Positions 1 to 64,000 of a DNA stretch of 64,000 nt are shown one piece after another; within the stretch, counting starts at the first letter, position 1; every line of letters starts with the position of its first letter. The translations under genes were made by a program, and so were the position numbers. This DNA comes from an uncultured Bacilli bacterium. Its GTDB lineage: Bacteria > Bacillota_I > Bacilli_A > RF39 > UBA660. The stretch covers positions 4,839 to 68,838 of the forward strand of contig CAKOPG010000005.1 of assembly GCA_934098745.1 (NCBI GenBank), given 5' to 3'. The notes beneath the pieces are model-generated. The model worked only from the letters and a program-made list of their open reading frames with translations. It was not told where the DNA came from and did not search any database.

Positions 1-389
1 TATTTGAATTTGTCGGATACAACGTCAAATGGATTGACTTTGAAAATCAAGAAAGAGTTGCTGGTACCACCAAATGGTCATTCTGGAAACTATTTATGTA
101 TGCTATTGAAGGTATTGTAGCCTTCTCTACAGCTCCTTTAGCTATTGCTTCTGTTGCAGGATTTCTTTTCTGCTTAATATCATTTATCATGATTATCGTA
201 ATTATCATCAAAACTCTAATCTTTGGTGATCCAACATCCGGTTGGCCTAGCCTTGTATGTATCATTTTCTTTGTAAGTGGTGTCCAATTATTCTGCTTAG
301 GAATTATTGGTGAATACCTATCAAAAACATACCTAGAAACTAAAAAAAGACCAATATATATTATTAAAGAAACTAATGTGGAGAAATAA
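1..389 (+). CDS. Family-2 glycosyltransferase (GtrB/CsbB-like polyprenyl-phosphate sugar transferase), C-terminal part; 5' end lies outside the window
   Basis: The frame is open from the window edge (..FEFVGYNVKWIDFENQERVAGTTKWSFWKLFMYAIEGIVAFSTAPL..). It ends in two hydrophobic helices, as GtrB/CsbB proteins do, and is followed directly by YfhO-type and GtrA-type genes. Confidence 0.6.
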   Translation, partial: FEFVGYNVKWIDFENQERVAGTTKWSFWKLFMYAIEGIVAFSTAPLAIASVAGFLFCLISFIMIIVIIIKTLIFGDPTSGWPSLVCIIFFVSGVQLFCLGIIGEYLSKTYLETKKRPIYIIKETNVEK

Positions 390-391
390 AA

Positions 392-2884
392 ATGAAAAAA
401 TTACTAAAAAAGTATTCAGCTGAAATATTTATTACCTTAGCTGTTCTCTTAATAGTACTAATAAATACCCATTTTACCAATATGTTTGGTTCTAATACCG
501 ATTGGCTTAATCAACATACCATATATCCCGAATACTTTAGACAAACTTTCTATCAAACCGGAAAACTTATTCCTAACTTAGCCCTAAATTATGGTGCTGG
601 AGAAAACATCTTTAATTTCTCATACTATGGTTTATTAAGCCCTATCATTTTACCATCATATCTCTTACCATTTATCGATATGGTTACTTATATGACTATT
701 ACCAATATCCTTATAGTTATCTCTTCTGGTATTCTCTTTTACCATTTTCTAAGAAAACATAACTATAATTATCAAATATCATTAACCGTAGCTCTAATTC
801 TTACCTTAGCATGCCCTCTTATATTTCAAATGCATCGACATATCATGTTTGTAAATTATATGCCATTTTTAATAATGGGCTTCTTTGGTATTGATAATTA
901 TTACAATAACTCTAAAAGAACTCTCTTAATAATAAGTATCTTTTTAATGATTATGACAAGTTATTATTATAGTATATGTGGTATCTTAGTACTAGGTATA
1001 TATTACTTATACTTATATTTTAAAAATAATAATAAATTTATCCTAAAAAAATTTATAAAAGATATCTTTTTACTTGCTATTCCTATAATTATTGCTATTA
1101 TGTTAAGTGCTATTCTCCTCCTACCAACAATATATACTTTATTTAATGGCCGTGGAGAAAGTGAAACTACTTACTCATTAATAAAATTATTAACCCCTAA
1201 TCTTAAAATATATAAAATATTTTCAGGAACATATAATATTGGTACATCTATTATTGGTTTTATAGCCTTAATATATCTATTCTATAGCAATAAGCCACAT
1301 AATAAAATTATTGCGACAATTTCATCGATAATTCTCTTTATTCCACTATTTTGTTACTTATTAAATGGTGGTCTATACCTAAGAGAAAAATGCTTTATTC
1401 CATTCTTACCATTAATATGTTACTTTATAGCTATCTTTCTAAAAGATTTATATAATAATAAAATAAACTTATTACCATTCATAATACGTCTATCTATTAT
1501 CTCTATATTAATATATTATTATAATAAATTACAATACTTCTATATAATACTAATTATCTTTATTATTATTCTCTTTATTTGGCAAAAAAATAAAAAGTCA
1601 TGGTTAGTAAGTGGTTATCTAATACTTAGTGCCTTTGCCATTGCTATTGGCTCTGCTCTTGAAGAAGATATGACTAGTATTAAAAGATATAATGAAGTAT
1701 TTAATAAAAATATTGATACATCCATTAAAAATATTTTAAAAGAAGATTCTAGTTTCTATCGTAGTAATAATTTAGATTACCCAACAGTTACTGTTAATAA
1801 AATATATACTTCAAATTATTATACAACTAACCTATATTCATCTACCTATAATGGATATTACTTAGATTTTATTCGTAAACATTTTCAAGGAAGTACTATC
1901 GATTATAATTACTTCCTCGTATCAGCTAATAAAAATATTCTCTTCAATTCATTCATGGGAGTAAAATACTTATATTCAAGTAAAGATTTAGGCTTAGGTT
2001 ATACTAAAATTGCTGATAATATCTATCGTAACAACCTAGCTCTACCTATTATTTATGGTAACAGCATCCTAACAAGTAAAGATAACTATCGTAACTATTC
2101 ATACCCATATAACTTAGATTTCTTCTTACAAAGTACCATTATTGAAAATAAAAATATAAATAACCCTATAAATAATCTTATTAAAGAAGAAAATATCCCA
2201 TATACCATTATATCTAATAATGGCGTTGAAATAACTTCTGACAATAATACCCATACACTAAAAGTTAAAGATACCGGCTCTCTTACCATAAAGTTAAATA
2301 CCCCATTACATAATAAACTATTATTTATAGATTTATATGGGCTTACTGCTAACAGTTGCAAAATAGATAATATTACTATGACTATCAATGATGTAGGTAA
2401 TCTATTAACCTGTCGTACATGGACCTATAATAATAAAAATAATACTTTCCATTTCCTTATTAATGATCCATCTATTGATACTTTAAATATTGAATTAACA
2501 AAAGGTACCTACACTATTACCGATATTAAAACATATATATTAGATTATCAAGACTTAGCCAATATTTCTAACAATAAAACTGCTATGAAGATAACTAAAT
2601 ATAATAATGATATAATTACTGGTACTATTAACATGCCTGAAGATGGTTATTTAGTAACATCCATTCCTTATGATTCTGGATTCACTATAAACATTGATGG
2701 CTCTGAAGTACCTATTTCTAAAGTAAACATTGCCTTTCTAGGTACTAAAATATCCAAAGGATCTCATGAAATAACTATCACTTACCATTCACCATGGTTA
2801 AAAACCGGTATAATTATATCTATATTAGGATTATTATCATTTATAATAGTTATCATTAAAGATAACAAAAGGAGTACATTATGA
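392..2884 (+). CDS. YfhO-family polytopic membrane glycosyltransferase
   Basis: 830 aa. The N-terminal two thirds are multi-TM, followed by a large soluble domain and a terminal TM. The ATG lies 2 nt after the upstream stop. Context is GT2-YfhO-GtrA. Confidence 0.6.
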   Translation: MKKLLKKYSAEIFITLAVLLIVLINTHFTNMFGSNTDWLNQHTIYPEYFRQTFYQTGKLIPNLALNYGAGENIFNFSYYGLLSPIILPSYLLPFIDMVTYMTITNILIVISSGILFYHFLRKHNYNYQISLTVALILTLACPLIFQMHRHIMFVNYMPFLIMGFFGIDNYYNNSKRTLLIISIFLMIMTSYYYSICGILVLGIYYLYLYFKNNNKFILKKFIKDIFLLAIPIIIAIMLSAILLLPTIYTLFNGRGESETTYSLIKLLTPNLKIYKIFSGTYNIGTSIIGFIALIYLFYSNKPHNKIIATISSIILFIPLFCYLLNGGLYLREKCFIPFLPLICYFIAIFLKDLYNNKINLLPFIIRLSIISILIYYYNKLQYFYIILIIFIIILFIWQKNKKSWLVSGYLILSAFAIAIGSALEEDMTSIKRYNEVFNKNIDTSIKNILKEDSSFYRSNNLDYPTVTVNKIYTSNYYTTNLYSSTYNGYYLDFIRKHFQGSTIDYNYFLVSANKNILFNSFMGVKYLYSSKDLGLGYTKIADNIYRNNLALPIIYGNSILTSKDNYRNYSYPYNLDFFLQSTIIENKNINNPINNLIKEENIPYTIISNNGVEITSDNNTHTLKVKDTGSLTIKLNTPLHNKLLFIDLYGLTANSCKIDNITMTINDVGNLLTCRTWTYNNKNNTFHFLINDPSIDTLNIELTKGTYTITDIKTYILDYQDLANISNNKTAMKITKYNNDIITGTINMPEDGYLVTSIPYDSGFTINIDGSEVPISKVNIAFLGTKISKGSHEITITYHSPWLKTGIIISILGLLSFIIVIIKDNKRSTL

Positions 2885-3306
2885 AAACAATAAAACAATT
2901 ATATTTAAAGTATAAAGAACTAATTAATTATCTAATATTTGGTGTATTAACAACAGTTGTTAGTCTAGCTACATATTATGCCTTAGTCCTAACAATCTTA
3001 GATGCTAACGTTCCTTTAGAACTTCAACTAGCTAACATTATATCTTGGATTACTTGTGTAACATTTGCCTATATCACTAATAGAAAATATGTCTTTGCTC
3101 CCACTAACAAATCATTAATAAAAGAAATAATTGAATTTTATTCAGCTAGATTATTAGCACTATTTATTGATATGGGATTAATGTTCATCTTCGTCTCAAC
3201 TCTTCATTTTAATGATAAAATAATTAAATTAATAATCCAAGTAATAATTATTATTGTCAATTATATATTGAGTAAATTAATTGTCTTCAAAAAAGAAAAG
3301 AAATAA
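2881..3306 (+). CDS. GtrA-family small membrane protein (lipid-linked sugar translocation)
   Basis: 141 aa with four TM segments. The N-terminus LINYLIFGVLTTVVSLATYY and the ITNRKYVF motif are typical of GtrA/GtcA. It overlaps the YfhO stop by 4 nt. Confidence 0.7.
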   Translation: MKTIKQLYLKYKELINYLIFGVLTTVVSLATYYALVLTILDANVPLELQLANIISWITCVTFAYITNRKYVFAPTNKSLIKEIIEFYSARLLALFIDMGLMFIFVSTLHFNDKIIKLIIQVIIIIVNYILSKLIVFKKEKK

Positions 3307-3373
3307 CACCATCTATTTCTTTTTCTTGTCTATATAATAATTAAATGATATAATCTATACGGAGGTGTTACTT

Positions 3374-5095
3374 ATGAAAGAAAAACCATTCAAATTAATC
3401 TTTGAATACTTAAAAGAAGATAAACTCAAATTAATTATCTATTTATTCTTAGTTATCTGCTCCTATATTCCAGCTCTTGCTTCGACCTTTTTCTGGGGCT
3501 TTGCCATGGAGGGTTTAATAGATAATAACTTTAATACATTTGTTAAATATCTAATTATATGGGAATCTTCCTATATAATATTTTATTGTTTTTTAGCAGC
3601 TCCTAGAGATCTTTTATATAATTACTTAGAAATAAAATTCAACAAAAATGCCATTAAAGACATGTATCACAAAATAACAAATCTTCCTGCCATTGCCTTT
3701 GAAGATATCGGTGTTGGTGAATTTATTAACAGATTGACAACCGATCCCGATAGAGTTATGGAACTTCTTGCCAAACTAATCAAAATGTCTTGCCGTGCTT
3801 TCGTTGTTATTATAGTCATCATCATATCATTTAAAGTTAATATTATCCTGGGAATAGAAATTATTATCTTTGCTCTGGTAATGGGTTTAATTTCATACCA
3901 TTTCTTCCCTAAAATTAAAAATACCCAACAAACCCTAAAAAAACAAAGTGACAAAGAAATAAAAGAAGCTACTGAAAATCTAACTGGTATTAGAGAAATA
4001 AAATCATTAGGTATTAAAAATAATATTGAAAACAGAATGTTTAAAAATATTGATGATTATTTCAAAAGCAGTAAAAAAATTCGTAGTTATGAAGTTGTAT
4101 ATTATAGTCTTAACAACTTTGCCTACTTTGCTCTTCAATTCATTATTCTCTTAACTGCCGGATATCTTCTTGTAAAAGGCAAAATGGTTCTAAGTACCTT
4201 TATTGTAATTGAATCATATATTTGGCGTATTGATGATGTCGTAGAAAGTATTAGTGACTTTGGAGTTAGTTATAATAAAGTTATTGTCTCTCTAAAAAGA
4301 ATTAACGAAATACTTAAAAACAAATTATATCAAGATGAATCATTTGGCAATATTACTCTTAGTAACCCGAAAGGTTATATTACCTTTAATAACGTATCTT
4401 TTAAATATCGCTTAGATGAAGAAAATACTCTAAATAATCTAAATCTTACTATAGAACCACATAAAAAAGTAGCTATCGTTGGTAAAAGTGGTAATGGTAA
4501 ATCTACTATTTTTAATCTTCTATGTCGTTACTTTGATGCTACCTCTGGTAAAATTATGCTTGATAACATCAATATTCTAGATTTAACTGAAGAAAGTCTA
4601 AGAAATAATATCTCTATTATTAGACAATCCCCATTTCTTTTCAACCTATCTATTTTTGAAAACTTTAAACTAGTTAAAGATAATATAACTCTAGAAGAAA
4701 TAAGAGCAGTTTGCCAAAAAGCTTATATTGATGATTATATTATGAGTCTTCCCAATAAATATGATACTATTGTCGGTGAAGGTGGTGTTAATTTATCCGG
4801 AGGTCAAAAACAAAGAATTGCTATCGCCAGAACCCTTATTCTAAATACTAAAATTATTCTTTTTGATGAAGCGACATCTGCTTTAGACAATGAAAGCCAA
4901 AAATATATCAAAAAAACAATTGATACATTAGTTAAAGATCACACCATAATAATCGTCGCTCATAGACTATCTACCATTATTGATGCTGATATCATTCATA
5001 TTATTGACAAAGGACGCCTTGAAGCATCTGGTACTCACACATACCTACTAAAACATAGTAATACTTATAAATCATTATACGAAAAAGAGAAGTAA
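3374..5095 (+). CDS. ABC exporter, fused permease/ATPase (MsbA/type-I exporter-like)
   Basis: N-terminal multi-TM domain. Walker A GKSGNGKST, signature LSGGQKQR, Walker B ILFDEATSALD. I prefer the ATG at 3374 because GGAGG at 3361-3365 precedes it; the track ORF starts at 3365. Confidence 0.8.
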   Translation: MKEKPFKLIFEYLKEDKLKLIIYLFLVICSYIPALASTFFWGFAMEGLIDNNFNTFVKYLIIWESSYIIFYCFLAAPRDLLYNYLEIKFNKNAIKDMYHKITNLPAIAFEDIGVGEFINRLTTDPDRVMELLAKLIKMSCRAFVVIIVIIISFKVNIILGIEIIIFALVMGLISYHFFPKIKNTQQTLKKQSDKEIKEATENLTGIREIKSLGIKNNIENRMFKNIDDYFKSSKKIRSYEVVYYSLNNFAYFALQFIILLTAGYLLVKGKMVLSTFIVIESYIWRIDDVVESISDFGVSYNKVIVSLKRINEILKNKLYQDESFGNITLSNPKGYITFNNVSFKYRLDEENTLNNLNLTIEPHKKVAIVGKSGNGKSTIFNLLCRYFDATSGKIMLDNINILDLTEESLRNNISIIRQSPFLFNLSIFENFKLVKDNITLEEIRAVCQKAYIDDYIMSLPNKYDTIVGEGGVNLSGGQKQRIAIARTLILNTKIILFDEATSALDNESQKYIKKTIDTLVKDHTIIIVAHRLSTIIDADIIHIIDKGRLEASGTHTYLLKHSNTYKSLYEKEK

Positions 5096-5113
5096 CCTTT
5101 TACTTCTCTTTAA

Positions 5114-6766
5114 TTATATACATTTAGAATTATCCCTATTATAGTTACCTCCAAGATAATTAACATATTCTTGTATCTTAATCTCCGAGATATCTATCCA
5201 TTTCTTATTAGTAACATAAAAATCAAAATCACTATTACTTGTCATATATATTGGTTCATAAATAATATTTTTAACATTAAAAAGTTCATATGGAATACGA
5301 ATAACCGCATAATAATTAGTATTTGAATATATCTTCCCATCTAATTTATTATATATATTAGCCGTATCATAATCCTTAGAATATACCCTTATATAATTAT
5401 CATTAATACCATAATAACTTCTAAATTTATTATATAAAGATTTCTCAATAACTAAGTCATCTATTGATACCTGATTACCTACTAATATTTCAAAACCATG
5501 TTCCTGCGTATTTTCAGATCCATTATGATGATTACTATAAACTATTTTACTAACACTTCCATAGTATCCAATCGTTAATCCCCTTCTATCTAAATTATCT
5601 ATTGATTTATTACCTAACATCTCTCCATAAGTATCATCATATCTTACCATATATACTTTATACCCCATAGATTCATAACGACACTTTTCATATTTAGATA
5701 TCATTAAATTCAAATCTTTCTCTGCCAATAAACCATTAGATGTTCCAATATCACTTCCCCCATGACCCGGATCTATTACAAAATCATACTCATACTTAAA
5801 ATCTTCTACTTTAACACTTACATAATCATTATCATACATCAAAGTTACTAATTTATTTTCGATCTTTCCTCTAACTAATCTATTAAATACATTTAATTTA
5901 TTTAATAATCTTTCTTCTTGATTACTAACTATATAAATATCATATACGCCATTCTTTACCGTTGTAAAATCTATATTACCACTATAATAATTAGTATTAT
6001 CTAAAGTCATATTAAATAAATATACCTGTTTACTATCTCTATTCTTTAACTTAATCTTATAATTATTAGCATTATCACTAACATATCCCTCTAAATATAT
6101 TCCCTTACTATTAAATACATTTCTAGTAACAGTATTTGAATACTCCTTAACATTATAAGAATTAACATTAATAATACCACTTGTCTTATCGCCTAATGTA
6201 ATTGTAGGATTAACTACTTTAACTATTCTCTTTACTGAAGAAGAATTACCACTACTATCACTAACTGTATAAGTAATAGTATATTCCCCCTCATGTGAAG
6301 TATCAACATTACCATCTACTTTTACCCGATCAGTAATATCTTTATCATAATTATCTATTGCCCTATATCCATATTCATAGTAATTACCATTGACAAGTAT
6401 CTTAACCTCATTACCATCTACAAGGTCTATCTCTGGTTTGATCTTATCAATAACTATAACTTTTCTATATATATATTCACTATTTCCATTAATATTAACC
6501 AAATATTTTACCTGATACTCCCCTAATTTAGACATATCTACATTACTATTATCAATCTCTACCTGATCAGTAATATCTTTTCCCTGATATAAAACATTAA
6601 CCCCATATTCTTCATATTCAGTATTGACATCTACATATAAAGGACTAGGACCAATAAGCTTAAATTTAGCATTCGTATCATCTTCATACGAAAAAGAATA
6701 AGTCACACTAATTAAACTTACTACCATTAAAAGAATAAAAGTTGTTACATAGTAATATTTTCTCAT
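5114..6766 (-). CDS. N-acetylmuramoyl-L-alanine amidase (Amidase_3) with N-terminal Ig-like repeats
   Basis: N-terminal signal/anchor. Repeated Ig-like segments (GEYQVKYLV.., GEYTITYTVSDSSGN). C-terminal FVIDPGHGGSDIGTSNGLLAEKDLNL is the Amidase_3 core. Start is taken at MRKYYY; the track gives 6778. Confidence 0.7.
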   Translation of the reverse strand: MRKYYYVTTFILLMVVSLISVTYSFSYEDDTNAKFKLIGPSPLYVDVNTEYEEYGVNVLYQGKDITDQVEIDNSNVDMSKLGEYQVKYLVNINGNSEYIYRKVIVIDKIKPEIDLVDGNEVKILVNGNYYEYGYRAIDNYDKDITDRVKVDGNVDTSHEGEYTITYTVSDSSGNSSSVKRIVKVVNPTITLGDKTSGIINVNSYNVKEYSNTVTRNVFNSKGIYLEGYVSDNANNYKIKLKNRDSKQVYLFNMTLDNTNYYSGNIDFTTVKNGVYDIYIVSNQEERLLNKLNVFNRLVRGKIENKLVTLMYDNDYVSVKVEDFKYEYDFVIDPGHGGSDIGTSNGLLAEKDLNLMISKYEKCRYESMGYKVYMVRYDDTYGEMLGNKSIDNLDRRGLTIGYYGSVSKIVYSNHHNGSENTQEHGFEILVGNQVSIDDLVIEKSLYNKFRSYYGINDNYIRVYSKDYDTANIYNKLDGKIYSNTNYYAVIRIPYELFNVKNIIYEPIYMTSNSDFDFYVTNKKWIDISEIKIQEYVNYLGGNYNRDNSKCI

Positions 6767-6830
6767 TCTAAACACCAACTATTCTAATATAATTTTATCA
6801 TAATTTCAATTTCTAGTAAATATCTATAAT

Positions 6831-6859
6831 AAAAAGAAACTACTTTTCATCCAAAGTAG
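6831..6859 (-). terminator. Rho-independent terminator after the 281-aa gene
   Basis: Stem CTACTTT / AAAGTAG with a 6-nt loop, followed on the minus strand by TTTCTTTTT. Confidence 0.55.
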
Positions 6860-6868
6860 CTCCTTTTA

Positions 6869-7714
6869 TTATTTAAACATATCATATATTTCTAAAGACA
6901 TTATATCAGTAAATATTGAATTAACATCGACATCTTGATAATTATCTACTCCTACATTATTACCTTTATCCATCGTAATCTGTAACTTACTATATCTTTT
7001 AGTATCACTATTAATAGATATTATTATATTATCTTTAATAATAATATTAAAATTAACATTATCTTCATAAATAACACTATATTTTTTATAATCATTATAT
7101 GTATAATAAACTTCAAATTTCTTATCTTTATATCTTCCATTTAATATATAATTATCTTTTTTAATATCTGTATATTTTAAATCTAATACATTATTTTTAT
7201 ATTCTAAATAATTATCTCTAAACTCATAATAACTATCATCTACATACAATCTACTCATAATATATTTATTAAATATTTCCGAAGTATATATTTCAAATAC
7301 CTTACCATTACATTCATAGTTATATCTATTTACTCTTTTATCATTAGTATTTATACTAATTAATTCTTTATCACGAGATACATATTTACAACTATTTATA
7401 TCCTCTATATTAAATTCTTTATAATAACTCTTTACTATTCCTCTTTTATTGTCTAAGTATATTTCTATATTATCATTATTCTTATCAATCTTAAAATTAT
7501 AATCTTTTTCATATACCTGATTCATAGTATGCACCATATTAGAAGTATGTTCTGTCTTTAAAGTACCATTAAAATTAATATCCTTTATACCTACTTGATT
7601 ATATATATCTATTACATTTTTAATAGCTACCTTTTTATAATTATTAAAAATAAATATATATATAATTATCCCTATTATTAATAATCCTAAAATACCATAT
7701 AACCTATTTCTCAT
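6869..7714 (-). CDS. Hypothetical N-terminally anchored protein (281 aa)
   Basis: One N-terminal TM, N/Y/K-rich ectodomain, no motif recognised. Its start lies 1 nt from the upstream gene's stop, suggesting translational coupling. Confidence 0.5.
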   Translation of the reverse strand: MRNRLYGILGLLIIGIIIYIFIFNNYKKVAIKNVIDIYNQVGIKDINFNGTLKTEHTSNMVHTMNQVYEKDYNFKIDKNNDNIEIYLDNKRGIVKSYYKEFNIEDINSCKYVSRDKELISINTNDKRVNRYNYECNGKVFEIYTSEIFNKYIMSRLYVDDSYYEFRDNYLEYKNNVLDLKYTDIKKDNYILNGRYKDKKFEVYYTYNDYKKYSVIYEDNVNFNIIIKDNIIISINSDTKRYSKLQITMDKGNNVGVDNYQDVDVNSIFTDIMSLEIYDMFK

Positions 7715-7715
7715 A

Positions 7716-9611
7716 TCAATATACTACCTTCTTATACGTATCATAATAAATTCCATTTATAATTATATATAAAGCATATTCCCCATGTCCTAAATTAATA
7801 TTTATATTCTTTTCAACATCCTTTAACTCATCCTTGTAATTAATAATATAACTATTACTATTTTTACCTACCAACAATATATCTACCTTATCATACGTAT
7901 CAAACTTATAATCAGTATCTATAACATACTTTGTATAACTAATATTATTTTCATATTTCTTAGCACTATCTAATTTATCACTTATCTTTCTAGTATTAAT
8001 CTTTTCTACCTTAGATAAATCCATCGTATTATAGAAATTACTATCTACATAACTAAAATTACTCATCTTATCCATATATAAACCATGTTTAAATATTCTA
8101 TACTTTCCATCTTCTATCGTAGCTTCTAATAATATTTCATCCTTATCATTAACTTCAAATATTTTAGCATAAGTATTATCTGTATTTTTTTCACTCTCAC
8201 TAAGTGTAGCATCTGATCTATTCCTGTAGTCATCCTTTAAAACCCAGCCAAAATTCATTAATTTATTACCATCATAGATATTAAATGAACCGTATTGATG
8301 AGCAAAATATTTTTTATCACCATCAAAAGACCATACCAAACTAGCTTTTTTAGAATCTATTCTATATAATTCCATACTACTATAACTATCCTTATAAGAT
8401 ATAACATCATCAATTCCACCTACTTCAAAGCCATTATATCTATCATATCCATTATTTATAAATCCTATTAATCCATCTGATGTAACCATTACCGAATGAA
8501 TACCTAAAGGATATCGTCCACTTTCTAAAGTTACCATATATTCATCAAATTTATCACTATATATTCCCGGAGGAGCAAAAATATAATTTAATTTTTTAGT
8601 ATTATAATTAATACTAACTATTGAATTTAATCCTCTTAATGAAACTATTAATTCTCCTGTTTTCTCATTATAAGAAAAAGCATTTCTAATTATTTTGTAA
8701 CCAAGTCTATTATCATCAAATTCTGAATCTATATCTTTAAATATCTTATATAAATCTACATAACTAATAAACTTTCCAGTATTATCTATTTCATATATCA
8801 TTGCATGTTTATAAAATATGGGTTCTTCTCCTCCACATAACATATAATTACCATTTGAAAGAACTTGAAACTCAAAATCATAACCATTTCTTAAAACATA
8901 ATAATTATATATCTTACCTAAATAATCCATTTCTACAAAACCAATTTTTCTATCATTGACACTTCCTTCAGGAATACCTACTAAAAAATGTCCATTATCA
9001 AGCCATTCAAAATCCATTACATATTTTTCAGTTAAATACCATTTTAAATTGCCATTAATATCATATGCTGAAGCACTAGTTCCTACAGGACTAGTCATAA
9101 AATATAAATCATTATAATTACTAAAAACAGCTTTATCTATAACAAGATCATTAACATCTATAGCCTTATCTATCTCTATATCAATCTTCTTAACGTTACC
9201 TAAATCATCTGATAAAGTAATATAATTAACTCTTCCAGAATACATTCCATATACTGGAATTATATGCTTTGTATCTTCTTCCATTATAAAATTATATTCA
9301 TCATTAATACTTACCTTAATACTTGTATTATTAACACTACTAAATATTATTAAAGCTGTCATTGGTGATATTTTATAAGGATTTACTATAACTTTAGGAT
9401 TATCAATCGTATATTCTAAATCATTACTATATTTCTCTATTTCTTTATTAATTTTTTCCTGTTCTACTAAAACATTCCCTATAGCATAATTAACATCCAT
9501 CTCTTTATCGAAATACTTTTTACCATAATCCTTAAAAAATATCAACCATATAAGTATAATAAACAATATAATAATTAAAACTAAATATACTAATTTTTTT
9601 ATTTTCTTCAT
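7716..9611 (-). CDS. Arylsulfotransferase (ASST)-like beta-propeller protein, membrane anchored
   Basis: N-terminal TM, then ..DNPKVIVNPYKISPMTALIIFSS.., which resembles the ASST N-terminal domain. It is a paralog of the next gene. Start is taken at MKKIKK, preceded by AGGTGA; the track gives 9632. Confidence 0.5.
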   Translation of the reverse strand: MKKIKKLVYLVLIIILFIILIWLIFFKDYGKKYFDKEMDVNYAIGNVLVEQEKINKEIEKYSNDLEYTIDNPKVIVNPYKISPMTALIIFSSVNNTSIKVSINDEYNFIMEEDTKHIIPVYGMYSGRVNYITLSDDLGNVKKIDIEIDKAIDVNDLVIDKAVFSNYNDLYFMTSPVGTSASAYDINGNLKWYLTEKYVMDFEWLDNGHFLVGIPEGSVNDRKIGFVEMDYLGKIYNYYVLRNGYDFEFQVLSNGNYMLCGGEEPIFYKHAMIYEIDNTGKFISYVDLYKIFKDIDSEFDDNRLGYKIIRNAFSYNEKTGELIVSLRGLNSIVSINYNTKKLNYIFAPPGIYSDKFDEYMVTLESGRYPLGIHSVMVTSDGLIGFINNGYDRYNGFEVGGIDDVISYKDSYSSMELYRIDSKKASLVWSFDGDKKYFAHQYGSFNIYDGNKLMNFGWVLKDDYRNRSDATLSESEKNTDNTYAKIFEVNDKDEILLEATIEDGKYRIFKHGLYMDKMSNFSYVDSNFYNTMDLSKVEKINTRKISDKLDSAKKYENNISYTKYVIDTDYKFDTYDKVDILLVGKNSNSYIINYKDELKDVEKNININLGHGEYALYIIINGIYYDTYKKVVY

Positions 9612-9618
9612 CGCTTCA

Positions 9619-11433
9619 TCACCTAATATCAAATACTACTCCCGTATCATAATACTTACCATTAATTATAATATATATTGCATATTCTCCCTTTATTTTT
9701 GATATAAAATCATTCAAATATAAATATCTATATCCATCATTTTTCATGCTTATTTTATAAAAATTATAATCTTTATTTACAAATAACACCTGATAATCCT
9801 CTGAAGTATCAATCTCAATTCCTAACTCTTTAGATACCTTAATCATTCCCCTATCTATTAAAGCTCCCTTTAATTTATTATAAATATTATCTTTATAAAG
9901 AGTTAAATCTTTCTTTTCTCTCTCCACAGCTTCTTCTTCATTATCTGCTTCAAAATAATAAACCTTCTTATAATTATTAGCATCTATTTTTTTAAAATCA
10001 TTATTAATATTATAATTACTTGTTACATCATTATAAAAATTATATCTTCCTGATTCATATATTAAAATATTTTTATATTCAGTAACCAACTCCATCGTTA
10101 TATTATTATCCTTATCAAGTTCAATTACTTTAGAATACTTCCCTCTATCATCATCAACAATACTACCAAAATTAATATGTTTAATATCCTTATAAACATA
10201 AAAATTACCATACCAACCAGACGCTACATCACCAGTATATCGATATACTTCATATAAATTATCTCCTTTTACTTCATATATAACTGCTGAAGATTTATTT
10301 AAAGAATTAAATGAATTATTATCATTAAAATAACAATTACTATTATCAAAAACATATAAATAATCCCCATCCATATATGGTGAATGTTGTCCTATAAAAT
10401 AAGTTACATCATTAGATAAATTCAACTTATATTCATTAAATTTATCAGAAAAAACTGAATTATTAGTAATCATCCATATAATCTTTTCATTAACTAAATC
10501 ATATTTAATAATAGTATCTAACCCTCTAATAGATATAAGTAACGTTTTATTAACTTCATCATATTGAAAATGATTCATATAAACTATCTCATTAGTAATA
10601 TCTATATCTTTATCTACATTCATTAAAACATCAATTAAATTAAATACTGTTTCTACCTTACCTGTTTCATAATCTATTTCTGATATTGAAAAAGAAGAGT
10701 CAATAGCCATTATATTATTATTACTTAATTTAACTATTTGATGATTATTACTAGTTAAATAAACATAATACATTCTTGTAACTCTTCCCATAAAATCAGT
10801 CTCTAAAAGCCTATTATATCTATCTAACAAATATATTTTTTTATCATCTGTAATAATAAATTCATAATTACCATTATCATTATACCAATTAATATTACCT
10901 TCTCCATCTAAAGAAAACTTCCCCATTGGAGAATTTATAAATAAATTATCACTAATATCTCTAGTAGAATTATATTTATACATAATACTACTATCTATTT
11001 TATTAGTCTTAATATTAATTTTCTTCTCCTCGTTTTTATTATTTATAATAACTATCTCATTATTATATTCTTCTTTAAGTCCATATACCGGTATTATATG
11101 TTCATGTCCACTTTCCATAGTAGTTATAAAATGACCATTTATATACAACTTAATTTCTGTATCTTCCTCTGTATAAAATATTATCATTGCTGCTAACTTA
11201 GAATTGTTATATGGATCAACTACAACCTTAGGATTATCAAAAGTGATATTCTTATCATTGACATAACTTTCTAATTCAGAATTAACAATTAATTGATTAT
11301 CTTCATAATTAACACTATAATTATAAACTTTTTTATCTTTAAATAAAAACTCTTTATTATTTATATTAATTACTATACCACCAATTAATAAAATCACCAA
11401 CAAAATAATCATTATCCATTTTTTACTATTCAT
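9619..11433 (-). CDS. Arylsulfotransferase (ASST)-like protein, paralog of 7716-9611
   Basis: Same architecture and collinear motifs (DNPKVVVDPYNNSKLAAMIIFYT; C-terminal ..GEYAIYIIINGKYYDT..). Start is taken at MNSKKW, preceded by GGAGG; the track gives 11463. Confidence 0.5.
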   Translation of the reverse strand: MNSKKWIMIILLVILLIGGIVININNKEFLFKDKKVYNYSVNYEDNQLIVNSELESYVNDKNITFDNPKVVVDPYNNSKLAAMIIFYTEEDTEIKLYINGHFITTMESGHEHIIPVYGLKEEYNNEIVIINNKNEEKKINIKTNKIDSSIMYKYNSTRDISDNLFINSPMGKFSLDGEGNINWYNDNGNYEFIITDDKKIYLLDRYNRLLETDFMGRVTRMYYVYLTSNNHQIVKLSNNNIMAIDSSFSISEIDYETGKVETVFNLIDVLMNVDKDIDITNEIVYMNHFQYDEVNKTLLISIRGLDTIIKYDLVNEKIIWMITNNSVFSDKFNEYKLNLSNDVTYFIGQHSPYMDGDYLYVFDNSNCYFNDNNSFNSLNKSSAVIYEVKGDNLYEVYRYTGDVASGWYGNFYVYKDIKHINFGSIVDDDRGKYSKVIELDKDNNITMELVTEYKNILIYESGRYNFYNDVTSNYNINNDFKKIDANNYKKVYYFEADNEEEAVEREKKDLTLYKDNIYNKLKGALIDRGMIKVSKELGIEIDTSEDYQVLFVNKDYNFYKISMKNDGYRYLYLNDFISKIKGEYAIYIIINGKYYDTGVVFDIR

Positions 11434-11482
11434 AAATACCTCCAAGAAAGAAAAACCGTACATATCAGTACGATTATCACAT

Positions 11483-12076
11483 TTATTTCTCAGTTATATA
11501 TTCTTTCGCCATCGTATAATATTTAGCACCAGATATTATTGCTAACACCGCTGCAATAATCAATAAATAATCTGAAACTCTAATTGGTATTAATGAAAAT
11601 GGTAAATCATAAAATAATTTAAGTGTCAAACCTACCATTAAACTAGCTGTTTTAAACTTAGCCACTTTTATTGCTGCCACAGCTTTTCCTTTATTACCAA
11701 TAAGCATCTTTATTGAATCTACTATAATATCTCTTCCAATAATAATAACTGCTATTATTGGATGAACCATATTATCACTTGCTAAAACAACAATAAGCGT
11801 ATTAGTTAAAAGCTTATCACTAATAGCATCTATCATTTTACCAAAATCTGTTACCATATTATATTTTCTAGCTACCTTACCATCAATAAAATCAGTTAAT
11901 GAAGCTATTACAAATAGAACACCAGCTATTATATATCTCAAATCTATTACTATATTACTATTGACAATATATGTAGGAATATCTATTCCTAATTGATGCC
12001 AAGGAAACAATAGTATAAATAATATTATTACTGATAAAAATATTCTTGACATCGTTATCTTATTAGCTTTATTCAT
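11483..12076 (-). CDS. pgsA: CDP-diacylglycerol--glycerol-3-phosphate 3-phosphatidyltransferase
   Basis: CDP-alcohol phosphatidyltransferase motif DFIDGKVARKYNMVTDFGKMIDAISDK. 197 aa, multi-TM. Confidence 0.85.
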   Translation of the reverse strand: MNKANKITMSRIFLSVIILFILLFPWHQLGIDIPTYIVNSNIVIDLRYIIAGVLFVIASLTDFIDGKVARKYNMVTDFGKMIDAISDKLLTNTLIVVLASDNMVHPIIAVIIIGRDIIVDSIKMLIGNKGKAVAAIKVAKFKTASLMVGLTLKLFYDLPFSLIPIRVSDYLLIIAAVLAIISGAKYYTMAKEYITEK

Positions 12077-12078
12077 GC

Positions 12079-12555
12079 TTACCTCCTTATATCATAAGTA
12101 ATATTTTCATCTTGAAAATCATTTCCATGAATTGAACTAATTATAAAATAACCCGCAATAATTAAAACAACTACAAATATAATAGACATTATAATTATCT
12201 TAAGTTTTTTATTATTATCTTTAACTAACGTATAAGGTGAAGCAATTTCTTTTTTATCTGTTTTTTCACTCTTAGCCTTTTCTATTTCCTCAACAGGTAT
12301 CTTTGAAGTAAAATCAAATAAAAATTCATTAAATTCATCCACCATTTTCTCGCCATCTAATCCCAAATATTTAGCATAGTCTCTAATAAAATACTTTAAA
12401 AATACTACATCTTTAAAATCTTCTTTTTTACCTTCTTCTAAACTAACTATTTGACTAGGTCTCATCTTTAAATCTTCCGCCGCTTCTTCTACCGAGACCC
12501 CATTAGCTTCCCTTTTTTCTTTTAATTTTAAACCTATATCTTTCATTTTCCTCAT
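12079..12555 (-). CDS. RodZ-like HTH (XRE-type) membrane protein
   Basis: N-terminal HTH (LKEKREANGVSVEEAAEDLKMRPSQIVSLEEG) and one TM near the C-terminus. The start is uncertain (12555 or 12546). The longer track start at 12612 runs into the RNase P RNA. Confidence 0.6.
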   Translation of the reverse strand: MRKMKDIGLKLKEKREANGVSVEEAAEDLKMRPSQIVSLEEGKKEDFKDVVFLKYFIRDYAKYLGLDGEKMVDEFNEFLFDFTSKIPVEEIEKAKSEKTDKKEIASPYTLVKDNNKKLKIIIMSIIFVVVLIIAGYFIISSIHGNDFQDENITYDIRR

Positions 12556-12604
12556 TCCAATTAAATAATAAACTATCTTATAAGCCACATTCTGTACCGT
12601 AATT

Positions 12605-12922
12605 GGTGACAAACATTTATCTATGAGTTACCTCATCCATTTTATAGATTCTTATTCTCCTAAAATAGTTCCCCTACCATAATTTGGGTTTCTCACTTGT
12701 GGGGTTTACCGCGTTTCACCCTATACATTTCTATATAGATTCGTCTCTGTGGCACTTTATATCTACCTAGTCATAGATATACTCCTTAGACTATAGTAAA
12801 TGCCGTCAAGTTATTAACTTGCCATCGGTTATTTTTTCCCTTTGCACAAACATTACTATCATCACAGATAGTGTGAGTGTGGACTTTCCTCTAAGTATTT
12901 CTACCCAGCGTTTGTCCAGATA
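12605..12922 (-). ncRNA. rnpB: RNase P RNA, bacterial type B (compact)
   Basis: The minus strand reads ..GAGGAAAGTCCACAC.., ..AAAGTGCCACAGAGACGAATC.., ..GGTGAAACGCGGTAAACCCCACAAGTGAGAAACCCAAATTATGGTAGGGGAAC... A terminal P1 pairing GACAAAC (about 12916-12910) / GTTTGTC (12614-12608) closes the structure. It sits next to gpsB, as in B. subtilis. Ends are accurate to about 5 nt. Confidence 0.85.
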
Positions 12923-12924
12923 AT

Positions 12925-13248
12925 TTATTGTTCTTTTCCAAGTATTATTTGCTCTAAATGACTTATTCTTCTTAACAAATCGACATTTGTAATTTCTTTT
13001 TCTCCACCCTTAACTACATCAATACTTGATCTAAGACTACGTACCTCTTGTTTTAAAGAATTATTTTCAGCTATCAAATTCTCTTTTTCTTTAAGCAAGT
13101 CTTTAATAATATTATTATATTCATTATAGTCTCTAATAATCACATCCAAGAATTGATCTACTTCCTGCATTCTATAACCACGGGTATCAATCTTAAATTC
13201 CTTCTCAAGTATCTCTTGCATAGTAAGTGAAATCTTATCGTGGTGCAT
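12925..13248 (-). CDS. gpsB: Cell-cycle protein GpsB (DivIVA-domain)
   Basis: ..LTMQEILEKEFKIDTRGYRMQEVDQFLDVIIRDYNEY.. followed by a coiled coil, at GpsB size (107 aa). Confidence 0.8.
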   Translation of the reverse strand: MHHDKISLTMQEILEKEFKIDTRGYRMQEVDQFLDVIIRDYNEYNNIIKDLLKEKENLIAENNSLKQEVRSLRSSIDVVKGGEKEITNVDLLRRISHLEQIILGKEQ

Positions 13249-13268
13249 ATCCTATCACCTCTATTTTA

Positions 13269-13297
13269 ATTATAAAATATCTGTCCAATTTTGTCAA
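13269..13297 (-). promoter_or_regulatory. Sigma-A-type promoter for gpsB
   Basis: The minus strand reads TTGACA-17 nt-TATAAT, about 20 nt upstream of the GAGGTGA RBS. Confidence 0.6.
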
Positions 13298-13310
13298 TTT
13301 ATAAATAAAT

Positions 13311-13338
13311 ATTTAAAACTGTCTCTTTCAAAAGACAG
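13311..13338 (-). terminator. Putative terminator after the thioredoxin/DsbD-like genes
   Basis: Stem CTGTCT / AGACAG with an 8-nt loop, then TTTTAAAT on the minus strand. Confidence 0.45.
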
Positions 13339-13452
13339 CTTATATTCTATCACAAAATCATCTATTAGTCAATTTTATCTCCCTAGTCATATTTTCAAAA
13401 ACGGTTAATCTCCCAAAATATCAAAAAAAGATAGGTAAATAGCTTACTTATC

Positions 13453-14679
13453 TTAAAAATTAAACATTAACCAAGAAGGCTTAAATATCAATAAAATACC
13501 AATAAGTAAAAGTAATATTCCTCCAATTAACTTAGATATTTTACCATATTTAGAAGATATTCCCGTTACTTCCATTGTTCTTACTGCAATAAAGAATACT
13601 ACTAAATCATCTAATAAAAAGCATAACATATATAAAGCTATATAAATAACTTCTTCTATTATTGTTAAATTATTCATACTTAGTATCTCTATAAACATAA
13701 CTGGAAGTCCAGCTGAACAAGCTAACTCTACAATATTGACTGATATACTTAATACTATTACTCCTAACATAGCTAATAATAAACTTTTTTCTTGTGTAAA
13801 TTTTTTAATACTAGTAAATATCTTATTTCTCTTTTTATCATTAACTATATTACATCCATTATCTTTACGATGTTTAAAATAACTATAAATATTAACTACT
13901 GCTCCCGTTAAAGCAACTAACCCTATAATTAATCTAACATAATTAACAGATAATAACAATGAAGCCAAATTTAACCATGCTATCATAAATAACAAATATA
14001 TTAAAGCTGAAGACATTAAAAAAGTAATTCCTAATATCAACATTCGCTTTCTATCTTTAAGACCTATTAACATACTTATTAAAAATAATAATACCCACAT
14101 AGCACATGGATTAAATCCATCGACAAGACCTATTAATACAGCTATAACTGGTAGCGTTAAATTCTTCGTACTAACTGTCCCAATTAAAGGAATATTTATC
14201 TTATAATTCGTATAATCATCAATATATTTATCTAACTTTATATTATTCTCATCAACGGCATAACTAGGAAGTTCTATTCCCCCTATATATTCACCTACTA
14301 AATCTCTATAACCATATTCTGAATAATATTCTATCGTTGCCATAAATCTCTTTTTAGAGTCTTCATCACTATATCCTTTATATACCTTATCTCCAATAAT
14401 CGTTAAAGGTACTCCTGTTACATTAGTACCTTTTATCTTAGCAACTTCCTCTAATAATTTAGCATTATCACTATTTCCTACCTCATACATATAAATTCTA
14501 ATATTATCATATTTATCCTTAAGTGAATCTAATAATTTTTCTTCACTAGCACAATGAGGACAAGTATCTGAATAAAATAAATATATATTAACTAAATTCT
14601 TACTATCAGCTAAAACGTTCCCTATACTAATAATAAATATTATTAATAAAAAACTTATATATTTAATTATTTTCTGCAT
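13453..14679 (-). CDS. Thioredoxin-fold domain (CPHC) fused to a DsbD/CcdA-like thiol-disulfide transfer membrane domain
   Basis: Signal peptide, then YLFYSDTCPHCASEEKLL. Multi-TM C-terminal half with membrane cysteines GFNPCAMW and ELACSAGLP. Confidence 0.6.
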   Translation of the reverse strand: MQKIIKYISFLLIIFIISIGNVLADSKNLVNIYLFYSDTCPHCASEEKLLDSLKDKYDNIRIYMYEVGNSDNAKLLEEVAKIKGTNVTGVPLTIIGDKVYKGYSDEDSKKRFMATIEYYSEYGYRDLVGEYIGGIELPSYAVDENNIKLDKYIDDYTNYKINIPLIGTVSTKNLTLPVIAVLIGLVDGFNPCAMWVLLFLISMLIGLKDRKRMLILGITFLMSSALIYLLFMIAWLNLASLLLSVNYVRLIIGLVALTGAVVNIYSYFKHRKDNGCNIVNDKKRNKIFTSIKKFTQEKSLLLAMLGVIVLSISVNIVELACSAGLPVMFIEILSMNNLTIIEEVIYIALYMLCFLLDDLVVFFIAVRTMEVTGISSKYGKISKLIGGILLLLIGILLIFKPSWLMFNF

Positions 14680-14935
14680 AATGATTTACTTCTTTCCTTA
14701 ATTCTTGAGAATTTTTTTCACCAATAATTCTTCCAAGTTCTATTCCATCTGAAGAAAGAAATATTAATACTGGTAAAATCTTACCAACATTATACTCTTT
14801 AACTTCTCCATTATCCATATCATAATCTAATTCTTTTAATATTATTTCTGGATAATCATTAAATACTTCTCTTATTACCTTGTTCATAATTAAACAAGAT
14901 GGACACCACATAGCGCCTATTTTAATTACTTGCAT
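14663..14935 (-). CDS. Small thioredoxin-family protein
   Basis: 90 aa with a WCPSC active-site motif near the N-terminus. Confidence 0.7.
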   Translation of the reverse strand: MQVIKIGAMWCPSCLIMNKVIREVFNDYPEIILKELDYDMDNGEVKEYNVGKILPVLIFLSSDGIELGRIIGEKNSQELRKEVNHYAENN

Positions 14936-14943
14936 TTATTCAC

Positions 14944-16065
14944 CTACATATCTAATTTCTTATAACATTTATCAAATATTTCTAAAAATTTATCTATTTC
15001 CTCTTCTGTTACCATATATGCCAAACTAATTCTTAAACTATGATTAGCCAAATCTTTATCTTGGGTTAAAGCATATACAGCATTTGACATAGAATTAGCC
15101 GAAGAACAAGCACTTTTCGTAGATATATATACTTCTTCCTGATCTAGTGCATGAATAAAAGTTTCTGGTTTAATCTTTCTTAAACTAAAATTAATCGTAT
15201 TAACTACACTATTTTCTGTACTATTAATATGTACCAATGGATATTCTTTTAATTTATCTACAATCTTTTTATTTAGTTTCCCAATATATTCACTATTTTT
15301 CTTAATATTAGGTATTATTAACTCCATCGCCTTCATCATAGATACCATTAAAGGTAATGCTGGTGTTCCACTTCGATATATTGTTGTACTCTTTCCTCCA
15401 TGAATAAGTGGCTCTATCTGAATATTTTCTTTCTTAACCAAAAGTCCTATTCCCTTCATTCCAAATATCTTATGCAAAGACATACTAGCTAAATCTATAT
15501 CTGTTAAATCTACATCTATCTTCCCTAAAGCCTGTGTACAATCGACATGTAAATAACATTTTTTGTATTCTTTAACTATTTTTGCTATTTCCTTAATAGG
15601 CTGCTTAAGACCTATTTCACTATCTACCATACATATACTTACTAAAATCGTATCATCACGAATAAGTCTCTTTAAATCCTCTAAATCTACAAGACCATTC
15701 TTATCTATCTTAACAAAATCTACAGAAAAACCCATCTTTTCCAAATAGTTAAGTGGTGCTATTACCGAAGAATGTTCTAAATATGTCGTAATAATATGCT
15801 TACCCCTATTTTGATATTTTAAACATATCCCCTTAATAGCAGTATTATTAGATTCACTAGCACAAGACGTATAAATTATTTCACTAGGTTTAACCTTAAG
15901 CATCTTAGCAATTTCTTCCGTAGCATAATCTGCTAATTCCTTTGATTTAACACCTAAACTATGTAAAGAATTAACATTTCCAGGATATTCTAAACATACC
16001 TTATTAAATGTCTCTAATACTCTCTTATCAACTGGAGTTGTAGCATTATAATCTAAATAAATCAT
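14944..16065 (-). CDS. Cysteine desulfurase (class V aminotransferase, NifS/IscS-like)
   Basis: MIYLDYNATTPVD.. N-terminus, PLP-lysine region SLHKIFGMKG, and C-terminal STKSACSS active-site loop. Confidence 0.8.
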   Translation of the reverse strand: MIYLDYNATTPVDKRVLETFNKVCLEYPGNVNSLHSLGVKSKELADYATEEIAKMLKVKPSEIIYTSCASESNNTAIKGICLKYQNRGKHIITTYLEHSSVIAPLNYLEKMGFSVDFVKIDKNGLVDLEDLKRLIRDDTILVSICMVDSEIGLKQPIKEIAKIVKEYKKCYLHVDCTQALGKIDVDLTDIDLASMSLHKIFGMKGIGLLVKKENIQIEPLIHGGKSTTIYRSGTPALPLMVSMMKAMELIIPNIKKNSEYIGKLNKKIVDKLKEYPLVHINSTENSVVNTINFSLRKIKPETFIHALDQEEVYISTKSACSSANSMSNAVYALTQDKDLANHSLRISLAYMVTEEEIDKFLEIFDKCYKKLDM

Positions 16066-16196
16066 TCCTCATCACCATTTATAATTATATAATAATTATC
16101 CTGAAAAATCTACTGAAAAAATTATATATAATTTACCAATAAAAAGAGCAATTATAAACTGTTCAACTTTTGGAGTTCAGTTCATAATTACTCTAT

Positions 16197-16661
16197 CTAA
16201 TTAACTGCAATTAACTTAATACTATCATCTTTTCGATATAAACTTAAAATATCATCTACTACCTCTCTTACCTGATATATATCATCAGTATTAGCTAACC
16301 TTATATCATATTCATCTTGCTTACTATCTAAATATTCTTTTGGTAAATAATACTCCGTTACCTGTAAATCATCACTATATAAACTCTTTATTTTAGAAAT
16401 ATTATCATAATTTCTAGTAATCCCAACAACTGTTTTATAACCATCTTTATCTTCATAATAAACATAATTATGTGAATTATTCTCTTCTCTCATTTCATTA
16501 TAATCCTTATATCTACCACCTTGTACTAAATATAATCTAGAACTTCTTAAATCTCCCGATACATTATCCCTATAAGCATTATATACATATCTACCACTTA
16601 CTCCCCCTATTATTAAAGCACAAATAAATGGAAGCAATATTCCTAGTATTTTCTTTTTCAT
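16197..16661 (-). CDS. Hypothetical N-terminally anchored protein (154 aa)
   Basis: ORF with an N-terminal TM. No motif recognised. Confidence 0.45.
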   Translation of the reverse strand: MKKKILGILLPFICALIIGGVSGRYVYNAYRDNVSGDLRSSRLYLVQGGRYKDYNEMREENNSHNYVYYEDKDGYKTVVGITRNYDNISKIKSLYSDDLQVTEYYLPKEYLDSKQDEYDIRLANTDDIYQVREVVDDILSLYRKDDSIKLIAVN

Positions 16662-16728
16662 CTTATCACCAAAAATACTATATCATTATCATCTTAAAAA
16701 TAATGTCGAAAAAAAAAGAAAAGTTCAA

Positions 16729-17205
16729 TTATCTTCCTCTTCTTCCTTCTTTAACATCTTCCATATAATAATTATTCACCTTAACTTCTTCTAACATAAA
16801 TAACTTATATCTTAATTGTTCAATAATTATCTCTATCTTTTTTAATGTTAATCCCTGATAAGTATGTCCTAAATATTTAACATAATTATTAATTATTTGT
16901 AATCTTAATTTCTCGGCATCATATAAACATTTTTTAATTGCTCCCTCTGAATCGTCTGAATTATCCTCATCAATAATTCTAAGTTGTTCTAACAAATAAA
17001 ATATCTTCTTTTCAATCTTTTTCCTAATTATTTTCTCACTAAATTCAGGTTTTACTATTAAAATCTGACTAACATCAATCGTATTTTTTTGCTGTTTTTT
17101 AGGTTTTACCTGATAACCATCTAACTTATTATATTCAAAATAAACAACATCCCCTGTTTTTTCATCTTTTGATAAATAATAATTAACCTTGTTCATTACC
17201 ATCAC
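16729..17205 (-). CDS. Hypothetical protein (158 aa)
   Basis: ORF overlapping the trmD stop. Charged and helical, no motif recognised. Confidence 0.45.
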   Translation of the reverse strand: MMVMNKVNYYLSKDEKTGDVVYFEYNKLDGYQVKPKKQQKNTIDVSQILIVKPEFSEKIIRKKIEKKIFYLLEQLRIIDEDNSDDSEGAIKKCLYDAEKLRLQIINNYVKYLGHTYQGLTLKKIEIIIEQLRYKLFMLEEVKVNNYYMEDVKEGRRGR

Positions 17206-17866
17206 CCACCAAATCAGCTCTTTTTTCCTTAGTTCTTTTTATTCTTTCTTCTAATCTATAACTATCTATATTTTTATGATGACCTGATAATAAAACCTCT
17301 GGTACTCTCATTCCCCTAAATTCCTCTGGTCTCGTATAATTTGGATAATCTAAAAGATTATCATTAAAACTTTCACTTTCTAAAGAATTTTCTGATATTA
17401 CCCCAGGAAGTAATCTTGTAATTGCATCAGTAATTGCCATAGCAGGAATTTCTCCCCCTGTAAGAACATAATCCCCAATTGATACTTCCATATCGACAAT
17501 ACTCTTAATTCTTTCATCAAAGCCTTCATAATGTCCACAAAGAAGTATAATATGTCTACATTCTTTAGCTAATTTAACCGCCATTTCCTGTTTAAAAGTA
17601 ACCCCCGAAGGACTTAACATAATAACTAGTGTATCTTCCTGACGTAATTTATCAATAGCATTAAATATTGGCTCACACATCAAAACCATTCCGGCACCAC
17701 CACCGTATGGATAATCATCTACCCTACCATGTTTATCTGTTGAATAATCCCTAAAATTATGCACTTCTATAGATACCTTATTCGAAGAAATAGCTCTCTT
17801 AATAATTGAAGTATTTAAAAAACCTGTAAACATTTCTGGAAATATTGAAAGTATATCTATCTTCAT
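17183..17866 (-). CDS. trmD: tRNA (guanine37-N1)-methyltransferase
   Basis: MKIDILSIFPEMF.. N-terminus, ..DDYPYGGGAGMVL.., ..LLCGHYEGFDERI... Located downstream of rimM. Confidence 0.9.
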   Translation of the reverse strand: MKIDILSIFPEMFTGFLNTSIIKRAISSNKVSIEVHNFRDYSTDKHGRVDDYPYGGGAGMVLMCEPIFNAIDKLRQEDTLVIMLSPSGVTFKQEMAVKLAKECRHIILLCGHYEGFDERIKSIVDMEVSIGDYVLTGGEIPAMAITDAITRLLPGVISENSLESESFNDNLLDYPNYTRPEEFRGMRVPEVLLSGHHKNIDSYRLEERIKRTKEKRADLVGDGNEQG

Positions 17867-17877
17867 TATCTCACTTC

Positions 17878-18372
17878 CTAATCAATTAGTCCCGGAATAT
17901 TTTTAACCATAATCTCTCTTTTTTCTAAATCTACATTTAGTATTATATCAAAATTATATGGAATAAGATAGTCTTTATTAACTCCCCTAACTACTAATAC
18001 TTCATTTACTCCATGTTTATCTATTCTTCTTACTAACCCTATATCTTTATTATCTATAATAACCTTTTGGCCTATAATATCTTCATCTAAATATTCATAC
18101 TCATTAAGTACTAAATCCTCTTTATTAATAAATACATATTCTCCCTTATACTTAAGAACTTGATCTATATCATTATATCCCTTAATAGTAATCATCTCAA
18201 ATATCTTATGATGCCTATAACTAGTTACCTCTTCACATACTTTATCCTTACCAATATATATCTTCATTCCCTCTTTAAATATTCTATCCTTATATTTAAA
18301 ATCAGATAATATTCTTACTTCTCCCTTTAAACCATGTGTATTAACTATTTTACCGACCAAAACATACTTCAT
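17878..18372 (-). CDS. rimM: 16S rRNA processing protein RimM
   Basis: ..VGKIVNTHGLKGEVRI.. N-terminus, 164 aa, upstream of trmD. Confidence 0.85.
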   Translation of the reverse strand: MKYVLVGKIVNTHGLKGEVRILSDFKYKDRIFKEGMKIYIGKDKVCEEVTSYRHHKIFEMITIKGYNDIDQVLKYKGEYVFINKEDLVLNEYEYLDEDIIGQKVIIDNKDIGLVRRIDKHGVNEVLVVRGVNKDYLIPYNFDIILNVDLEKREIMVKNIPGLID

Positions 18373-19094
18373 TTCTTATTCACCTCATACATAAGTATTG
18401 AACCAGCTACCGAAGCATTTAAACTCTCACACTCATTATTCATGGAAATATATAAATATTTATTACACTTATCAAGTACTTCTTCGCTTACTCCCTTACC
18501 TTCATTTCCAATTACTAAAGCTATTTTTTCTTGTTCCTCTATACTTGCTACATCTACTCCATCTGTAACCTTTGTTCCATATATACAATAACCATCTAAT
18601 GTATCAATAAAATCACATATATCTCTAACTATTATATTTATCTTAAATAACATTCCCTTTGTACTTCTTATAACCTTGGGATTATATAAAGAAACTGTAT
18701 CTTTGCTAACTACTATCGTATCAAAATTAAAAGCCACCGCTGATCTAATCAAAGTCCCTAAATTACCCGGATCTTGAATATTATCTAAAATTAATATTCT
18801 CTTACCAATTATATCTTCTGCTAAATAATTACATACCCCAAAATAAGGACTTATACTTTCCATATCACTTATCTTTTTCATAACCTCATTTGATACATTT
18901 ATACAAGATATATCTTTATATGGATTATCATATCCCTCTATTATATATAATTCTTTTAACAAGCCCTTTTTATAAGCTTCATCGATTATATCTAATCCCT
19001 CTATAAAGAAAAGTCCCATCTTATCACGATACTTCTTCTCTTTTAACTTAACCAATTCTTTTATTTTTTCATTATTAACAGATGTAATCAACAT
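18369..19094 (-). CDS. TrmH/SpoU-family RNA 2'-O-methyltransferase
   Basis: SpoU motifs ..LDNIQDPGNLGTLIRSA.., ..LVIGNEGKGVS.., ..SLNASVAGSILMYE... Confidence 0.75.
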   Translation of the reverse strand: MLITSVNNEKIKELVKLKEKKYRDKMGLFFIEGLDIIDEAYKKGLLKELYIIEGYDNPYKDISCINVSNEVMKKISDMESISPYFGVCNYLAEDIIGKRILILDNIQDPGNLGTLIRSAVAFNFDTIVVSKDTVSLYNPKVIRSTKGMLFKINIIVRDICDFIDTLDGYCIYGTKVTDGVDVASIEEQEKIALVIGNEGKGVSEEVLDKCNKYLYISMNNECESLNASVAGSILMYEVNKK

Positions 19095-19134
19095 ATATTT
19101 CCCTTCTTTATGTCTTTATTATACCATCTAAGAA

Positions 19135-19165
19135 GAAAAAAAGAAACCCAAAGTTTCTCTTATAA
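19135..19165 (-). terminator. Terminator hairpin; also the left copy of a 31-nt direct repeat that flanks the 600-aa gene cassette
   Basis: The plus strand reads GAAAAAAAGAAACCCAAAGTTTCTCTTATAA. On the minus strand this is stem AGAAAC / GTTTCT followed by T7. It matches 21264-21294 at 29 of 31 positions. Confidence 0.6.
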
Positions 19166-19192
19166 TTATCCCTAAGGGACTGACGTAATATA
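19166..19192. repeat. Conserved 3'-flank motif of the surface-protein family (copy 1)
   Basis: TTATCCCTAAGGGACTGACGTAATATA lies 21 nt beyond the stop codon. Near-identical copies are at 33766-33792 and 38911-38937. Confidence 0.7.
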
Positions 19193-19213
19193 TAAATAAA
19201 AGTCAGGTAATTA

Positions 19214-21016
19214 TTACTCTATTACTAAAACCGCACGGAAGCCAGGGTACATGTACGTATCGCCACTAGTGTAGGAGAAGAAGAAGACACCGGCACTGAC
19301 ACCATTGCTATAGTCACCACCACGACGGAACCACGGGAACTCGGAAGAAACAAAGTTCGCGTAATCTCCATACCATCTACTTGTTTCCGATAAGCCTCGT
19401 CCATAGCAATAGCCCTCATTACATGCCGTTAAAGCATTCATAGTTGTGCCACTACTTGCCTTGTATACTTCATAATACTTAGATTCCGGAAAAGATACAC
19501 CATCGGTTTTAGTGATACCATCAGTTCCAAGCAATCCATTAAATCCCGAATTAGAGGAAGTAGAAGACCCACTCCATAAGGTACCATTGGAATTAGCAAA
19601 TACTCCCATGACATATTCCCTTGCTCCTCCCGACATATCAAAGATTCCTGATATATTACCGGTCGTACTTTGCGGATATGTTGAAGAAGCACCATAAGTT
19701 ATTCCGCATGTTGTACTTTGACCGGCATCAGCTGTACTAGCTCCGCATCCGGTAAGTGTTTGATTATTATTCCGGTAATTATTAATTCTTACCTCACTAT
19801 TTATTCCATACTTAGAGTGCGATAGATAAGCTACTGCTCCCCATTCATTATTCTTCATCATATGAGAATTAGTGCTTGTGGTTAATCCATATGTATTACT
19901 GCCAGAAAATGTTGTAACTCCATTATTCAAAGTTCCCCCAGCAAATTTTAAACTAGTAATAAATTCCGTTGATATATTTTGATCAGTTAATGATGCCATA
20001 TTAGGTTTTATCGTCGGTGTTGTACCATCACCGGTTGTTTCAAATTTACCTACCCAAATGCCATTTAATTCCGTATCCCCAAAAGTAAATGCCGGATGGG
20101 TTAGATACTCTCCTACCTTAGTTCCTACTGACTTTGTCGTATCTTTATCTTCAAAAATAATCTCTATCTCTTGTTCTTGTCCTTTAGTACTTGTACCGAT
20201 TGTCCATATTTTATACTTATATCTTGGTATCCAAACATAATATGCTAAAATATTACTTTCCGGTATTGTTACCCCTGTGGTATTTTGATAAGTACTCCTT
20301 GTTGAAGAATCCACTAATACGGCATTGGCCCATTCTTTTTTATCATAATTAAACCAAGAAGTATCATCTTTTGAAATAGTTGTAACTGTCCCATTATCAG
20401 TTATCGTTACTGGAATCATCCCTTCCATTACATCGGGAGTAATTGATACCTTATCAGTACAACTTCCACCAAGGGATAAACTAACTGCTTGATTCATTGT
20501 ACTTGCACTTGTTTCTTCCTTATCTAACCATATCCATAAATAATACGTATCTGTTGTTGTTAAAGCATATCCCATATTTTTCAAAAGATTTACTTTATCT
20601 CCAGCTTTTAACCCTTTAAAGTTACCACTTTCTAAAGCATTTTCACAACTATCAGCACTTGTTGTTAGAGCATATCTAAAATTATCACTATTAGACAATC
20701 CATCCCCTATTTCATTTATATTTAACCATAAATCCATATATACTGGAGTTGGTGTAATTATATTAGGCATTACTTTTATTTCTCTTTTGATGGCATACTT
20801 ACTATTTGTACAACTACATGGTACTAGGGTAACATCACTAGAGGTAATATCACCACCACCATCAGCCGCACAACTAAAATCACTCGTTACTGTAAATACT
20901 ACTTTAGTTCTCTCCCCTTCGGTAGCATTCCATGTAAAATAAGCAAATGTACTACCTATAATTACAAATATTAATGATATGATTAATAATATAATAATTA
21001 CTCTTTTATTCTTCAT
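19214..21016 (-). CDS. Secreted/surface protein, paralog A: TasA/CalY-type signal peptide + N-module (type 1) + C-terminal FGE-sulfatase/C-type-lectin-like head
   Basis: N-terminus MKNKRVIIILLIISLIFVIIGSTFAYFTW resembles the CalY signal GGGTFAYFSD. C-terminal motifs NEWGAVAYLSHSKYG, GNISGIFDMSGGAREYVMG, RRGGDYSNG and GFRAVLV resemble FGE-type domains. The C-module is collinear with 27856-29637 and the N-module with 38948-40510. Confidence 0.75.
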   Translation of the reverse strand: MKNKRVIIILLIISLIFVIIGSTFAYFTWNATEGERTKVVFTVTSDFSCAADGGGDITSSDVTLVPCSCTNSKYAIKREIKVMPNIITPTPVYMDLWLNINEIGDGLSNSDNFRYALTTSADSCENALESGNFKGLKAGDKVNLLKNMGYALTTTDTYYLWIWLDKEETSASTMNQAVSLSLGGSCTDKVSITPDVMEGMIPVTITDNGTVTTISKDDTSWFNYDKKEWANAVLVDSSTRSTYQNTTGVTIPESNILAYYVWIPRYKYKIWTIGTSTKGQEQEIEIIFEDKDTTKSVGTKVGEYLTHPAFTFGDTELNGIWVGKFETTGDGTTPTIKPNMASLTDQNISTEFITSLKFAGGTLNNGVTTFSGSNTYGLTTSTNSHMMKNNEWGAVAYLSHSKYGINSEVRINNYRNNNQTLTGCGASTADAGQSTTCGITYGASSTYPQSTTGNISGIFDMSGGAREYVMGVFANSNGTLWSGSSTSSNSGFNGLLGTDGITKTDGVSFPESKYYEVYKASSGTTMNALTACNEGYCYGRGLSETSRWYGDYANFVSSEFPWFRRGGDYSNGVSAGVFFFSYTSGDTYMYPGFRAVLVIE

Positions 21017-21034
21017 AATTACCTACTTTCTATA

Positions 21035-21058
21035 TCCCTAAGTATAATACTTAAGGAC
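21035..21058. repeat. Inverted repeat, gene-proximal (switch A)
   Basis: TCCCTAAGTATAATACTTAAGGAC is the exact reverse complement of 21206-21229, and it is itself a near-palindrome. Confidence 0.9.
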
Positions 21059-21147
21059 CCTTTTGTATGTATGTAAATACCTTATATCATAAGGCTTTAA
21101 GACATATTTTAAGAAATATAAAAGTAGATAAAAAGTCAAATTTTGTA

Positions 21148-21176
21148 TTTACATAAAACCAGTGTCATGCTATAAT
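21148..21176 (+). promoter_or_regulatory. Sigma-A-type promoter inside switch A
   Basis: TTTACA-17 nt-TGC-TATAAT (extended -10) on the plus strand. Confidence 0.7.
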
Positions 21177-21205
21177 TTATATAGGGTAGATAAAGATAAA
21201 GGTGT

Positions 21206-21229
21206 GTCCTTAAGTATTATACTTAGGGA
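21206..21229. repeat. Inverted repeat, gene-distal (switch A)
   Basis: GTCCTTAAGTATTATACTTAGGGA is the reverse complement of 21035-21058. Confidence 0.9.
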
Positions 21230-21263
21230 CATTTTTATATTATTTAACTACTTAAAAATAATC

Positions 21264-21294
21264 GAAAAAAAGAAACTTAAAGTTTCTCTTATAA
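21264..21294 (-). terminator. Terminator of the 155-aa gene; right copy of the 31-nt direct repeat
   Basis: The plus strand reads GAAAAAAAGAAACTTAAAGTTTCTCTTATAA. On the minus strand it is a hairpin plus T7, 21 nt after the stop at 21316. Confidence 0.65.
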
Positions 21295-21315
21295 CAATTC
21301 ATATATAAATTATTT

Positions 21316-21783
21316 TTATTTAAATTGATTTTTTTTCAAAGTTTTCGTAGTACAAGTAACTGTTTTTCCGTCACCCATATATACGCATGAACTTGATCCA
21401 TCACCATTATCTACACAATCTGAGGAATTAGGACAAAATAATAAATCATTTTTATCTTGTTCGTTCATATTTCCCATTGCTACAATTACAATAATTATTG
21501 AAACCAAAAATACAATTATAGAACCAACTAATCCTAATATGGCAAATACTTTTCCTTCTTGTTCTTTCTTTTTAATTTGTGATAAAGCAACTATTGATAA
21601 AATAAACGCTAATAACAAAGACAAATCACCTATAATTGTCACTACCGTATTGTTAGTAAATTGCAAAATAATTGACAATATTACCAAACCAAATGAAATA
21701 ATACCTAACTTGTTTTTTTCTCCTTTTACTAAAGATTCTTGTGGTGTTTCATCATGAAACACAATATTGTTTTCATCGTCCAT
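21316..21783 (-). CDS. Small membrane protein with a Cys-rich C-terminal tail
   Basis: 155 aa with several TM helices. The tail reads CPNSSDCVDNGDGSSSCVYMGDGKTVTC. It is the last gene of the rhomboid/ABC/M13 string. Confidence 0.5.
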   Translation of the reverse strand: MDDENNIVFHDETPQESLVKGEKNKLGIISFGLVILSIILQFTNNTVVTIIGDLSLLLAFILSIVALSQIKKKEQEGKVFAILGLVGSIIVFLVSIIIVIVAMGNMNEQDKNDLLFCPNSSDCVDNGDGSSSCVYMGDGKTVTCTTKTLKKNQFK

Positions 21784-21804
21784 TATTTTTACCTCCTTTA
21801 AATA

Positions 21805-23853
21805 CTACCATACAGAAACTCTATTTTCTTTTGTAACATACATATCATCATTTTCTTTTATATCATATATTTCATAAAATTTATCCGTCGATGACAAAAC
21901 AGCATTAACACGATTCTTATCCGGAGAATGTTCATCAGATGTCAACAACAAAAATTCATAATAAGGTGTTTTCTGAGAACACCAAGATAAGGCGTAATTT
22001 TCAAATATTTTTTTATAATCTTCTTTCGTTGCATTTTTATTTTCTGCTATTTGTAAAACAATTGACATAGCACCTAAATCGGCTATATTCTCCCCAAGCG
22101 TTGTCGAACCAAATTGATTATATTTATTATAATACTTAACTACATTTATATTTAACTTATTAAAATTTTTAGCATCCTCTTCAGTCCACCAATTAACACG
22201 ATTTCCATCTTCATCATATTTACTTCCTGTTGAATCTAAAGCATGTGACAATTCATGACCTATTACAAATCCTAATGAACCAAGAATATTATAGTAATTA
22301 TCTTCTAAATTTGTACTGTTTAAATTTAAAGCTACTTTACTAGAATAAGCCCATCCAGATAATATATTTATACTATTTGTTAATGGTGTATAATAAGCAT
22401 TTTGTTCTAAATAATCTATACTACTATACATTATATTACCATTCTTATATTGCTTACAAATTTCTTTATTTTTATTATTCGTAGCATTTATTATATTAGT
22501 CAAATAACTTTCATTACTAAATCTATAATTATTTTCAACATAGACTAAATTATCGCTTATTAAAACAGTATATTTCATATTTTCCATTTTCTTTAATGCT
22601 TCTTTTTTAGTATTTTCACTTAACCAATCTTCATCCATTATTCTTACTTTATAAGCATCTATCTCTTCTGTTATTAAATCAGTATAAAACTTTTTCTCAT
22701 AATCCGTAAAATTCCTCTTTACAAACTCATTTGCGATCGTATCACTAAAGAATTTATAAATAACTGAATAAATATAATCTTCTTCAGTATCATTTGTCCC
22801 AAAATAGTTATTAATTTCTTCATAATATTCAACATTTAACTTATAGAAATCATAATTAATATATTCAGAATAATTTGTTAATAATTTTATTATTGCATAA
22901 TACTTAAGAGTATCTAAATTGTCATTACTTAAATATTCATCCATCGATTTTAATTGATTAATTGAAACAACTAAAATTTTACTATTTTCATCATATAAAT
23001 CTTCATAATATTTAATAAAATCATCAATTTTAATATTATTTAACTGACTATTAATTTCACTCTTCGTATACACATCATATCCTTTATCTCCACTATGTAA
23101 TTTATCAGATCTAATTGCGTATCTTGAAATATATTCATACATCTTTTGTACATTATTAGTCATCTTATTTGCTTCATTTAAAGAATAACCATACAATGTC
23201 AATATTTTCGTATCATACTTACTTAAAAGATTTTTTTTCTGAGCATTATTTTCATCAGTATATATTTCGCTAGCGTTTAAATTATAATCATAAGTTAAAA
23301 AGTCTAAAGTAAAATATGGCTGTTTTAAATTACTTGGAACAAAATTTATTGAAGGATTAATAACAATATCCATAGATAAATCATAATCTAATTTATAAAT
23401 ATTATTTAAGTACTGTTCTATATTTTGAGAACTATTAATCAAGTCAATATACTTATCCAATTCTTCTTTAACTTTATTACTATTTTTTGACTCTTTATAA
23501 CTATTATAAAATATACATATCTTATTATTTATAGAATTATTATTATAAGTTCCACACTTATCTAATATCTCATTAATTATTTCTTTTTTTTCTTCTTTTA
23601 TCTTTTTTCCGGCTTCTGTAATATTTAAATTCCAATAAACTTCATTCTCAGCTAGTTGATCAGTACTTAAATATTTATAATTTACATAATCATAAAAGTC
23701 ATCTTCCAATCTAGGTTGTGAAGTTAAAACTGAACTAATCGGATTATTGACTAAAGTTTTTTCTTTATTACCAAAGATAAAAATACTGATTATATAAAGT
23801 ATTGTTACAATACCAAGGATAATAAATAAATTAACTAACTTCTTATTATTCAT
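21805..23853 (-). CDS. M13-family zinc metallo-endopeptidase (PepO/neprilysin-like), N-terminally anchored
   Basis: HELSHALD (HExxH) and downstream GENIADLGA, at M13 size. Start is taken at MNNKK, preceded by AAGGA; the track gives 23886. Confidence 0.8.
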   Translation of the reverse strand: MNNKKLVNLFIILGIVTILYIISIFIFGNKEKTLVNNPISSVLTSQPRLEDDFYDYVNYKYLSTDQLAENEVYWNLNITEAGKKIKEEKKEIINEILDKCGTYNNNSINNKICIFYNSYKESKNSNKVKEELDKYIDLINSSQNIEQYLNNIYKLDYDLSMDIVINPSINFVPSNLKQPYFTLDFLTYDYNLNASEIYTDENNAQKKNLLSKYDTKILTLYGYSLNEANKMTNNVQKMYEYISRYAIRSDKLHSGDKGYDVYTKSEINSQLNNIKIDDFIKYYEDLYDENSKILVVSINQLKSMDEYLSNDNLDTLKYYAIIKLLTNYSEYINYDFYKLNVEYYEEINNYFGTNDTEEDYIYSVIYKFFSDTIANEFVKRNFTDYEKKFYTDLITEEIDAYKVRIMDEDWLSENTKKEALKKMENMKYTVLISDNLVYVENNYRFSNESYLTNIINATNNKNKEICKQYKNGNIMYSSIDYLEQNAYYTPLTNSINILSGWAYSSKVALNLNSTNLEDNYYNILGSLGFVIGHELSHALDSTGSKYDEDGNRVNWWTEEDAKNFNKLNINVVKYYNKYNQFGSTTLGENIADLGAMSIVLQIAENKNATKEDYKKIFENYALSWCSQKTPYYEFLLLTSDEHSPDKNRVNAVLSSTDKFYEIYDIKENDDMYVTKENRVSVW

Positions 23854-24550
23854 TTTCCTTATCACCCGCAGAGACAATTTCTCCATCTTTTAGATATATA
23901 ATCTTATCTGTGTATTCAGCTACTTGTTTTGAGTGTGTAACCTGAATAATAGTTATATTTTGTTCTTTATTTAACTTTTTAAATAATCTCATTATTTCAT
24001 CCGTAGAAATACTATCCAAATTTCCGGTAGGTTCATCCGCTAATATTAATGTTGGATTCATAATAACAGCTCTTGCTATAGCTACTCTTTGTTGTTGTCC
24101 TCCCGATAATTGTTTTGGTAAATTCTTTCTCTTTTGTGATAATCCTACTGTTTTTAATAAATTATTTAATCTTTCCTCATAATCTTTTCTCTTTTTGCCA
24201 GCCATAATTACTGGTAACATAATATTATCTTCTACTGATAAATTAGGAATTAAATTATAAAATTGAAATACAAATCCTATTTTTTCTCTTCTTACTTTTG
24301 ACTGTTCATCATCATTTAACTTATTAACATCTATTCCATTAATTAAAATAGTTCCCTCTGTAGGAGTATCTAAAAAACCAATTTGATAAAGCAATGTTGA
24401 TTTACCACTACCAGATTCACCCATTAATGAAATAAATTCACCTTTTTTAACACTTAAATTTATATTTTTTAATACCTCTAGTGGTGTAGTCAAACCATCT
24501 TTAAAAACTTTTCTTAAGTTTTTAACCTCTAATATCGTTTCATTACTCAT
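23846..24550 (-). CDS. ABC transporter ATP-binding protein (MacB/LolD/FtsE class)
   Basis: Walker A GESGSGKST, signature LSGGQQQR, Walker B ILADEPTGNLD. It overlaps the FtsX-type permease gene. Confidence 0.85.
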   Translation of the reverse strand: MSNETILEVKNLRKVFKDGLTTPLEVLKNINLSVKKGEFISLMGESGSGKSTLLYQIGFLDTPTEGTILINGIDVNKLNDDEQSKVRREKIGFVFQFYNLIPNLSVEDNIMLPVIMAGKKRKDYEERLNNLLKTVGLSQKRKNLPKQLSGGQQQRVAIARAVIMNPTLILADEPTGNLDSISTDEIMRLFKKLNKEQNITIIQVTHSKQVAEYTDKIIYLKDGEIVSAGDKENE

Positions 24551-27080
24551 ATTTTAATTCCTCCACTACATTCATTTTTCTTATTTTCTTTTTCATTACC
24601 AAATATATAACACCCATAATCAAAGCAATTATTAAAAGCAATATTACAATTCCAAATAGATTGAATGATAATGGTATATAAACTCCTAACATACTTATCG
24701 TATATCTAAGTAAAACTATTAGTATCAAAGTAAAGAATAGTGAAACTAAAGAAGAAACTACGTATGATAATAATAATTCCTTAAGCATCATATTATTAAT
24801 TTGTTTTCTACTCATTGATGTAGAATATAAAGTTGCTATTTCTTTTTTTCTTTCCATAAAACTTACCGACTGGTTATTAATAATCCCAATTAAAGCAATT
24901 CCTATTATTACTAAAATAACTACTGCTATATCTACATATGTTCCCCTCATCTGTTCATTAATATCTTCTACATATTCTTCTTGAGATTTTATTTCAGGAG
25001 TTTCATATGTCAATTCACTTAATACTTTTTTCTTAACATCATTATATTTAGCATCTTTTGCTAATTCTATAAAATAATAATTTTTATCAAATGTAGTAAT
25101 TTCATTTGTAACTACTTTCTCACTCAATATAACTGCCATATAATCAATTTTACTCATATCTGCAAAACCAACTATTTTTAAATTAAGTGGTAATGAATAA
25201 GTAAATCTTTTGTTCTTAATTGTTCCCTTTATTACAACAATATCCCCAATTTTTAAATTATACTTATCTTTAAAATAATTACTAACAATTACTTCATTAT
25301 CTGTTAAATTATCAGCCAAATTATAATCTATATCTAAAATATTACTATTATCAACCAAATTTTTATAACTATCACTATAAATAAAAGCTAATTTACTAAC
25401 TTTATGGTTTGCAAAAGTTAACTCATCATACATCTCATTAGCCATAGTTGATACATATAAAGATGCTGATTTCTCTACTCCATCTATTCCGGCAAAAGAA
25501 GAATTTAAATTGATTTTCTCAGACATAGAAAAGACATACATTGAAGACTTCACCATATCTAACTTACTTTTATAAGAATCTATTAAGTAACTCAATCCTG
25601 AGAAAGATACTAATGAAATCATTAACATAACTGAAATAATTATATTACTACTAATCTGTAATTTATTATTAACTACGGTATTCTTAGCCATTTCTGTTAC
25701 CGGATTATTATTTTTATTTACAAATTTCATTAAAAACTTAGTTATAATTGGTAACAACATTGCCACCGATATAAACAATGAAATAATACCGATAACACAA
25801 TATACAAATGTAAGTTTATTGATAAATATTATTGAGATAATACCAATTACTAAACAAAAAATACCTACGACAAATCTAACTACTGAATATTTATAAACAC
25901 TATCATGTTTATTAAATATACAATCTTTAATAGATATTTTATTTGATTTTATTATCTCAGAAATAGACAAAGAAATTTGAAATAGTATTAAAAATAATAC
26001 TGTAATTACTACCGTATACACACTATATTTTTCAAAATTAACCATACTTATATCAAACATCAATGTATCTCCGAAAAGCTCAAAAATTTTGAAAAGTCCT
26101 TTAATTAATGCTACCCCAATAAATGATCCTAAAAATCCCCCAATTAATCCATATGTAGCCATTTCTAATATTAATAAACTATTCATTTTTTTAGAAGATG
26201 CTCCCACACTTCTAAATGTTCCAATAACAGGAATTCTTTCATTCATAATTATTTTAACAATTGAATTAACTGTAAAAAATACCAGCACAATAACTAAAAC
26301 TATTGCCACAACAGCTATTTTTATATAATTACCAAAAATATCACTAACACTTGTATTAGAAATATAAGTAAAATCCAATCCATAATCATCTTCTACACTG
26401 TACAATTCTTCTGTTAATTTATCAATATTTTTGTTTCCTAAGTATCTCAAATGCAAACTATCATACTCAATTTTATCTTTCCTACTAATTTTTAAATATT
26501 CACTTTCATTCGTAACAACGGATACTCCTTCAACATTAAAACTATTAAAAAAGCCTGAGTTATTAGCAATGTATTTTATTTTAAATATATGCTTATTCCC
26601 ATCTTCATCAAAATATTCTAAAGTATCCCCTTCTTTAAGCTTATATGTATCAGCGGTGCTTTTTGAAACAATTACCTCATTCTCTCCTAATACAAGGTCC
26701 TTTGTATTTTTTACTACAACAGAATTTAATTTTTCAGCATTTTTAAGATCCAATCCAACTAAAGGAAAAGAAACAAATTCATTGCCTTCTGTATCATAAA
26801 TATATCCATAATTATATTCTGGAACTCCTAAATAAGCAAAATCATTATTTGTTTGTTTAACTCTATCGTAAGTTATCTTTTCTTCAGTAGAACTATAAAC
26901 TATATATTGAACACTAGACATAGAATTACGTATTGAAGTTATTAAGGAATCCAAGGTAAAAATAGCCCCAAAGGCTATTGAAATAATTACACCAACACCA
27001 AATAATGACACTAATATAAGCGTTGTTCTACTTACATTATCCCTTATATTTCTTAAAATATGTTTTAAAAATATCTTCAT
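24543..27080 (-). CDS. ABC transporter permease with two FtsX/MacB-type domains and two large extracytoplasmic domains
   Basis: About 845 aa with the layout TM - ectodomain - 3 TM, repeated twice. The start is uncertain (27080, 27092 or 27101). Confidence 0.7.
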   Translation of the reverse strand: MKIFLKHILRNIRDNVSRTTLILVSLFGVGVIISIAFGAIFTLDSLITSIRNSMSSVQYIVYSSTEEKITYDRVKQTNNDFAYLGVPEYNYGYIYDTEGNEFVSFPLVGLDLKNAEKLNSVVVKNTKDLVLGENEVIVSKSTADTYKLKEGDTLEYFDEDGNKHIFKIKYIANNSGFFNSFNVEGVSVVTNESEYLKISRKDKIEYDSLHLRYLGNKNIDKLTEELYSVEDDYGLDFTYISNTSVSDIFGNYIKIAVVAIVLVIVLVFFTVNSIVKIIMNERIPVIGTFRSVGASSKKMNSLLILEMATYGLIGGFLGSFIGVALIKGLFKIFELFGDTLMFDISMVNFEKYSVYTVVITVLFLILFQISLSISEIIKSNKISIKDCIFNKHDSVYKYSVVRFVVGIFCLVIGIISIIFINKLTFVYCVIGIISLFISVAMLLPIITKFLMKFVNKNNNPVTEMAKNTVVNNKLQISSNIIISVMLMISLVSFSGLSYLIDSYKSKLDMVKSSMYVFSMSEKINLNSSFAGIDGVEKSASLYVSTMANEMYDELTFANHKVSKLAFIYSDSYKNLVDNSNILDIDYNLADNLTDNEVIVSNYFKDKYNLKIGDIVVIKGTIKNKRFTYSLPLNLKIVGFADMSKIDYMAVILSEKVVTNEITTFDKNYYFIELAKDAKYNDVKKKVLSELTYETPEIKSQEEYVEDINEQMRGTYVDIAVVILVIIGIALIGIINNQSVSFMERKKEIATLYSTSMSRKQINNMMLKELLLSYVVSSLVSLFFTLILIVLLRYTISMLGVYIPLSFNLFGIVILLLIIALIMGVIYLVMKKKIRKMNVVEELKYE

Positions 27081-27093
27081 ATCTTCACACATC

Positions 27094-27765
27094 CTACCCA
27101 CAATTATTCTTTAACTTTTTATAAAATAAATAATAATATATCAAATAAATAACAACCCCTAATATTAATCCTGTATTATGAGCCACCATTGTCCAAGAAC
27201 CACTCGTATAAGTAAATACTAAACCATATATAATTAATAGTATTTTTTCTTTTTTTGAAAAAGTTTTAATATATTCTTTATTCGTAAAGCACATTGCCAA
27301 ATTTGCTCCCATTAATCCAAATACAGCAATTGATGCTCCCGCTGACACTGAATTACCTGGAACAATTAAATTTGTAATCAAAAGACCTATAATACCACTT
27401 ATCATAAATACAAATAAAGTTAAAATTGAACCGTTATTTTTTTCCATCTTATTACCCACGATATATAATGGAATCAAATTTACAATCATATGTATTAAAA
27501 ATTGATGCATGAAAATATACGTTATCAATCGATATATTGATTTTCCATATTCATCTCCATAAGCCATAAATTCATATAATCTTCCAAAACCAAAACCTAA
27601 AATCTTAAATAATAATGAATCTGTACTTAAAGGCTGACCATTGATTTTAAAATCCATTATTCCTACAGAACTACTATCAAATAAAATAAATCTATCAACA
27701 ACATATACTAAAATACAAATTAAAATAACTACATTAGTAACTGTCAACAATTTGTTTTTTTTCAT
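27094..27765 (-). CDS. Rhomboid-family intramembrane serine protease
   Basis: Multi-TM protein. IHMIVN (HxxxN), GASIAVFGLMG (catalytic Ser region) and VAHNTGL (catalytic His region) occur in the expected order. Confidence 0.7.
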   Translation of the reverse strand: MKKNKLLTVTNVVILICILVYVVDRFILFDSSSVGIMDFKINGQPLSTDSLLFKILGFGFGRLYEFMAYGDEYGKSIYRLITYIFMHQFLIHMIVNLIPLYIVGNKMEKNNGSILTLFVFMISGIIGLLITNLIVPGNSVSAGASIAVFGLMGANLAMCFTNKEYIKTFSKKEKILLIIYGLVFTYTSGSWTMVAHNTGLILGVVIYLIYYYLFYKKLKNNCG

Positions 27766-27855
27766 AAATACCTCCTTACATCATTCTTATTACATCCTAC
27801 AAATCTAAATCCACCATTACTGCTCGCTACTATTCTTTCCATATATTTATATAAA

Positions 27856-29637
27856 TTATTCTGAAATATTTATAGATACTGCACGAAAGCCATCCAAATT
27901 ACGTCCAGAACCATAACTATTATTATAGTGAAATCCGCCGCCACTAATACCAGAACTATAACATCCACCACGACTAAGCCATGGTCCAGATGCTGAAACA
28001 AAAGTCGTATAATCACCATACCAGTTGTTTACTTCAGCTATTCCATGTCCATAGCAATATCCTCCATTACATGCTGTTAATTTATTAATTGTTGTGCCAC
28101 TACTTGCTTTATACATGTCATAATATTTACTTTCCGGAAAAGTTACTCCGACAGTTTTTGATGTTCCATCAGTTCCAAGTGCTCCCTTAAATCCAGAATT
28201 ATATGTCGTGGAAGTACCACTCCACAATTTAGAAGATGAATTGGCAAACACTCCCATTACTATTTCCCAAGTTCCTCCCGACATATCAAAAATACCGCTT
28301 ATATTCCCTGTTGTACTTTGAGGATACGCTGAAGTTGAACCATAAATTATTCCACATGTTGTACTTTGACTTTCATTTTCCGTACTGGCCCCACAACCAG
28401 TCAATGTTTTATTATTACTCCAATAATTATTTATTCTTATTTCATTATTTATTCCATATTTAGAATGTGATAAATAGATTACTGCGCCCCATTCACTATT
28501 TTTCATCATATGACTATCACTACTACTATCTAGTCCATATATTTTACTTCCAGAAAAAGTTGTTGTACCGTCGTTAAGTGTTCCTCCGGCAAATTTTAGC
28601 GATGTTTGAAACTGATCTGACGTATTTTGACTAGTTAGTGATGCATTATTTGGTTTTATCGTCGGTGTTGTAGCATCACCGGTTGTTTCAAATTTACCTA
28701 CCCATATTCCATCTAATTCTTTATTTTCAAATGTGAAAGCTGGATGAGTTAAATACTCTTCTACCTGAGTTCCCGTAGATTTTTCTGTATCTTTATCTTC
28801 AAAAACAATCTCTATCTCTTGTTCCTTGCCTTTAGCACTAGTACCTACAGTCCATATTTTATACTTATATCTCGGTATCCAGACATAATATGCTAAAATA
28901 TTATCTTCTGGTATTGTTACCCCACTGGTATTTAAATAACTACTTCTTGATGTTTCTGTTACCAGTACCGCATTAGCCCATTGTTGTCTATTATAATTAT
29001 ACCAAGAACTATCATTACTAGATACAGTCGTAACAGTGCCATCATCAGCAATAGTCACCGGTATCATCCCATCTAATAAATCAACCACAACCGCTTGACC
29101 ATTATAAATGCTGGCATTAAGTTCGGCTTTAAAAGTCTTTCCCTGTATATTAGAACTAGTCGCATCATTTCCATCTAACCAAGTATAAACTTTATAATTA
29201 TACTCTTTTTCAGCCGGTATAATTTCTTCCAATATAATAAAATCATCTTCTATATTCGCACTAGCAAAATTACCTTCTTTATATTCGGTATAATTATTAC
29301 CACCATCAATACTTCTTAAAATCGTATATTTAAAAGCAGATACAATTAATTCATTATCTATTTGTTTAATATCATAATAAAGTTTTACTTCTCCATCACT
29401 TCTACCACTATTTTTAATATTTACATCTATTGCTGAAGTACTACTATAAGTCAATGTTGGTACTAAAGTTTCCTCCACTACATAAGGCTTTAAAGTAACT
29501 CTTATTCCGTCTATATCTCCCACCGTTAGTACTAAAGCTGTTTCCTTACTTTTCCATGTAAGCCATGCCAAAGTCCCCACAAAAGAAATGATTATTAATC
29601 CTAAAAGTATTAGTAAATAAAGTTTTTTCTTATTCAT
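27856..29637 (-). CDS. Secreted/surface protein, paralog B: TasA/CalY-type signal + N-module (type 2) + FGE/lectin-like head
   Basis: N-terminus ..IIISFVGTLAWLTW... From MIPVTIADDGTVTT to the C-terminus (GFRAVSI) it is collinear with paralog A. Confidence 0.75.
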   Translation of the reverse strand: MNKKKLYLLILLGLIIISFVGTLAWLTWKSKETALVLTVGDIDGIRVTLKPYVVEETLVPTLTYSSTSAIDVNIKNSGRSDGEVKLYYDIKQIDNELIVSAFKYTILRSIDGGNNYTEYKEGNFASANIEDDFIILEEIIPAEKEYNYKVYTWLDGNDATSSNIQGKTFKAELNASIYNGQAVVVDLLDGMIPVTIADDGTVTTVSSNDSSWYNYNRQQWANAVLVTETSRSSYLNTSGVTIPEDNILAYYVWIPRYKYKIWTVGTSAKGKEQEIEIVFEDKDTEKSTGTQVEEYLTHPAFTFENKELDGIWVGKFETTGDATTPTIKPNNASLTSQNTSDQFQTSLKFAGGTLNDGTTTFSGSKIYGLDSSSDSHMMKNSEWGAVIYLSHSKYGINNEIRINNYWSNNKTLTGCGASTENESQSTTCGIIYGSTSAYPQSTTGNISGIFDMSGGTWEIVMGVFANSSSKLWSGTSTTYNSGFKGALGTDGTSKTVGVTFPESKYYDMYKASSGTTINKLTACNGGYCYGHGIAEVNNWYGDYTTFVSASGPWLSRGGCYSSGISGGGFHYNNSYGSGRNLDGFRAVSINISE

Positions 29638-29707
29638 ACAAGCACCTATATATGAGTCTTCAAAATTATCTTTTAAGAACCCATTACTTTCCTATTTTTC
29701 TATCTAA

Positions 29708-29736
29708 ATTATAGCATAACCATATTTCTTTGTAAA
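29708..29736 (-). promoter_or_regulatory. Fixed sigma-A-type promoter for paralog B (same promoter family as in the switches)
   Basis: The minus strand reads TTTACA-17 nt-TGC-TATAAT, followed by TTTAGATAG, similar to the switch promoters. Confidence 0.65.
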
Positions 29737-29781
29737 CCTTAAACTTAAATTATCTCTTCTTATAATTACTAAATATTATAG

Positions 29782-29810
29782 AAAAAAAGTAATGACTATT
29801 CAATCATTAC
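29782..29810 (-). terminator. Terminator after the DUF2207-like gene
   Basis: Stem GTAATGA / TCATTAC followed by T7 on the minus strand. Confidence 0.65.
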
Positions 29811-29824
29811 CTTTCTAATATTCT

Positions 29825-31501
29825 CTAACGACCTCCCATAGAGCCACCGCCGCCAAAAGAGCCACCGCCGCCGCCACCGGATGAAAATCCACCACCACCG
29901 GATGAATAATTCTCTGCAGCACTTCTTGCACTAGAAGCCGCTGATACACTTTTATAAGACATATTATTGATAAATATTAACGTATCATAATTCATATTAG
30001 CTTGTTCCATTTCATAAACAACCTCTGGATACATTTCCTTAAGTTGTTTAGCAACCTTATCGGCTATTCCAAATAAATATGCAAACATTAAATATTCATC
30101 CCATAATTTAACTTCAATAGCCTCTTTCGTATCCATTCTTGAAAACTCTTGTAAAAACAATTTAAGACCATATAATTTTACACTATCATCATAGATATTA
30201 TCATCCATAACATTTTTCTTTTTACATTCTTCTTTATTCTTTCTCTTATAAATATGTCCCTCATCTTTTAATTCATCTATTTTATTATTTTTAAGTTTCT
30301 TAAAGAAATCTAAAAACTTTTCATAATTATTACGACACCATTTTTCAAATTCCTTTGCTTCCAAGTAACCATCTTTTGAAGCTTTATACATCATATCAAA
30401 TAAATTTTTCTCAAGTTCATTATCAAATTCTGGATTTTTAGTTAGATCAATAATTGTTGTTTCCTTTTTAAACAAGCCCTTCGTATCAGTAGTTAAACTA
30501 ATCTTATCATTTCTTAACCACTTTAAAATAATAGCTCCCAATATATTCGTATCCTTATAATTAAATCCATTCAAATAAATTAAAGCATTCGCATAGTATA
30601 TATCTTTATTACAAGGAATATCCCTAAACATTGGGGTATTTTTCTTATCTATTTTCTTATTATTAATATATCCATATCCAGAATTAATTGCTGATTTAAT
30701 CGCAAATATTACTATTAATAAAGGTAATAATCCACTTACAATTAGATTAAATAATATTCTAACATAATCCCATAATGTCTTTTTATAGGTATAATCATAA
30801 TCATATGTTCCATCTTCAGCTTCATTTAATACATCATCAAAATTATTATATTTATCTACTCTATAATTTATATTAAATGTCTCCGCAGGAAATTTAACTA
30901 ATAAAGTTACATAATCATTAGATAATCCCCCTTCATTACTCATCTTTATTAAACCATCTTCTACATAAGCATACCCCTTATAACCATATCCCCATACATC
31001 TAAGGTATCTGGAAAAGCATAATAACTAAATACCTCTACCGTAAAATTATCCATAGTTACATTTGGAAATAAAGTCCAATATAATACCTGACTATCATCA
31101 GTATTAAAAATATAATTTGATACCTTATACTCTAACCTAAAAGTATGTCTTCTCATATCTCCCTTACCAAAACACAATTCTATTCCTTGATAAGTTTCAT
31201 TAATTCCATAATAACCACTCTTCTGACTTATTGATTCATTTACATTCCAATCTTTATAAGTCATTGGTTCATTATCCATAGACACTTTAAAATCAGTTAT
31301 CTCACTATCACCCAAATTATTTAACTGTTTATACCATTCACTCCCACTACTTGCTTTAACATCCCAAACTTCCGTTATCTCTGCACTACCATCACGAAGT
31401 AAATCAATCCGCATATCAATCTTATTAATCGTATCAGCTAAAACACTAATTGGCATAAACAAAATACCTATCATTATCATTATCCATAATTTATTTTTCA
31501 T
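29825..31501 (-). CDS. DUF2207-type membrane protein with a Gly-rich C-terminal tail
   Basis: Signal peptide, ectodomain, TM pair, cytoplasmic domain and a terminal ..GGGGFSSGGGGGGSFGGGGSMGGR. It lies next to LemA, which is the usual partnership. Confidence 0.6.
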   Translation of the reverse strand: MKNKLWIMIMIGILFMPISVLADTINKIDMRIDLLRDGSAEITEVWDVKASSGSEWYKQLNNLGDSEITDFKVSMDNEPMTYKDWNVNESISQKSGYYGINETYQGIELCFGKGDMRRHTFRLEYKVSNYIFNTDDSQVLYWTLFPNVTMDNFTVEVFSYYAFPDTLDVWGYGYKGYAYVEDGLIKMSNEGGLSNDYVTLLVKFPAETFNINYRVDKYNNFDDVLNEAEDGTYDYDYTYKKTLWDYVRILFNLIVSGLLPLLIVIFAIKSAINSGYGYINNKKIDKKNTPMFRDIPCNKDIYYANALIYLNGFNYKDTNILGAIILKWLRNDKISLTTDTKGLFKKETTIIDLTKNPEFDNELEKNLFDMMYKASKDGYLEAKEFEKWCRNNYEKFLDFFKKLKNNKIDELKDEGHIYKRKNKEECKKKNVMDDNIYDDSVKLYGLKLFLQEFSRMDTKEAIEVKLWDEYLMFAYLFGIADKVAKQLKEMYPEVVYEMEQANMNYDTLIFINNMSYKSVSAASSARSAAENYSSGGGGFSSGGGGGGSFGGGGSMGGR

Positions 31502-31505
31502 AAAA

Positions 31506-32132
31506 TCATTCCTTTAACATCTTCCGACACTCTTTATATTTTGGATAATATTTACCCACTAAACACCAAAAATCCTCACTATGATTAGGATGAATAAAAT
31601 GACTTAGTTCATGTACAATAACATAATCTAAACAACTTATATCATACTTAGACAATTCTGAATTTAAAGTAACATTATGATTTTTAATATTACATACTCC
31701 CCATCTACTAGTCATCTTTCTAATCTTTAAATTAGGTTTTGGTATCTTTTCTTCAAAAATATTATACCAATACATTAGTCTCTCTAAATATATTCTATTA
31801 ATTTCCTTACTAATATATTTATCAAGTGTCTTCTTATCCTTAACATATATCTTATTATCACTAATAGACATATCATTAAATCCATACACTATATCATAAC
31901 CCTTACCAAAATAATAAAAATTATTCTTCTTCTCTTGTTTCTTACTATCAAGATTTATCATTCTTATAATACTATCTTTATTATCATTAATAAGTTTTAA
32001 AATACTCCTTTTACTAGTAAGATAATTAGTAGTTACTACTATTTTACCATCTTTAACTCTAATATAAGTATTTCGATTATTCTTCTTAATTATATCAACA
32101 CTATATACATTTCCTAAAAGTTCTATCTCCAT
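31506..32132 (-). CDS. YgjP/DUF45-type (M48-like) zinc metallopeptidase
   Basis: VIVHELSHFIHPNHSEDFW (HExxH + H) near the C-terminus. 208 aa. Confidence 0.65.
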   Translation of the reverse strand: MEIELLGNVYSVDIIKKNNRNTYIRVKDGKIVVTTNYLTSKRSILKLINDNKDSIIRMINLDSKKQEKKNNFYYFGKGYDIVYGFNDMSISDNKIYVKDKKTLDKYISKEINRIYLERLMYWYNIFEEKIPKPNLKIRKMTSRWGVCNIKNHNVTLNSELSKYDISCLDYVIVHELSHFIHPNHSEDFWCLVGKYYPKYKECRKMLKE

Positions 32133-32172
32133 TTTATTCCCCCTAAAGAAAAAGACTACAAAAGTCTAAATC

Positions 32173-32736
32173 CTAAAATTTTACTTTTGGTGTCTCTTTT
32201 TCTTTTTCATCAATCTTAAAGTATTCAAACTTATTAAACTTAAACATATTAGCTACAATATTAGATGGGAACATTTCAACAAGATTGTTATATCCCATAG
32301 CTGAGTCATTATAAAATTGTCTAGCATAAGTAATCTTATCTTCCGTATCTTTAAGATCTTTTTGTAAAGACATAAAATTCTCATTAGCCTTAAGTTCTGG
32401 ATAAGCTTCAGATAAAGCAAATAACTTATTTAAAGCACCTGTAAGTTGATTATTCGCATCAATCTTATCATTAACAGATACCGCACTAACAGCCTTATTT
32501 CTAGCTTCAATAACCGCTGTTAAAGTACCCTCTTCATGCTTTGCATATCCCTTAACTGTCTCTACTAAATTCGGTATTAAATCAGCTCTTCTTTTCAACT
32601 GAACATCGATTTGACTAAATTGATTATTTACTTTATTTCTAGCATTTACTAACTTATTATATACACCGATAACATAAAAAGCCAAAAGAACTAATATACC
32701 AACGATTACAATTATTACAATTGTACCAGTATTCAT
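32173..32736 (-). CDS. LemA-family protein
   Basis: N-terminal TM, then ..NKLVNARNKVNNQFSQIDVQLKRRADLIPNLVETVKGYAKHE... Confidence 0.8.
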   Translation of the reverse strand: MNTGTIVIIVIVGILVLLAFYVIGVYNKLVNARNKVNNQFSQIDVQLKRRADLIPNLVETVKGYAKHEEGTLTAVIEARNKAVSAVSVNDKIDANNQLTGALNKLFALSEAYPELKANENFMSLQKDLKDTEDKITYARQFYNDSAMGYNNLVEMFPSNIVANMFKFNKFEYFKIDEKEKETPKVKF

Positions 32737-32828
32737 AACATCATCCTCCTAAAATAATTATATAACACTTTTTTTCATTTTACTAGTATTTTTATCTCTT
32801 TTTTGTAAATATTATTATTGGTGATAAA

Positions 32829-33053
32829 ATGGAAAATATAGATATTAGAAAATATATCATCGATAATTTTAAAGATGATAATGAAGAAAAAATCAAAGAT
32901 TCTATAGAAACAACAATTAAATTTAAAGATGAAGATGCTTTAATTGGTTTAGGTGTCCTATTCGAAATATTATGGGAAAGCCTAAATGAAGAAGAAAAAA
33001 AGGATAATTTAACTAAAATCAGAAATAGTATTAAAAATTTAGCTACCAACTAG
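32829..33053 (+). CDS. sspI: Small acid-soluble spore protein I-like
   Basis: 74 aa. ..ALIGLGVLFEILWESLNEEEKKDNL.. matches the SspI core (LPGLGVLFE..). Confidence 0.6.
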   Translation: MENIDIRKYIIDNFKDDNEEKIKDSIETTIKFKDEDALIGLGVLFEILWESLNEEEKKDNLTKIRNSIKNLATN

Positions 33054-33087
33054 CTATTTTTTTTATTATTTATTCATATACTTAAAT

Positions 33088-33765
33088 ATGAAAAAAATTT
33101 ATATAATTATTATTATTTTATTATTATTAATTATCCTCTTATTATATCCTAAGAAAAATAATCTTAAAATTACTTATCAAGATAATTTTACCAAAATGAA
33201 TACCATTAATAAAACTAATAGAACTAAAATAAATATATATATTCCTATAACTAAATATCAAAAATTAAATCATGAAATAAAAAAGACTGTTGATAATTAT
33301 TTAGATGAATTTAATAAAGAATCTCTTGATTCTCCACCTACAATAGATACATATAATACTCTATATATCCTATATGATGAATATTATTATAAAGAATATA
33401 TCTCTATTGTTTTATATATTGAAAAATTTACTGGTGGAGCCCATCCTAATCATACTATTAAAACGATTATCTATAATAAAGAAACCAATAATTTTATAAC
33501 TATTGACAACCTTATTGAAGATAATCCTAATATTTTAAATAATCTATCTACTATTTCAAGAGAAACACTCTTAAATAATCCTAAATTTAAAGATAATCTA
33601 GTCAAAGATATGCTATATACTGGAACTAGTCCCAATAAAGAAAACTTTACCAATATAGCATACACTCCTAATGGTCTTAATGTTTACTTTGATTATTATC
33701 AAATAGCCCCTTATTATTATGGTTATAGTGAAATATTAATTCCCTATGATAAACTAAATTTATAA
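33088..33765 (+). CDS. DUF3298/DUF4163-type (RsiV/PdaC C-terminal-like) anchored protein
   Basis: N-terminal TM. ..KFTGGAHPNH.. and C-terminal ..YFDYYQIAPYYYGYSEILIPY... Confidence 0.55.
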   Translation: MKKIYIIIIILLLLIILLLYPKKNNLKITYQDNFTKMNTINKTNRTKINIYIPITKYQKLNHEIKKTVDNYLDEFNKESLDSPPTIDTYNTLYILYDEYYYKEYISIVLYIEKFTGGAHPNHTIKTIIYNKETNNFITIDNLIEDNPNILNNLSTISRETLLNNPKFKDNLVKDMLYTGTSPNKENFTNIAYTPNGLNVYFDYYQIAPYYYGYSEILIPYDKLNL

Positions 33766-33792
33766 TTATCCCACTGGGACTAACGTAATATA
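33766..33792. repeat. Conserved 3'-flank motif (copy 2)
   Basis: TTATCCCACTGGGACTAACGTAATATA lies 7 nt beyond the stop of the 223-aa gene. Confidence 0.7.
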
Positions 33793-33799
33793 AAGATTT

Positions 33800-34471
33800 T
33801 TAATTTTGTAATACTTCAGCATGAACATATCCTGAAAATGGTAAAGCTGTATAAGTATCATCAGTTATATAACCATCTTGCCAAATAAATATATAATATG
33901 TAACTACTGTTTGCGTTATACTAAAATCACTATATATAGAAATATCATTTCCTATATCTGTTTGTGTTATATATCCTTTTTTTAACGGTGTTCCGGTAGC
34001 TGTAGCATTATCGTATACAGCATACTTAATACCAGTTCCATTACTAACCCAACTGCCACCAGCTGACGTACAAGCACTTTGCTCTGTTTTATCATTTATT
34101 GTTTCTAAAGTTGTAGCATTTTCACAATGTTCTGCTACTGTTTTAAGCAAATCAACTGAAGTCGTATCATCTATATGAACATATAAATTACCTGTTCCTG
34201 TTATATTACAGCTATTATCTATTGCTAAAGAAACCGTTCCATTAAGTCCACCTAAAGCATTCTTTGAAGGAAATAAAGTTCCTGTAATGTTTTTAGATGT
34301 CCCATCACTATTTACAATACTATAATTAATATTAAAACATTCTACCTTTGTATTATAATTACCATTAGTTACCGTAGCTGAAAAAGTTAAAAAAGCATAT
34401 GTTCCTCCAGCTATAGCAAGTAACACTAAAAAAACTATTAAAATTACTATTCTTATCTTCTTATTTTTCAT
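33800..34471 (-). CDS. TasA/CalY(camelysin)-sized secreted protein, paralog D (N-module only)
   Basis: N-terminus MKNKKIRIVILIVFLVLLAIAGGTYAFLTF. 223 aa. It ends with ..YYIFIWQDGYITDD.., equivalent to YYLWIWLDKEE in the larger paralogs. Confidence 0.65.
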   Translation of the reverse strand: MKNKKIRIVILIVFLVLLAIAGGTYAFLTFSATVTNGNYNTKVECFNINYSIVNSDGTSKNITGTLFPSKNALGGLNGTVSLAIDNSCNITGTGNLYVHIDDTTSVDLLKTVAEHCENATTLETINDKTEQSACTSAGGSWVSNGTGIKYAVYDNATATGTPLKKGYITQTDIGNDISIYSDFSITQTVVTYYIFIWQDGYITDDTYTALPFSGYVHAEVLQN

Positions 34472-34562
34472 CTTAACACCATATCCTCTATACCAAAGAT
34501 ACCATATCTAGTTAATATTTTCAACTAATTTAAAAAAATTTACATTTTTTTTAAATTTATAC

Positions 34563-34702
34563 TTGACAAAAAATATCACTTCGTTTAATATATTAACTAC
34601 CAATTCAAATTTCTTAGGCGAATTGGTGCTAGTATCACACTAGCCAACCCCTTTTTATTCTTTTTGGGAGGCTGTTACCTTAGGGGGTCAGCCTCTTTTT
34701 TT
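34563..34702 (+). promoter_or_regulatory. Promoter plus roughly 105-nt structured leader (or sRNA) ending in an intrinsic terminator, upstream of the PBP gene
   Basis: TTGACA-17 nt-TAATAT (34563-34591). Hairpins ACCAATTC..GAATTGGT and GCTAGT..ACTAGC. Terminator GAGGCTG (34668-34674) / CAGCCTC (34689-34695) plus T7. Confidence 0.55.
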
Positions 34703-34751
34703 GTTGATAATATTTTTTTTATTTATGAATACACTTAAATGAGGGAATATT

Positions 34752-36659
34752 ATGTTTAACAAACACATTCATAAAAGAATTAAAATTATTTTTTTAATAG
34801 TACTTTTTTGTTTTATTTTAATAATCTGTAAAGTTTTTTACATTCAAGTAATTGACTATGATAAATTATCAAATTTAGCTAGTAATCTTTGGAGTAGAAA
34901 TTTAACAATTGGCGCTAATAGAGGAAAAATATTAACAAGTGATAATGTAACTATCGCCGATAATATAACTACCGTATCATTAGTAGTTATACCTAACCAA
35001 ATAAAAGATAAAGAAGCTGTTATTAAAGATTTAGCTAAAATATTAAATACTGAAGAAAGTAAAATAAGTGAACATGTCAACAAGCATTCATCCATTGAAA
35101 TCATTCATCCGGAAGGAAGACAATTACCCTTTGATATAGCTGATAAAATAAATTCTCTTAATTATGAAGGCGTTTATCTTTTAAAAGAGGGAAAAAGATA
35201 TTACCCATATGATAATTTATTTTCTCACTCTCTCGGATACGTTGGTATTGATAATCAAGGACTATCCGGCTTAGAATTAAAATATGATGAATATTTAACT
35301 GGTAAAAGTGGTGCTATTAAATATTTCTCCGATGCTAAAGGTAATAAACTAGATAAAAGTAATGTCTATGTTGAACCAACTAGTGGATTAGATCTTTATT
35401 TAACTATTGACTACGATATTCAATCATCGGTTGAAAGAGAATTAAATAATGTCATGGAAAAATATAATGCCGATGGAGCTTGGGCTATTGTAATGAACCC
35501 CAATAACGGAGAAATTTTAGCCATTGCCTCTAAACCAGATTTTAATCCTACCAACTACAAAGATTACAGTATTGAAGTCATCAACCGTAACCATGCCATC
35601 TGGGCCACCTATGAACCCGGTTCTACATTCAAAATAATTACTCTAGCTGCTTCCGTTGAAGAAAAAACTGTTGATTTATTAACTGATACATTTCATGATA
35701 GTGGTAGTGTCAATGTTGAAGGAGCTCGTATAAAATGTTGGCGTCATGGTGGCCATGGTACCCAAACATATCTTCAAGTAGTTCAAAATTCCTGCAACCC
35801 CGGCTTCGTATCCCTTGGTAATAAATTAGGTAAAGAAAGACTATTCAAATATATCAATAATTTTGGCTTTGGTACCAAAACCGGTATCGATCTAAATGGT
35901 GAAGCTAATGGTATTTTATTTAATCTAAATAATGTCGGTCCTGTCGAACTTGCTACCACTGCTTTTGGCCAAGGTATAAGTGTTACTGCCATTCAACAAA
36001 TAACTGCCGTTTCTGCTGTTATTAATGGTGGAACTCTTTATAAACCATATGTTGTAAAAAGAATCGTCGAACCAAATTCAAAAGAAATAATTAAAGAAAC
36101 TAAACCACAAGTTATAAGAAAAGTAATTAGTAATGAAACAAGTGAAACCGTTCGTATGGCTCTAGAAACTGTCGTAGCATATGGAACCGGAAGAAATGCC
36201 TATATTGAAGGATATCGTGTAGGCGGTAAAACCGGTACAGCTCAAAAAGTAAAAAATGGCGTTTATTTATCTGGTAATTATATCTTATCATTTATTGGTT
36301 TCTTACCCGCCGATAACCCACAAGCCGTCGTATATGTTGCTATCGATAATCCCAAAGGAATCACCCAGTATGGAGGAACCGTATCCGCTCCTATTGCTAA
36401 AAATATCATGTTAGATATCATCGAAAAATTAAAAATTTCTCCCTCTAATGATACCCTTGAAAAAGTTTATAATTGGTATGATACAAAATATGCCAAAGTT
36501 CCTAATGTTATTGGTCTAGAATTAAATGAAGCTAAAAAGCAACTAAAAAGTTTCAATGTCAACTATGCTGGTAATGGTAATATTATTAAATCAATCTCTC
36601 CAAGTCCTAATACAATTATTCCCGAAAATAGTACTATTAAAGTCCTTCTTAGTAATTGA
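34752..36659 (+). CDS. Class B penicillin-binding protein (FtsI/PBP2B/SpoVD-like) with a C-terminal PASTA domain
   Basis: STFK (..YEPGSTFKII..), SCN (..QNSCNPGF..), KTGTA, and a C-terminal PASTA-like VPNVIGLELNEAKKQL... Confidence 0.85.
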   Translation: MFNKHIHKRIKIIFLIVLFCFILIICKVFYIQVIDYDKLSNLASNLWSRNLTIGANRGKILTSDNVTIADNITTVSLVVIPNQIKDKEAVIKDLAKILNTEESKISEHVNKHSSIEIIHPEGRQLPFDIADKINSLNYEGVYLLKEGKRYYPYDNLFSHSLGYVGIDNQGLSGLELKYDEYLTGKSGAIKYFSDAKGNKLDKSNVYVEPTSGLDLYLTIDYDIQSSVERELNNVMEKYNADGAWAIVMNPNNGEILAIASKPDFNPTNYKDYSIEVINRNHAIWATYEPGSTFKIITLAASVEEKTVDLLTDTFHDSGSVNVEGARIKCWRHGGHGTQTYLQVVQNSCNPGFVSLGNKLGKERLFKYINNFGFGTKTGIDLNGEANGILFNLNNVGPVELATTAFGQGISVTAIQQITAVSAVINGGTLYKPYVVKRIVEPNSKEIIKETKPQVIRKVISNETSETVRMALETVVAYGTGRNAYIEGYRVGGKTGTAQKVKNGVYLSGNYILSFIGFLPADNPQAVVYVAIDNPKGITQYGGTVSAPIAKNIMLDIIEKLKISPSNDTLEKVYNWYDTKYAKVPNVIGLELNEAKKQLKSFNVNYAGNGNIIKSISPSPNTIIPENSTIKVLLSN

Positions 36660-36738
36660 CAATAACATGTAAAGTAACTTATATTTAGAAAATATATAAA
36701 TATTTTATGATATAATATCTATGAAAAGGAAGTGGATT

Positions 36739-37731
36739 ATGCTAACTTTAACAAAATCATTATTTGCCATGATGATTGGTTTCCTACTATCAACCGCCTT
36801 TGGTTTAGTAGCTATTCCATTATTAAAAAAGATTAAAGCCGGCCAACGTATAAATATCTATGTTGAAAGTCATTTGCGTAAATCTGGTACTCCTACCATG
36901 GGAGGATTAATCTTTATCATACCAACCATCATTACTACAATTATATTGATTCTAACAGATAAAATAGAATTTTCTGTCAACTTATTAATTGTCATGTTTG
37001 TCTTTATATCATATAGTTTAATCGGCTTTCTAGATGATTACTTAAGTATTAAAAAGAATCAAAATAAAGGATTAACACAAATACAAAAATTAATTCTACA
37101 ATTTATCGTAGCCCTAATATTTTATGTCTTATACCGTAAATATACCAATGCCAATTCTGTCTTAGAAATAACTCTCTTACATATCAAATGGAATCTTGAT
37201 TGGTTTTATGGAATTTTTATCTTACTATTATTAGTAGGTTCATCTAATGCTGTTAACCTAACAGACGGCCTAGATGGTTTAGCCGGTGGCTTGTCAGCTA
37301 TTTCATTCCTAGCCTTTGGCTTAATATCATGGGGTTCCTACTGGATAGAAGGTTATCAAGACATGGGTATCTTTTGTTTCATTTTAGTAGGTTCTATCAT
37401 GGGATTTCTGGTCTATAATACCAACCCTGCCAAAGTATTTATGGGCGATACTGGTAGTCTAACCTTAGGTGCTACCCTTGCTACTATTGCTATTCTTACA
37501 AACCATGAATTATCATTAGCCGTAATAGGTGGTGTTTTTGTAATTGAAACATTAACGGTTATAATTCAAATAACTTCTGTTGTCTTATTCAAGAAAAAAG
37601 TATTTCTAATGACCCCAATTCACCATCACTTTGAAAGACTCGGATGGCGTGAATCAGATATAGTTAAACTATTCTGGATAATCGGTTTCGTTCTTTGCCT
37701 ACTTGCCTTAATATATGGCGTATGGCTATAA
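36739..37731 (+). CDS. mraY: Phospho-N-acetylmuramoyl-pentapeptide transferase
   Basis: ..GTPTMGG.., ..NAVNLTDGLDGLA.., ..FMGDTGSL.., ..TPIHHHFE... Start is taken at MLTLTK after AGGAAG; the track gives 36721. Confidence 0.9.
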   Translation: MLTLTKSLFAMMIGFLLSTAFGLVAIPLLKKIKAGQRINIYVESHLRKSGTPTMGGLIFIIPTIITTIILILTDKIEFSVNLLIVMFVFISYSLIGFLDDYLSIKKNQNKGLTQIQKLILQFIVALIFYVLYRKYTNANSVLEITLLHIKWNLDWFYGIFILLLLVGSSNAVNLTDGLDGLAGGLSAISFLAFGLISWGSYWIEGYQDMGIFCFILVGSIMGFLVYNTNPAKVFMGDTGSLTLGATLATIAILTNHELSLAVIGGVFVIETLTVIIQITSVVLFKKKVFLMTPIHHHFERLGWRESDIVKLFWIIGFVLCLLALIYGVWL

Positions 37732-37756
37732 AAATCTGTTATACAGATTTTTTTTA
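37732..37756 (+). terminator. Terminator after mraY
   Basis: ATCTGT-TAT-ACAGAT followed by T7. Confidence 0.6.
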
Positions 37757-37803
37757 TTTATAATATCTAATTTTCTTTCATATACTTTAATAAGGTTGAT
37801 ACT

Positions 37804-38886
37804 ATGAAAAAAATTGATAAAATTCTTCTTCTATCTGTTATTATTCTATCTTTATTTGGATTATTAATGATATACTCCTCTTCCAATATTTGGGCTCAAT
37901 ATAAATTTAATGATCCCTATAAATATCTAAAATCTCAAAGTATATTCTTAATCCTTGGATACTTTATAATATATATATTTTCTAAAATAGATTACCCCAT
38001 ATATAAAAAATATAGTAATACTATTTTAATTATTTGTTTATCACTCCTTATATTAGTCTTAATACCGGGAATAGGATCCGTTAGAAATGGTTCTCGTAGT
38101 TGGTTTGGAATAGGATCTTTTGGCATACAACCAAGTGAATTTGCTAAACTAGGCTTAATTATCTTTACCTCTAAATACCTCTCTAATAATAAAATTAAAA
38201 ATATTAAAACATCAGTTCTTCCCATTTTAACCATTGTTATTTTAATATTTGGTCTTATTATGCTTCAACCAGATTTTGGTACTGGTGTTATCCTTGTCAT
38301 AACTATTGTTGCATTACTCTTCATATCTGGAGTTAATATGAGTTTCTTTGTCAAAATAGGTTTAGTTGGATTAATTGGTATAGTTATCTTAGTAATTATT
38401 GCTCCATATCGTTTACAAAGAATAACTTCCTTCTTAAATCCTTGGAATGACCCCTTGGGAAGTGGATTTCAAATTATTCAGTCATTATATGCTATTGGAC
38501 CGGGTGGACTTCTAGGCATGGGTTTAGGTAACTCTATTCAAAAACATTTCTATCTACCAGAACCCCAAACAGATTTTATCTTTTCTATTATTAGTGAAGA
38601 ATTAGGTTTTGCTGGAGTATTAATTATTTCATTACTATTTATAACAATCATTTATAGAGGCATAACTATCTCTTTAAAACAAGAAGATAAATTCGCTAAA
38701 TATTTAGCCTTTGGCATATCCTTTAGTTTTGCCTTTCAAACTATTCTTAATCTAATGGTTGTTGTAGGTCTTATCCCTGTTACAGGAGTAACTCTTCCTT
38801 TCTTATCATATGGTGGATCCAGTCTCTTAGTATCTATGACATCCATTGGTATTCTTATAAATATTTCTAAATATAACTCTAAGTAA
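37804..38886 (+). CDS. ftsW: SEDS-family peptidoglycan polymerase (FtsW/RodA/SpoVE)
   Basis: Multi-TM protein. ..QPSEFAKL.., ..PEPQTDFIFS.., ..LPFLSYGGSSL... Located downstream of the PBP gene and mraY. Confidence 0.8.
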   Translation: MKKIDKILLLSVIILSLFGLLMIYSSSNIWAQYKFNDPYKYLKSQSIFLILGYFIIYIFSKIDYPIYKKYSNTILIICLSLLILVLIPGIGSVRNGSRSWFGIGSFGIQPSEFAKLGLIIFTSKYLSNNKIKNIKTSVLPILTIVILIFGLIMLQPDFGTGVILVITIVALLFISGVNMSFFVKIGLVGLIGIVILVIIAPYRLQRITSFLNPWNDPLGSGFQIIQSLYAIGPGGLLGMGLGNSIQKHFYLPEPQTDFIFSIISEELGFAGVLIISLLFITIIYRGITISLKQEDKFAKYLAFGISFSFAFQTILNLMVVVGLIPVTGVTLPFLSYGGSSLLVSMTSIGILINISKYNSK

Positions 38887-38910
38887 AAATACCGTCTTAA
38901 CGGTATTTTA
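38886..38910. terminator. Hairpin between the convergent ftsW and paralog C genes
   Basis: ATACCG-TCTTAA-CGGTAT, flanked by an A-run on the left and a T-run on the right. Confidence 0.5.
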
Positions 38911-38937
38911 TTATCCCCAAGGGACTGACGTAAGATA
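38911..38937. repeat. Conserved 3'-flank motif (copy 3)
   Basis: TTATCCCCAAGGGACTGACGTAAGATA lies 10 nt beyond the stop of paralog C. Confidence 0.7.
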
Positions 38938-38947
38938 AATTATATTA

Positions 38948-40510
38948 TTAAGCAATTGTATATGGATTGCTCCTTGTACCAGTTCCCTCTAATTTAATAT
39001 TTTGTTTAAGATATACTACTGGCTGAACCCCATACACATTATCTACACGATAATCTGCCGGATAATTAGTACCAACACGACCATTGCTACCCACAAAAAA
39101 TACCGTATGTATATAACTTGAAAATGGAGAAATAGTAAATCGTGAGTTAGATGAATTAAATAACCATGAATTACTTGGTTTAGCTCCTTGATCCGTATAA
39201 CAAACATTCATATTATTATAACACGTATCATCAACACCATTTGCAAATGTATAGCTATAATCTGATGGATACATTAATCCGACATATCCATCCCAGTTTA
39301 ACTCTCTATTTGTTGGAACTGTAGTTCCTCTTTCTACAGTATACCAATCACTCGCTCCTTTGGTAGTATTATTCGTTCCTCCCAAATAATATGTTACTTC
39401 ATCTATTTGCGATAATGCCTCATTATTTAATGTCCATGTATTTTTTTTACAACTATATGCTGTTGCCCTAGCTGCAATACTTGCAGGCTTACACCCAATT
39501 TGATACATTATATACCCATTAGCACCTTTTATATAATTTCCATCTAAAGTATATCCCGTTTTTAGCTTATATGTTGTTGGGTTTAACATATACATTAATT
39601 GTGAATCTGTCCAATCATTTGAACCAGAATCACCCGTTGATGAACCAACCGCAAGAGTTTTATAATCAAAATACATACTACCAATAGATGCATCTTTTAT
39701 TATTTTTATTCTTCCATCAAATACTCCAATCATTCGCCATACTTCATTATTATATGTTATATAATTATTAGGCACATTTCCGATATATCTATAATCTGTT
39801 AAAGCCTCTGTTTGCTCTGTTGCTTCATGAGAAAATGTCCACATTTCACCTTTTTCAGTATCCGTTGCTTCAGTATACGTCAACGTACTCGGATTAGCTT
39901 TTTCTATAAGTTTCTGCGCATTTAATAACAACTTATCAGCACAACTTCCATTTAACGATAGACTAAATGTTTGGTTCATTGTCTCACTACTAGTTTCTTT
40001 AGCATCTAACCATATCCATAAATAATACGTATCCACAGTCGTAGATGTATAATCTTTTACATTTAATAAATTTATTTTATCTCCAACTGTTTTGCCCTTA
40101 AAATTACCAGATGAAATAACTCCTAAAGTATTACTAGTACTATTCGTTGTAAAAGCATACATAAAATTATCACTATTAGTTAAACCCGTTCCTATATCTT
40201 TTATATCTAACCATAAATCCAGATAAATAGTTTTACCACTCTTAGTAATTGTTGGGGTAACTTTTACTTCCCTTTTTATATAATTACCAGTTGTACTACT
40301 ACTTACTGTGGTAGGTATTAACGTTACATCATCTGGTGTTATATTACCTCCACCATCAGCCGCACATCTAAAATCACTTGTTACTGTAAATACGACATTA
40401 GTCTTCTCGCTTTCAGATGTTTGCCAAGATAAATAGGCAAAAGTACTACCTACAATTATAAGTATCAATGATAATACCACTAAAATAATAGTCATTCTTT
40501 TACTTTTCAT
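38948..40510 (-). CDS. Secreted/surface protein, paralog C: TasA/CalY-type signal + N-module (type 1) + a different C-terminal head
   Basis: MKSKRMTIILVVLSLILIIVGSTFAYLSW. Residues up to ..LSLNGSCADK are collinear with paralog A. The remainder (..WRMIGVFDG.., ..YGVQPVVYLK..) is unrelated to the A/B head. Start is taken at 40510, since GGAGGAAATT precedes that ATG; the track gives 40522. Confidence 0.75.
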   Translation of the reverse strand: MKSKRMTIILVVLSLILIIVGSTFAYLSWQTSESEKTNVVFTVTSDFRCAADGGGNITPDDVTLIPTTVSSSTTGNYIKREVKVTPTITKSGKTIYLDLWLDIKDIGTGLTNSDNFMYAFTTNSTSNTLGVISSGNFKGKTVGDKINLLNVKDYTSTTVDTYYLWIWLDAKETSSETMNQTFSLSLNGSCADKLLLNAQKLIEKANPSTLTYTEATDTEKGEMWTFSHEATEQTEALTDYRYIGNVPNNYITYNNEVWRMIGVFDGRIKIIKDASIGSMYFDYKTLAVGSSTGDSGSNDWTDSQLMYMLNPTTYKLKTGYTLDGNYIKGANGYIMYQIGCKPASIAARATAYSCKKNTWTLNNEALSQIDEVTYYLGGTNNTTKGASDWYTVERGTTVPTNRELNWDGYVGLMYPSDYSYTFANGVDDTCYNNMNVCYTDQGAKPSNSWLFNSSNSRFTISPFSSYIHTVFFVGSNGRVGTNYPADYRVDNVYGVQPVVYLKQNIKLEGTGTRSNPYTIA

Positions 40511-40526
40511 AATTTCCTCCATTATA

Positions 40527-40551
40527 TCCTTAAGTATAATACTTAAGGACC
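40527..40551. repeat. Inverted repeat, gene-proximal (switch B)
   Basis: TCCTTAAGTATAATACTTAAGGACC is the exact reverse complement of 40697-40721. Confidence 0.9.
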
Positions 40552-40579
40552 TACCTCTATCTTTATTTAACCTATATAA

Positions 40580-40609
40580 ATTATAGCATAAGTGTTTATT
40601 TTCTGTAAA
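40580..40609 (-). promoter_or_regulatory. Sigma-A-type promoter inside switch B, reading toward paralog C
   Basis: The minus strand reads TTTACA-18 nt-TGC-TATAAT. Confidence 0.7.
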
Positions 40610-40696
40610 TATAAAATTGAATTTTTAAAGGTTTTTGAAACATGTAAAATATCTCATAAGTCTTTATAATGTAAGGTATTAGGCTACATACAAAAG

Positions 40697-40721
40697 GGTC
40701 CTTAAGTATTATACTTAAGGA
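40697..40721. repeat. Inverted repeat, gene-distal (switch B)
   Basis: GGTCCTTAAGTATTATACTTAAGGA. The palindrome extends to 40723. Confidence 0.9.
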
Positions 40722-40781
40722 CCTTTTTTATATAAAAATATATTAAAGAAGTGTATTTAACACTCATCTATTAAAGTTATT

Positions 40782-42734
40782 TTATTCACTTTCTAATTCA
40801 AATATAATATCTCTTAATCCCATAGCTCGCTCAAAATCTAATTCCTTAGCCGCATTATTCATTTCTCTAGTCAATTTATCTATTAAATTAGCTTTTTCAC
40901 TCTTACTCATCTTTTCTTTACGTTCTTTTTTACCCTCAGTATCCTCGTTTGAAATTAAATCTCTAATTTCTTTAATAATAGTTTTAGGAACTATTCCATG
41001 TCCTTTATTATATTCTTCTTGTATCTTTCTTCTTCTTGCTGTTTCAGATATTGCTATTTGCATACTATCACTAATCGTATCTGCATACATAATTACTTTA
41101 CCATTACTATTTCTAGCACATCTACCTATCGTTTGAATTAAACTTCTACTACTACGTAAAAATCCTTGCTTATCCGCATCCATTATAGCTATTAATGAAA
41201 CCTCCGGAATATCTATACCTTCCCTTAAAAGGTTAATACCAACTACGACATCATATACTCCAAGTCTTAAATCTCTAATTATTTTCATTCTTTGTAAAGT
41301 CTTAACTTCATTATGTAAATATGCTACTTTAAAATCGGCATCTTTTAAATAATTGGTAAGTTCTTCCGCCATCTTTATCGTAAGCGTCGTAATTAGTACT
41401 CTTTCATTTTTCTCTCTTCTTAGTTCTATTTCATTAATTAAATCATCTATCTGATTTTTACTACCTCTTACCTCAATAAGTGGATCAAGTAATCCTGTAG
41501 GCCTAATAATTTGTTCTACACACTTACCATTTACAAGTTCTAATTCATAATCACCTGGTGTCGCACTAACATATATTGCTTGATTTATTTTCTTATCAAA
41601 TTCATCAAATTTTAAAGGTCTATTATCTAAAGCACTAGGTAGTCTAAACCCATAATCAACAAGATTCATTTTTCTAGCTCTATCTCCATTATACATTCCT
41701 CTTACCTGTGGTAATGTAACATGTGATTCATCAACTACTAGTAAAAAGTCTTTTGGAAAAAAGTCAATTAACGTCGTCGGAGTCTCTCCTTCACCTCTAA
41801 GTGCTAAATGTCTTGAATAATTTTCTACCCCTCTACAAAAACCTGTTTCAAGTAACATTTCCGTATCATAATTAACTCTTTCTCGAAGTCTTTGTTCTTC
41901 AATTAACTTATTATTATCTAAAAAGTATTGTCTCCTCTTTTCTAATTCTTCTCTAATTCTATCTACGGCTTCTTTTAATTTATCATCACTAGTTACAAAG
42001 TGAGATGCTGGAAATATAGACACACTTTTTTTCTCTTTAAGTACAGCTCCAGTTACAACATCAAATTCACATATTCTATCGATTTCATCGCCAAAAAACT
42101 CAATCATAATACCATTTTTTCTCTCGTATGCTGGAATTAATTCAATAACATCTCCTCTTACTCTAAATGTACCTCTATTTAAATCAAATTGACTTCTTTC
42201 ATATAACATTGAAACTAATTTTTCTAAAACCACTTCTCTAGAAATATTATCTCCTTTATTCAAAGTAAGCATCTTATTTTTATATTCTTCTACTTCACCA
42301 ATACCATATATACAAGAAACTGAAGCAATAACTATAACATCTCTTCTAGATAACAAACTAGAAGTAGCTTTATGTCTTAATTCATCTATTTCATCATTAA
42401 TTTTAGCATCTTTTTCTATATAAGTATCTGTACTAGGCACATATGCTTCTGGTTGATAATAATCGTAATATGAAACAAAGTATTCTACTCTATTTTCCGG
42501 AAATAGCTCCTTAAATTCACTATATAATTGTCCTGCTAAAGTTTTATTATGAGCAAGTATTAATGTAGGTTTATCCACTTCTTTTATAACATTAGCTATT
42601 GTAAAAGTTTTACCAGTTCCTGTAGCTCCCAATAATACTTGATCTCTTTTACCTTCTTTTATTCCATTTACTAATTCCTTAATTGCTTCTGGTTGATCAC
42701 CACTAGGTGTATATTTTGATACTAAATTAAACAT
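40782..42734 (-). CDS. uvrB: Excinuclease ABC subunit B
   Basis: ..[10 protein letters not shown].., helicase motifs, C-terminal UVR domain ..[12 protein letters not shown]... 650 aa, with a strong RBS (AAAGGAGG). Confidence 0.95.
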
Positions 42735-42942
42735 ATTTATTTACCTCCTTTACATTGTTTTGTGACTTTTTAAAAGAATAACTGTCAGCCAACTATTAGT
42801 CCCTAAATTCGTCCTCACTACTTATAATTTAATGGTTAATTGATACTTTTTTCTTTGGGACGAATGAAAGTCACAAATTTTATTTTCTAGAGTAAATAAT
42901 TTAGACGGCATTCCTATTACATTATTTTATCATTTCTTCTCC

Positions 42943-42975
42943 AAAAAAACAAGGTAATCACCAAAATACCCTGTT
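42943..42975 (-). terminator. Terminator after the NUDIX remnant
   Basis: The minus strand reads ACAGGGTA..TACCTTGT (one G-U pair) followed by T7. Confidence 0.6.
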
Positions 42976-43089
42976 CTTATTATCATCTATTTTTTAACTA
43001 AAATACTGTTAATATATTTAAACCCTTTCAAATAATATATTATTCATAACACTGTATATATAATTTGTCATTTTTATCCTAAATATAAA

Positions 43090-43476
43090 TTAAGTAAAAT
43101 CATTTTTATTTACTTTTTTATATATTGGCCTTCCATCTTCAAAAACCAAATAAGTGTTATAAAACTTGTTATAGTATTCTTTAAAAATAAAATAACCCGT
43201 ATCAATTGCTTGCCCATTTGTTATCATTGCTTCGAAAGTAGGAATTGATATCCACTTCACAGCCTGTACTTCATCTTCTTGTAATTTCAATTCATTGCTA
43301 TTAACATTAGATTTCAATAGAAAAACTTCAACAAAATCATTTGTTCTAGCATATGAACCAATAAATTTTAAATCTCTTTTGTCTGCTTTTATTCCTATTT
43401 CTTCCCCTAATTCACGTAAAGCTCCAGAAATTGCATCTTCAAAAGCAATAGCCCCACCTAATGTCGTTCCCCACAT
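43090..43476 (-). pseudogene. NUDIX hydrolase, apparently N-terminally disrupted
   Basis: Nudix box GGAIAFEDAISGALRELGEEIGI. NUDIX-like coding sequence (IINDKGELLIQQRLTTAKKFLN) continues in frame upstream of the first ATG but is closed by stop codons. More N-terminal-like sequence (ELVGIYNDKHEKLNYTKFQIE) lies in another frame. Confidence 0.5.
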
Positions 43477-43661
43477 ATTAAGAAATTTCTTTGCTGTAGT
43501 AAGTCTTTGTTGAATTAATAATTCACCTTTATCATTAATAATTTAAACTCTCTATCTGAAACTTTGTATAATTCAATTTTTCATGTTTATCATTATAAAT
43601 ACCCACTAATTCCACTATATACCTCACATTATTTTGGTCAAATATACACCTTTATAAATTA

Positions 43662-45095
43662 TCAATTTTCTTTTAAAGCCTTTTTTAAATCCATAATTAA
43701 TTTTTTATCAAACTCTTTCTTCTCTTCATCCGTCATTTCGCTCCAATTTTTATTACGATTTTTTGACTCAAAAACTGTTCCTAATGGATAATCAGTACCA
43801 TTGTATTTCTTTTGTAAATTTTGTTTATTCAATGTACCTATATTAACCGATTCAATGTTTTTAACATTACCATCTGGAAAAGCAATTGCAATACTTTGAG
43901 TAAAATGACAATCTAAATTTTTTAGTCCAGCCGTTTTTTTCTGAAGATATAGCCAAAAATCTTCATTCGTCGCATTATCTCCTAATTCTCCTGCCCATCT
44001 TCTCGTAGCAACTCCTGGCTCACCATTTAATTCATGAATATAAAACCCTGTATCATCACCAAGAGTAATTAATCCTGTTAGACTACACCATGTACGTGCT
44101 TTAGCAATAGCATTTTCTCTAGACGATGTTAATCCTTCAGTAATATTAACATCATATGGATAATCTTTAATTGTCTTAATTATAAATTCATCGCCTAAAT
44201 ATAATTTATAATCAGCTATTTTTGCAGAATTTTTACTAGCCAATAATATAGTTTTTTTATCATAATTTGAAACTAATGGTAAAAAACGCTTTTTTATATA
44301 TTCTGTGTATTCATGTAAATTATTATAATAAGGAACCGTTATTAATAACTTTAAATTATAATTAAAATTATCTTTTATTTTATTAATAATTATTCTTTCG
44401 ATATCCAATCTTTTTGATATAGTTATATTTTCTAAATCTTTTGAATCTCTTACAAATAACAACCATGGTTCGATTCTTCTTTCTAAAAATGTCTTAATAC
44501 ATGATTGAATTGTTTTTGTCTTAACATATTCACCATTATATGCTGATTCAGTTAATAAAATAACTTTAGATAGTTTTTCAGCATTTAATCTTTGAATCAT
44601 CGGAGTAAATATAGGATCAACTTCATAATCTGTAATTAACCCTCCTACTTCTATAAAAAGTTTTTGTGGTTTTCCAATATCATTCCACATTTTATGAATA
44701 CGATATTCAACATACAAAGACATATGAGGATTTATTTGTAAATTCTCATTTTCTCCATAATTTTTTATGAAATCACTATATAATTCTCCTCCTAAAAGAT
44801 AATGTTCTCTTCCCCATCTTTTTCCAGTATTAAACGCTTCATATATACCAAAATCATCATGTCCTACTGCCGTATGACGACCATTTTCATTGGTATTTAA
44901 TAAACCATCAAATTTAATTGCATCTGAATTCTCAGTATTAGCTAATAATTGTGCTACCAATGTCCCCTTACCAATATCTGAACGTGGATAACCTAAAATA
45001 AAATAATATTCTGTTTCATTATCCATTGGTTTGTACAAATTTATTAAATTTTGTAATTCTCTTATTGTTTTTCTATTTTCATATACACTACTCAT
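43662..45095 (-). CDS. Fusion protein: CTP-synthase N-terminal (amidoligase) domain homolog without GATase + Ham1/RdgB-type NTP pyrophosphatase domain
   Basis: The N-terminal half matches CTP synthase at three places: ..GYPRSDIGKGTLVAQLL.. (compare SSLGKG), ..IKFDGLLNT.. (compare QKFDPYINVD), ..IEVGGLITDYEVDPIFTPMIQ.. (compare EIGGTVGDIES.PF.EA.RQ). The C-terminal half has ..TILLASKNSAKI.., ..LGDDTGFYIHELNGEPGVATRRWAG.. (compare DDSGL.VDAL.G.PGV.SAR). Confidence 0.65.
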   Translation of the reverse strand: MSSVYENRKTIRELQNLINLYKPMDNETEYYFILGYPRSDIGKGTLVAQLLANTENSDAIKFDGLLNTNENGRHTAVGHDDFGIYEAFNTGKRWGREHYLLGGELYSDFIKNYGENENLQINPHMSLYVEYRIHKMWNDIGKPQKLFIEVGGLITDYEVDPIFTPMIQRLNAEKLSKVILLTESAYNGEYVKTKTIQSCIKTFLERRIEPWLLFVRDSKDLENITISKRLDIERIIINKIKDNFNYNLKLLITVPYYNNLHEYTEYIKKRFLPLVSNYDKKTILLASKNSAKIADYKLYLGDEFIIKTIKDYPYDVNITEGLTSSRENAIAKARTWCSLTGLITLGDDTGFYIHELNGEPGVATRRWAGELGDNATNEDFWLYLQKKTAGLKNLDCHFTQSIAIAFPDGNVKNIESVNIGTLNKQNLQKKYNGTDYPLGTVFESKNRNKNWSEMTDEEKKEFDKKLIMDLKKALKEN

Positions 45096-45096
45096 T

Positions 45097-45639
45097 TTAT
45101 AATCTCCTTATTTTTCTTAAAATTTCTGTCGGTTTATTGTAAGAAGTATTAATTATTTCATTTGCATTTTGTGGAAAATTTATTGAATCTCCAGAAATCA
45201 TACGTTTTTCTACTTCTTCTAAAGAAATTCCCCTAGCAACCAATCGATCATATCTGTCAGTATCATTACAATATAAGTGAACCCACATAACATCTATTTT
45301 TTCTTTTATTTTAGTAGCAATTGTAATTGAAACTGGTGTTGCGCAATAACCATTCATTGCCAAAAAACTTATCCAACTTTTGGGTGTTCCATAATAAACC
45401 CCTAGTTTTTTAAGTAATGCAAAATCTAAACTTTCTTCTAAATAAATACCATTTTTAAAGTTTTCTTCAAACTCTTCATTTGTTAAAAATATAGCATCCC
45501 TATTATTCTCTTCTCCAAGACGTGGTTTTCTAGTCATATGTGTTGGCAGATAAATATATTCTTCATTTACTGCTAAATTAATTAAAGTAGATTTTCCCGA
45601 AGCTGAAGCTCCAGTCACTATAAATGATTTATTTTTCAA
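45097..45639 (-). CDS. Guanylate-kinase-family nucleoside monophosphate kinase (TTG start)
   Basis: P-loop TGASASGKSTL, ..THMTRKPRLGEENNRDAIFLTNEEFE.., ..YGTP... Its stop lies 1 nt from the next gene's start. Confidence 0.65.
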   Translation of the reverse strand: MKNKSFIVTGASASGKSTLINLAVNEEYIYLPTHMTRKPRLGEENNRDAIFLTNEEFEENFKNGIYLEESLDFALLKKLGVYYGTPKSWISFLAMNGYCATPVSITIATKIKEKIDVMWVHLYCNDTDRYDRLVARGISLEEVEKRMISGDSINFPQNANEIINTSYNKPTEILRKIRRL

Positions 45640-45699
45640 TTTACATTTTCCTCCTTTTCTATATCATGGTTACGTTTAATTTTCCATGTAATGTTTATT

Positions 45700-45757
45700 T
45701 TTTAAAAACAAAGAAAAAGAGCTTTTTAGGGGGCATTCATCCCTTAAAAAGCTCTTT
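45700..45757 (-). terminator. Strong terminator after the ABC-F gene
   Basis: Long stem AAAGAGCTTTTTAGGG / CCCTTAAAAAGCTCTTT followed by a T-rich run on the minus strand. Confidence 0.7.
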
Positions 45758-45885
45758 GTAAACAAGTTCTTAATTTAGTACAATTACACGATTTTTTCCT
45801 AATCATATCTATCACCGCTCAAACACGAACATTATCTTAACATTAATTATAATTAATGTCAACAATATTTTTACAAATAATTTCT

Positions 45886-47520
45886 TTATTCAAAATATTT
45901 CTTTTGTAAATAATAAGTATAATTACCAAGATACTCTACTAATTTCTTATCTTCAATACTTACTATTTTATTACATACTTTATTGATAAAGTAACGATCA
46001 TGTGATACTAATAAAATAGTTCCCTGATAACTAGTTAATGCGTCTTCAAGAACCTCTAACGTCGTAATATCTAAATGATTTGTTGGTTCATCAAGAATTA
46101 TTACATTAGCTTTTTTAGTAATTAATTCTAAAAGTTTTAAACGAACTTTTTCCCCTCCTGATAATACTCCTACCTGTTTATATATTAAATCCCCATTAAA
46201 GAAATACTTAGCGAGTGTACTTCTCACGTGCGTTTCATCTAAATTTAAAAAGCTTTTTACATAATCATAAATAGTCTCTTTAGTATTTAAAAAAGTTATT
46301 TCTTGTGGAATATATCCAATATTTAAATTATTAGCCATCTTATTCTTCGGATCAAATAATTTATTTTCATAAACATTTAATATATATTTAATAAGCGTTG
46401 ATTTCCCGCTCCCATTAGGACCAATTAAAGCTACTTTTTCTTTATAATGAAGAGATATTTTAGCATTATCTAGTAGTATTCGTGAATCTATCTTTAAAGT
46501 AAGATTTTTAAACTCAAATATATCATTACTACTTCTTTTATCAACAGTAAAATTTATTGGTAGTTCCATTCTTTCACGTGGTTTATCCAAAAGTTCAATT
46601 TTTTCAAGACGTTTACGAATACTATTAGCTCGTTTAAAAAACATCCCTCCCTCCGGAGCAGCAAGACGACCAAATTCTTCCAATTGTTTAATTTTCTTCT
46701 CCATAGCTGTAATTAATTTTTGCTGATTTTGATAATCTTTAAATTCAATTAATTGACGATTTTCAAATTCTTTTTCATAATAAGTATAATTACCAAAATA
46801 AATATCACTTTTCCCATTTTCTATCAAAATTATTTTTGTAGCTACCCTATCAATAAAATAACGGTCATGTGATACAAAAAGAACAGTACCATTATATTTA
46901 CTTAAATATGCTTCAAGGGCTTCAATAGTAGCAATATCTAAATGATTTGTCGGTTCATCCAAAAGAATAATATCAGGATTTGATATTAAAATATTTGCTA
47001 GAGAAACAATTCTCTTTTCACCCCCAGAAAGATTATTAAAAGGTTTTTCTAATTGAGACTCTAAATTAAACATTTTAATAATTTTACCAAGTCTTTTAGT
47101 AAGACCATAATCATCCATCGCAAGATATTCTTCTTGAAGACGACAATATCTTAAAGTAACCTTATCAATATTGGGAGTACTAGGATCTTGCATTTTCTCT
47201 TCAAGAGACTTTAATTTAGCAGTTATTTCACTATAATCACTTGGAATATTTTTATCAAAAAGTTCCTTAACCGTTAATGATTCATCATAAACCGGTGCCA
47301 TTTGCGAAAGATAACCAACCGTCGCTCCTTTACGAATAGAAATAGATCCCGTTGTAGGAGTATCCACCCCTGAAATAAGATTTAAAATAGTAGTTTTTCC
47401 AGAACCATTAGGTCCCGTTATACAAATACGTTCTTTAGATTCTACTCCAAAAGAAATATCTGAAAAAATTTTATTTACACCATAATTTTTACTAATTTTA
47501 TTTATATTTATATCTATCAT
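45886..47520 (-). CDS. ABC-F family ATPase (two ABC cassettes, no TM domain); possibly a ribosome-protection (ARE) type
   Basis: Two Walker A motifs (GPNGSGKTT, GPNGSGKST), two signatures (LSGGEKR, LSGGEKV) and an interdomain linker. 544 aa. It is preceded by a leader peptide and attenuator. Confidence 0.8.
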   Translation of the reverse strand: MIDININKISKNYGVNKIFSDISFGVESKERICITGPNGSGKTTILNLISGVDTPTTGSISIRKGATVGYLSQMAPVYDESLTVKELFDKNIPSDYSEITAKLKSLEEKMQDPSTPNIDKVTLRYCRLQEEYLAMDDYGLTKRLGKIIKMFNLESQLEKPFNNLSGGEKRIVSLANILISNPDIILLDEPTNHLDIATIEALEAYLSKYNGTVLFVSHDRYFIDRVATKIILIENGKSDIYFGNYTYYEKEFENRQLIEFKDYQNQQKLITAMEKKIKQLEEFGRLAAPEGGMFFKRANSIRKRLEKIELLDKPRERMELPINFTVDKRSSNDIFEFKNLTLKIDSRILLDNAKISLHYKEKVALIGPNGSGKSTLIKYILNVYENKLFDPKNKMANNLNIGYIPQEITFLNTKETIYDYVKSFLNLDETHVRSTLAKYFFNGDLIYKQVGVLSGGEKVRLKLLELITKKANVIILDEPTNHLDITTLEVLEDALTSYQGTILLVSHDRYFINKVCNKIVSIEDKKLVEYLGNYTYYLQKKYFE

Positions 47521-47535
47521 ATTTACAATCCTTTC

Positions 47536-47650
47536 AAAATAAAAATCATATAAAGGTCCAACACCCTCATATGATTAAGGATGCAGGCACAACAAAAACT
47601 GTCATACCTGCTAACTATAATAGTTTATATTTAGTATTTGCAGGTATGAC
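47536..47650 (-). promoter_or_regulatory. Transcription attenuator: two tandem intrinsic terminators in the ABC-F 5' leader
   Basis: T1 is GTCATACCTGC (47650-47640) / GCAGGTATGAC (47611-47601) followed by AGTTTTTGTTG. T2 is ATCATATGAGG..CCTTTATATGAT followed by TTTTTATTTT (47577-47536). Confidence 0.6.
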
Positions 47651-47690
47651 TATGATAAACATACATGATTACATGGTTTACTGTATACAT
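47631..47690 (-). CDS. Putative 19-aa leader peptide (MYTVNHVIMYVYHSHTCKY)
   Basis: AAGGAGG lies 7 nt upstream of the ATG. The last codons overlap the 5' arm of terminator T1. A TTGACA-17-TATATT promoter lies upstream. Confidence 0.5.
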   Translation of the reverse strand: MYTVNHVIMYVYHSHTCKY

Positions 47691-47801
47691 AGTCACGCCT
47701 CCTTTCTTTGTTTAAATATATCATAACTTATAATTATTGTCAAACAATATATTTATCCCCAAAGAAAAAAATAGTAAAGTCTATTCTTTACTATTTTACG
47801 T

Positions 47802-49508
47802 TTACGATGGACATGATGCCTGAATATTTTTAATATCATTTTTATAATCATTATTTAATTTATTTAACTTATATTTATATTCTTCACATTTACCTACATA
47901 AACTTCCTTTTGATAATCATACATTCTAGATATTTCACACTTCTCATCTAATTCTTGTAAATCCCCACGTAAGTCCTCTACTTTTTTATAATATTGATTA
48001 AGTTTAGCTTGACTTTTTCCTGAAGTATCCATAGAAAGTCTCCTAATTTGTGACATATAATCAGATATCTGATTATTTATTGAATTTCTTCTACTAGCAC
48101 AAGTTGATTCTGAAATATAACCACCCGAATTATTAACAATTCTATATCTCTCTTCATAATCATATTTAGCACTTGCTATTTCTGGCTCATATTGATTTTT
48201 TAAATCATTATAATCACTACTATACTGTTTTTCTCTATCGGATATTTTTAAAGCACATTCTTTTTTCTTAGCTTCTAATTCTTTATCTTTACTATCATCC
48301 TTGTTATCATTCTTATTATTGTTTTGATTATTATTATTCTGACTATTATCATTATAATCATTATTTATATTTGTATTAGGTATATACTCAGGAATATTTA
48401 TATCAAAATTTTTATTATTATCATTAAATTCATCATTATTATTAATACCTTCATCTTGAATATTTATATTATCTTCTTTATTATCCATCCCTTGAAATAA
48501 AGATAGTTCTTGCTTATTATTATTTTTACTCAAATAGAATAAAGTTAAATATTTCTCTCTATTCTTAGGATTAGCAATATATCCCATCTTACTATTCTTA
48601 TCTATTACTTTATACCAATTATAAGCATTACCTGTTTTAATATCTACAACTTGATATATATCGTTCTCAATTACTTTGCCTATTTTATCTGCTGACGTTT
48701 TTGGTTCTTTCCTTACATTAATAAAATCATTTATTACCTTTACATATAAAATTTTATCTTCTTTAATTTGTGTTATACTAGTTAATCTATCCGCTGGTAT
48801 ATCTCCGATATTTTTTTTATCAGTAAATTTTATCGTAGTAAATATTAATCCCCCTAATACTAAAGCCATTAAAACAAAATATCCAATTATTTCTATTTTA
48901 GAATCTTTTGCTTTACTAAATTCTTCTTCTATTTTTTTATTCTCTTCATTATACTTATCAACTAAAAATTCATCTACATCTATCACTTCTTCTTTTAAAG
49001 AAGAATTAATACGTATAAATATTAAACTAGCCGTAAGTATATACATTAAAGAATAGAGCCAAGTAAGTGCTACTCCCCTAAGAGTTACCTTATAAGAAAT
49101 ATATATAAATATTCCTAAAGCTAACATATATCCAACTTTAGCTATCTTGGCCATTTTTTTTGATATCATTGATAAAATGAATCCTCCAAATATAAAAAGA
49201 CCATAAAAAACAAGTTTCTTTATAATATCACTAACTATATTATTATAATATAATTTCATAATACTATAACTTCCATCATAACTACTACCAAATTTAATGG
49301 AAGATACAAGTAAAATAAATAATATAAAAGATATTATAAATATAATTAAGATATTCCTAACACATAATTTTTCCTTTAATATCTTAACCTCTACTAAATT
49401 ATTATCTTGTATCTCATCTTCTTTATCTATTGGACATCCACAATTAGGACAAGATAAAGCCCTATCACTAATTTCATGACCACATTCAGAGCATTTTATT
49501 AAAGCCAT
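47802..49508 (-). CDS. Zinc-ribbon / multi-TM / SH3b-like / coiled-coil protein
   Basis: N-terminal CSECGHEISDRALSCPNCGC, TM helices, an SH3_3-like segment (..VRKEPKTSADKIGKVIENDIYQVVD..), an N/D-rich linker and a C-terminal coiled coil. Confidence 0.55.
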   Translation of the reverse strand: MALIKCSECGHEISDRALSCPNCGCPIDKEDEIQDNNLVEVKILKEKLCVRNILIIFIISFILFILLVSSIKFGSSYDGSYSIMKLYYNNIVSDIIKKLVFYGLFIFGGFILSMISKKMAKIAKVGYMLALGIFIYISYKVTLRGVALTWLYSLMYILTASLIFIRINSSLKEEVIDVDEFLVDKYNEENKKIEEEFSKAKDSKIEIIGYFVLMALVLGGLIFTTIKFTDKKNIGDIPADRLTSITQIKEDKILYVKVINDFINVRKEPKTSADKIGKVIENDIYQVVDIKTGNAYNWYKVIDKNSKMGYIANPKNREKYLTLFYLSKNNNKQELSLFQGMDNKEDNINIQDEGINNNDEFNDNNKNFDINIPEYIPNTNINNDYNDNSQNNNNQNNNKNDNKDDSKDKELEAKKKECALKISDREKQYSSDYNDLKNQYEPEIASAKYDYEERYRIVNNSGGYISESTCASRRNSINNQISDYMSQIRRLSMDTSGKSQAKLNQYYKKVEDLRGDLQELDEKCEISRMYDYQKEVYVGKCEEYKYKLNKLNNDYKNDIKNIQASCPS

Positions 49509-49520
49509 TACTTCCACTTC

Positions 49521-50042
49521 CTATTTATTTTCATCTTCTTCTGTTTCTAATAATTTCATAATTTTATTTTGATTACTAATTATTTTTTCCATCTTATCAT
49601 GTAATTCTTCTAATATTAATTCACTCTTTAAATCTGTTCGATAATCATTTTGACTTCGTATACTATCCTTTTTAGCAGCTCTATTCTGACTCATCATAAT
49701 AACCGGAGCCTGTAAAGCCGCTATACAAGATAAAACTAAATTAAGTAATATAAATGGATATGGATCTAAATCCTTAAAAGCATATATATTAAGAACTATC
49801 CAAATAATTAAAAATAAAGTAAAACCAATAATAAAAGTCCAACTACCGGCAATTTCTGTTAACTTATCTGCTATCTTATCTCCAGATTTTTCATTTTCTT
49901 TATCTTGCTTATCGACATCTATTGCTATAGGTTTATCAACAAGCATTTCTATTAATTGTTCTTCATCTTCTGTTTCTAAATTTTGATTTAATAACATCTT
50001 CACTATCTCTTTTTTTGTTTTTTTCTTTTCCATCATTATCAC
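49521..50042 (-). CDS. DUF1003-family membrane protein
   Basis: ..GSWTFIIGFTLFLIIWIVLN..DPYPFILLNLVLSCIAALQAPVIMMSQNR... Confidence 0.65.
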   Translation of the reverse strand: MIMMEKKKTKKEIVKMLLNQNLETEDEEQLIEMLVDKPIAIDVDKQDKENEKSGDKIADKLTEIAGSWTFIIGFTLFLIIWIVLNIYAFKDLDPYPFILLNLVLSCIAALQAPVIMMSQNRAAKKDSIRSQNDYRTDLKSELILEELHDKMEKIISNQNKIMKLLETEEDENK

Positions 50043-50046
50043 TACC

Positions 50047-50760
50047 TTATATTTTTTCTAAAAATTCTTTTAATCTTTCATTTGAAGTATTTTCAAATAC
50101 CTCTTCCTTAGTACCCGCAAAAGATATATAACCATTTTCTAAAAATAAAACTTTTGTCGCACAATTCTTAATAAAATTCATTTCATGAGAAACTATTATC
50201 ATCGTTATTCCTTTATCCACAAGACTCTTTATTAAATCCATAACATCACTAACCATTTCTGGATCTAAAGCAGAAGTTGGTTCATCAAATAAAATTATTT
50301 CTGGATCCATCATAAGTGTCCTAATAATAGCTACTCTTTGTTTTTGCCCTCCAGATAACTCACTAGGATAACTATTTACCTTATCACTTAACCCAACATC
50401 TTTAAGTAGTTTCATAGCTTTCTTTTTTGCATCATCTAAAGACATTATTTTAAGATTAACTGGGGCCAATATCATATTTTCCATAACTGTTAAATGAGCA
50501 AACAAATTAAATTGTTGAAAAACCATTCCCATCTTTTGTCTAACTACAGATAAATTATTCTTAGTAATATCTTGATTATCTAATATAACTTTACCAGATG
50601 TTGGTACTTCTAACATATTAATACATCTAAGTAAAGTACTTTTCCCACATCCCGATGGTCCTATAATAGATACTACTTCTCCTTTGGAAACATTAAAACT
50701 GATTCCCTTTAATACTTCTAACTTACCAAACTTCTTTTTTATATTCTTAACCTCTAACAT
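50047..50760 (-). CDS. Polar amino-acid ABC transporter ATP-binding protein
   Basis: GPSGCGKST, LSGGQKQRVAI, ILFDEPTSALD. 237 aa. Confidence 0.9.
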   Translation of the reverse strand: MLEVKNIKKKFGKLEVLKGISFNVSKGEVVSIIGPSGCGKSTLLRCINMLEVPTSGKVILDNQDITKNNLSVVRQKMGMVFQQFNLFAHLTVMENMILAPVNLKIMSLDDAKKKAMKLLKDVGLSDKVNSYPSELSGGQKQRVAIIRTLMMDPEIILFDEPTSALDPEMVSDVMDLIKSLVDKGITMIIVSHEMNFIKNCATKVLFLENGYISFAGTKEEVFENTSNERLKEFLEKI

Positions 50761-51439
50761 TATTAATTCTCCTCTCCATAAGATTTACTAATTTGGAAAG
50801 GCCTAATGTCATAATTAAATATATTATAGCAATAATTATTAATGGGAAAAAATAATCATATGTTCTTGAAGCTATTATATCTGAAGCTTTTGTTAATTCT
50901 ATAATTCCAATATAAGCTCCTACCGAAGTTTCTTTAAGTAAAGTAATAAATTCATTTCCTAAAGCTGGTAAAATATTTTTAATAGCCTGTGGTAAAATAA
51001 TTAATTTCATAACTTGTCCATAATTAAGTCCTAAAGCAAGTCCTGCTTCCCTTTGCCCCTTATCTATAGAATTAATTCCTGATCTAATAATCTCTGCTAC
51101 ATAAGCCCCCGAATTTATTCCAAAAGCAATTATTCCTACTAAAACAATATTTATATCAACCGTTTTAAATATAACATAATATATAATCATTAACTGTAAT
51201 ATTACTGGAGTTCCCCTAATTATATTAATATATCCTAAAGCAATTCCATTTAATAACTTTCCCCTCTTATTTACTTCATAATTATTTCTAATTATCGCTA
51301 GAAAAGTACCGATAACTATTCCTATTAATACTGCAAATAAAGCCATAATTATCGTATTAAATAATCCCTCTAAAATATATCTATATCTATTATCATATAT
51401 TAAAGTCTTATATAAAGAATCTCCCATACTCATTATCAT
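50747..51439 (-). CDS. Polar amino-acid ABC transporter permease
   Basis: Multi-TM protein with the EAA-loop region ..IDKGQREAGLALGL... Confidence 0.85.
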   Translation of the reverse strand: MIMSMGDSLYKTLIYDNRYRYILEGLFNTIIMALFAVLIGIVIGTFLAIIRNNYEVNKRGKLLNGIALGYINIIRGTPVILQLMIIYYVIFKTVDINIVLVGIIAFGINSGAYVAEIIRSGINSIDKGQREAGLALGLNYGQVMKLIILPQAIKNILPALGNEFITLLKETSVGAYIGIIELTKASDIIASRTYDYFFPLIIIAIIYLIMTLGLSKLVNLMERRINNVRG

Positions 51440-51448
51440 ACTATCTTC

Positions 51449-52168
51449 CTACTTAGATGTATGTTTTATAACATATTCATCTATCTTTCCTTCTTCTTTA
51501 AGCCTATTTAATACCCTATTAATTACTTCAAGTAATTCTGTATTTCCTTTTTTAACAATCATCCCATAACTATCACTAGTTAATTCTTCTTCCAATATTT
51601 TTAATTCCTCATTTGTCTTAACTATCTCTTTAGCAGGTAATTCATCCATAACAATAGCATCTACCTTAGAAGCCTTCAAATCTTCTACTGCTGCTAAATA
51701 TTTCTTTTGCCTAACTATTGTTACTCTCTTATAATTACTTGTAATAAAAGTATCTCCAATACTACCAAGTTGAACGGCTATTTTTTTATTATTAATATCC
51801 GTAATATCATTAATACTACTATCTTTTCTAACAACTACTACTTGTCTTGATACTGAATAATTAATAGAAAAATCTACCTCTTTTGCCCTTTCTTCATTAT
51901 AACTTATTCCCGCTGCTCCAAATGAAGCCTTACCACTCTTTACTTCATTAATAATTGAATCAAAAGCTACATCTTTAACCACTAATGTCTTTCCTAATTC
52001 ACGAGCTATCTCATTAGCTATATCAATATCAACACCTACAATTTTTCCCCCGTCATAGTATTCATATGGTTTAAAACCTGCTTCTGTTACCATTATTAAT
52101 TCATTCTCACTTTTAGAACAACCTGTTATAAGTAATATTCCTATTATCAAAAGTAATATCTTCTTCAT
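51449..52168 (-). CDS. Amino-acid ABC transporter substrate-binding lipoprotein
   Basis: Lipobox LITGCS and SBP family-3 architecture. Confidence 0.8.
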   Translation of the reverse strand: MKKILLLIIGILLITGCSKSENELIMVTEAGFKPYEYYDGGKIVGVDIDIANEIARELGKTLVVKDVAFDSIINEVKSGKASFGAAGISYNEERAKEVDFSINYSVSRQVVVVRKDSSINDITDINNKKIAVQLGSIGDTFITSNYKRVTIVRQKKYLAAVEDLKASKVDAIVMDELPAKEIVKTNEELKILEEELTSDSYGMIVKKGNTELLEVINRVLNRLKEEGKIDEYVIKHTSK

Positions 52169-52241
52169 ATACCTCTCCCTATTATAAATAAATTATATCA
52201 CGTATCCATGTTTTCTTAAACACTTTTCATAAAATACAGTT

Positions 52242-53906
52242 TTAAAATATTCCTACTATATTTCCCTTTTCATCTACATCTATCTTCGTAGCCGCTGGTT
52301 CTTTGGGTAATCCCGGCATTGTCATAATTTTTCCTGCCATAACTACAATAAATCCTGCTCCATTCTTAACTTCAACACTTCTTATGGTTATATTATAATC
52401 ATTTAAACATTCTAAATTATGTGGATCATCTGAAAAAGAGTATTGTGTCTTAGCTATACATATTGGATAATTACCAAATCCAAGTCTTTCTAATTCATCT
52501 ATCTCTCTAAGAGCCTCTTCTGAGTATTCCACATCATTAGCATAATATATCTTCGTAGCTACTTTCTTAATCTTTGTCTTAATATCATCAGTCAATTCGT
52601 ACATATAATTTAAACTTGCCGGTTTTTCTGATAAAGATACTACCTTTTGCGCTAAATCTACCGCTCCCATTCCACCATCTACATAACTTGTAACAACACT
52701 AAGTAGTACACCCTTTTCTTCTAATTTTTGTCTTACAAAATCTATTTCTTTATCACTATCTTGATTATACTTATTCAAAGCTACCACAATATTTAAACCA
52801 AACTTAGCTCTTATATTATCAATATGCCTATATAAATTATCCATTCCCTTAGCTATTGCTTCTATATTCTCTTTAAATACCTCATCCTTTAATACTCCAC
52901 CATGATATTTTAAAGCCTTAATCGTTGCCACTATTACTACTACCGAAGGTCTTATTCCCATTTGTCTACATTTTATATCTAAAAACTTCTCACATCCTAA
53001 ATCAGCTCCAAAACCAGCCTCTGTAACAACATAAGGACTTAATTTTAAAGCCATATTTGTTGCCATAATACTATTACATCCATGAGCTATATTTGCAAAA
53101 GGCCCCCCATGTACTAAAGCCGGAGTATGTTCTAAAGTTTGTACCAAATTAGGTCTTAAAGCATCCTTTAAAATAGCTGTCATACTTCCTTCAGCCTTCA
53201 AATCTTTAGCATATATTGGCTTACCAGCCTTATTATAACCAATAATAATTCTCCCCAGTCTATTCTTTAAATCAACAAGATCTGTTGATAGACACATAAT
53301 AGCCATTATCTCGGAAGCCACTGTTATATCAAATTTATCCATTCTTTTATGAATATTTTTCTCATCTGACAAACCCGTCTCCACGATTCTTAATTGCCTA
53401 TCATTCAAATCCAAACATCTCTTCCAAACAACTCTTTCTATTCCTAATTCATTTCCAAAATAAATATGATTATCAATCATTGCTGAAAGTAAATTATTAG
53501 CGGTAGTCATTGCATGAATATCTCCTGTAAAGTGTAAATTAATATCTTCCATTGGAGCTATCTGTACCATTCCACCACCTGTAGCACCACCCTTAATTCC
53601 AAACACAGGTCCTAAAGAAGGTTCACGTAAAGCTAAAATAGCCTTCTCATTAATTTTTCTAAGACCATCGGCTAAAGCTATTGATATCGTTGTTTTACCT
53701 TCACCTAAAGGTGTTGGACTGATTGCTGTTACCAAAATAAGTTTTCCTAATTCTTTATCACTTAAATATTTATCTATTCCCTTATCTATCTTACACTTAT
53801 ATCTTCCATATAAAACAATATCATTATCTCTAATACCTAAACCTCTTGCTATTAAAGAAATATCTTTTAATTTAGTTTTTCTAGCAATCTCTATATCACT
53901 CATCAT
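52242..53906 (-). CDS. fhs: Formate--tetrahydrofolate ligase
   Basis: ..SDIEIA.., ..PTPLGEGKTT.., ..FANIAHGCNS... 554 aa. Confidence 0.95.
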   Translation of the reverse strand: MMSDIEIARKTKLKDISLIARGLGIRDNDIVLYGRYKCKIDKGIDKYLSDKELGKLILVTAISPTPLGEGKTTISIALADGLRKINEKAILALREPSLGPVFGIKGGATGGGMVQIAPMEDINLHFTGDIHAMTTANNLLSAMIDNHIYFGNELGIERVVWKRCLDLNDRQLRIVETGLSDEKNIHKRMDKFDITVASEIMAIMCLSTDLVDLKNRLGRIIIGYNKAGKPIYAKDLKAEGSMTAILKDALRPNLVQTLEHTPALVHGGPFANIAHGCNSIMATNMALKLSPYVVTEAGFGADLGCEKFLDIKCRQMGIRPSVVVIVATIKALKYHGGVLKDEVFKENIEAIAKGMDNLYRHIDNIRAKFGLNIVVALNKYNQDSDKEIDFVRQKLEEKGVLLSVVTSYVDGGMGAVDLAQKVVSLSEKPASLNYMYELTDDIKTKIKKVATKIYYANDVEYSEEALREIDELERLGFGNYPICIAKTQYSFSDDPHNLECLNDYNITIRSVEVKNGAGFIVVMAGKIMTMPGLPKEPAATKIDVDEKGNIVGIF

Positions 53907-54481
53907 TACCCTCCATTATATAAATCATACCTAAAAATATAATTAATTATATCTCTATCTAAATATTTATCTAACTTATCTCTTTCTCTATTACTAATAA
54001 ACTTTCTTATCATCTTAGATGATATATCCATCTCATTAAAACCATTAACTATAATAAATTTCTCTCTCTTATCAAATTTATATATATATTTATCTATATC
54101 TATATTATCTCTTGGTACAACTATTATCTCATAATTAAATAATTCTGAAACATTCATCCACTTATCAAAACTTAAAATATTATCTGCCCCAATAATCAAA
54201 TATAATTTATCACTCTTATACTTATTACTTAATTCTCTCATAATCATATACGTATATTTTAAACTATTTAATTTATCATTAATTTGAATATTCTTATCTT
54301 GATAATATCTAAGCATCTCTATACGATATTTAACATCTATTAAATCTAACTTATCCCAGTAATTACCTGTTGGTATTATTTCTACCATATCTACATAATT
54401 ATTTAAAATTAAATAATTAACCAGTGCTATATGCCCCTTATGTACTGGATCAAAACTTCCTACATATATTCCTCTTCTCAT
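53906..54481 (-). CDS. nadD: Nicotinate-nucleotide adenylyltransferase
   Basis: GSFDPVHKGH motif and ..ISSKMIR... 191 aa. Confidence 0.85.
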   Translation of the reverse strand: MRRGIYVGSFDPVHKGHIALVNYLILNNYVDMVEIIPTGNYWDKLDLIDVKYRIEMLRYYQDKNIQINDKLNSLKYTYMIMRELSNKYKSDKLYLIIGADNILSFDKWMNVSELFNYEIIVVPRDNIDIDKYIYKFDKREKFIIVNGFNEMDISSKMIRKFISNRERDKLDKYLDRDIINYIFRYDLYNGG

Positions 54482-55233
54482 TATTTATCCTTCATATACA
54501 TAGGTATATTAAATTTATGCCTACTTCCTTTATGCATTTTCTCTATCTTCTTAGATACATTCTCATTACTAACATATCCCCGGTACATATATTCTTCGAT
54601 CTCTTTATAACTTACCCCCATCTTATCTTCATCACTCATCTTAGATAATCCATCACTTGGTACTTTATATAATATATCACTTGGTACATTTAGTAATTCC
54701 CCTAATTTAATTACTTCAGATACTGTTAAATCACCTAGTAAAGATATATCATATACCGAATCTCCCCCTTTAGTAAAATAACCAACATATAATTCACACT
54801 TATTTGAAGTACCTACTACCAAATATTTCTTTTTAGTAATACTAGTAAGTAAAGAAGCCATATAATAACAACTAGCCATTCTTAATTTAGGTTTTAAATT
54901 AATATCACTATCAAGTGTATCTTCCTCCTTAAAACTTACTTCTTTTCTTACCTCTTCCTTAAAAACATCAAATACGCCTGTTAAATCAATATTATATAAC
55001 TTAAATCCATAATAATCGCTTATTTTTTTTGCATCTATTCTATCTGTTTTTAAAGAATGACATGGTAAAGTTAAACCAACAACATTCTCACACCCTATAG
55101 CCTTGCACATCAAAGCCGAAGCTACTGCTGAATCTTTACCACCACTTATTCCTAATACACAACCAGATAAATCATACTTATTATAATAATCTCTAATAAA
55201 CTTTATTATTCTATTTAATTCATGTTCCATCAT
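54481..55233 (-). CDS. nadE: NH3-dependent NAD+ synthetase
   Basis: PP-loop SGGKDSAV. 250 aa. Confidence 0.85.
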   Translation of the reverse strand: MMEHELNRIIKFIRDYYNKYDLSGCVLGISGGKDSAVASALMCKAIGCENVVGLTLPCHSLKTDRIDAKKISDYYGFKLYNIDLTGVFDVFKEEVRKEVSFKEEDTLDSDINLKPKLRMASCYYMASLLTSITKKKYLVVGTSNKCELYVGYFTKGGDSVYDISLLGDLTVSEVIKLGELLNVPSDILYKVPSDGLSKMSDEDKMGVSYKEIEEYMYRGYVSNENVSKKIEKMHKGSRHKFNIPMYMKDK

Positions 55234-55302
55234 ATCACATACCTTTATTTAATTGTAACAAAATACCCTTATAAAGTCTATAATATATAGAAAAAAAGAG
55301 AA

Positions 55303-55962
55303 TTAATTTCTCTTTAAAAAATAATCTATCGGATACCTACATCTAGATAATTTCTTAGTAACCGTCTTACTATCTTCAAATAGTTCTTCTATCTTCCCAC
55401 ATACTAAGTGATAACTCTTACCATGATAATCACATAAAGATATATAATATAAACTTATAAATATATTACTAAGAGCTCTCATATCACGTTCTTTAATTTT
55501 ATCTGGTAAAATAAAACGACTCTTAACATACATATCCGCATCTATTATTGTTATTCCTCTACCATTAACAATAACATTACCATCATGTAAATCAGATATA
55601 AAAATTCCTTCTTCAATTAATCTATTAATAATTTTCTCCATTCTTAGATAATTTTCTATTGTATATTCCGAAGGCATTGTTAAAAAATCAACCGGACTAC
55701 TCTCATAATAATCCATCGTATAAGCACTAAATTTACCATCTTTATCATTTAGAAAATCTCTCAGTTTATACATCCCATCCATATCCATATCTCTAATAAT
55801 TTTTAAAGTATCTAAATCAGCATTCATCGAATTTATTCCCGTTTTTAAACAAGTTTTCATATCACTAAGCAAATATATTCTTTTATATATTTTCTTCTTT
55901 TTATTAAACTCACACTTATTACCATGTTCATCATAATATATCATATTATTCCCCCTAAACAT
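55303..55962 (-). CDS. Protein-kinase-like fold protein (APH/Kdo-kinase-like catalytic loop)
   Basis: ..ISDLHDGNVIVNGRGITIIDADMY.. resembles the HxDxxxxN...D catalytic and Mg-binding loops. The start is uncertain. Confidence 0.4.
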   Translation of the reverse strand: MFRGNNMIYYDEHGNKCEFNKKKKIYKRIYLLSDMKTCLKTGINSMNADLDTLKIIRDMDMDGMYKLRDFLNDKDGKFSAYTMDYYESSPVDFLTMPSEYTIENYLRMEKIINRLIEEGIFISDLHDGNVIVNGRGITIIDADMYVKSRFILPDKIKERDMRALSNIFISLYYISLCDYHGKSYHLVCGKIEELFEDSKTVTKKLSRCRYPIDYFLKRN

Positions 55963-56087
55963 GCCCTATATCATACCATAAAATCTAATATTTAACAAGA
56001 ATATCTATTAATAGTAGAAAAATAAATATCAATTGAAAAAAGCAAAAAATTCTTACTTTTTTGCATCTTTTCCTTTTTATTCAAATG

Positions 56088-56702
56088 TTAATTATTACAA
56101 CTATCTATATTTATCCAATTATCTTTATCTTTATTACTCTCAATAATATTGACAACCTGATTATTCTTAATAATATCTTCAATACTATTATCTTTATTAT
56201 TACTTCTATATATAAATTCATAAGTACTATTTATATCTAAATTATTTGTAATAACTTTCTTCATCTTTATAGTCAAAACATTACTACTACTATCTATTAT
56301 CGTTACATACTTATAATTATCATCATCACTATCATATATCTTATCTATATAATAAGTCTTTGTTCCTGTACATTTATATTTCATATCTTTATCATCTTGA
56401 ATATAAGTATATATAACTATTATAATAATTTCTATTATTATTAAAAATATAAATAGAACTATATATTTCTTTATTTGTTTATTATTATCTTTGTTAATTA
56501 CCTGATCACTAAATATTTCATCATAACTAATATTAAACTCTTCACTTATTTTTTTTAATTTATCTGTTAAAGGTATTACTTGATTACTTTCCCACTTACT
56601 AACAACTTGTCTTGTTACTCCAATTCTATTAGCAAATTCTTCTTGTGATAACCCCAGTTTCTTTCTAAGAGAGTATATTCTATCACCAACTAACTTATTC
56701 AT
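56088..56702 (-). CDS. XRE-family HTH protein with a TM and an extracytoplasmic domain
   Basis: ..IYSLRKKLGLSQEEFANRIGVTRQVVSKWE.. followed by one TM. Confidence 0.65.
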   Translation of the reverse strand: MNKLVGDRIYSLRKKLGLSQEEFANRIGVTRQVVSKWESNQVIPLTDKLKKISEEFNISYDEIFSDQVINKDNNKQIKKYIVLFIFLIIIEIIIIVIYTYIQDDKDMKYKCTGTKTYYIDKIYDSDDDNYKYVTIIDSSSNVLTIKMKKVITNNLDINSTYEFIYRSNNKDNSIEDIIKNNQVVNIIESNKDKDNWINIDSCNN

Positions 56703-57657
56703 AAGCTACTTCCTCACTTTTATCAGTAATAAAATTCCATTTAACATAAACTATCTTATCAGGTTCTTCTTGTTTATTCTTAGTAAGTACAAACTTAATA
56801 ATCATTTCTTCATCATTAATAACTTTAGAGATAACGAAATAACCTTCTGGATATTCCTCTAAATAACTATTATCTTCCTTATAAAAATTAATCTTCTCAT
56901 AATCATTAATACCCTTAACTCTAAACACATATATTCCTGTTGTATCTCTATTTTTCTCACAATCTTCTAAACTATATTTTCCAGATTCCCCAAAATATTC
57001 TTTATAACCACAAGAATAATTAAAAGTTAAAATATTTCCACTTGGAGATGACTTATAATTGCTACTTCTCCAAGCCATATCAAATCCTTCTATCAAGAGT
57101 TTTACCGGTTCTTTACTAAAATCATTTATATCAAACATATAAACATCCTGATATTCATTATCGATATGATATCCTAATAAATTATATATCATAACTCCCA
57201 TCTTATTATTAACATCATATATTCCATCTAATTTTTGATTATACAAATCTTTTGCTATACTCTTAATATATTCTTTATCACTTGGATTATCCATATCTAC
57301 ATAATCTTTTATTCCCACATAATCTGGATAATAACTAATAGAACTCTTACAAGTAAATTTCTCTCCCTTTTTAAGATAATATCTAATTATCTTTTGTTCT
57401 CTACTCATATGATATTCCTTATCATATGTATCTACTGTCGTATCACAATAATATATATCCGCAAATATTGATTTATATACTACTCCTAATTCTAAAGGTA
57501 TTGTATTACTACTACTATCATGATAATATGCCACTTCCCGCTTAGCTATTAATGGTCTTGTTTTAAAATATTTAGTACAAACTCCATCTACTAAAATCAC
57601 TACCAGCATTCCTATAAGTATTAAACAAACTGTCTTAATTAATCTTTTCTTTTTCAT
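56695..57657 (-). CDS. Hypothetical N-terminally anchored protein (320 aa)
   Basis: ORF overlapping the downstream XRE gene by 8 nt. No motif recognised. Confidence 0.45.
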   Translation of the reverse strand: MKKKRLIKTVCLILIGMLVVILVDGVCTKYFKTRPLIAKREVAYYHDSSSNTIPLELGVVYKSIFADIYYCDTTVDTYDKEYHMSREQKIIRYYLKKGEKFTCKSSISYYPDYVGIKDYVDMDNPSDKEYIKSIAKDLYNQKLDGIYDVNNKMGVMIYNLLGYHIDNEYQDVYMFDINDFSKEPVKLLIEGFDMAWRSSNYKSSPSGNILTFNYSCGYKEYFGESGKYSLEDCEKNRDTTGIYVFRVKGINDYEKINFYKEDNSYLEEYPEGYFVISKVINDEEMIIKFVLTKNKQEEPDKIVYVKWNFITDKSEEVAYE

Positions 57658-57727
57658 TAATCCTCCTATCTATTATCATTATACCTTTAATCATCTCCGT
57701 ATAAAAGCAACTATATATATCAATTTG

Positions 57728-58270
57728 TCAAAAGTATTTTACATCATCTCTAAAATATATATTATTATCCATCTCATATCCTAAAGTAGTTTTATCACCA
57801 TGTCCTGGATATATTGTAATATCTCGATCATATTTTTTTATTTTTTCAATAGAAGATAACATTAAAGGAATACTACCACCCTCCATATCACATCTACCTA
57901 TACCATCTTTAAAAATAAAATCACCCGTTAACATTATCTTATCTTTTCTACTATATAAAGTTATTGCATCTTCCTTATGACCGGGAGTATATATAACTTC
58001 AAAATTAAATTCACCTATCTTATTATTACCCTCTATTAAATTACTCTTATCATATACCGGACAATTATATTTATCTACTATATCTTTAATTGCCCCAATA
58101 TGATCAAAATGATAATGCGTAATAACTATTCCTATAACTTTTTTATTACCTATCTTTTCTATTATCTTATCACCATCATCACCCGGATCTATTACCAAAA
58201 CATCTCTATTATTATAAACTAAATAACAATTACATTTCAAATATCCTACTTTAATTATCTCTATTTTCAT
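57728..58270 (-). CDS. MBL-fold metallo-hydrolase
   Basis: THYHFDH motif plus downstream His/Asp ligands (..TPGH.., ..GD.., ..PGH..). Confidence 0.8.
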   Translation of the reverse strand: MKIEIIKVGYLKCNCYLVYNNRDVLVIDPGDDGDKIIEKIGNKKVIGIVITHYHFDHIGAIKDIVDKYNCPVYDKSNLIEGNNKIGEFNFEVIYTPGHKEDAITLYSRKDKIMLTGDFIFKDGIGRCDMEGGSIPLMLSSIEKIKKYDRDITIYPGHGDKTTLGYEMDNNIYFRDDVKYF

Positions 58271-58384
58271 ATATCATCACATCTTTATTTTAACATTCAT
58301 CCAAATAAATTACAATTAGCTAACTAAAAAGTATTTATTTTTATTATAATATTATGATATGATATTATTGAAAGGAGTATTAAT

Positions 58385-58798
58385 ATGTACAATTTTGATT
58401 ATATGACAAATCCCAGTACTACAAATATTACTAGTAATATTATTGATTTTGGTATATGGGGAGTAATATCTGCCGTTCTAGCTATTATCGGAGGAATTAC
58501 CGCATATTTCATGTTTTTAAAACCAGATAAAAAAACAGATAATAAATTTCTTACATGGTTAAAAGATTTTGCAAACTTTAAAACTATGTTAATTGAACCT
58601 CTTTTAAAAGTTACTTATATTATTTTAGCCTTGTTCATAACATTAGCCTCTTTAGGACTAATTGGTAAAAGTTTTATTGGCTTTATCTTAACATTAACCA
58701 TCGGTAATTTAATCATAAGAATATCTTATGAAACAGCCCTAATAATTATTATGTTATGGAAAAATACCAATGAAATCAACAAAAAAATTAAAAAGTAA
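58385..58798 (+). CDS. Small multi-pass membrane protein (DUF4282-like)
   Basis: 137 aa, three to four TM segments. The family assignment is tentative. Confidence 0.4.
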   Translation: MYNFDYMTNPSTTNITSNIIDFGIWGVISAVLAIIGGITAYFMFLKPDKKTDNKFLTWLKDFANFKTMLIEPLLKVTYIILALFITLASLGLIGKSFIGFILTLTIGNLIIRISYETALIIIMLWKNTNEINKKIKK

Positions 58799-58882
58799 AA
58801 GGTGCAAACCTTTTCTTTTTTTGTCGATTTCTTTTTATATCTATTTTTATATTTTTATATTATTATATTAATAGGTGATAAA

Positions 58883-59452
58883 ATGTTAATACCAACAGTT
58901 ATTGAAAAAAGTAGTATGGGAGAACGTGCTTATGATATTTACTCACGTCTTCTTAAAAATAGAATTATCTTATTAAGTGGTGAAATTGATGACAATTTAG
59001 CTAATGTCATCATTGCCCAACTTCTCTATCTTGATAGTATTGAAGAAAGTGATATTTCTCTCTATATAAACTCTCCCGGTGGCTCTATTACTTCTGGAAT
59101 GGCTATCTATGACACGATGAATTTTATTAAAAGTGATGTTTCCACGACCTGTATTGGTATGTGTGCTTCCATGGCAGCCTTTCTTTTATCATGTGGTGAA
59201 AAAGGAAAAAGATATTGTCTGCCAAATAGTGAAGTTATGATTCATCAACCTCTTGGTGGTGTTCAAGGACAAGCCACCGAAATTGATATCGTCGCCAAAA
59301 GAATACTAAATCTACGTAAAAAGATAAATAGTATTCTTGCTAAAAATACTAAAAAAACTATCAGACAAATTGAAAAAGATACCGATAGAGATTATTATAT
59401 GTCCGCTGAAGATGCTCTAGAATATGGTATAATTGATAAAATACTAAAGTAA
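58883..59452 (+). CDS. clpP: ATP-dependent Clp protease proteolytic subunit
   Basis: [25 protein letters not shown].., active-site GMCASMAA, ..MIHQP... Start is at 58883 after AGGTGA; the track start at 58802 adds an implausible hydrophobic extension. Confidence 0.95.
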
Positions 59453-59458
59453 AAAGCC

Positions 59459-60928
59459 CTATAAAGGACTTTTTTTAAGTTCATCTAATATTTCTTTAAT
59501 AATTACTCTTTCATCAAATGGATATCTTATCCCTTTGATTTCTTTATAATCCTCATGTCCTTTACCTATAAGCATAATAATATCACCTTTTTGACCATTC
59601 TTAATAGCGTACTTAATAGCTTCTTTTCTATCAGGAATAATTATATACTGGCACTTCTTATCAAACTTTTCCATAATATCTTTAGCTATATCATCAAATT
59701 CTTCATATCTATTATTATCCTCAGTAATTATACAAAAATCTGAATATTTTGAAGCAATTTCTCCCATCTCATATCTTCTATCCCTGCTTCTATTTCCTCC
59801 ACAACCAAATATTGTTACAATTCTTCCCGGATCATACTCCCTTATTGTACTAAGAATAGATTTTGTACTAACTCCATTATGAGCATAATCTATAAGTAAA
59901 GTAAAATCATCTGATACCTTTACCGGTTCTACTCTTCCTTTAACAGAAAAATTACTAAGAGCCTTTTTAATATCATCTACTGAAATACCTAACATATGGC
60001 AAGTAAGAATAGCTGCCATTGCATTATATGAAGAAAATTTTCCGGGCATACTTATCTTAAAGGTATCTTTAATAACCCCTTCAGTATCTAACTTAATACC
60101 TACAAAATGACCATCTCTTACTAATTCCATTTTTACTGCTCTTAAATCTGCCTTCTCATTATAACCATAAGTATTAATAGAACTATCTCCTCTTTTAATC
60201 ATATCATAAAAATGTTCATCATCGATATTAAGTATTCCATGATTACATTGACTAAATAACTTACCCTTACTATCTATATAATCATCCATACTATCATGTT
60301 CCAGTGGTCCTATATGATCTTGTGTCAAATTAGTAAAAATTCCATAATCAAAGATAATATCATTAACTCTATCATATTTTAAAGCTTGACTAGATACTTC
60401 CATTACCATATATTCTATCTTATCATGAACCATTTCATCCATATATTTTAAAGTATCATATGCCTGCGGTGTTGTATTTTTAAGTGGATAATACTTCTTT
60501 CCAATATATACTCCGGTAGTACCGATAAGTCCACATTTTTTACCTGTCTCTTCTATTATCTTTTTAATCATAAAACTTACTGTAGTTTTTCCTTTAGTCC
60601 CCGTAATTGCTATTGTTTTCATCTTATTTTGTGGAAACTTAAATAACCTCATAGCTAATTTTGCTAATATCTTTCTAGTATTTTTAACTTTAATAATCGT
60701 TACATCACTAGATATATCTATATTCTTCTCTACTACCACTACTGTAGCTCCATGAGAAATTGCTGACTCTATATAATTATGTCCATCATTCTCACTTCCT
60801 ACCATAGCAACAAACATATAATTATCTCTTACTTCTCTTGAATCATATGCAATGTCTACTATTTCCGTATCCATACTTCCCTTTAATAACTCATATGGAA
60901 TCTTTTCAAATAAACTATCTAATTTCAT
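59459..60928 (-). CDS. murE: UDP-N-acetylmuramoyl-L-alanyl-D-glutamate--(mDAP or L-Lys) ligase
   Basis: ..ITGTKGKTT.. and Mur ligase middle and C-terminal domains. The specificity motif reads EDNNR, which is ambiguous. Confidence 0.85.
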   Translation of the reverse strand: MKLDSLFEKIPYELLKGSMDTEIVDIAYDSREVRDNYMFVAMVGSENDGHNYIESAISHGATVVVVEKNIDISSDVTIIKVKNTRKILAKLAMRLFKFPQNKMKTIAITGTKGKTTVSFMIKKIIEETGKKCGLIGTTGVYIGKKYYPLKNTTPQAYDTLKYMDEMVHDKIEYMVMEVSSQALKYDRVNDIIFDYGIFTNLTQDHIGPLEHDSMDDYIDSKGKLFSQCNHGILNIDDEHFYDMIKRGDSSINTYGYNEKADLRAVKMELVRDGHFVGIKLDTEGVIKDTFKISMPGKFSSYNAMAAILTCHMLGISVDDIKKALSNFSVKGRVEPVKVSDDFTLLIDYAHNGVSTKSILSTIREYDPGRIVTIFGCGGNRSRDRRYEMGEIASKYSDFCIITEDNNRYEEFDDIAKDIMEKFDKKCQYIIIPDRKEAIKYAIKNGQKGDIIMLIGKGHEDYKEIKGIRYPFDERVIIKEILDELKKSPL

Positions 60929-60936
60929 AATTCCCC

Positions 60937-61845
60937 CTATTCTGGTATTTCTACCACTACGCCTTCTTCCGCTAACTCATCTTTAAATTCTTCTTTAAAG
61001 ACCTTCAATTCTTTTTTTATAACATCTGGATACACTGCTTTAGTAGATTTAATAGCCTCATATATATGTCTAAATTTTACTTCCATTGAATTATCAAATA
61101 AAGCGGCTGAAAAAGCCTGTCTTAATACTGTCAAAGCTATATCCGGATACCTTGAAGATATCTCATATACTCTTTTATACTCACTAGTCATATTAACGAT
61201 AAATTTACATATATTCTCTTTAATAAAATCCGTATAATTAAGTTTTACCCCTGTCTGAACCTCAATCTTAGGTAACGTCTTCATCAGTATTTCTACACAC
61301 ATCTCTTGTGTAGGCTCCGATATATCAATTCTCTCAAATCTTCTCACAAAAGCCTTATCACGAAGAATATATCTCTCATATTCATCAACAGTTGTTGCTC
61401 CAATCAACTTAACAGTTCCTCTTCCCAGACCTTCTTTAAACATATTAGCCAAATCCATTGGTCCATTACTACTACTAGCACCCATAAGCATATGTATCTC
61501 ATCAATAAATATTATGACTTTATCTCTCGTTTTTAACTCATTAACTAAAGCCATAATCTTATTTTCCCCATCTGTCGTACCAATTAATGATGGCGTACTT
61601 ATTTTATAGACCGAATATCCCTTCAAAGCATTTGGCATATCATTTAACTGCATACGAAAAGCTAATCCTTCAACAATAGCCGTTTTACCAATACCCGGTT
61701 TACCTACTAAACAAGCCGATTTTTCTGGAGTAAGCAATACCATTACCAATTCTTTTAATTCTTTATCTCTAGCTACTGCTGGATTAGTAACATATTTTAC
61801 CTTCGTTAAATCTTCTCCATATCTTTCTAATATACTATTATTCAT
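60937..61845 (-). CDS. Stand-alone AAA+ ATPase resembling the ClpA/ClpB/ClpC D1 module
   Basis: ..ERYGEDLTK..NPAVARDKELKEL.., Walker A GKPGIGKTAIVEGLA, Walker B IIFIDEIH, ..IGATT.DEY... Only 302 aa. Confidence 0.7.
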   Translation of the reverse strand: MNNSILERYGEDLTKVKYVTNPAVARDKELKELVMVLLTPEKSACLVGKPGIGKTAIVEGLAFRMQLNDMPNALKGYSVYKISTPSLIGTTDGENKIMALVNELKTRDKVIIFIDEIHMLMGASSSNGPMDLANMFKEGLGRGTVKLIGATTVDEYERYILRDKAFVRRFERIDISEPTQEMCVEILMKTLPKIEVQTGVKLNYTDFIKENICKFIVNMTSEYKRVYEISSRYPDIALTVLRQAFSAALFDNSMEVKFRHIYEAIKSTKAVYPDVIKKELKVFKEEFKDELAEEGVVVEIPE

Positions 61846-61849
61846 CTCA

Positions 61850-62026
61850 TCACCTATTTCTTAAAACTAATATTATCCCTATACTCAAACTAGTAATAAT
61901 TATTGATAAAACATATAAAATACTAACATATCCATACATTTTTTCTCTCTTATTATCTTCTTTTTTCTTCATAACATCAACAGGTAATTCTAAATTTAAA
62001 AGTACTACTGGTAATCTATTCTTCAT
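61850..62026 (-). CDS. Putative 58-aa membrane protein (not in the ORF track)
   Basis: The ATG overlaps the ylxM stop (ATGA). C-terminal TM YGYVSILYVLSIIITSLSIGIILVL. The stop lies 4 nt before the next gene's ATG. Confidence 0.4.
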   Translation of the reverse strand: MKNRLPVVLLNLELPVDVMKKKEDNKREKMYGYVSILYVLSIIITSLSIGIILVLRNR

Positions 62027-62328
62027 AATAACTCCCTAAGCTCCTTCTTAATATCCTCATTATCTATCTTATTAATTACCTTCTTTAACCTATTACCCTT
62101 CTCATATAAATGTAATACTCCCTCATATTCATATAACTTATTACATACATTCTTAATACATTTATGAACTGCATTCCTACTTTTATCCTCATTTAAAGCT
62201 ATCTCAGATAAAGATAAATTATCGAAGTAATAACCTTCAAAATATTTTCTTTGTTGGTAATTAAATAATTCACCATAATAATCATATAACATTACTAAAT
62301 ATTCTATTTCTCCCATTATTACCTCCAT
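62023..62328 (-). CDS. ylxM: YlxM/UPF0122 putative HTH protein
   Basis: ..LYDYYGELFNYQQRKYFEGYYFDNLSLSEIA..SRNAV... Located downstream of ftsY. Confidence 0.75.
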   Translation of the reverse strand: MEVIMGEIEYLVMLYDYYGELFNYQQRKYFEGYYFDNLSLSEIALNEDKSRNAVHKCIKNVCNKLYEYEGVLHLYEKGNRLKKVINKIDNEDIKKELRELL

Positions 62329-62334
62329 ATCTAT

Positions 62335-62700
62335 CTAATCACAAACTAATACTGGATTAAATTCATAATCTGTTTTCTCATCTGTTGTCGTATCTTTAAC
62401 AATAAATTCTATTCTTGTTTCATCAACATCACATTTTTCATTACTTAAAGGATTTATAAACATTGAAATATCATAATTATTTCTTTCTGACATATCTCGT
62501 AAATTCATATAATATGTTCCCGGTTCAATTCCTCCCTTTAACCATTGATCATTTTCATAAATTAACTTTCCATATTCAATTAACTTATCTTTCATCTCTT
62601 CGTACTTAACATCAACATCATTATTATTATTTTCTTCTTTTTTATCTTGACATCCACATAACATTAATATAAATACTAAAACTATTAACGCTTTTTTCAT
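62335..62700 (-). CDS. Lipoprotein (121 aa)
   Basis: Lipobox LMLCGCQ. No other motif recognised. Confidence 0.55.
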   Translation of the reverse strand: MKKALIVLVFILMLCGCQDKKEENNNNDVDVKYEEMKDKLIEYGKLIYENDQWLKGGIEPGTYYMNLRDMSERNNYDISMFINPLSNEKCDVDETRIEFIVKDTTTDEKTDYEFNPVLVCD

Positions 62701-62714
62701 TTTATATCCCTTCC

Positions 62715-63686
62715 TTATAAATCTTTAAATAAACCATATATATATTTTTCTACATCAAACGTCTCTATTTGGTCTACTCCTTCACCTAAGCCAATAAATT
62801 TAACCGGAATATTTACTTCTTCCTTAATAGCTAGAACTATTCCTCCTTTAGCCGTTCCATCTAACTTTGTCAAAACAATTCCTGTAATATCTGTTATCTC
62901 CTTAAATGCTTTTGCCTGACTAATACCATTTTGTCCCGTTGTTGCATCTATTACTAATAATGTCTCATGCGGTGCCTCTGGAATAATCTTTTTAATAACT
63001 CTATTAACCTTCTCTAATTCTGCCATTAAATTACTTTTATTTTGAAGTCTTCCCGCTGTATCGACAAGTACTAAATCATAATCTTCCCTCTTAGCTACTT
63101 CTAAGCCATCATAAATAACTGATGCAGGGTCTTTTGAAGAATTAGTAATAACTCTCGTATCAGTCTTTTCTCCCCATTCAATAAGTTGTTCTATTGCTCC
63201 GGCTCTAAAAGTGTCTCCCGCTACCATCAAAACTTTTTTACCCATATTTTTGTATTTAGCAGCTATTTTTCCGATTGTCGTAGTTTTCCCTACACCATTA
63301 ACTCCAACGAATAAAATAACTGTAGGTCCATCATTTACAAAATGAATCTTACTATCAATAATATTATTGCCAACATACATAACAAACAATTCATCGACAA
63401 TTATTTCTTTTAAATAATCACTATCAGTAATCTTTTCTTTCTTAACACGGTCCCTTAATCTATCGACAAACTTCATAACTGTATTAACTCCAATATCAGC
63501 CATAATTAAAATGTTTTCTAATTCTTCAAAATAATCATCATTAATATTTTTATATTTCTTTGATAAATTACTAAGCTTACTAACAAATTCTTTTCTTGTT
63601 TTTTCTAAACCCTCTTCATAATTCTTACTTTCTATTACATCCTCTTTCTTAGAAAAAGCCTTCTTTATCTTATCAAAAAATCCCAT
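62715..63686 (-). CDS. ftsY: Signal recognition particle receptor FtsY
   Basis: GVNGVGKTTT, DTAGR, TKLDG. Confidence 0.95.
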   Translation of the reverse strand: MGFFDKIKKAFSKKEDVIESKNYEEGLEKTRKEFVSKLSNLSKKYKNINDDYFEELENILIMADIGVNTVMKFVDRLRDRVKKEKITDSDYLKEIIVDELFVMYVGNNIIDSKIHFVNDGPTVILFVGVNGVGKTTTIGKIAAKYKNMGKKVLMVAGDTFRAGAIEQLIEWGEKTDTRVITNSSKDPASVIYDGLEVAKREDYDLVLVDTAGRLQNKSNLMAELEKVNRVIKKIIPEAPHETLLVIDATTGQNGISQAKAFKEITDITGIVLTKLDGTAKGGIVLAIKEEVNIPVKFIGLGEGVDQIETFDVEKYIYGLFKDL

Positions 63687-63787
63687 ATAAACCTCCCATT
63701 AAATATTCTTACTTCATTTTAAATTCTTTTTAATCTATATCTAATTATTATTCTTTGTTATCACTAATTCATCATACTTACTTAGCC

Positions 63788-64000
63788 CTAACTATATTTC
63801 TTACAAACATATCCCATTATCTTATCATACTCATTAGGTATTTCACCCAGTACAATTTTTTCTTCAATATCACAAGTTATATCTTTAATTCTACTATCTG
63901 GTAAAATATTTAATTTATTACATATATCCATTCCATTAACTACAATATCTTTCTTCGTATATATTGCTAAACTCTTATATATTGCATTAATTTTTTGATA
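63788..64000 (-). CDS. C-terminal end of a gene running out of the window; resembles the C-terminus of CCA-adding enzyme / poly(A) polymerase-family proteins
   Basis: The open frame reads ..VVNGMDICNKLNILPDSRIKDITCDIEEKIVLGEIPNEYDKIMGYV.. with the stop at 63788-63790. The assignment is tentative. Confidence 0.35.
   Translation of the reverse strand, partial: YQKINAIYKSLAIYTKKDIVVNGMDICNKLNILPDSRIKDITCDIEEKIVLGEIPNEYDKIMGYVCKKYS

Follow-up and report, generated by a model that had tools for sequence, protein, structure and literature searches.

The element at 21035-21229 of the window, by which we mean the whole 64-kb stretch of DNA analysed here (64,000 nucleotides), is very likely to be a site-specific invertible promoter (inverton) that was captured in its OFF orientation. 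It belongs to a multi-copy inverton family serving paralogous surface-protein genes; the mechanism is classical and the kind is already known, and the points of added interest are arms that seem to double as terminators, natural variants of the arm centre, and an association with a DGR in a close relative. From sequence features we infer promoter activity, termination, a recombinase and its family, and present-day switching in the strain. The parts of this element, hereafter switch 1, and its target gene are as follows.

21035-21058, unstranded: gene-proximal arm of switch 1, TCCCTAAGTATAATACTTAAGGAC, perfect 24-nt inverted repeat
21059-21205, unstranded: invertible segment of switch 1, 147 bp, promoter pointing away from the gene (OFF)
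21148-21176, plus strand: predicted promoter of switch 1, TTTACA at 21148-21153, 17-nt spacer ending in TGC, TATAAT at 21171-21176
21206-21229, unstranded: gene-distal arm of switch 1, GTCCTTAAGTATTATACTTAGGGA, perfect 24-nt inverted repeat
21204-21242, plus strand: terminator-like site, distal-arm hairpin followed by a TTTTT run (called at 21204-21232)
19214-21016, minus strand: target gene 1, 600 aa, with an N-terminal hydrophobic anchor/signal, a beta-rich domain in common with target gene 2 and a C-terminal fold like that of a DGR variable protein

As a whole, switch 1 measures 195 bp. Its perfect 24-nt repeats lie around 147 bp at the coordinates that the initial annotation had given for them, and when extended beyond the perfect stretch they match over 27 nt at 96%. 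The promoter agrees with the consensus at 11 of 12 positions (promoter and terminator calls throughout are consensus matches only) and carries a TG at 21168-21169 (-15/-14), which makes it an extended -10 promoter; as had been claimed, it lies on the strand opposite to the 600-aa gene and points away from it. The ATG of that gene, at 21016 on the minus strand, was likewise correctly placed 18 nt outside the left arm. The further claim that no other recognisable promoter occurs between the repeat and the ATG stands for strong sites, the promoter at 21148-21176 being the sole strong match within 20800-21500, and must be qualified by one weak, 9/12 promoter-like match at 21168-21140 on the minus strand, which lies inside the segment, faces the gene and is at chance level.

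A chance origin of the arms is excluded. Perfect inverted repeats of 20 nt or more, spaced 30-600 nt apart, arose in none of 60 Markov simulations, as against two loci in the real window. The arm motif was found four times in the window (both strands were scored, and the motif is palindromic) against an expectation of zero in shuffled sequences, and its occurrences are always pairs around the switch promoter.

The second of these pairs belongs to another whole cassette, switch 2 (40527-40721), which lies ~19 kb from switch 1 and is built of the same parts, turned the other way round with respect to its own, paralogous gene.

40527-40551, unstranded: gene-proximal arm of switch 2, 25 nt, perfect repeat
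40552-40696, unstranded: invertible segment of switch 2, 145 bp, promoter pointing toward the gene (ON)
40580-40609, minus strand: predicted promoter of switch 2, TTTACA-18 nt-TATAAT with TG, codirectional with the 520-aa gene
40697-40721 (palindrome 40697-40723), unstranded: gene-distal arm of switch 2, 25-nt perfect repeat and 27-nt perfect palindrome
38948-40510, minus strand: target gene 2, 520 aa from an ATG preceded by GGAGG (the first in-frame ATG, at 40522, would give 524 aa)

When the segments of switches 1 and 2 are each read toward their own gene, they yield a local alignment score of 26 and share four 8-mers, whereas with one of them reverse-complemented the score is 106 and 23 8-mers are shared. 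Because the segments match well only in the latter arrangement, at least one arm-bounded inversion separates the two loci. This agrees with the initial annotation, in which 40552-40696 was described as the homologous segment, reversed relative to a homologous downstream gene, and at least one of the two loci was held to have flipped exactly at the repeats. The flanks outside the proximal arms, which contain the ribosome-binding sites, are alike at both loci; the arms of the two switches are identical at 22 of 23 positions, and the interiors at 76%.

The arms have an internal architecture of their own. The 23-nt core of the switch 1 arm, TCCCTAAGTAT-A-ATACTTAAGGA (also written TCCTTAAGTAT-A-ATACTTAAGGA), is a palindrome with one asymmetric central base, and each arm can be described as two inverted half-sites of about 10-11 nt around an asymmetric centre of 1-3 nt. 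The centre is TAA, TAT or TTC depending on the locus, and in every cassette the centre of one arm complements that of the other; in one lineage the half-sites themselves have diverged (GTACTAAAGTA-TTC-TACTTTAATAC). A matched change of centre at the position of the hairpin loop is not needed by a terminator or an operator, and it fits the crossover region of a site-specific recombination site. These observations bear on the alternative that the repeats recombine by RecA-type homologous recombination and that the arms serve mainly as terminators or operators, which we regard as very improbable. Each arm does form a stable hairpin, the distal arm plus T-run is scored as an intrinsic terminator, and solitary look-alike hairpins in unrelated genomes are plain terminators. 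However, arms of 23-27 nt are very short as a RecA substrate, the half-sites and the asymmetric centre have been kept where the arm sequence has changed, the loop-position centre co-varies between the arms, which neither a hairpin loop nor an operator requires, and the arms are found only in pairs around this promoter. A site so well defined, with palindromic half-sites and natural centre variants, makes the search for the cognate invertase and experiments on its specificity straightforward.

Related metagenome contigs supplied ten further cassettes of the same design, and a MAG yielded one more. The 12 loci compared occur in both orientations, eight OFF and four ON, counts that compare paralogous loci and not one population. 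Cassettes of this design are present in at least three sequence-diverged lineages; their invertible segments are 145-149 bp long, and the promoter is kept in all cassettes of the clade.

The closest view of an inversion came from contig L018 (ENA ERZ28614532 scaffold_3043), which carries three tandem paralogs with one cassette each. There, switch 3 (12251-12444) is the exact reverse complement of switch 2 of the same contig (9791-9984) over 194 of 194 nt. The 441 nt upstream of the two switches (distal flank) are identical, and the ~36 nt downstream (proximal flank) differ at two positions. A single-nucleotide difference between the arms, at position 20 of the distal arm and position 4 of the proximal arm, is swapped in switch 3; as it moved with the segment, the crossover must have fallen within arm positions 1-19. 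The copies of switches 2 and 3 are separated by zero substitutions, so the inversion is very recent. The L018 pair also weighs on the idea that the cassette is a MITE-like mobile promoter with terminal inverted repeats, inserted independently in either orientation. The element is indeed short (~195 bp), ends in inverted repeats, and exists in many copies and both orientations, but the L018 pair has near-identical flanks with the element exactly inverted in place. There is, moreover, no target-site duplication, the flanks just outside the arms not being direct repeats, and every copy in the clade occupies one and the same place with respect to the ribosome-binding site of a paralogous gene, with homologous proximal flanks. 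Copies are absent from the viral contigs scanned, and three matches in JGI metagenomes are solitary terminator-like hairpins. We consider independent insertion to be the least credible of the readings weighed here, and return to the inverton.

Contig L022 (scaffold_10219), which comes from the same sample as L018, shares exactly 55 nt with the end of L018 (L018 12426-12480, L022 1-55) and continues from this overlap into a different gene, P0004. Since L022 enters a distinct gene, switch 3 of L018 cannot be a duplicated path of switch 2 but is a locus in its own right. Another contig, L020, contains two switches, and its start lies inside an arm; L022 and L020 (1-20) begin at the same arm position, directly after the orientation-dependent base. 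Such shared contig starts at the arm would fit, without proving it, an assembly-graph branch caused by mixed orientations in the reads.

A scan of genome contigs with the arm motif returned one MAG with the same cassettes (L001, L003 and L004) and one unrelated terminator hairpin (L002). The MAG, CAZEVZ01, is labelled Muribaculaceae; its three contigs have a GC content of 28-29%, the same arms and a related promoter cassette, and the label is probably a binning or naming error. The cassette of L003 precedes a gene whose visible N-terminus has no obvious likeness to the family of the 600-aa protein, and two of the contigs of this MAG end within the cassette. The three arm-motif matches in JGI metagenomes were rejected as cassettes. 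A degenerate palindrome of 21 nt should, by our own estimate, give about that number of matches, ~3, by chance. The scan of viral contigs with the arm motif gave zero matches, and the arm sequence was absent from the literature searched.

Within the species of the window, each locus was seen in one orientation. The two contigs that include locus 1, the window and L005 (a 99%-identical strain), have it OFF, and the four that include locus 2, the window and L007-L009, all have it ON. The protein cluster of locus 2 contains only 520-aa and 534-aa gene calls (three gene-call lengths), all of which fit the ON state. Orientation-specific N-terminal extensions or small ORFs at locus 2 were considered as a sign of the other state and rejected, the protein database having only the 520/534-aa calls, both of the ON type. 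Exact-protein look-ups of neighbouring genes thus revealed no orientation polymorphism at the same locus among the inspected contigs of the species; they returned no record for the 600-aa protein of the window or for P0006 and P0009. Assemblies report the majority state, so a constant orientation weighs little either way.

It could nevertheless be proposed that these are fossil switches, descended from an active inverton, with locus 1 now fixed OFF, locus 2 fixed ON, and the invertase lost or silent. The constant orientation in every inspected contig of the species speaks for this proposal, as do the lack of a recombinase in the 64 kb and a third paralog that is already without arms (see below). 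Set against it are the perfect 24-25-nt arms, kept while the interior fell to 76% identity; the intact 600-aa ORF, 99% conserved across samples, which would be hard to maintain behind a promoter that is permanently OFF; and the close relative with an inversion so recent that zero substitutions separate the copies. On balance we find the fossil reading improbable.

The surroundings of locus 1 vary among strains. Upstream of switch 1, L005 has a Mur ligase gene, as against DUF4190 and M13 peptidase genes. None of the four contigs that contain the SpoU gene of the window (L014-L017) reaches switch 1; three of them end in or just beside the 600-aa gene, and the fourth has a different upstream gene. 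Judged by this gene order, locus 1 appears to be a hotspot of rearrangement or strain variation.

The initial annotation had also called for a search for a recombinase. No tyrosine or serine recombinase (Phage_integrase, Resolvase) was found in the window with Pfam, run on nearly all ORFs of at least 150 aa, or with NCBIfam; for the few window ORFs outside the Pfam scan, orthologs in related loci are annotated with other functions. None was found in precomputed Pfam annotations of ~120 kb of related loci, nor among selected ORFs beside the MAG cassettes. Since neither the window ORFs scanned nor those tested beside the cassettes include a recombinase, the invertase is probably the product of a gene elsewhere that acts in trans, in keeping with the multi-locus systems of M. 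penetrans, B. fragilis and C. difficile (RecV; PMC2268961, PMC9286219). Half-sites that surround a short centre of odd length, together with a segment of 145-149 bp, would suit a tyrosine and a serine invertase alike. We lean slightly toward the tyrosine type because of precedents in Firmicutes and Mollicutes, and offer this as a lean and not as a result.

The arms may have a second function in termination. At switch 1, the terminator-like site formed by the distal arm lies ~30 nt downstream of the OFF-facing promoter and is the only such site within 20800-21500; the fold of the distal arm has a free energy of -22.3 kcal/mol (z = -4.3). At switch 2, the distal arm has a T-run outside (40724-40729) and CCCTTTTGT inside, and a terminator is called there on the minus strand, downstream of uvrB; in either direction the arm resembles a terminator, also for transcripts that read through from uvrB. 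Counts of T in the 8 nt that follow the hairpin differ by side, as follows.

Distal arm, outward side: 5-7 T, at 11 of 12 loci
Segment, promoter-distal end: 5-6 T, in 12 cassettes
Side facing the gene: 2-4 T, in 12 cassettes

The arms would, on these counts, double as intrinsic terminators that insulate the cassette. A more elaborate scheme, in which, with the switch OFF, the reverse complement of the leader would supply a U-tract behind the distal arm and so block read-through from upstream, was rejected because the T counts there are only 2-3 of 8.

We propose the following mechanism. The 147-bp segment carries a single, outward-reading promoter of the sigma-A type together with a conserved leader, and a recombinase encoded elsewhere would bind both palindromic arms, exchange strands near their centres and flip the segment. 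In the ON state, read-through from upstream would be halted, and the cassette's own transcript alone would pass the proximal hairpin, which lacks a U-tract, and go on to the ribosome-binding site and the gene. With the switch OFF, the promoter would fire away from the gene, and its transcript would probably end at the distal-arm hairpin and T-run ~30 nt further on; this termination would keep the outward transcript from entering the neighbouring gene. With one switch for each paralog, a cell could display different subsets of anchored or secreted proteins.

The window contains two switched paralogs and one paralog with a fixed promoter. The N-terminal ~210 aa of targets 1 and 2 are 56% identical, and their C-terminal parts differ. 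The third paralog is described by two features.

27856-29637, minus strand: third paralog, 593 aa, 57% identical to the 600-aa protein
29655-29736, minus strand: fixed copy of the switch promoter and leader before the third paralog, TTTACA at 29736-29731, TATAAT at 29713-29708

A degenerate palindrome occupies the place of the proximal arm at this third gene, and the distal arm is missing; its promoter looks like a locked-ON, non-invertible relative of the switch.

The label of surface protein, which the initial annotation had given to the 600-aa product, is reasonable in view of the N-terminal hydrophobic anchor/signal, the beta-rich ectodomain and the C-terminal fold matching a DGR variable protein. 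An AlphaFold model built with 37 homologs (mean pLDDT 79) has an N-terminal helix (residues 2-29), then a domain rich in beta structure, and a C-terminal domain. The best PDB match of the model in Foldseek was TaqVP of Thermus aquaticus (5vf4; E = 3e-7, probability 1.0, TM 0.46 on the target), and the family profile matches the same 5vf4 chain by sequence (E = 7e-4). The hydrophobic N-terminus ends in GSTFAYF, a motif that we take to resemble the signal peptides of the SipW type (TasA/camelysin). Inspection of the sequence after this N-terminus revealed no lipobox cysteine, and a surface lipoprotein was for this reason rejected as the product. It is reasonable to regard the switched proteins as membrane-anchored or secreted, with a predicted lectin-like or DGR-variable-protein-like fold. 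Residues 5-89 of target 2, read as 38948-40522 (minus strand), gave a weak, sub-threshold NCBIfam match to 'Mfer763 family' (E = 4e-4). More than 8000 relatives of the 600-aa protein are present in the database, nearly all of them in ENA metagenome assemblies; none bears a functional name, very few have a Pfam domain, and PF03781 is found in a few. A very large, unannotated protein family can thus now be marked as phase-variable surface proteins with a lectin-like fold.

The link to a DGR is directly visible in contig L022. P0004, whose product is 77% identical to the 600-aa protein of the window, lies behind switch 3, which is ON, and a complete DGR follows downstream of it.

L022 1701-1816: VR
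L022 2034-2149: TR
L022 2762-4146: bAvd and RT

This layout, with an ON switch, P0004, VR, TR, bAvd and RT in succession, places a switch and a DGR at one locus in the relative. In the VR/TR pair, 116 nt long, 17 of 18 differences fall at adenines of the TR, and in the same assembly (ERZ28614532) at least four more switched paralogs have 3' ends that differ from the TR of L022 mainly at adenines. A VR-like 3' end is likewise seen in the window gene (19230-19383, minus strand), with 17 of its 25 differences from the L022 TR at adenines; the GC-rich 3' tail of this region is truncated. Neither a reverse transcriptase (RVT domain) nor a TR copy was found in the window, and the VR-like region at 19230-19383 is identical among the contigs and cluster members seen in the species. 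Going by these sequence features, the window gene would be a relative or former target of a DGR and not a demonstrated current target.

We tentatively suggest, as a possibility to which we give somewhat less than even weight, that one gene family is subject to both promoter inversion and DGR mutagenesis, each paralog of a multi-target family of DGR variable proteins having a private ON/OFF inverton. If so, two programmed mechanisms of variation would be stacked on one gene family, and cells would differ in the set of lectin-like surface proteins on display and also, by way of the DGR, in what these proteins bind. The two major DGR surveys that we searched make no mention of inversion or phase variation.

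The host has a GC content of ~27%, and its loci carry genes for the cell wall and for sporulation (PBP, FtsW, MraY, SspI and Coat_F); it is known only from gut metagenomes, for example Hadza samples. Judged by this gene content, the host appears to be an uncultured, spore-forming Firmicute. A clean multi-copy inverton family is thereby added to a gut Firmicute lineage of ~27% GC that forms spores, is uncultured and has not been reached by culture-based study. Rfam has no family for the cassette and gave a single match in the window, an RNase P RNA of class B at 12576-12923 (minus strand, 267.6 bits), the type of low-GC Gram-positive bacteria. Two other observations on the window concern neighbouring genes: at 7716-11463 (minus strand), two tandem arylsulfotransferase (ASST) paralogs adjoin a surface Ig-like/amidase protein (5114-6778), and at 43662-45095 (minus strand), a single ORF of 477 aa joins a region like the N-terminus of CTP synthase to a Ham1 (ITPase) domain, an unusual fusion.

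Several known systems can be compared with the family described here. In fimS of E. coli, with its recombinases FimB and FimE, inverted repeats likewise surround a short segment with a promoter of the sigma-70 type that drives a surface-structure gene in one orientation. That system has one locus, 9-bp repeats and a 314-bp segment, and its recombinase genes are adjacent; the present one, in contrast, comprises many loci with long palindromic arms and segments of 145-149 bp, with no adjacent recombinase found. As to the products, the model and the family profile of the 600-aa protein match the DGR variable protein TaqVP (PDB 5vf4), and PF03781 occurs in some homologs; unlike DGR systems, the window is without a reverse transcriptase and TR, and its VR-like region is invariant among the samples seen.

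In Bacteroides fragilis, promoters of polysaccharide and surface-protein loci are inverted by a global, unlinked invertase, as outlined in PMC2268961 and PMC10403206. The likeness lies in promoter cassettes that share inverted repeats over the chromosome and in the combinatorial surface variation of a gut commensal; the phylum, the type of promoter, the repeat sequence and the products (proteins here, capsule operons there) are different. Clostridioides difficile offers a case among Firmicutes, in which one unlinked tyrosine recombinase, RecV, acts on several loci (cwpV, flgB and pdcB) and RNA-level termination adds to the OFF state of some switches (PMC9286219, PMC7446863). Those invertible elements, like the present ones, are ~150-200 bp long and lie upstream of surface or signalling genes; unlike them, the window cassettes have a different arm sequence, carry the promoter inside the segment and are repeated in the same form before each paralog of one gene family.

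The last system to be compared is the mpl (P35) lipoprotein family of Mycoplasma penetrans, in which each gene has one invertible promoter (Horino et al. 2003, from the summary in PMC2268961), and in which, according to the same summary, recombinases act on several loci. The window proteins differ in not being lipoproteins, and the host differs in having cell-wall and sporulation genes (PBP, FtsW and SspI); the arms of the window are palindromes of 23-27 nt with unrelated sequences, and no linked recombinase was found. In both families, nevertheless, paralogous surface-protein genes, scattered or in tandem, in a low-GC host related to or belonging to the Firmicutes, each possess their own short invertible promoter cassette, which is switched independently in M. 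penetrans and would be so here.

Follow-up and report, generated by a model that had tools for sequence, protein, structure and literature searches.

The 520-aa gene at the center of this study (gene B) is preceded by a 195-bp cassette whose two ends are inverted copies of each other and whose interior holds a promoter directed at the gene. This raises the question of whether the promoter belongs to a segment that the cell can turn around and, if so, whether it still does. The initial annotation of the 64-kb stretch of DNA analyzed here (the window) had described the cassette, which we term switch B, as a second copy, in the ON orientation, of a cassette found upstream of a paralogous gene (switch A and gene A), and had suggested independent ON/OFF control of the two loci. 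Based on the comparisons detailed below, we propose that switch B is probably an invertible promoter (inverton) served by a recombinase encoded outside the window and that it is most likely controlled in trans, as one member of a multilocus set of such promoters. The coordinates of the relevant features are collected in Table 1.

Anatomy of the cassette and conservation of its arms

The arms of switch B are 25 nt long and 100% complementary (0/25 mismatches); the perfect inverted repeat, as first described, is exact, with 145 nt between its arms. It is far above chance expectation. A search of the window with the arm pattern, allowing up to three mismatches, returned seven overlapping matches against none in 100 shuffles, and these fall only at switch B and at 21035-21231. 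Likewise, perfect 20-nt inverted seeds less than 400 nt apart were observed 11 times against none in 30 dinucleotide shuffles.

Each arm is in itself a near-perfect palindrome (11-1-11 to 12-1-12) around a single center base, and the consensus over all loci and strains is GTCCTTAAGTAT-W-ATACTTAAGGAC. The two arms of B can also be read as a 26-nt direct repeat with one mismatch, which falls at the center base, and the polarity of an arm is set only by this base and those adjoining it. When read from the inside of the cassette to the outside, the center base is T in four of the four arms in the window and A in all the arms of a metagenome-assembled genome (MAG), CAZEVZ01, to which we return below; within each organism, this polarity is consistent among all arms. 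Further, the arms are strongly conserved: they show 0/25 mismatches in B and 1/27 in A, while the interior and flanks diverge by ~26%, and at that divergence the probability of at most one mismatch in 25 positions is 0.005. Single-nucleotide polymorphisms between strains adjoin the 23-nt arm cores and the promoter hexamers and never fall inside them.

A few further observations concern the arms and similar structures. In two assemblies (L005 and L006, positions 5955-5990), two substitutions adjoining the proximal arm let the palindrome grow to 29 nt and also create an in-frame ATG within the arm; one gene caller started a 534-aa protein (P0123) at the ATG inside the proximal arm. On the minus strand at 40708-40736, the TATAAT of the arm center and a TTTATA of the distal flank make up a predicted promoter (10/12) directed into the switch. 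Elsewhere in the window, a 33-nt imperfect inverted repeat (32753-32785 and 33079-33111; 76% complementary) brackets 293 nt between genes of the LemA and DUF3298 families; it is AT-rich and may be due to chance.

Table 1. Coordinates of switch B, its sister cassettes, and the associated genes (positions in the window unless a contig is named)
Feature	Position	Strand	Remarks
Switch B cassette, 195 bp	arms 40527-40551 and 40697-40721		145 nt between arms
Gene-proximal arm, switch B	40527-40551		TCCTTAAGTATAATACTTAAGGACC; putative recombinase site
Gene-distal arm, switch B	40697-40721		GGTCCTTAAGTATTATACTTAAGGA
Putative invertible interior, switch B, 145 nt	40552-40696		74% identity to reverse-complemented A interior
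Predicted sigma-70-type promoter, TTTACA-N18-TATAAT, TG extended -10	40580-40609	-	faces gene B (ON)
Terminator-like hairpin on distal arm	40692-40733		apparently bidirectional
Ribosome-binding site GGAGG	40516-40520	-	5 nt upstream of ATG 40510
Gene B, 520 aa, putatively regulated	38948-40510	-	N-terminal membrane/signal segment, beta-sandwich, paralog-specific C-terminal part
Switch A, sister cassette	21032-21232		arms 21032-21058 and 21206-21232
Predicted promoter, switch A	21148-21176	+	faces away from gene A (OFF)
Gene A, 600 aa	19214-21016	-	N-terminal domain as in B, different C-terminal domain
Gene C, 593 aa, third paralog	27856-29637	-	57% identity to gene A, nearly full length
Predicted fixed promoter of C, TTTACA-N17-TGCTATAAT (= TTTACA-N17-TGCTATAATTTAGATAG)	29708-29736	-	11/12 + TG
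Switch E	L048 2789-2981 (scaffold_508, sample ERZ28614532)		complete, OFF; upstream of 604-aa paralog
Broken copy	L047 1-35 (scaffold_734)		starts inside proximal arm, 35 nt upstream of 601-aa paralog

The promoter, the start of gene B, and two predicted RNA hairpins

The promoter that had been placed on the minus strand at 40609-40580 is indeed present. It is a consensus-level prediction, with 11 of the 12 consensus positions matched and a TG before the -10 element; its -35 element and TGCTATAATTTATATAGG are conserved in switches A and E as well as at the fixed promoter of the third paralog, C. The counterpart in switch A likewise scores 11/12 and has the TG. At this consensus level of evidence, the promoter of switch B would drive the adjacent gene in one orientation only. 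The start codon given for gene B, the ATG at 40510, is backed by the GGAGG motif, by the alignment of the paralogs, and by a public gene call for a 520-aa protein (P0001). A start at 40522, which results from mechanical delineation of the open reading frame, was set aside in favor of 40510, as its ATG overlaps the ribosome-binding site.

Both arms are also predicted to fold as RNA. In the predicted 5′ untranslated region (UTR) of the ON transcript, the proximal arm forms an 11-bp stem (-12.8 kcal/mol) situated 5 to 6 nt upstream of the ribosome-binding site, with no T-run after it. The hairpin of the distal arm is framed by A/T runs on both sides, with CAAAAG contributed by the interior and TTTTTT by the flank. 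The plus strand has a predicted fold of -21.6 kcal/mol (z = -6.9) and the minus strand one of -18.2 kcal/mol (z = -5.2); a terminator scan calls the hairpin on the minus strand. A minus-strand terminator at this position would stop read-through from uvrB. In the OFF copy at A, the outward-facing promoter runs into the distal-arm hairpin and then a T-run.

Inverted homology between the paralogous loci

Genes A and B are paralogs lying 19 kb apart. Their switch interiors had been judged, from an alignment made by hand, to be homologous as reverse complements, and pairwise alignment bears this out: the B interior shares 110/149 identities (four gap columns) with the reverse-complemented A interior, versus 98/167, with many gaps, when both are aligned in the same orientation. 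The gene-proximal flanks of A and B align in direct orientation (77/102). Over the whole upstream region, A flipped in silico is 74% identical to B, versus 61% for native A. The description of switch B as a second copy of the cassette, opposite in its orientation relative to the gene, thus holds, with the promoter pointing toward gene B at one locus and away from gene A at the other.

The position of the junctions can be read from the half-sites. When A, B, and a third complete copy, switch E, are oriented by their promoters, the interiors and inner half-sites are collinear, and it is the outer half-sites and the flanks that change places. The outer pair of half-sites, in A as in E, is of the C variant (TCCCTAAG) and the inner pair is of the T variant; hence, the inversion junctions lie inside the arms.

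The third paralog in the window, gene C, has a gene-facing promoter at the same distance from the gene as in the switches, and there it stands without arms. Because C carries the same promoter fixed toward the gene, the promoter appears to be native to the gene family and the orientation at B to be the ON state; the ON assignment in the initial annotation is strengthened by this comparison. A degenerate palindrome (GGGTTCTTAAAAGATAATTTTGAAGAC) occupies the position of the proximal arm in C; it may be what is left of a switch that decayed, or it may reflect the ancestral state. Farther upstream, C has an ordinary terminator hairpin.

Further copies and the distribution of the arm sequence

Switch E and a broken copy of the cassette come from a metagenome sample, ERZ28614532, in which another scaffold (L024/L040) is identical at gene B to the window; the switch-bearing scaffolds of this sample likely belong to the window's genome. 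Switch E shares 91% identity with A and 82% with B, and the 604-aa paralog that it precedes is located downstream of ftsZ.

Among ~185,000 GTDB species genomes, one carries the arm sequence as part of a switch, the MAG CAZEVZ01 (contigs L001, L003, and L004); the same scan also gave one single hairpin. This MAG has a full switch on one contig, next to a gene for a different membrane-anchored protein and with the promoter facing away, and two more of its contigs (L001 and L004) end inside the switch interior. The arms are the same 25 nt, while the interior is ~55 to 59% identical, which is near the AT-rich background, and is unrelated to that of B except for a promoter-like element. It can be argued that the arm is recognized by a protein, since the same 25 nt here surround an unrelated interior. 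The MAG is titled "uncultured Muribaculaceae"; its switch contigs are AT-rich and Firmicute-like, and the label or the binning looks wrong.

A scan of JGI metagenome contigs with the arm revealed no switch and three single hairpins in unrelated contexts, which we judged to be chance terminators, and a scan of viral contigs with the arm pattern gave no match. The homologs sampled from other species (L007 to L023 and L028 to L033) have no upstream switch; a difference in gene calls among L031 to L033 was considered as a possible inversion and ruled out, the DNA being identical. No known RNA family was found by Rfam over the switch region, and the arm sequence was encountered neither in the literature searched nor in the supplementary files of a gut inverton catalogue. 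The comparative support for the arm as a switch is thin.

Orientation across assemblies and evidence for activity

Switch B is ON in the window and in L005, L006, and L024/L040 (four to five assemblies), and P0123 likewise appears to imply the ON state, its called start codon being made by the ON junction. At switch A, each of the six contigs from other samples, including L034 to L037 and L039, shows the OFF state. Among the four to six assemblies covered, with contigs obtained via exact matches to the proteins of B, A, and the neighboring uvrB, ftsW, and DUF4190 genes, none has the opposite orientation at A or B; both orientations are seen only across paralogous loci, with B ON and A and E OFF. 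In addition, the open reading frames of at least 100 aa in the 64-kb window include no serine or tyrosine recombinase (Resolvase- or Phage_integrase-type domain). With B ON and A OFF in every assembly and no recombinase gene within the 64 kb, independent ON/OFF control is a suggestion that the assemblies do not support.

The paralog that is OFF offers a different line of evidence. Gene A is intact and has a pN/pS of ~0.25 (six nonsynonymous and seven synonymous differences; binomial p = 0.011), in a selection test based on 13 to 16 substitutions. As the gene is intact and under purifying selection, though OFF in all assemblies, it is presumably expressed at least sometimes. Only 18 nt separate the proximal arm from its ATG, so there is no space for another promoter there. 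The ends of some contigs are also of interest. One Logan contig (L038) ends exactly at the last base common to both orientations, which is the inner edge of the distal arm of A, and the end of L046 (3192) and the start of L047 (1) fall at the same arm position, 19 nt into a proximal arm, in the output of different assemblers. Such contig ends are no more than a hint of mixed orientation; they may also stem from low coverage, from the repeated cassette, from hairpin-related loss of coverage, or from strain variation. Taken together, the conservation of the arms, the purifying selection on gene A, and the contig ends are indirect evidence that would favor an active switch, and we think it fairly probable that the switch is still inverting.

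The putatively regulated proteins

The 520-aa and 600-aa proteins have an N-terminal region of ~205 aa in common (56% identity), which comprises a hydrophobic segment and a domain of ~170 aa; their C-terminal parts are unrelated. Neither protein matches a Pfam or NCBIfam family, and a sequence search of the PDB with the regulated protein gave no match. The AlphaFold model of the 520-aa protein is confident only for residues ~37 to 192 (pLDDT 76 to 94), which adopt a beta-sandwich; the C-terminal part has a pLDDT below 50, and the model is unusable there. Residues ~37 to 192 match the TasA fiber (8aur_A) and archaeal donor-strand pili (7ueg and 7pnb) with probabilities of 0.93 to 0.99, yet these matches are weak (E ~5e-4 to 2e-3; TM ~0.3). 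We take the motif GSTFAYLSW to resemble SipW-type signal peptides; no SipW gene is present in the window.

In full-length homologs of the 600-aa protein, the C-terminal region passes the Pfam threshold for FGE-sulfatase (PF03781), and DUF6273 forms the C-terminal end of one long homolog of the 520-aa protein. Both families are very large: at least 2,279 matches were obtained with the 520-aa sequence and at least 7,995 with the 600-aa sequence, nearly all of which stem from ENA metagenome assemblies, human-gut samples among them. It is reasonable to view the products of A and B as putative alternative surface heads.

Elsewhere in the window, at 7716-11463, two tandem arylsulfotransferase (ASST) paralogs adjoin an amidase with surface Ig-like domains. 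A class B RNase P RNA, the sole Rfam match, is found at 12576-12923 (267.6 bits) and, taken with an SSPI spore-protein gene call at the matching position of L005 and a GC content of 27%, points to a spore-forming Firmicute.

A proposed mechanism and its relationship to known switches

We propose that a site-specific recombinase from outside the window binds both 25-nt arms, each of which would be a complete dyad-symmetric site, and that strand exchange in their central TATWATA flips the 145-nt interior along with its single strong promoter. In the ON state, transcription from the promoter would cross the proximal arm and enter the 520-aa gene; in the OFF state, as at A, it would point away, and the transcript would meet the distal-arm hairpin followed by the T-run of the flank. 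The arms probably act as RNA hairpins as well, the distal one as a terminator upstream of the promoter that shields the gene from uvrB read-through and the proximal one as a stem-loop in the 5′ UTR of the ON mRNA. A single recombinase acting in trans on the cassettes in front of several paralogs could vary which proteins the cell displays. In this scheme, we infer that inversion continues, what kind of recombinase carries it out, and that the arms act as a terminator and in the UTR.

Several parallels are offered by the RecV switches of C. difficile (flgB, cwpV, cmrRST, and pdcB, among others). Like the cassette described here, these are short and flanked by inverted repeats, occur at several loci per genome in a low-GC Firmicute, and are placed just upstream of genes for surface or signaling proteins; the RecV recombinase is encoded elsewhere, and a similar trans logic is what we envisage for switch B. 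The cwpV and flgB switches act after initiation, via terminator formation and Rho, unlike the cassette studied here, in which the promoter lies inside the segment, as in the canonical design. A further difference from the RecV systems is that the 64-kb window holds no RecV-like gene, and inversion is here a presumption. The C. difficile flagellar switch is 154 bp long and has imperfect repeats (PMC7446863), whereas the repeats here are perfect and every arm is a full palindrome. More generally, trans-acting recombinases that work on scattered switches with common repeats have been described, namely, RecV in C. difficile and Mpi in Bacteroides (PMC5903667; PMC7446863). Indeed, Cdi2 and Cdi5 of C. 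difficile have identical repeats (PMC5903667), and in Bacteroides many loci with a common repeat motif are governed by one master recombinase, resulting in combinatorial surface variation (PMC5903667; PMC11892184). Invertons of gut Clostridia with new repeat motifs linked to tyrosine recombinases have already been catalogued (PMC11892184).

In its logic, switch B would also resemble fimS of E. coli (FimB/FimE) and the capsular polysaccharide invertons of Bacteroides (Mpi and Tsr), in which a promoter segment flips between gene-facing and gene-averse states. Unlike these, it has an unrelated repeat sequence, a different host lineage, and arms that double as terminator-like hairpins, and its targets are single genes for uncharacterized proteins with common N-terminal domains rather than fimbrial or capsule operons. 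The arm by itself is reminiscent of loxP and FRT in resembling a complete site, with two inverted half-sites and a central asymmetry that sets direction. A 9-7-9 reading of the arm agrees with the core-site geometry of tyrosine recombinases, and the odd length of its center is no more than a weak argument against a serine invertase, with its 2-bp crossover. Unlike in loxP and FRT, the asymmetry amounts to a single central base pair, and the 64-kb window has no Cre- or Flp-like enzyme. The design is that of a canonical invertible promoter; what is special is the combination of palindromic arms doubling as terminator-like hairpins and a set of invertible and fixed paralogs.

Alternative explanations

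A different reading of the same anatomy is that one or a few past events, either chance recombination or template switching between the 25-nt inverted repeats, turned the interior around and that the orientations are now fixed. The arms would then be paired palindromic operators of a dimeric regulator looping ~172 bp with the promoter inside, or simply terminator and UTR hairpins; gene B would be ON either constitutively or under the control of a regulator, and A and E, if expressed at all, would rely on a different promoter. Such a history is consistent with the invariant orientation of each locus in all assemblies examined and with a window devoid of recombinases, and the arms have both the dyad symmetry of operators and strong hairpins with T-runs. 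Further, the substitutions of L005 and L006 lengthen the palindrome, as fits selection on symmetry or on the stem, and ordinary hairpins occupy both corresponding positions in paralog C. However, a fixed inversion leaves unexplained the perfect inverted-repeat polarity at the asymmetric center base at three loci, the intact gene A, OFF yet under purifying selection with its 18 nt between arm and ATG, and the contigs of different assemblers that stop at the arms. Hairpin function alone would allow compensatory changes, whereas the arm sequence is the same across the loci and in another organism. On balance, we regard an old inversion that no longer moves as unlikely.

The cassette might instead be a MITE or Correia-like element with an outward promoter, inserted independently in either orientation. 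It is multicopy: this organism or sample has at least four loci, and MAG CAZEVZ01 has three, one of which is beside an unrelated gene. Its size of ~195 bp and its 25-nt terminal repeats are MITE-like, as known from Correia elements. Against insertion, the proximal arm is found in the same place, 14 to 18 nt from the start codon, at every locus, and the outer half-site and the flank with the ribosome-binding site are homologous between loci. In addition, the promoter recurs in paralog C, equally far from the gene and with no arms around it, which argues for a native rather than an imported promoter, and the scan of viral contigs came up empty. Given the constant position, the homologous flanks, and the absence of a target-site duplication flanking the arms of switch B, we rejected this very improbable origin.

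Implications

An invertible promoter addressed in trans hence remains the reading that we prefer. In its fullest form, which we put forward as a tentative possibility, it would be a multilocus master-recombinase system of a low-GC gut Firmicute, in which palindromic lox-like arms serve at once as recombination site, bidirectional terminator, and 5′-UTR hairpin. The system would choose which members of a very large family with a TasA-like N-terminal domain and variable (partly FGE/lectin-like) C-terminal parts are displayed, with one paralog hard-wired ON that would be a natural control. A stretch of 20 kb presents a natural experiment with an invertible ON, an invertible OFF, and a fixed-promoter paralog. 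The general picture of invertons, whose frequent occurrence in gut bacteria (Clostridia among them) is established, is unchanged. The arms suggest recombination sites that also insulate transcription, and such sites could serve in synthetic switches. If the switch is active, it would open a first functional route into a very large protein family, and phase-variable control would mark this family as being under selection by the host, phage, or the immune system.

Follow-up and report, generated by a model that had tools for sequence, protein, structure and literature searches.

The locus lies on the minus strand of a 64,000-nucleotide stretch of DNA from an uncultured Bacilli bacterium, referred to here as the window. 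Positions 45639-43662 hold a gene for a guanylate-kinase-like nucleoside-monophosphate (NMP) kinase (45097..45639, 180 aa, assigned by Pfam PF00625) and a gene for a 477-aa fusion protein (43662..45095), and the remnant of a NUDIX gene follows next downstream (43090..43632). The kinase gene begins with a TTG codon, with AAGGAGG located 10 nt upstream. A single nucleotide separates its stop codon from the ATG of the fusion gene, an AAGGAG is situated within its 3' end, and the two genes are translationally coupled. Two intrinsic-terminator hairpins on the same strand bound the unit. The hairpin at 45715..45757, which carries a U-tract, folds with a dG of -20.3 kcal/mol (z -4.3; none of 200 shuffled sequences folds as well); this hairpin ends the ABC-F gene upstream and sets the 5' limit of the unit. 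The hairpin at 42944..42978, with a U7 tract, folds with a dG of -12.9 kcal/mol (z -3.2) and marks the 3' boundary before the uvrB leader. Neither hairpin was called by a simple terminator scanner. The initial annotation, which had read here three packed minus-strand genes between two terminators, agrees with the ORF list in the strand and coordinates of all three frames, and with the folding of both hairpins.

As a description of a three-gene cluster, the same annotation stands for the kinase and the fusion and fails for the third member. Three-frame translations, tblastn and Pfam identify the NUDIX gene as a pseudogene. Its 128-aa ORF (43090-43476, minus strand) matches Pfam NUDIX at 9e-8 over profile positions 31-118 only, and retains an intact Nudix box GX5EX7REUXEEXGU (GGAIAFEDAISGALRELGEEIGI). 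In-frame homology reaches 25 codons beyond the ATG, a stretch that contains no start codon; further N-terminal codons, about 25 in number, lie in another frame, and the N-terminal strands have been lost by frameshift. A tblastn search with the intact NUDIX protein of locus L017 aligns to 43551-43216. Four independent assemblies share this 128-aa ORF, so the frameshift is no assembly error, and loci L028-L031 are in the same state; the word "remnant" had been well chosen. We found no conservation of NUDIX with the kinase-fusion pair across the compared loci, so a conserved NUDIX linkage is not borne out. Since the third gene is degraded in the window and does not accompany the other two in a conserved manner, the functional unit comprises two genes, not three.

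The kinase falls within the guanylate kinase family, as originally proposed: it matches Pfam Guanylate_kin PF00625 at 1.5e-8 (35 bits, cut-off 25.2), and guanylate kinases are the only matches in a profile search of the PDB (E about 1e-13). Its score against TIGR03263 is 55.8 bits, below the curated equivalog cut-off of 160.45. Its family comprises 55 tightly clustered proteins (E<=1e-36); ordinary guanylate kinases appear beyond a gap, at 1e-6. The predicted enzymes constitute a divergent, private subfamily of guanylate-kinase-like enzymes. In the family alignment the P-loop (G10-K16), R37, R40, R146 and the LID arginines R129, R132 and R136 are invariant, and E68 and the YYG[TS] motif are also conserved. 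The guanine-binding positions are kept in part: the guanine-binding Tyr of (D/H)Y(Y/F)F is replaced by Ala or is variable, LDxD is replaced by (T/S)-P-V-S inside an invariant C-A-x-P motif (C99-A100-x-P102 at the Tyr and LDxD Asp positions of guanylate kinases), and E68 and the Thr/Ser are retained. In guanylate kinases such as the yeast enzyme, the Glu and Thr/Ser retained here bind guanine N1-H and O6, and the Asp lost here binds the 2-amino group. The full guanine-binding set of Gmk (Tyr, Glu, Ser/Thr and the LDxD Asp) is not found in the kinase.

The N-terminal half of the fusion (aa 1-262, 44310..45095, minus strand) consists of a family-specific N-terminal helix (aa 1-27) and a CTP-synthase-type amidoligase domain, assigned by Pfam and Foldseek. 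Residues 80-261 match Pfam CTP_synth_N PF06418 at 4e-11 (43.2 bits, cut-off 26.1), and the motifs SDIGKGT, IKFDGLLNT and IEVGGLITDYEVDPIF, on which the half had initially been likened to CTP synthase, are all found in the translation. In an AlphaFold2 model of the fusion (pLDDT 88.8, pTM 0.86), this half retrieves the CTP synthases 1vco, 1s1m and 8i9o with Foldseek at E about 1e-13. The Pfam search of the protein gave no match to the GATase domain PF00117, and the C-terminal half is a Ham1 domain; the glutamine amidotransferase half is missing, as had been noted. The scores fall below those of CTP synthase equivalogs (30.2 against TIGR00337, cut-off 462.75; 31.5 against NF003792, cut-off 308).

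Alignment to E. coli CTP synthase 1S1M pairs the fusion residues K43, K61, D63 and D81 with K18, K40, D42 and D72; E149, G151/G152, D156 and E158 with E140, G142/G143, D147 and E149; and K192/T193/K194, Q197 and R216 with K187/T188/K189, Q192 and R211. Among 64 fusion proteins, these positions show no variation or almost none. The catalytic set K43, K61, D81, E149 and G151 is present in every member and G152 in 63; we take their E. coli counterparts (K18, K40, D72, E140, G142, G143) to be the ATP/Mg and 4-phospho-UTP catalytic residues. Conservation of the UTP/CTP-site set (D156, E158, K192, T193, K194, Q197) ranges from 53/64 (63/64 when K and R are pooled) to 64/64. By alignment, the predicted amidoligase half retains every mapped ATP/Mg and UTP-triphosphate residue of the E. 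coli enzyme. The ammonia-tunnel loop region, which we presume to correspond to E. coli residues about 50-60 including the gate residues H57 and V60, is 12 residues shorter in the fusion: the segment between N46 and D72 comprises 14 residues as against 26 in E. coli. The loop gives way to an N-G-R-H-T motif near the reaction centre; this motif is short and flexible, specific to the family and almost invariant within it. H74, present in 56/64 members, aligns with the tunnel-gate H57 at low confidence, the model pLDDT being low at aa 70-76.

An interdomain linker helix (aa 263-280, 44256..44309, minus strand; aa 260-275 in the model) occupies the linker position of CTP synthase, and homology to yeast CTP synthase extends as far as aa 282, which corresponds to residue 292 in 7rmo_D. 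The remainder, aa 281-477 with the stop codon (43662..44255, minus strand), is an NTP pyrophosphatase domain of Ham1/RdgB fold belonging to a divergent subfamily, as Pfam and PDB matches indicate. Residues 283-463 match Pfam Ham1p_like PF01725 at 6e-23 (82 bits), and matching structures are 4bnq (TM 0.83), 2q16 (TM 0.82) and 6wwd, upholding the earlier assignment. The catalytic residues N289, K292, E320, D347 and D348 are all present in the window's fusion and in 55 of the 64 fusion proteins, and four further members show a conservative D-to-E change. Five divergent members have lost the N/K/E/DD residues yet retain the domain, which cannot be a hydrolase in those proteins. The motifs FGYDP and the C-terminal SHR, which we take to be the base-recognition motifs of RdgB/Ham1, are replaced family-wide, by [YF]-P-[LI]-[GAS]..F442 (Y-P-L-G-T in the window's fusion) and D463-K-K, respectively, and W451 and M454 are nearly invariant. 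The Ham1 half also scores below its equivalogs (86.6 against NF011397, cut-off 234; 55.8 against TIGR00042, cut-off 145.35). The N-terminal half is the more conserved of the two (mean pairwise identity 52% vs 45%) and holds most of the invariant columns.

The fusion family is small. The only database names for its members are "non-canonical purine NTP pyrophosphatase" and "XTP/dITP diphosphohydrolase", and full-text literature searches found no description of the fusion as an enzyme, in keeping with the initial failure to recognise it as a described one. The hosts are Saccharibacteria, other Patescibacteria, a DPANN archaeon with a split form, and low-GC gut Bacillota. In 58 of 71 loci, which span several phyla, the kinase gene is the immediate same-strand neighbour of the fusion gene, the two being usually <30 nt apart, so the check for conserved kinase linkage that had been suggested is positive. 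The oral Nanosynbacter clade has an intact fusion beside a kinase pseudogene, indicating that the fusion works without the kinase. At the DPANN locus (L018), the partner of the split amidoligase is again a Ham1 protein, and a canonical PyrG lies 2.4 kb away; this PyrG apart, no GATase-bearing gene was noted at any locus, and no glutamine amidotransferase lies beside the fusion in the loci whose called genes were read. The fusion is broadly retained in the tiny genomes of Saccharibacteria. A 2026 preprint (10.64898/2026.06.21.733656) describes most Patescibacteria as living on host RNA without making nucleotides de novo, and in a cultured Saccharibacterium the CTP synthase is canonical and non-essential (PMC10633639 supplement).

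Genes flanking the pair are usually housekeeping or DNA-repair genes (ruvA/ruvB, recA, radA, clpP, uvrB). A sister species whose UvrB is 92% identical lacks the pair at the syntenic site; in the window's lineage the pair occupies a variable chromosomal segment. This absence, the PyrG of the DPANN locus and the non-essential CTP synthase of the Saccharibacterium were the points counted for an accessory status of the pair.

Stand-alone amidoligase domains, 40-45% identical to that of the window, are found in loci L017 and L021. They belong to a conserved block together with a PLP-dependent decarboxylase, an NDK-like gene and a Pol-beta-like nucleotidyltransferase, and lie next to YjjX-type NTPase and NUDIX genes, YjjX being the NTP pyrophosphatase partner in L017. 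A kinase, an amidoligase and an NTP pyrophosphatase are thus combined again in these cassettes, from components that are not orthologous, and the cassettes would plausibly consume CTP. The closest solved relatives of the decarboxylase are serine decarboxylases, histidine decarboxylases and MfnA. Ham1 domains of the same subfamily also occur fused to such a decarboxylase (P0110) and to a P-loop kinase (P0116).

Our preferred reading, tentative and to our mind with somewhat less than an even chance of being correct, is that the pair is an ammonia-dependent module for U-to-C nucleotide conversion and sanitation used in salvage. The unit would be a two-gene operon encoding a dedicated P-loop nucleoside-monophosphate kinase and a bifunctional enzyme. 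The conserved residues suggest CTP-synthase chemistry as the most likely activity of the amidoligase half; on its presumed substrate, a UTP-like ribonucleoside triphosphate, it would phosphorylate O4 with ATP as donor, and free ammonia would then displace the O4 phosphate. Free ammonia is the probable nitrogen donor because no glutaminase domain or gene accompanies the amidoligase. CTP synthase is able to accept exogenous NH3 and, less well, NH2OH, with access limited by the tunnel gate (PMC9138612). The intact catalytic constellation of the Ham1 half suggests that it converts some nucleoside triphosphate to the monophosphate and pyrophosphate, and its predicted specificity is clearly not that of the standard ITP/XTP pocket. 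We favor a role in removing wrong products or contaminating non-canonical NTPs. Possible targets are N4-hydroxy- or N4-alkyl-CTP, which the tunnel-less amidoligase might form with hydroxylamine or amines as donors; alternatively, CTP might be passed on to CMP in a sequential step. The kinase would raise the phosphorylation of a monophosphate feeding the pathway (e.g. UMP or CMP) or leaving it. As a whole, the pair would act as an accessory module of U-to-C interconversion and pool hygiene in organisms living on salvaged nucleotides, and is not a replacement for the housekeeping PyrG. The host taxa, comprising host-dependent Patescibacteria and DPANN as well as gut Bacillota, point to salvage and pool hygiene over nucleotide depletion. 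The succession proposed in the initial annotation, in which phosphorylation is followed by amination and then by removal of pyrophosphate, may also hold.

Certain observations run counter to U-to-C conversion. Sequence cannot separate UTP from other oxo-nucleotide triphosphates as the likely substrate; joining a pyrophosphatase to a CTP-producing domain would seem futile were the pyrophosphatase to act on CTP; and the retained Glu and Thr/Ser of the kinase would fit a 6-oxopurine at least as well as a pyrimidine. Also counted against it were the kinase pseudogene of Nanosynbacter and the five members with a dead Ham1 domain. A broader reading, which is conceivable although we lean against it, regards the pair as a hitherto unrecognised nucleotide-recycling route of host-dependent microbes: the tunnel-less amidoligase would aminate an oxo-nucleoside triphosphate unusable by ordinary metabolism, its product would be proofread or processed by a co-evolved Ham1 domain whose base pocket is new, and the private kinase would feed the cycle. 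Substrates may include ITP, XTP, a modified uridine triphosphate derived from host RNA (e.g. 4-thio-UTP), or UTP with a biogenic amine to yield an N4-substituted cytidine nucleotide, and the links by fusion and neighbourhood to the PLP decarboxylase, NDK-like kinase and nucleotidyltransferase may mark a larger undescribed pathway of nucleotide derivatives.

We consider it doubtful that an amine other than ammonia is the substrate. The amidoligase would in that case join an amine, e.g. a decarboxylated amino acid, to C4 of a pyrimidine triphosphate, the Ham1 half would convert the resulting N4-substituted cytidine nucleotide to the monophosphate, and the kinase would act in the same specialised pathway, the end product being a modified nucleotide, cofactor or natural product. 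Such a route is suggested by the decarboxylase blocks of the stand-alone amidoligases, the kinship of their decarboxylases, the two Ham1 fusions P0110 and P0116, and the N-G-R-H-T motif near the reaction centre. However, neither the window nor any of the 58 kinase-linked loci has a decarboxylase or other amine-forming gene accompanying the pair, the decarboxylase cassette is equally readable as a CTP-consuming activation pathway in need of CTP supply, and we know of no such N4-substituted cytidine nucleotide.

The GATase domain of CTP synthase carries a GTP allosteric site, and the Ham1 half might be mainly a nucleotide-binding regulatory or scaffolding domain in its place, making the protein a purine-sensing, ammonia-dependent CTP synthase. 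The start of the domain exactly after the CTP-synthase linker, the better conservation of the N-terminal half, and the persistence of the domain in the five members without catalytic residues are consistent with this. It is nonetheless unlikely: the 55 complete and four near-intact catalytic sets among 64 proteins argue for hydrolysis in most lineages, the window's included, and the split and replaced forms again pair the amidoligase with an NTP pyrophosphatase, Ham1 in L018 and YjjX in L017.

Purine re-amination appears quite improbable. In this scheme the substrate of the kinase would be IMP or XMP, the amidoligase would make ATP from ITP, or GTP from XTP, by O-phosphorylation and ammonia, and the Ham1 half would return unconverted ITP/XTP to the monophosphate. 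Purine auxotrophs would thereby bypass adenylosuccinate synthetase/lyase and GMP synthase. In its favor, the kinase retains the Glu and Ser/Thr of guanylate kinases without the 2-amino-binding Asp, Ham1 enzymes are classically specific for ITP/XTP, the shortened loop over the acceptor site could fit a larger base, and the hosts, like most Patescibacteria, lack de novo nucleotide synthesis. By contrast, the pyrimidine-site residues D156 and E158 and the KTKxxQ motif are unchanged, the Ham1 half lacks exactly SHR and FGYDP, the motifs associated with 6-oxopurine recognition, and we know of no precedent for the route. An anti-phage or conflict system depleting or corrupting nucleotide pools upon infection, for which the variable segment, an 82%-identical relative adjoining a Fic-domain gene in a different context, and one stand-alone relative near a pPIWI-associated nuclease domain and an HTH/M78 pair might speak, is very improbable, since PADLOC matches neither kinase nor fusion, a search of IMG/VR gave no relatives, no sensor, toxin or regulator partner is present, the flanks are usually housekeeping or DNA-repair genes, and tiny Saccharibacteria genomes broadly retain the fusion; the defence or prophage setting raised in the initial annotation finds no support.

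To our knowledge, CTP synthase is treated as universally two-domain and glutamine-dependent, and Ham1/RdgB is regarded as a sanitiser of purine NTPs. In the fusion, the amidoligase half has lost the glutaminase and gained a Ham1 domain with a rebuilt base pocket, and the pairing with the kinase is kept in Patescibacteria, DPANN archaea and gut Bacillota, lineages with the least-understood nucleotide economy. Should the amidoligase prove to be a CTP synthase that works autonomously on ammonia, it would show how these lineages rebalance pyrimidines from scavenged RNA, and studies of the ammonia-tunnel mechanism would gain a minimal CTP synthase; with other substrates, it would represent new nucleotide chemistry. 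Either way, dozens of database entries for "non-canonical purine NTP pyrophosphatase" are mis-described.

Each part of the pair has a well-known counterpart. With PyrG (E. coli 1S1M; PF06418 and PF00117; TIGR00337) the fusion shares the amidoligase fold, the mapped active-site residues and the position of the interdomain linker, and the same ATP-dependent O-phosphorylation/amination chemistry is expected; it differs in the absence of the C-terminal class I glutamine amidotransferase domain with its Cys-His-Glu triad, in the tunnel/gate loop 12 residues shorter and bearing NGRHT, in the additional 27-aa N-terminal helix, and in the coexistence of the amidoligase with a canonical PyrG in at least one genome. 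The C-terminal half agrees with RdgB/Ham1/ITPA (4BNQ, 2Q16, 1K7K) in fold (TM up to 0.83), in the catalytic N-x-x-K, Glu, Lys and DD[ST]G, and in the (E/K)PG..(S/T)(A/R)R phosphate loop, whereas the fusion carries [YF]P[LI]G, W451, M454 and D463 in place of FGYDP and SHR, is joined to an amidoligase and is catalytically dead in one clade. Gmk (2AN9, 1EX7, 1LVG) and the kinase have in common the P-loop NMP-kinase fold, the phosphate-binding Arg pair in T-R-x-P-R, the LID arginines, the YYG[TS] motif and the Glu after the NMP-binding helix; the kinase is set apart by replacement of the (D/H)Y(Y/F)F Tyr and LDxD aspartates, its own C-A-x-P motif, a 6-residue insertion before YYG, and a place beside the fusion (58/71 fusion loci) rather than in the housekeeping gmk context. 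The bifunctional dCTP deaminase-dUTPase DCD-DUT of Methanocaldococcus and Mycobacterium combines base interconversion at C4 of a pyrimidine triphosphate and pyrophosphate removal in one polypeptide. Unlike the fusion, it has an unrelated dUTPase-like trimer fold with a single active site and works on deoxynucleotides in the C to U direction; by analogy, it may serve as a functional precedent for coupling base interconversion with pyrophosphate removal.

The guanylate-kinase-like kinase gene (45097-45639, minus strand; 180 aa), the fusion gene (43662-45095, minus strand; 477 aa) and a NUDIX reading frame (43090-43476, minus strand; 128 aa) are consecutive, and a single base separates the kinase stop codon from the fusion start codon. 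Pfam identifies Guanylate_kin in the kinase, CTP_synth_N (residues 80-261) and Ham1p_like (residues 283-463) in the fusion, where no glutamine amidotransferase (GATase) half is found, and a partial NUDIX match in the third frame; the NCBIfam scores of all three lie far below every equivalog cut-off. The two flanking hairpins, each with a U-tract, are far more stable than shuffled sequence. The initial annotation, which described three packed minus-strand genes between terminators, a guanylate-kinase-family kinase and an amidoligase::Ham1 protein lacking the GATase half, is borne out in these particulars, with both halves of the fusion matched by Pfam and Foldseek. Its reading of the NUDIX gene as a remnant also stands: the reading frame is broken near the 5' end, the initial ~25 codons lying in a different frame, and the identical disruption is present in four independent assemblies. 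The region ahead of the kinase gene (45640-45862, minus strand) combines a promoter-like site with a strong hairpin in a layout resembling an attenuator or riboswitch leader: the hairpin at 45757-45715 is preceded by a good sigma-70-like site (45862-45834, minus strand; TTGACA, 17 nt, TG-n-TAAGAT), and an ATG-TAA start-stop pair lies between the kinase ribosome-binding site and its TTG start. A permissive Rfam search of this leader RNA returned chance-level matches only and promoter-like sites show no enrichment over shuffles; the hairpin is taken as the ABC-F terminator.

A word-indexed search found 69 relatives of the fusion, nearly all two-domain proteins of 475-500 aa, with identity down to 32%. 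Their database names are solely 'non-canonical purine NTP pyrophosphatase' or 'XTP/dITP diphosphohydrolase', and the named relatives come from Saccharimonadales, Nomurabacteria and Patescibacteria MAGs. An exhaustive search of 1.84 billion representatives returned only 23 clusters at E<=1e-30; full-length fusions make up ~7 of these, and in the remainder either the amidoligase domain (~275-316 aa) or a Ham1 protein of the same subfamily stands alone. Among species representatives, the family is present in Nanosynbacter strains, other Saccharibacteria, Nomurabacteria, Paceibacterota and one Nanoarchaeia (DPANN) genome. In the last of these (locus L018, 5980-12323) the family is split into an amidoligase gene (284 aa) and a Ham1-like gene (197 aa) with a 301-aa ORF without Pfam match between them, and a canonical full-length CTP synthase (PyrG) lies 2.4 kb downstream. 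Tn-seq tables of Southlakia epibionticum include a canonical CTP synthase, which is non-essential, and do not list the fusion; three stand-alone Ham1 paralogues of this species adjoin NUDIX, NDK-like and small ATPase genes (PMC10633639 supplement). The canonical enzymes in both genomes weaken the possibility that the fusion serves its hosts as their only CTP synthase. With tblastn, no canonical PyrG is detected in the 64 kb window. No description of the fusion emerged from a full-text literature search on this protein or on CTP synthesis in these lineages, in agreement with the initial view that it is not a recognised enzyme.

The 'Ham1-only' protein P0066 (L022/L023, 7740-8792) derives from the end of a fusion gene that has been disrupted: in tblastn, residues 136-476 of the window protein align across the called gene and its upstream sequence. 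Two Patescibacteria contigs (L020, 6538-10526; L072, 7001-13740) carry the fusion amid recombination genes, in one between ruvA and ruvB with recA and recX near, in the other adjoining radA, ruvC and ruvB; the kinase position in L020 is taken by a gene with weak similarity to nucleoside 2-deoxyribosyltransferase.

An AlphaFold2 model of the 477-aa protein (29 homologues; pLDDT 88.8, pTM 0.86) resembles CTP synthases in its N-terminal half (Foldseek, E about 1e-13). The catalytic set of this half is intact: phmmer, with E. coli CTP synthase (1S1M) as the reference, pairs K43, K61, D63, D81, E149, G151, G152, D156, E158, K192-T193-K194, Q197 and R216 of the fusion with K18, K40, D42, D72, E140, G142, G143, D147, E149, K187-T188-K189, Q192 and R211, respectively, and these positions are invariant or nearly so among 64 full-length family members. 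We take them to form the ATP/Mg site, the 4-phospho-UTP oxyanion hole and the UTP/CTP triphosphate and ribose site; their conservation makes it very probable that the N-terminal half is active as an ATP-dependent amidoligase, with a UTP-like ribonucleoside triphosphate as substrate. Compared with CTP synthase, the fusion lacks the glutaminase domain, has an ammonia tunnel/gate segment shorter by 12 residues and carries an additional N-terminal helix. The shortened segment contains a family-specific, near-invariant N-G-R-H-T motif, in a loop that is of low confidence (flexible) in the model. CTP synthase accepts NH3 supplied from outside, NH2OH being a less efficient donor, with access restricted by its tunnel gate (PMC9138612). 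Because the tunnel is absent, free ammonia would be the simplest nitrogen donor, and the N-terminal half would convert UTP and ammonia to CTP. That another amine serves as the donor seems unlikely.

The C-terminal half of the model resembles Ham1/RdgB structures (TM 0.82-0.83), and the RdgB/Ham1 motifs find their catalytic counterparts in N289, K292, E320, D347 and D348. The complete five are kept in 55 of the 64 family members, four show a conservative D-to-E substitution and five (P0060-P0064) have lost these residues. A regulatory Ham1 domain is a doubtful reading, slightly weaker than that of another amine donor. The base-recognition elements are altered family-wide: FGYDP and SHR, motifs that presumably shape the 6-oxopurine pocket, are replaced by [YF]-P-[LI]-[GAS], W451, M454 and D463. 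Retention of the catalytic set with replacement of these motifs suggests that in most lineages, including that of the window, this half is probably a working NTP pyrophosphatase whose base specificity differs; it would hydrolyse an NTP with non-standard preference. A role of the pair (kinase and fusion) in purine re-amination appears improbable.

A search with the window kinase recovers 55 closely grouped proteins (E<=1e-36) and then, after a gap, ordinary guanylate kinases at 1e-6. The family conserves an intact catalytic set (P-loop, TRxPR arginines, YYG[TS], E68 and LID arginines), while the base-recognition elements of guanylate kinase, the Tyr of (D/H)Y(Y/F)F and the LDxD aspartates, give way to an invariant C-A-x-P motif; the substrate would be a nucleoside monophosphate. 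The initially proposed cluster of three genes holds in part. Kinase and fusion do co-occur elsewhere, as immediate neighbours with a shared orientation in 58 of 71 loci, and linkage of the NUDIX gene is not supported, tblastn finding no orthologue adjoining the fusion in most loci; NUDIX is thus rejected as a third component. Unrelated NUDIX genes near the fusion or its relatives in L001, L002, L034, L017, L019, L021, L024 and L072 were not counted as linkage. The kinase lies upstream of the fusion in the window and Saccharibacteria, and downstream in some gut MAGs and one Paceibacterota genome; the surroundings of the most divergent fusion proteins lack it. Members of the oral Nanosynbacter clade carry it as a pseudogene beside an intact fusion ORF: the decaying kinase lies ~350-430 nt upstream in L006-L012, L045, L056, L065 and L066, with a shared early stop at ~codon 140 and independent frameshifts that differ in several loci. 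The decay was read frame by frame in L007, L008, L009, L011 and L012 only, and is based on truncated or split tblastn matches in the other Nanosynbacter-type loci.

The window has a G+C content of ~27%, and its sole Rfam match at gathering threshold across 64 kb is a full-length class B bacterial RNase P RNA (12576-12923, minus strand; 267.6 bits), which places the host among low-GC Bacillota. Its UvrB has >100 relatives at 89-92% identity, of which just one bears a name, a Bacilli MAG. Among species representatives, the nearest carriers of the fusion are MAGs from the human gut with the label Clostridia. These features identify the host as a common low-GC gut bacterium of the Bacillota and not as a candidate-phyla bacterium. 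In a sister species (UvrB 92% identical) the FTHFS-uvrB interval holds nadE and nadD only, with kinase, fusion and NUDIX absent, and an 82%-identical relative of the fusion lies with its kinase in a capsule locus that has no NUDIX gene. Kinase and fusion thus form an accessory pair that is mobile as a two-gene unit. A yeast guanylate-kinase query gave no tblastn match in the window and missed the window's own kinase too, and is uninformative on guanylate kinase (Gmk). Two large uncharacterised genes flank the region. One (38948-40522, minus strand) encodes a 524-aa protein with an N-terminal membrane/pilin-like segment and no Pfam match, and the sister species (L075-L077) lacks it at the syntenic site; the product of the other (47802-49517, minus strand; 571 aa) combines a zinc ribbon and an SH3 domain with membrane segments and a low-complexity stretch rich in Asn. 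The genes around the pair are housekeeping genes (MraY, FtsW, UvrB, ABC-F, an amino-acid ABC transporter and FTHFS), an IMG/VR scan found no relatives, PHROGs gave generic matches only and PADLOC was negative for both kinase and fusion; the phage-related or defence link raised initially is therefore abandoned, and a defence role is highly improbable.

The two domain subfamilies also occur in other contexts. A Saccharibacteria locus (L017, 2782-8400) encodes, in order, a PLP-dependent decarboxylase, an NDK-like gene, a Pol-beta-like nucleotidyltransferase and a stand-alone amidoligase domain that shares 44.5% identity with the N-terminal half of the window fusion, then a YjjX-type NTPase and NUDIX. 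L021 (5322-11782) repeats the decarboxylase-NDK-transferase-amidoligase block, with Ldh_2, a PEP-mutase-family gene and two NUDIX genes. The nucleotidyltransferase (310 aa) matches nothing in PDB or Pfam, and among solved structures the decarboxylase is closest to serine and histidine decarboxylases and MfnA; the cassette would seem to encode an undescribed route to a nucleotide-activated amine or phosphonate. The same Ham1 subfamily is joined to a PLP decarboxylase in P0110 (529 aa) and to a P-loop kinase in P0116 (389 aa), whereas P0125 (612 aa) places an uncharacterised 330-aa N-terminal region before an amidoligase-like domain.

Since the trio of kinase, amidoligase and ITPase-fold pyrophosphatase recurs with non-orthologous parts (a GK-like or NDK-like kinase, a Ham1 or YjjX pyrophosphatase), these data argue that the three activities belong together. 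In a 2026 preprint, Patescibacteria are argued to live on host RNA, mostly without de novo nucleotide synthesis (10.64898/2026.06.21.733656). We tentatively favor a role of the pair in salvage-type conversion of U to C with built-in pool hygiene: a tunnel-less amidoligase could aminate using the wrong nucleophile, and the fused house-cleaning domain would clear the wrongly aminated products. On present evidence the fusion is not a new category of system, and would be of interest to specialists who study nucleotide metabolism or symbionts with reduced genomes. It would work in the manner of the PyrG synthetase half and of an RdgB-type pyrophosphatase, but differs from PyrG in lacking the GATase domain and from RdgB in lacking the base-recognition motifs, scoring far below the equivalog cut-off of each, while the window kinase differs from Gmk in failing both the guanine-pocket and the score tests.
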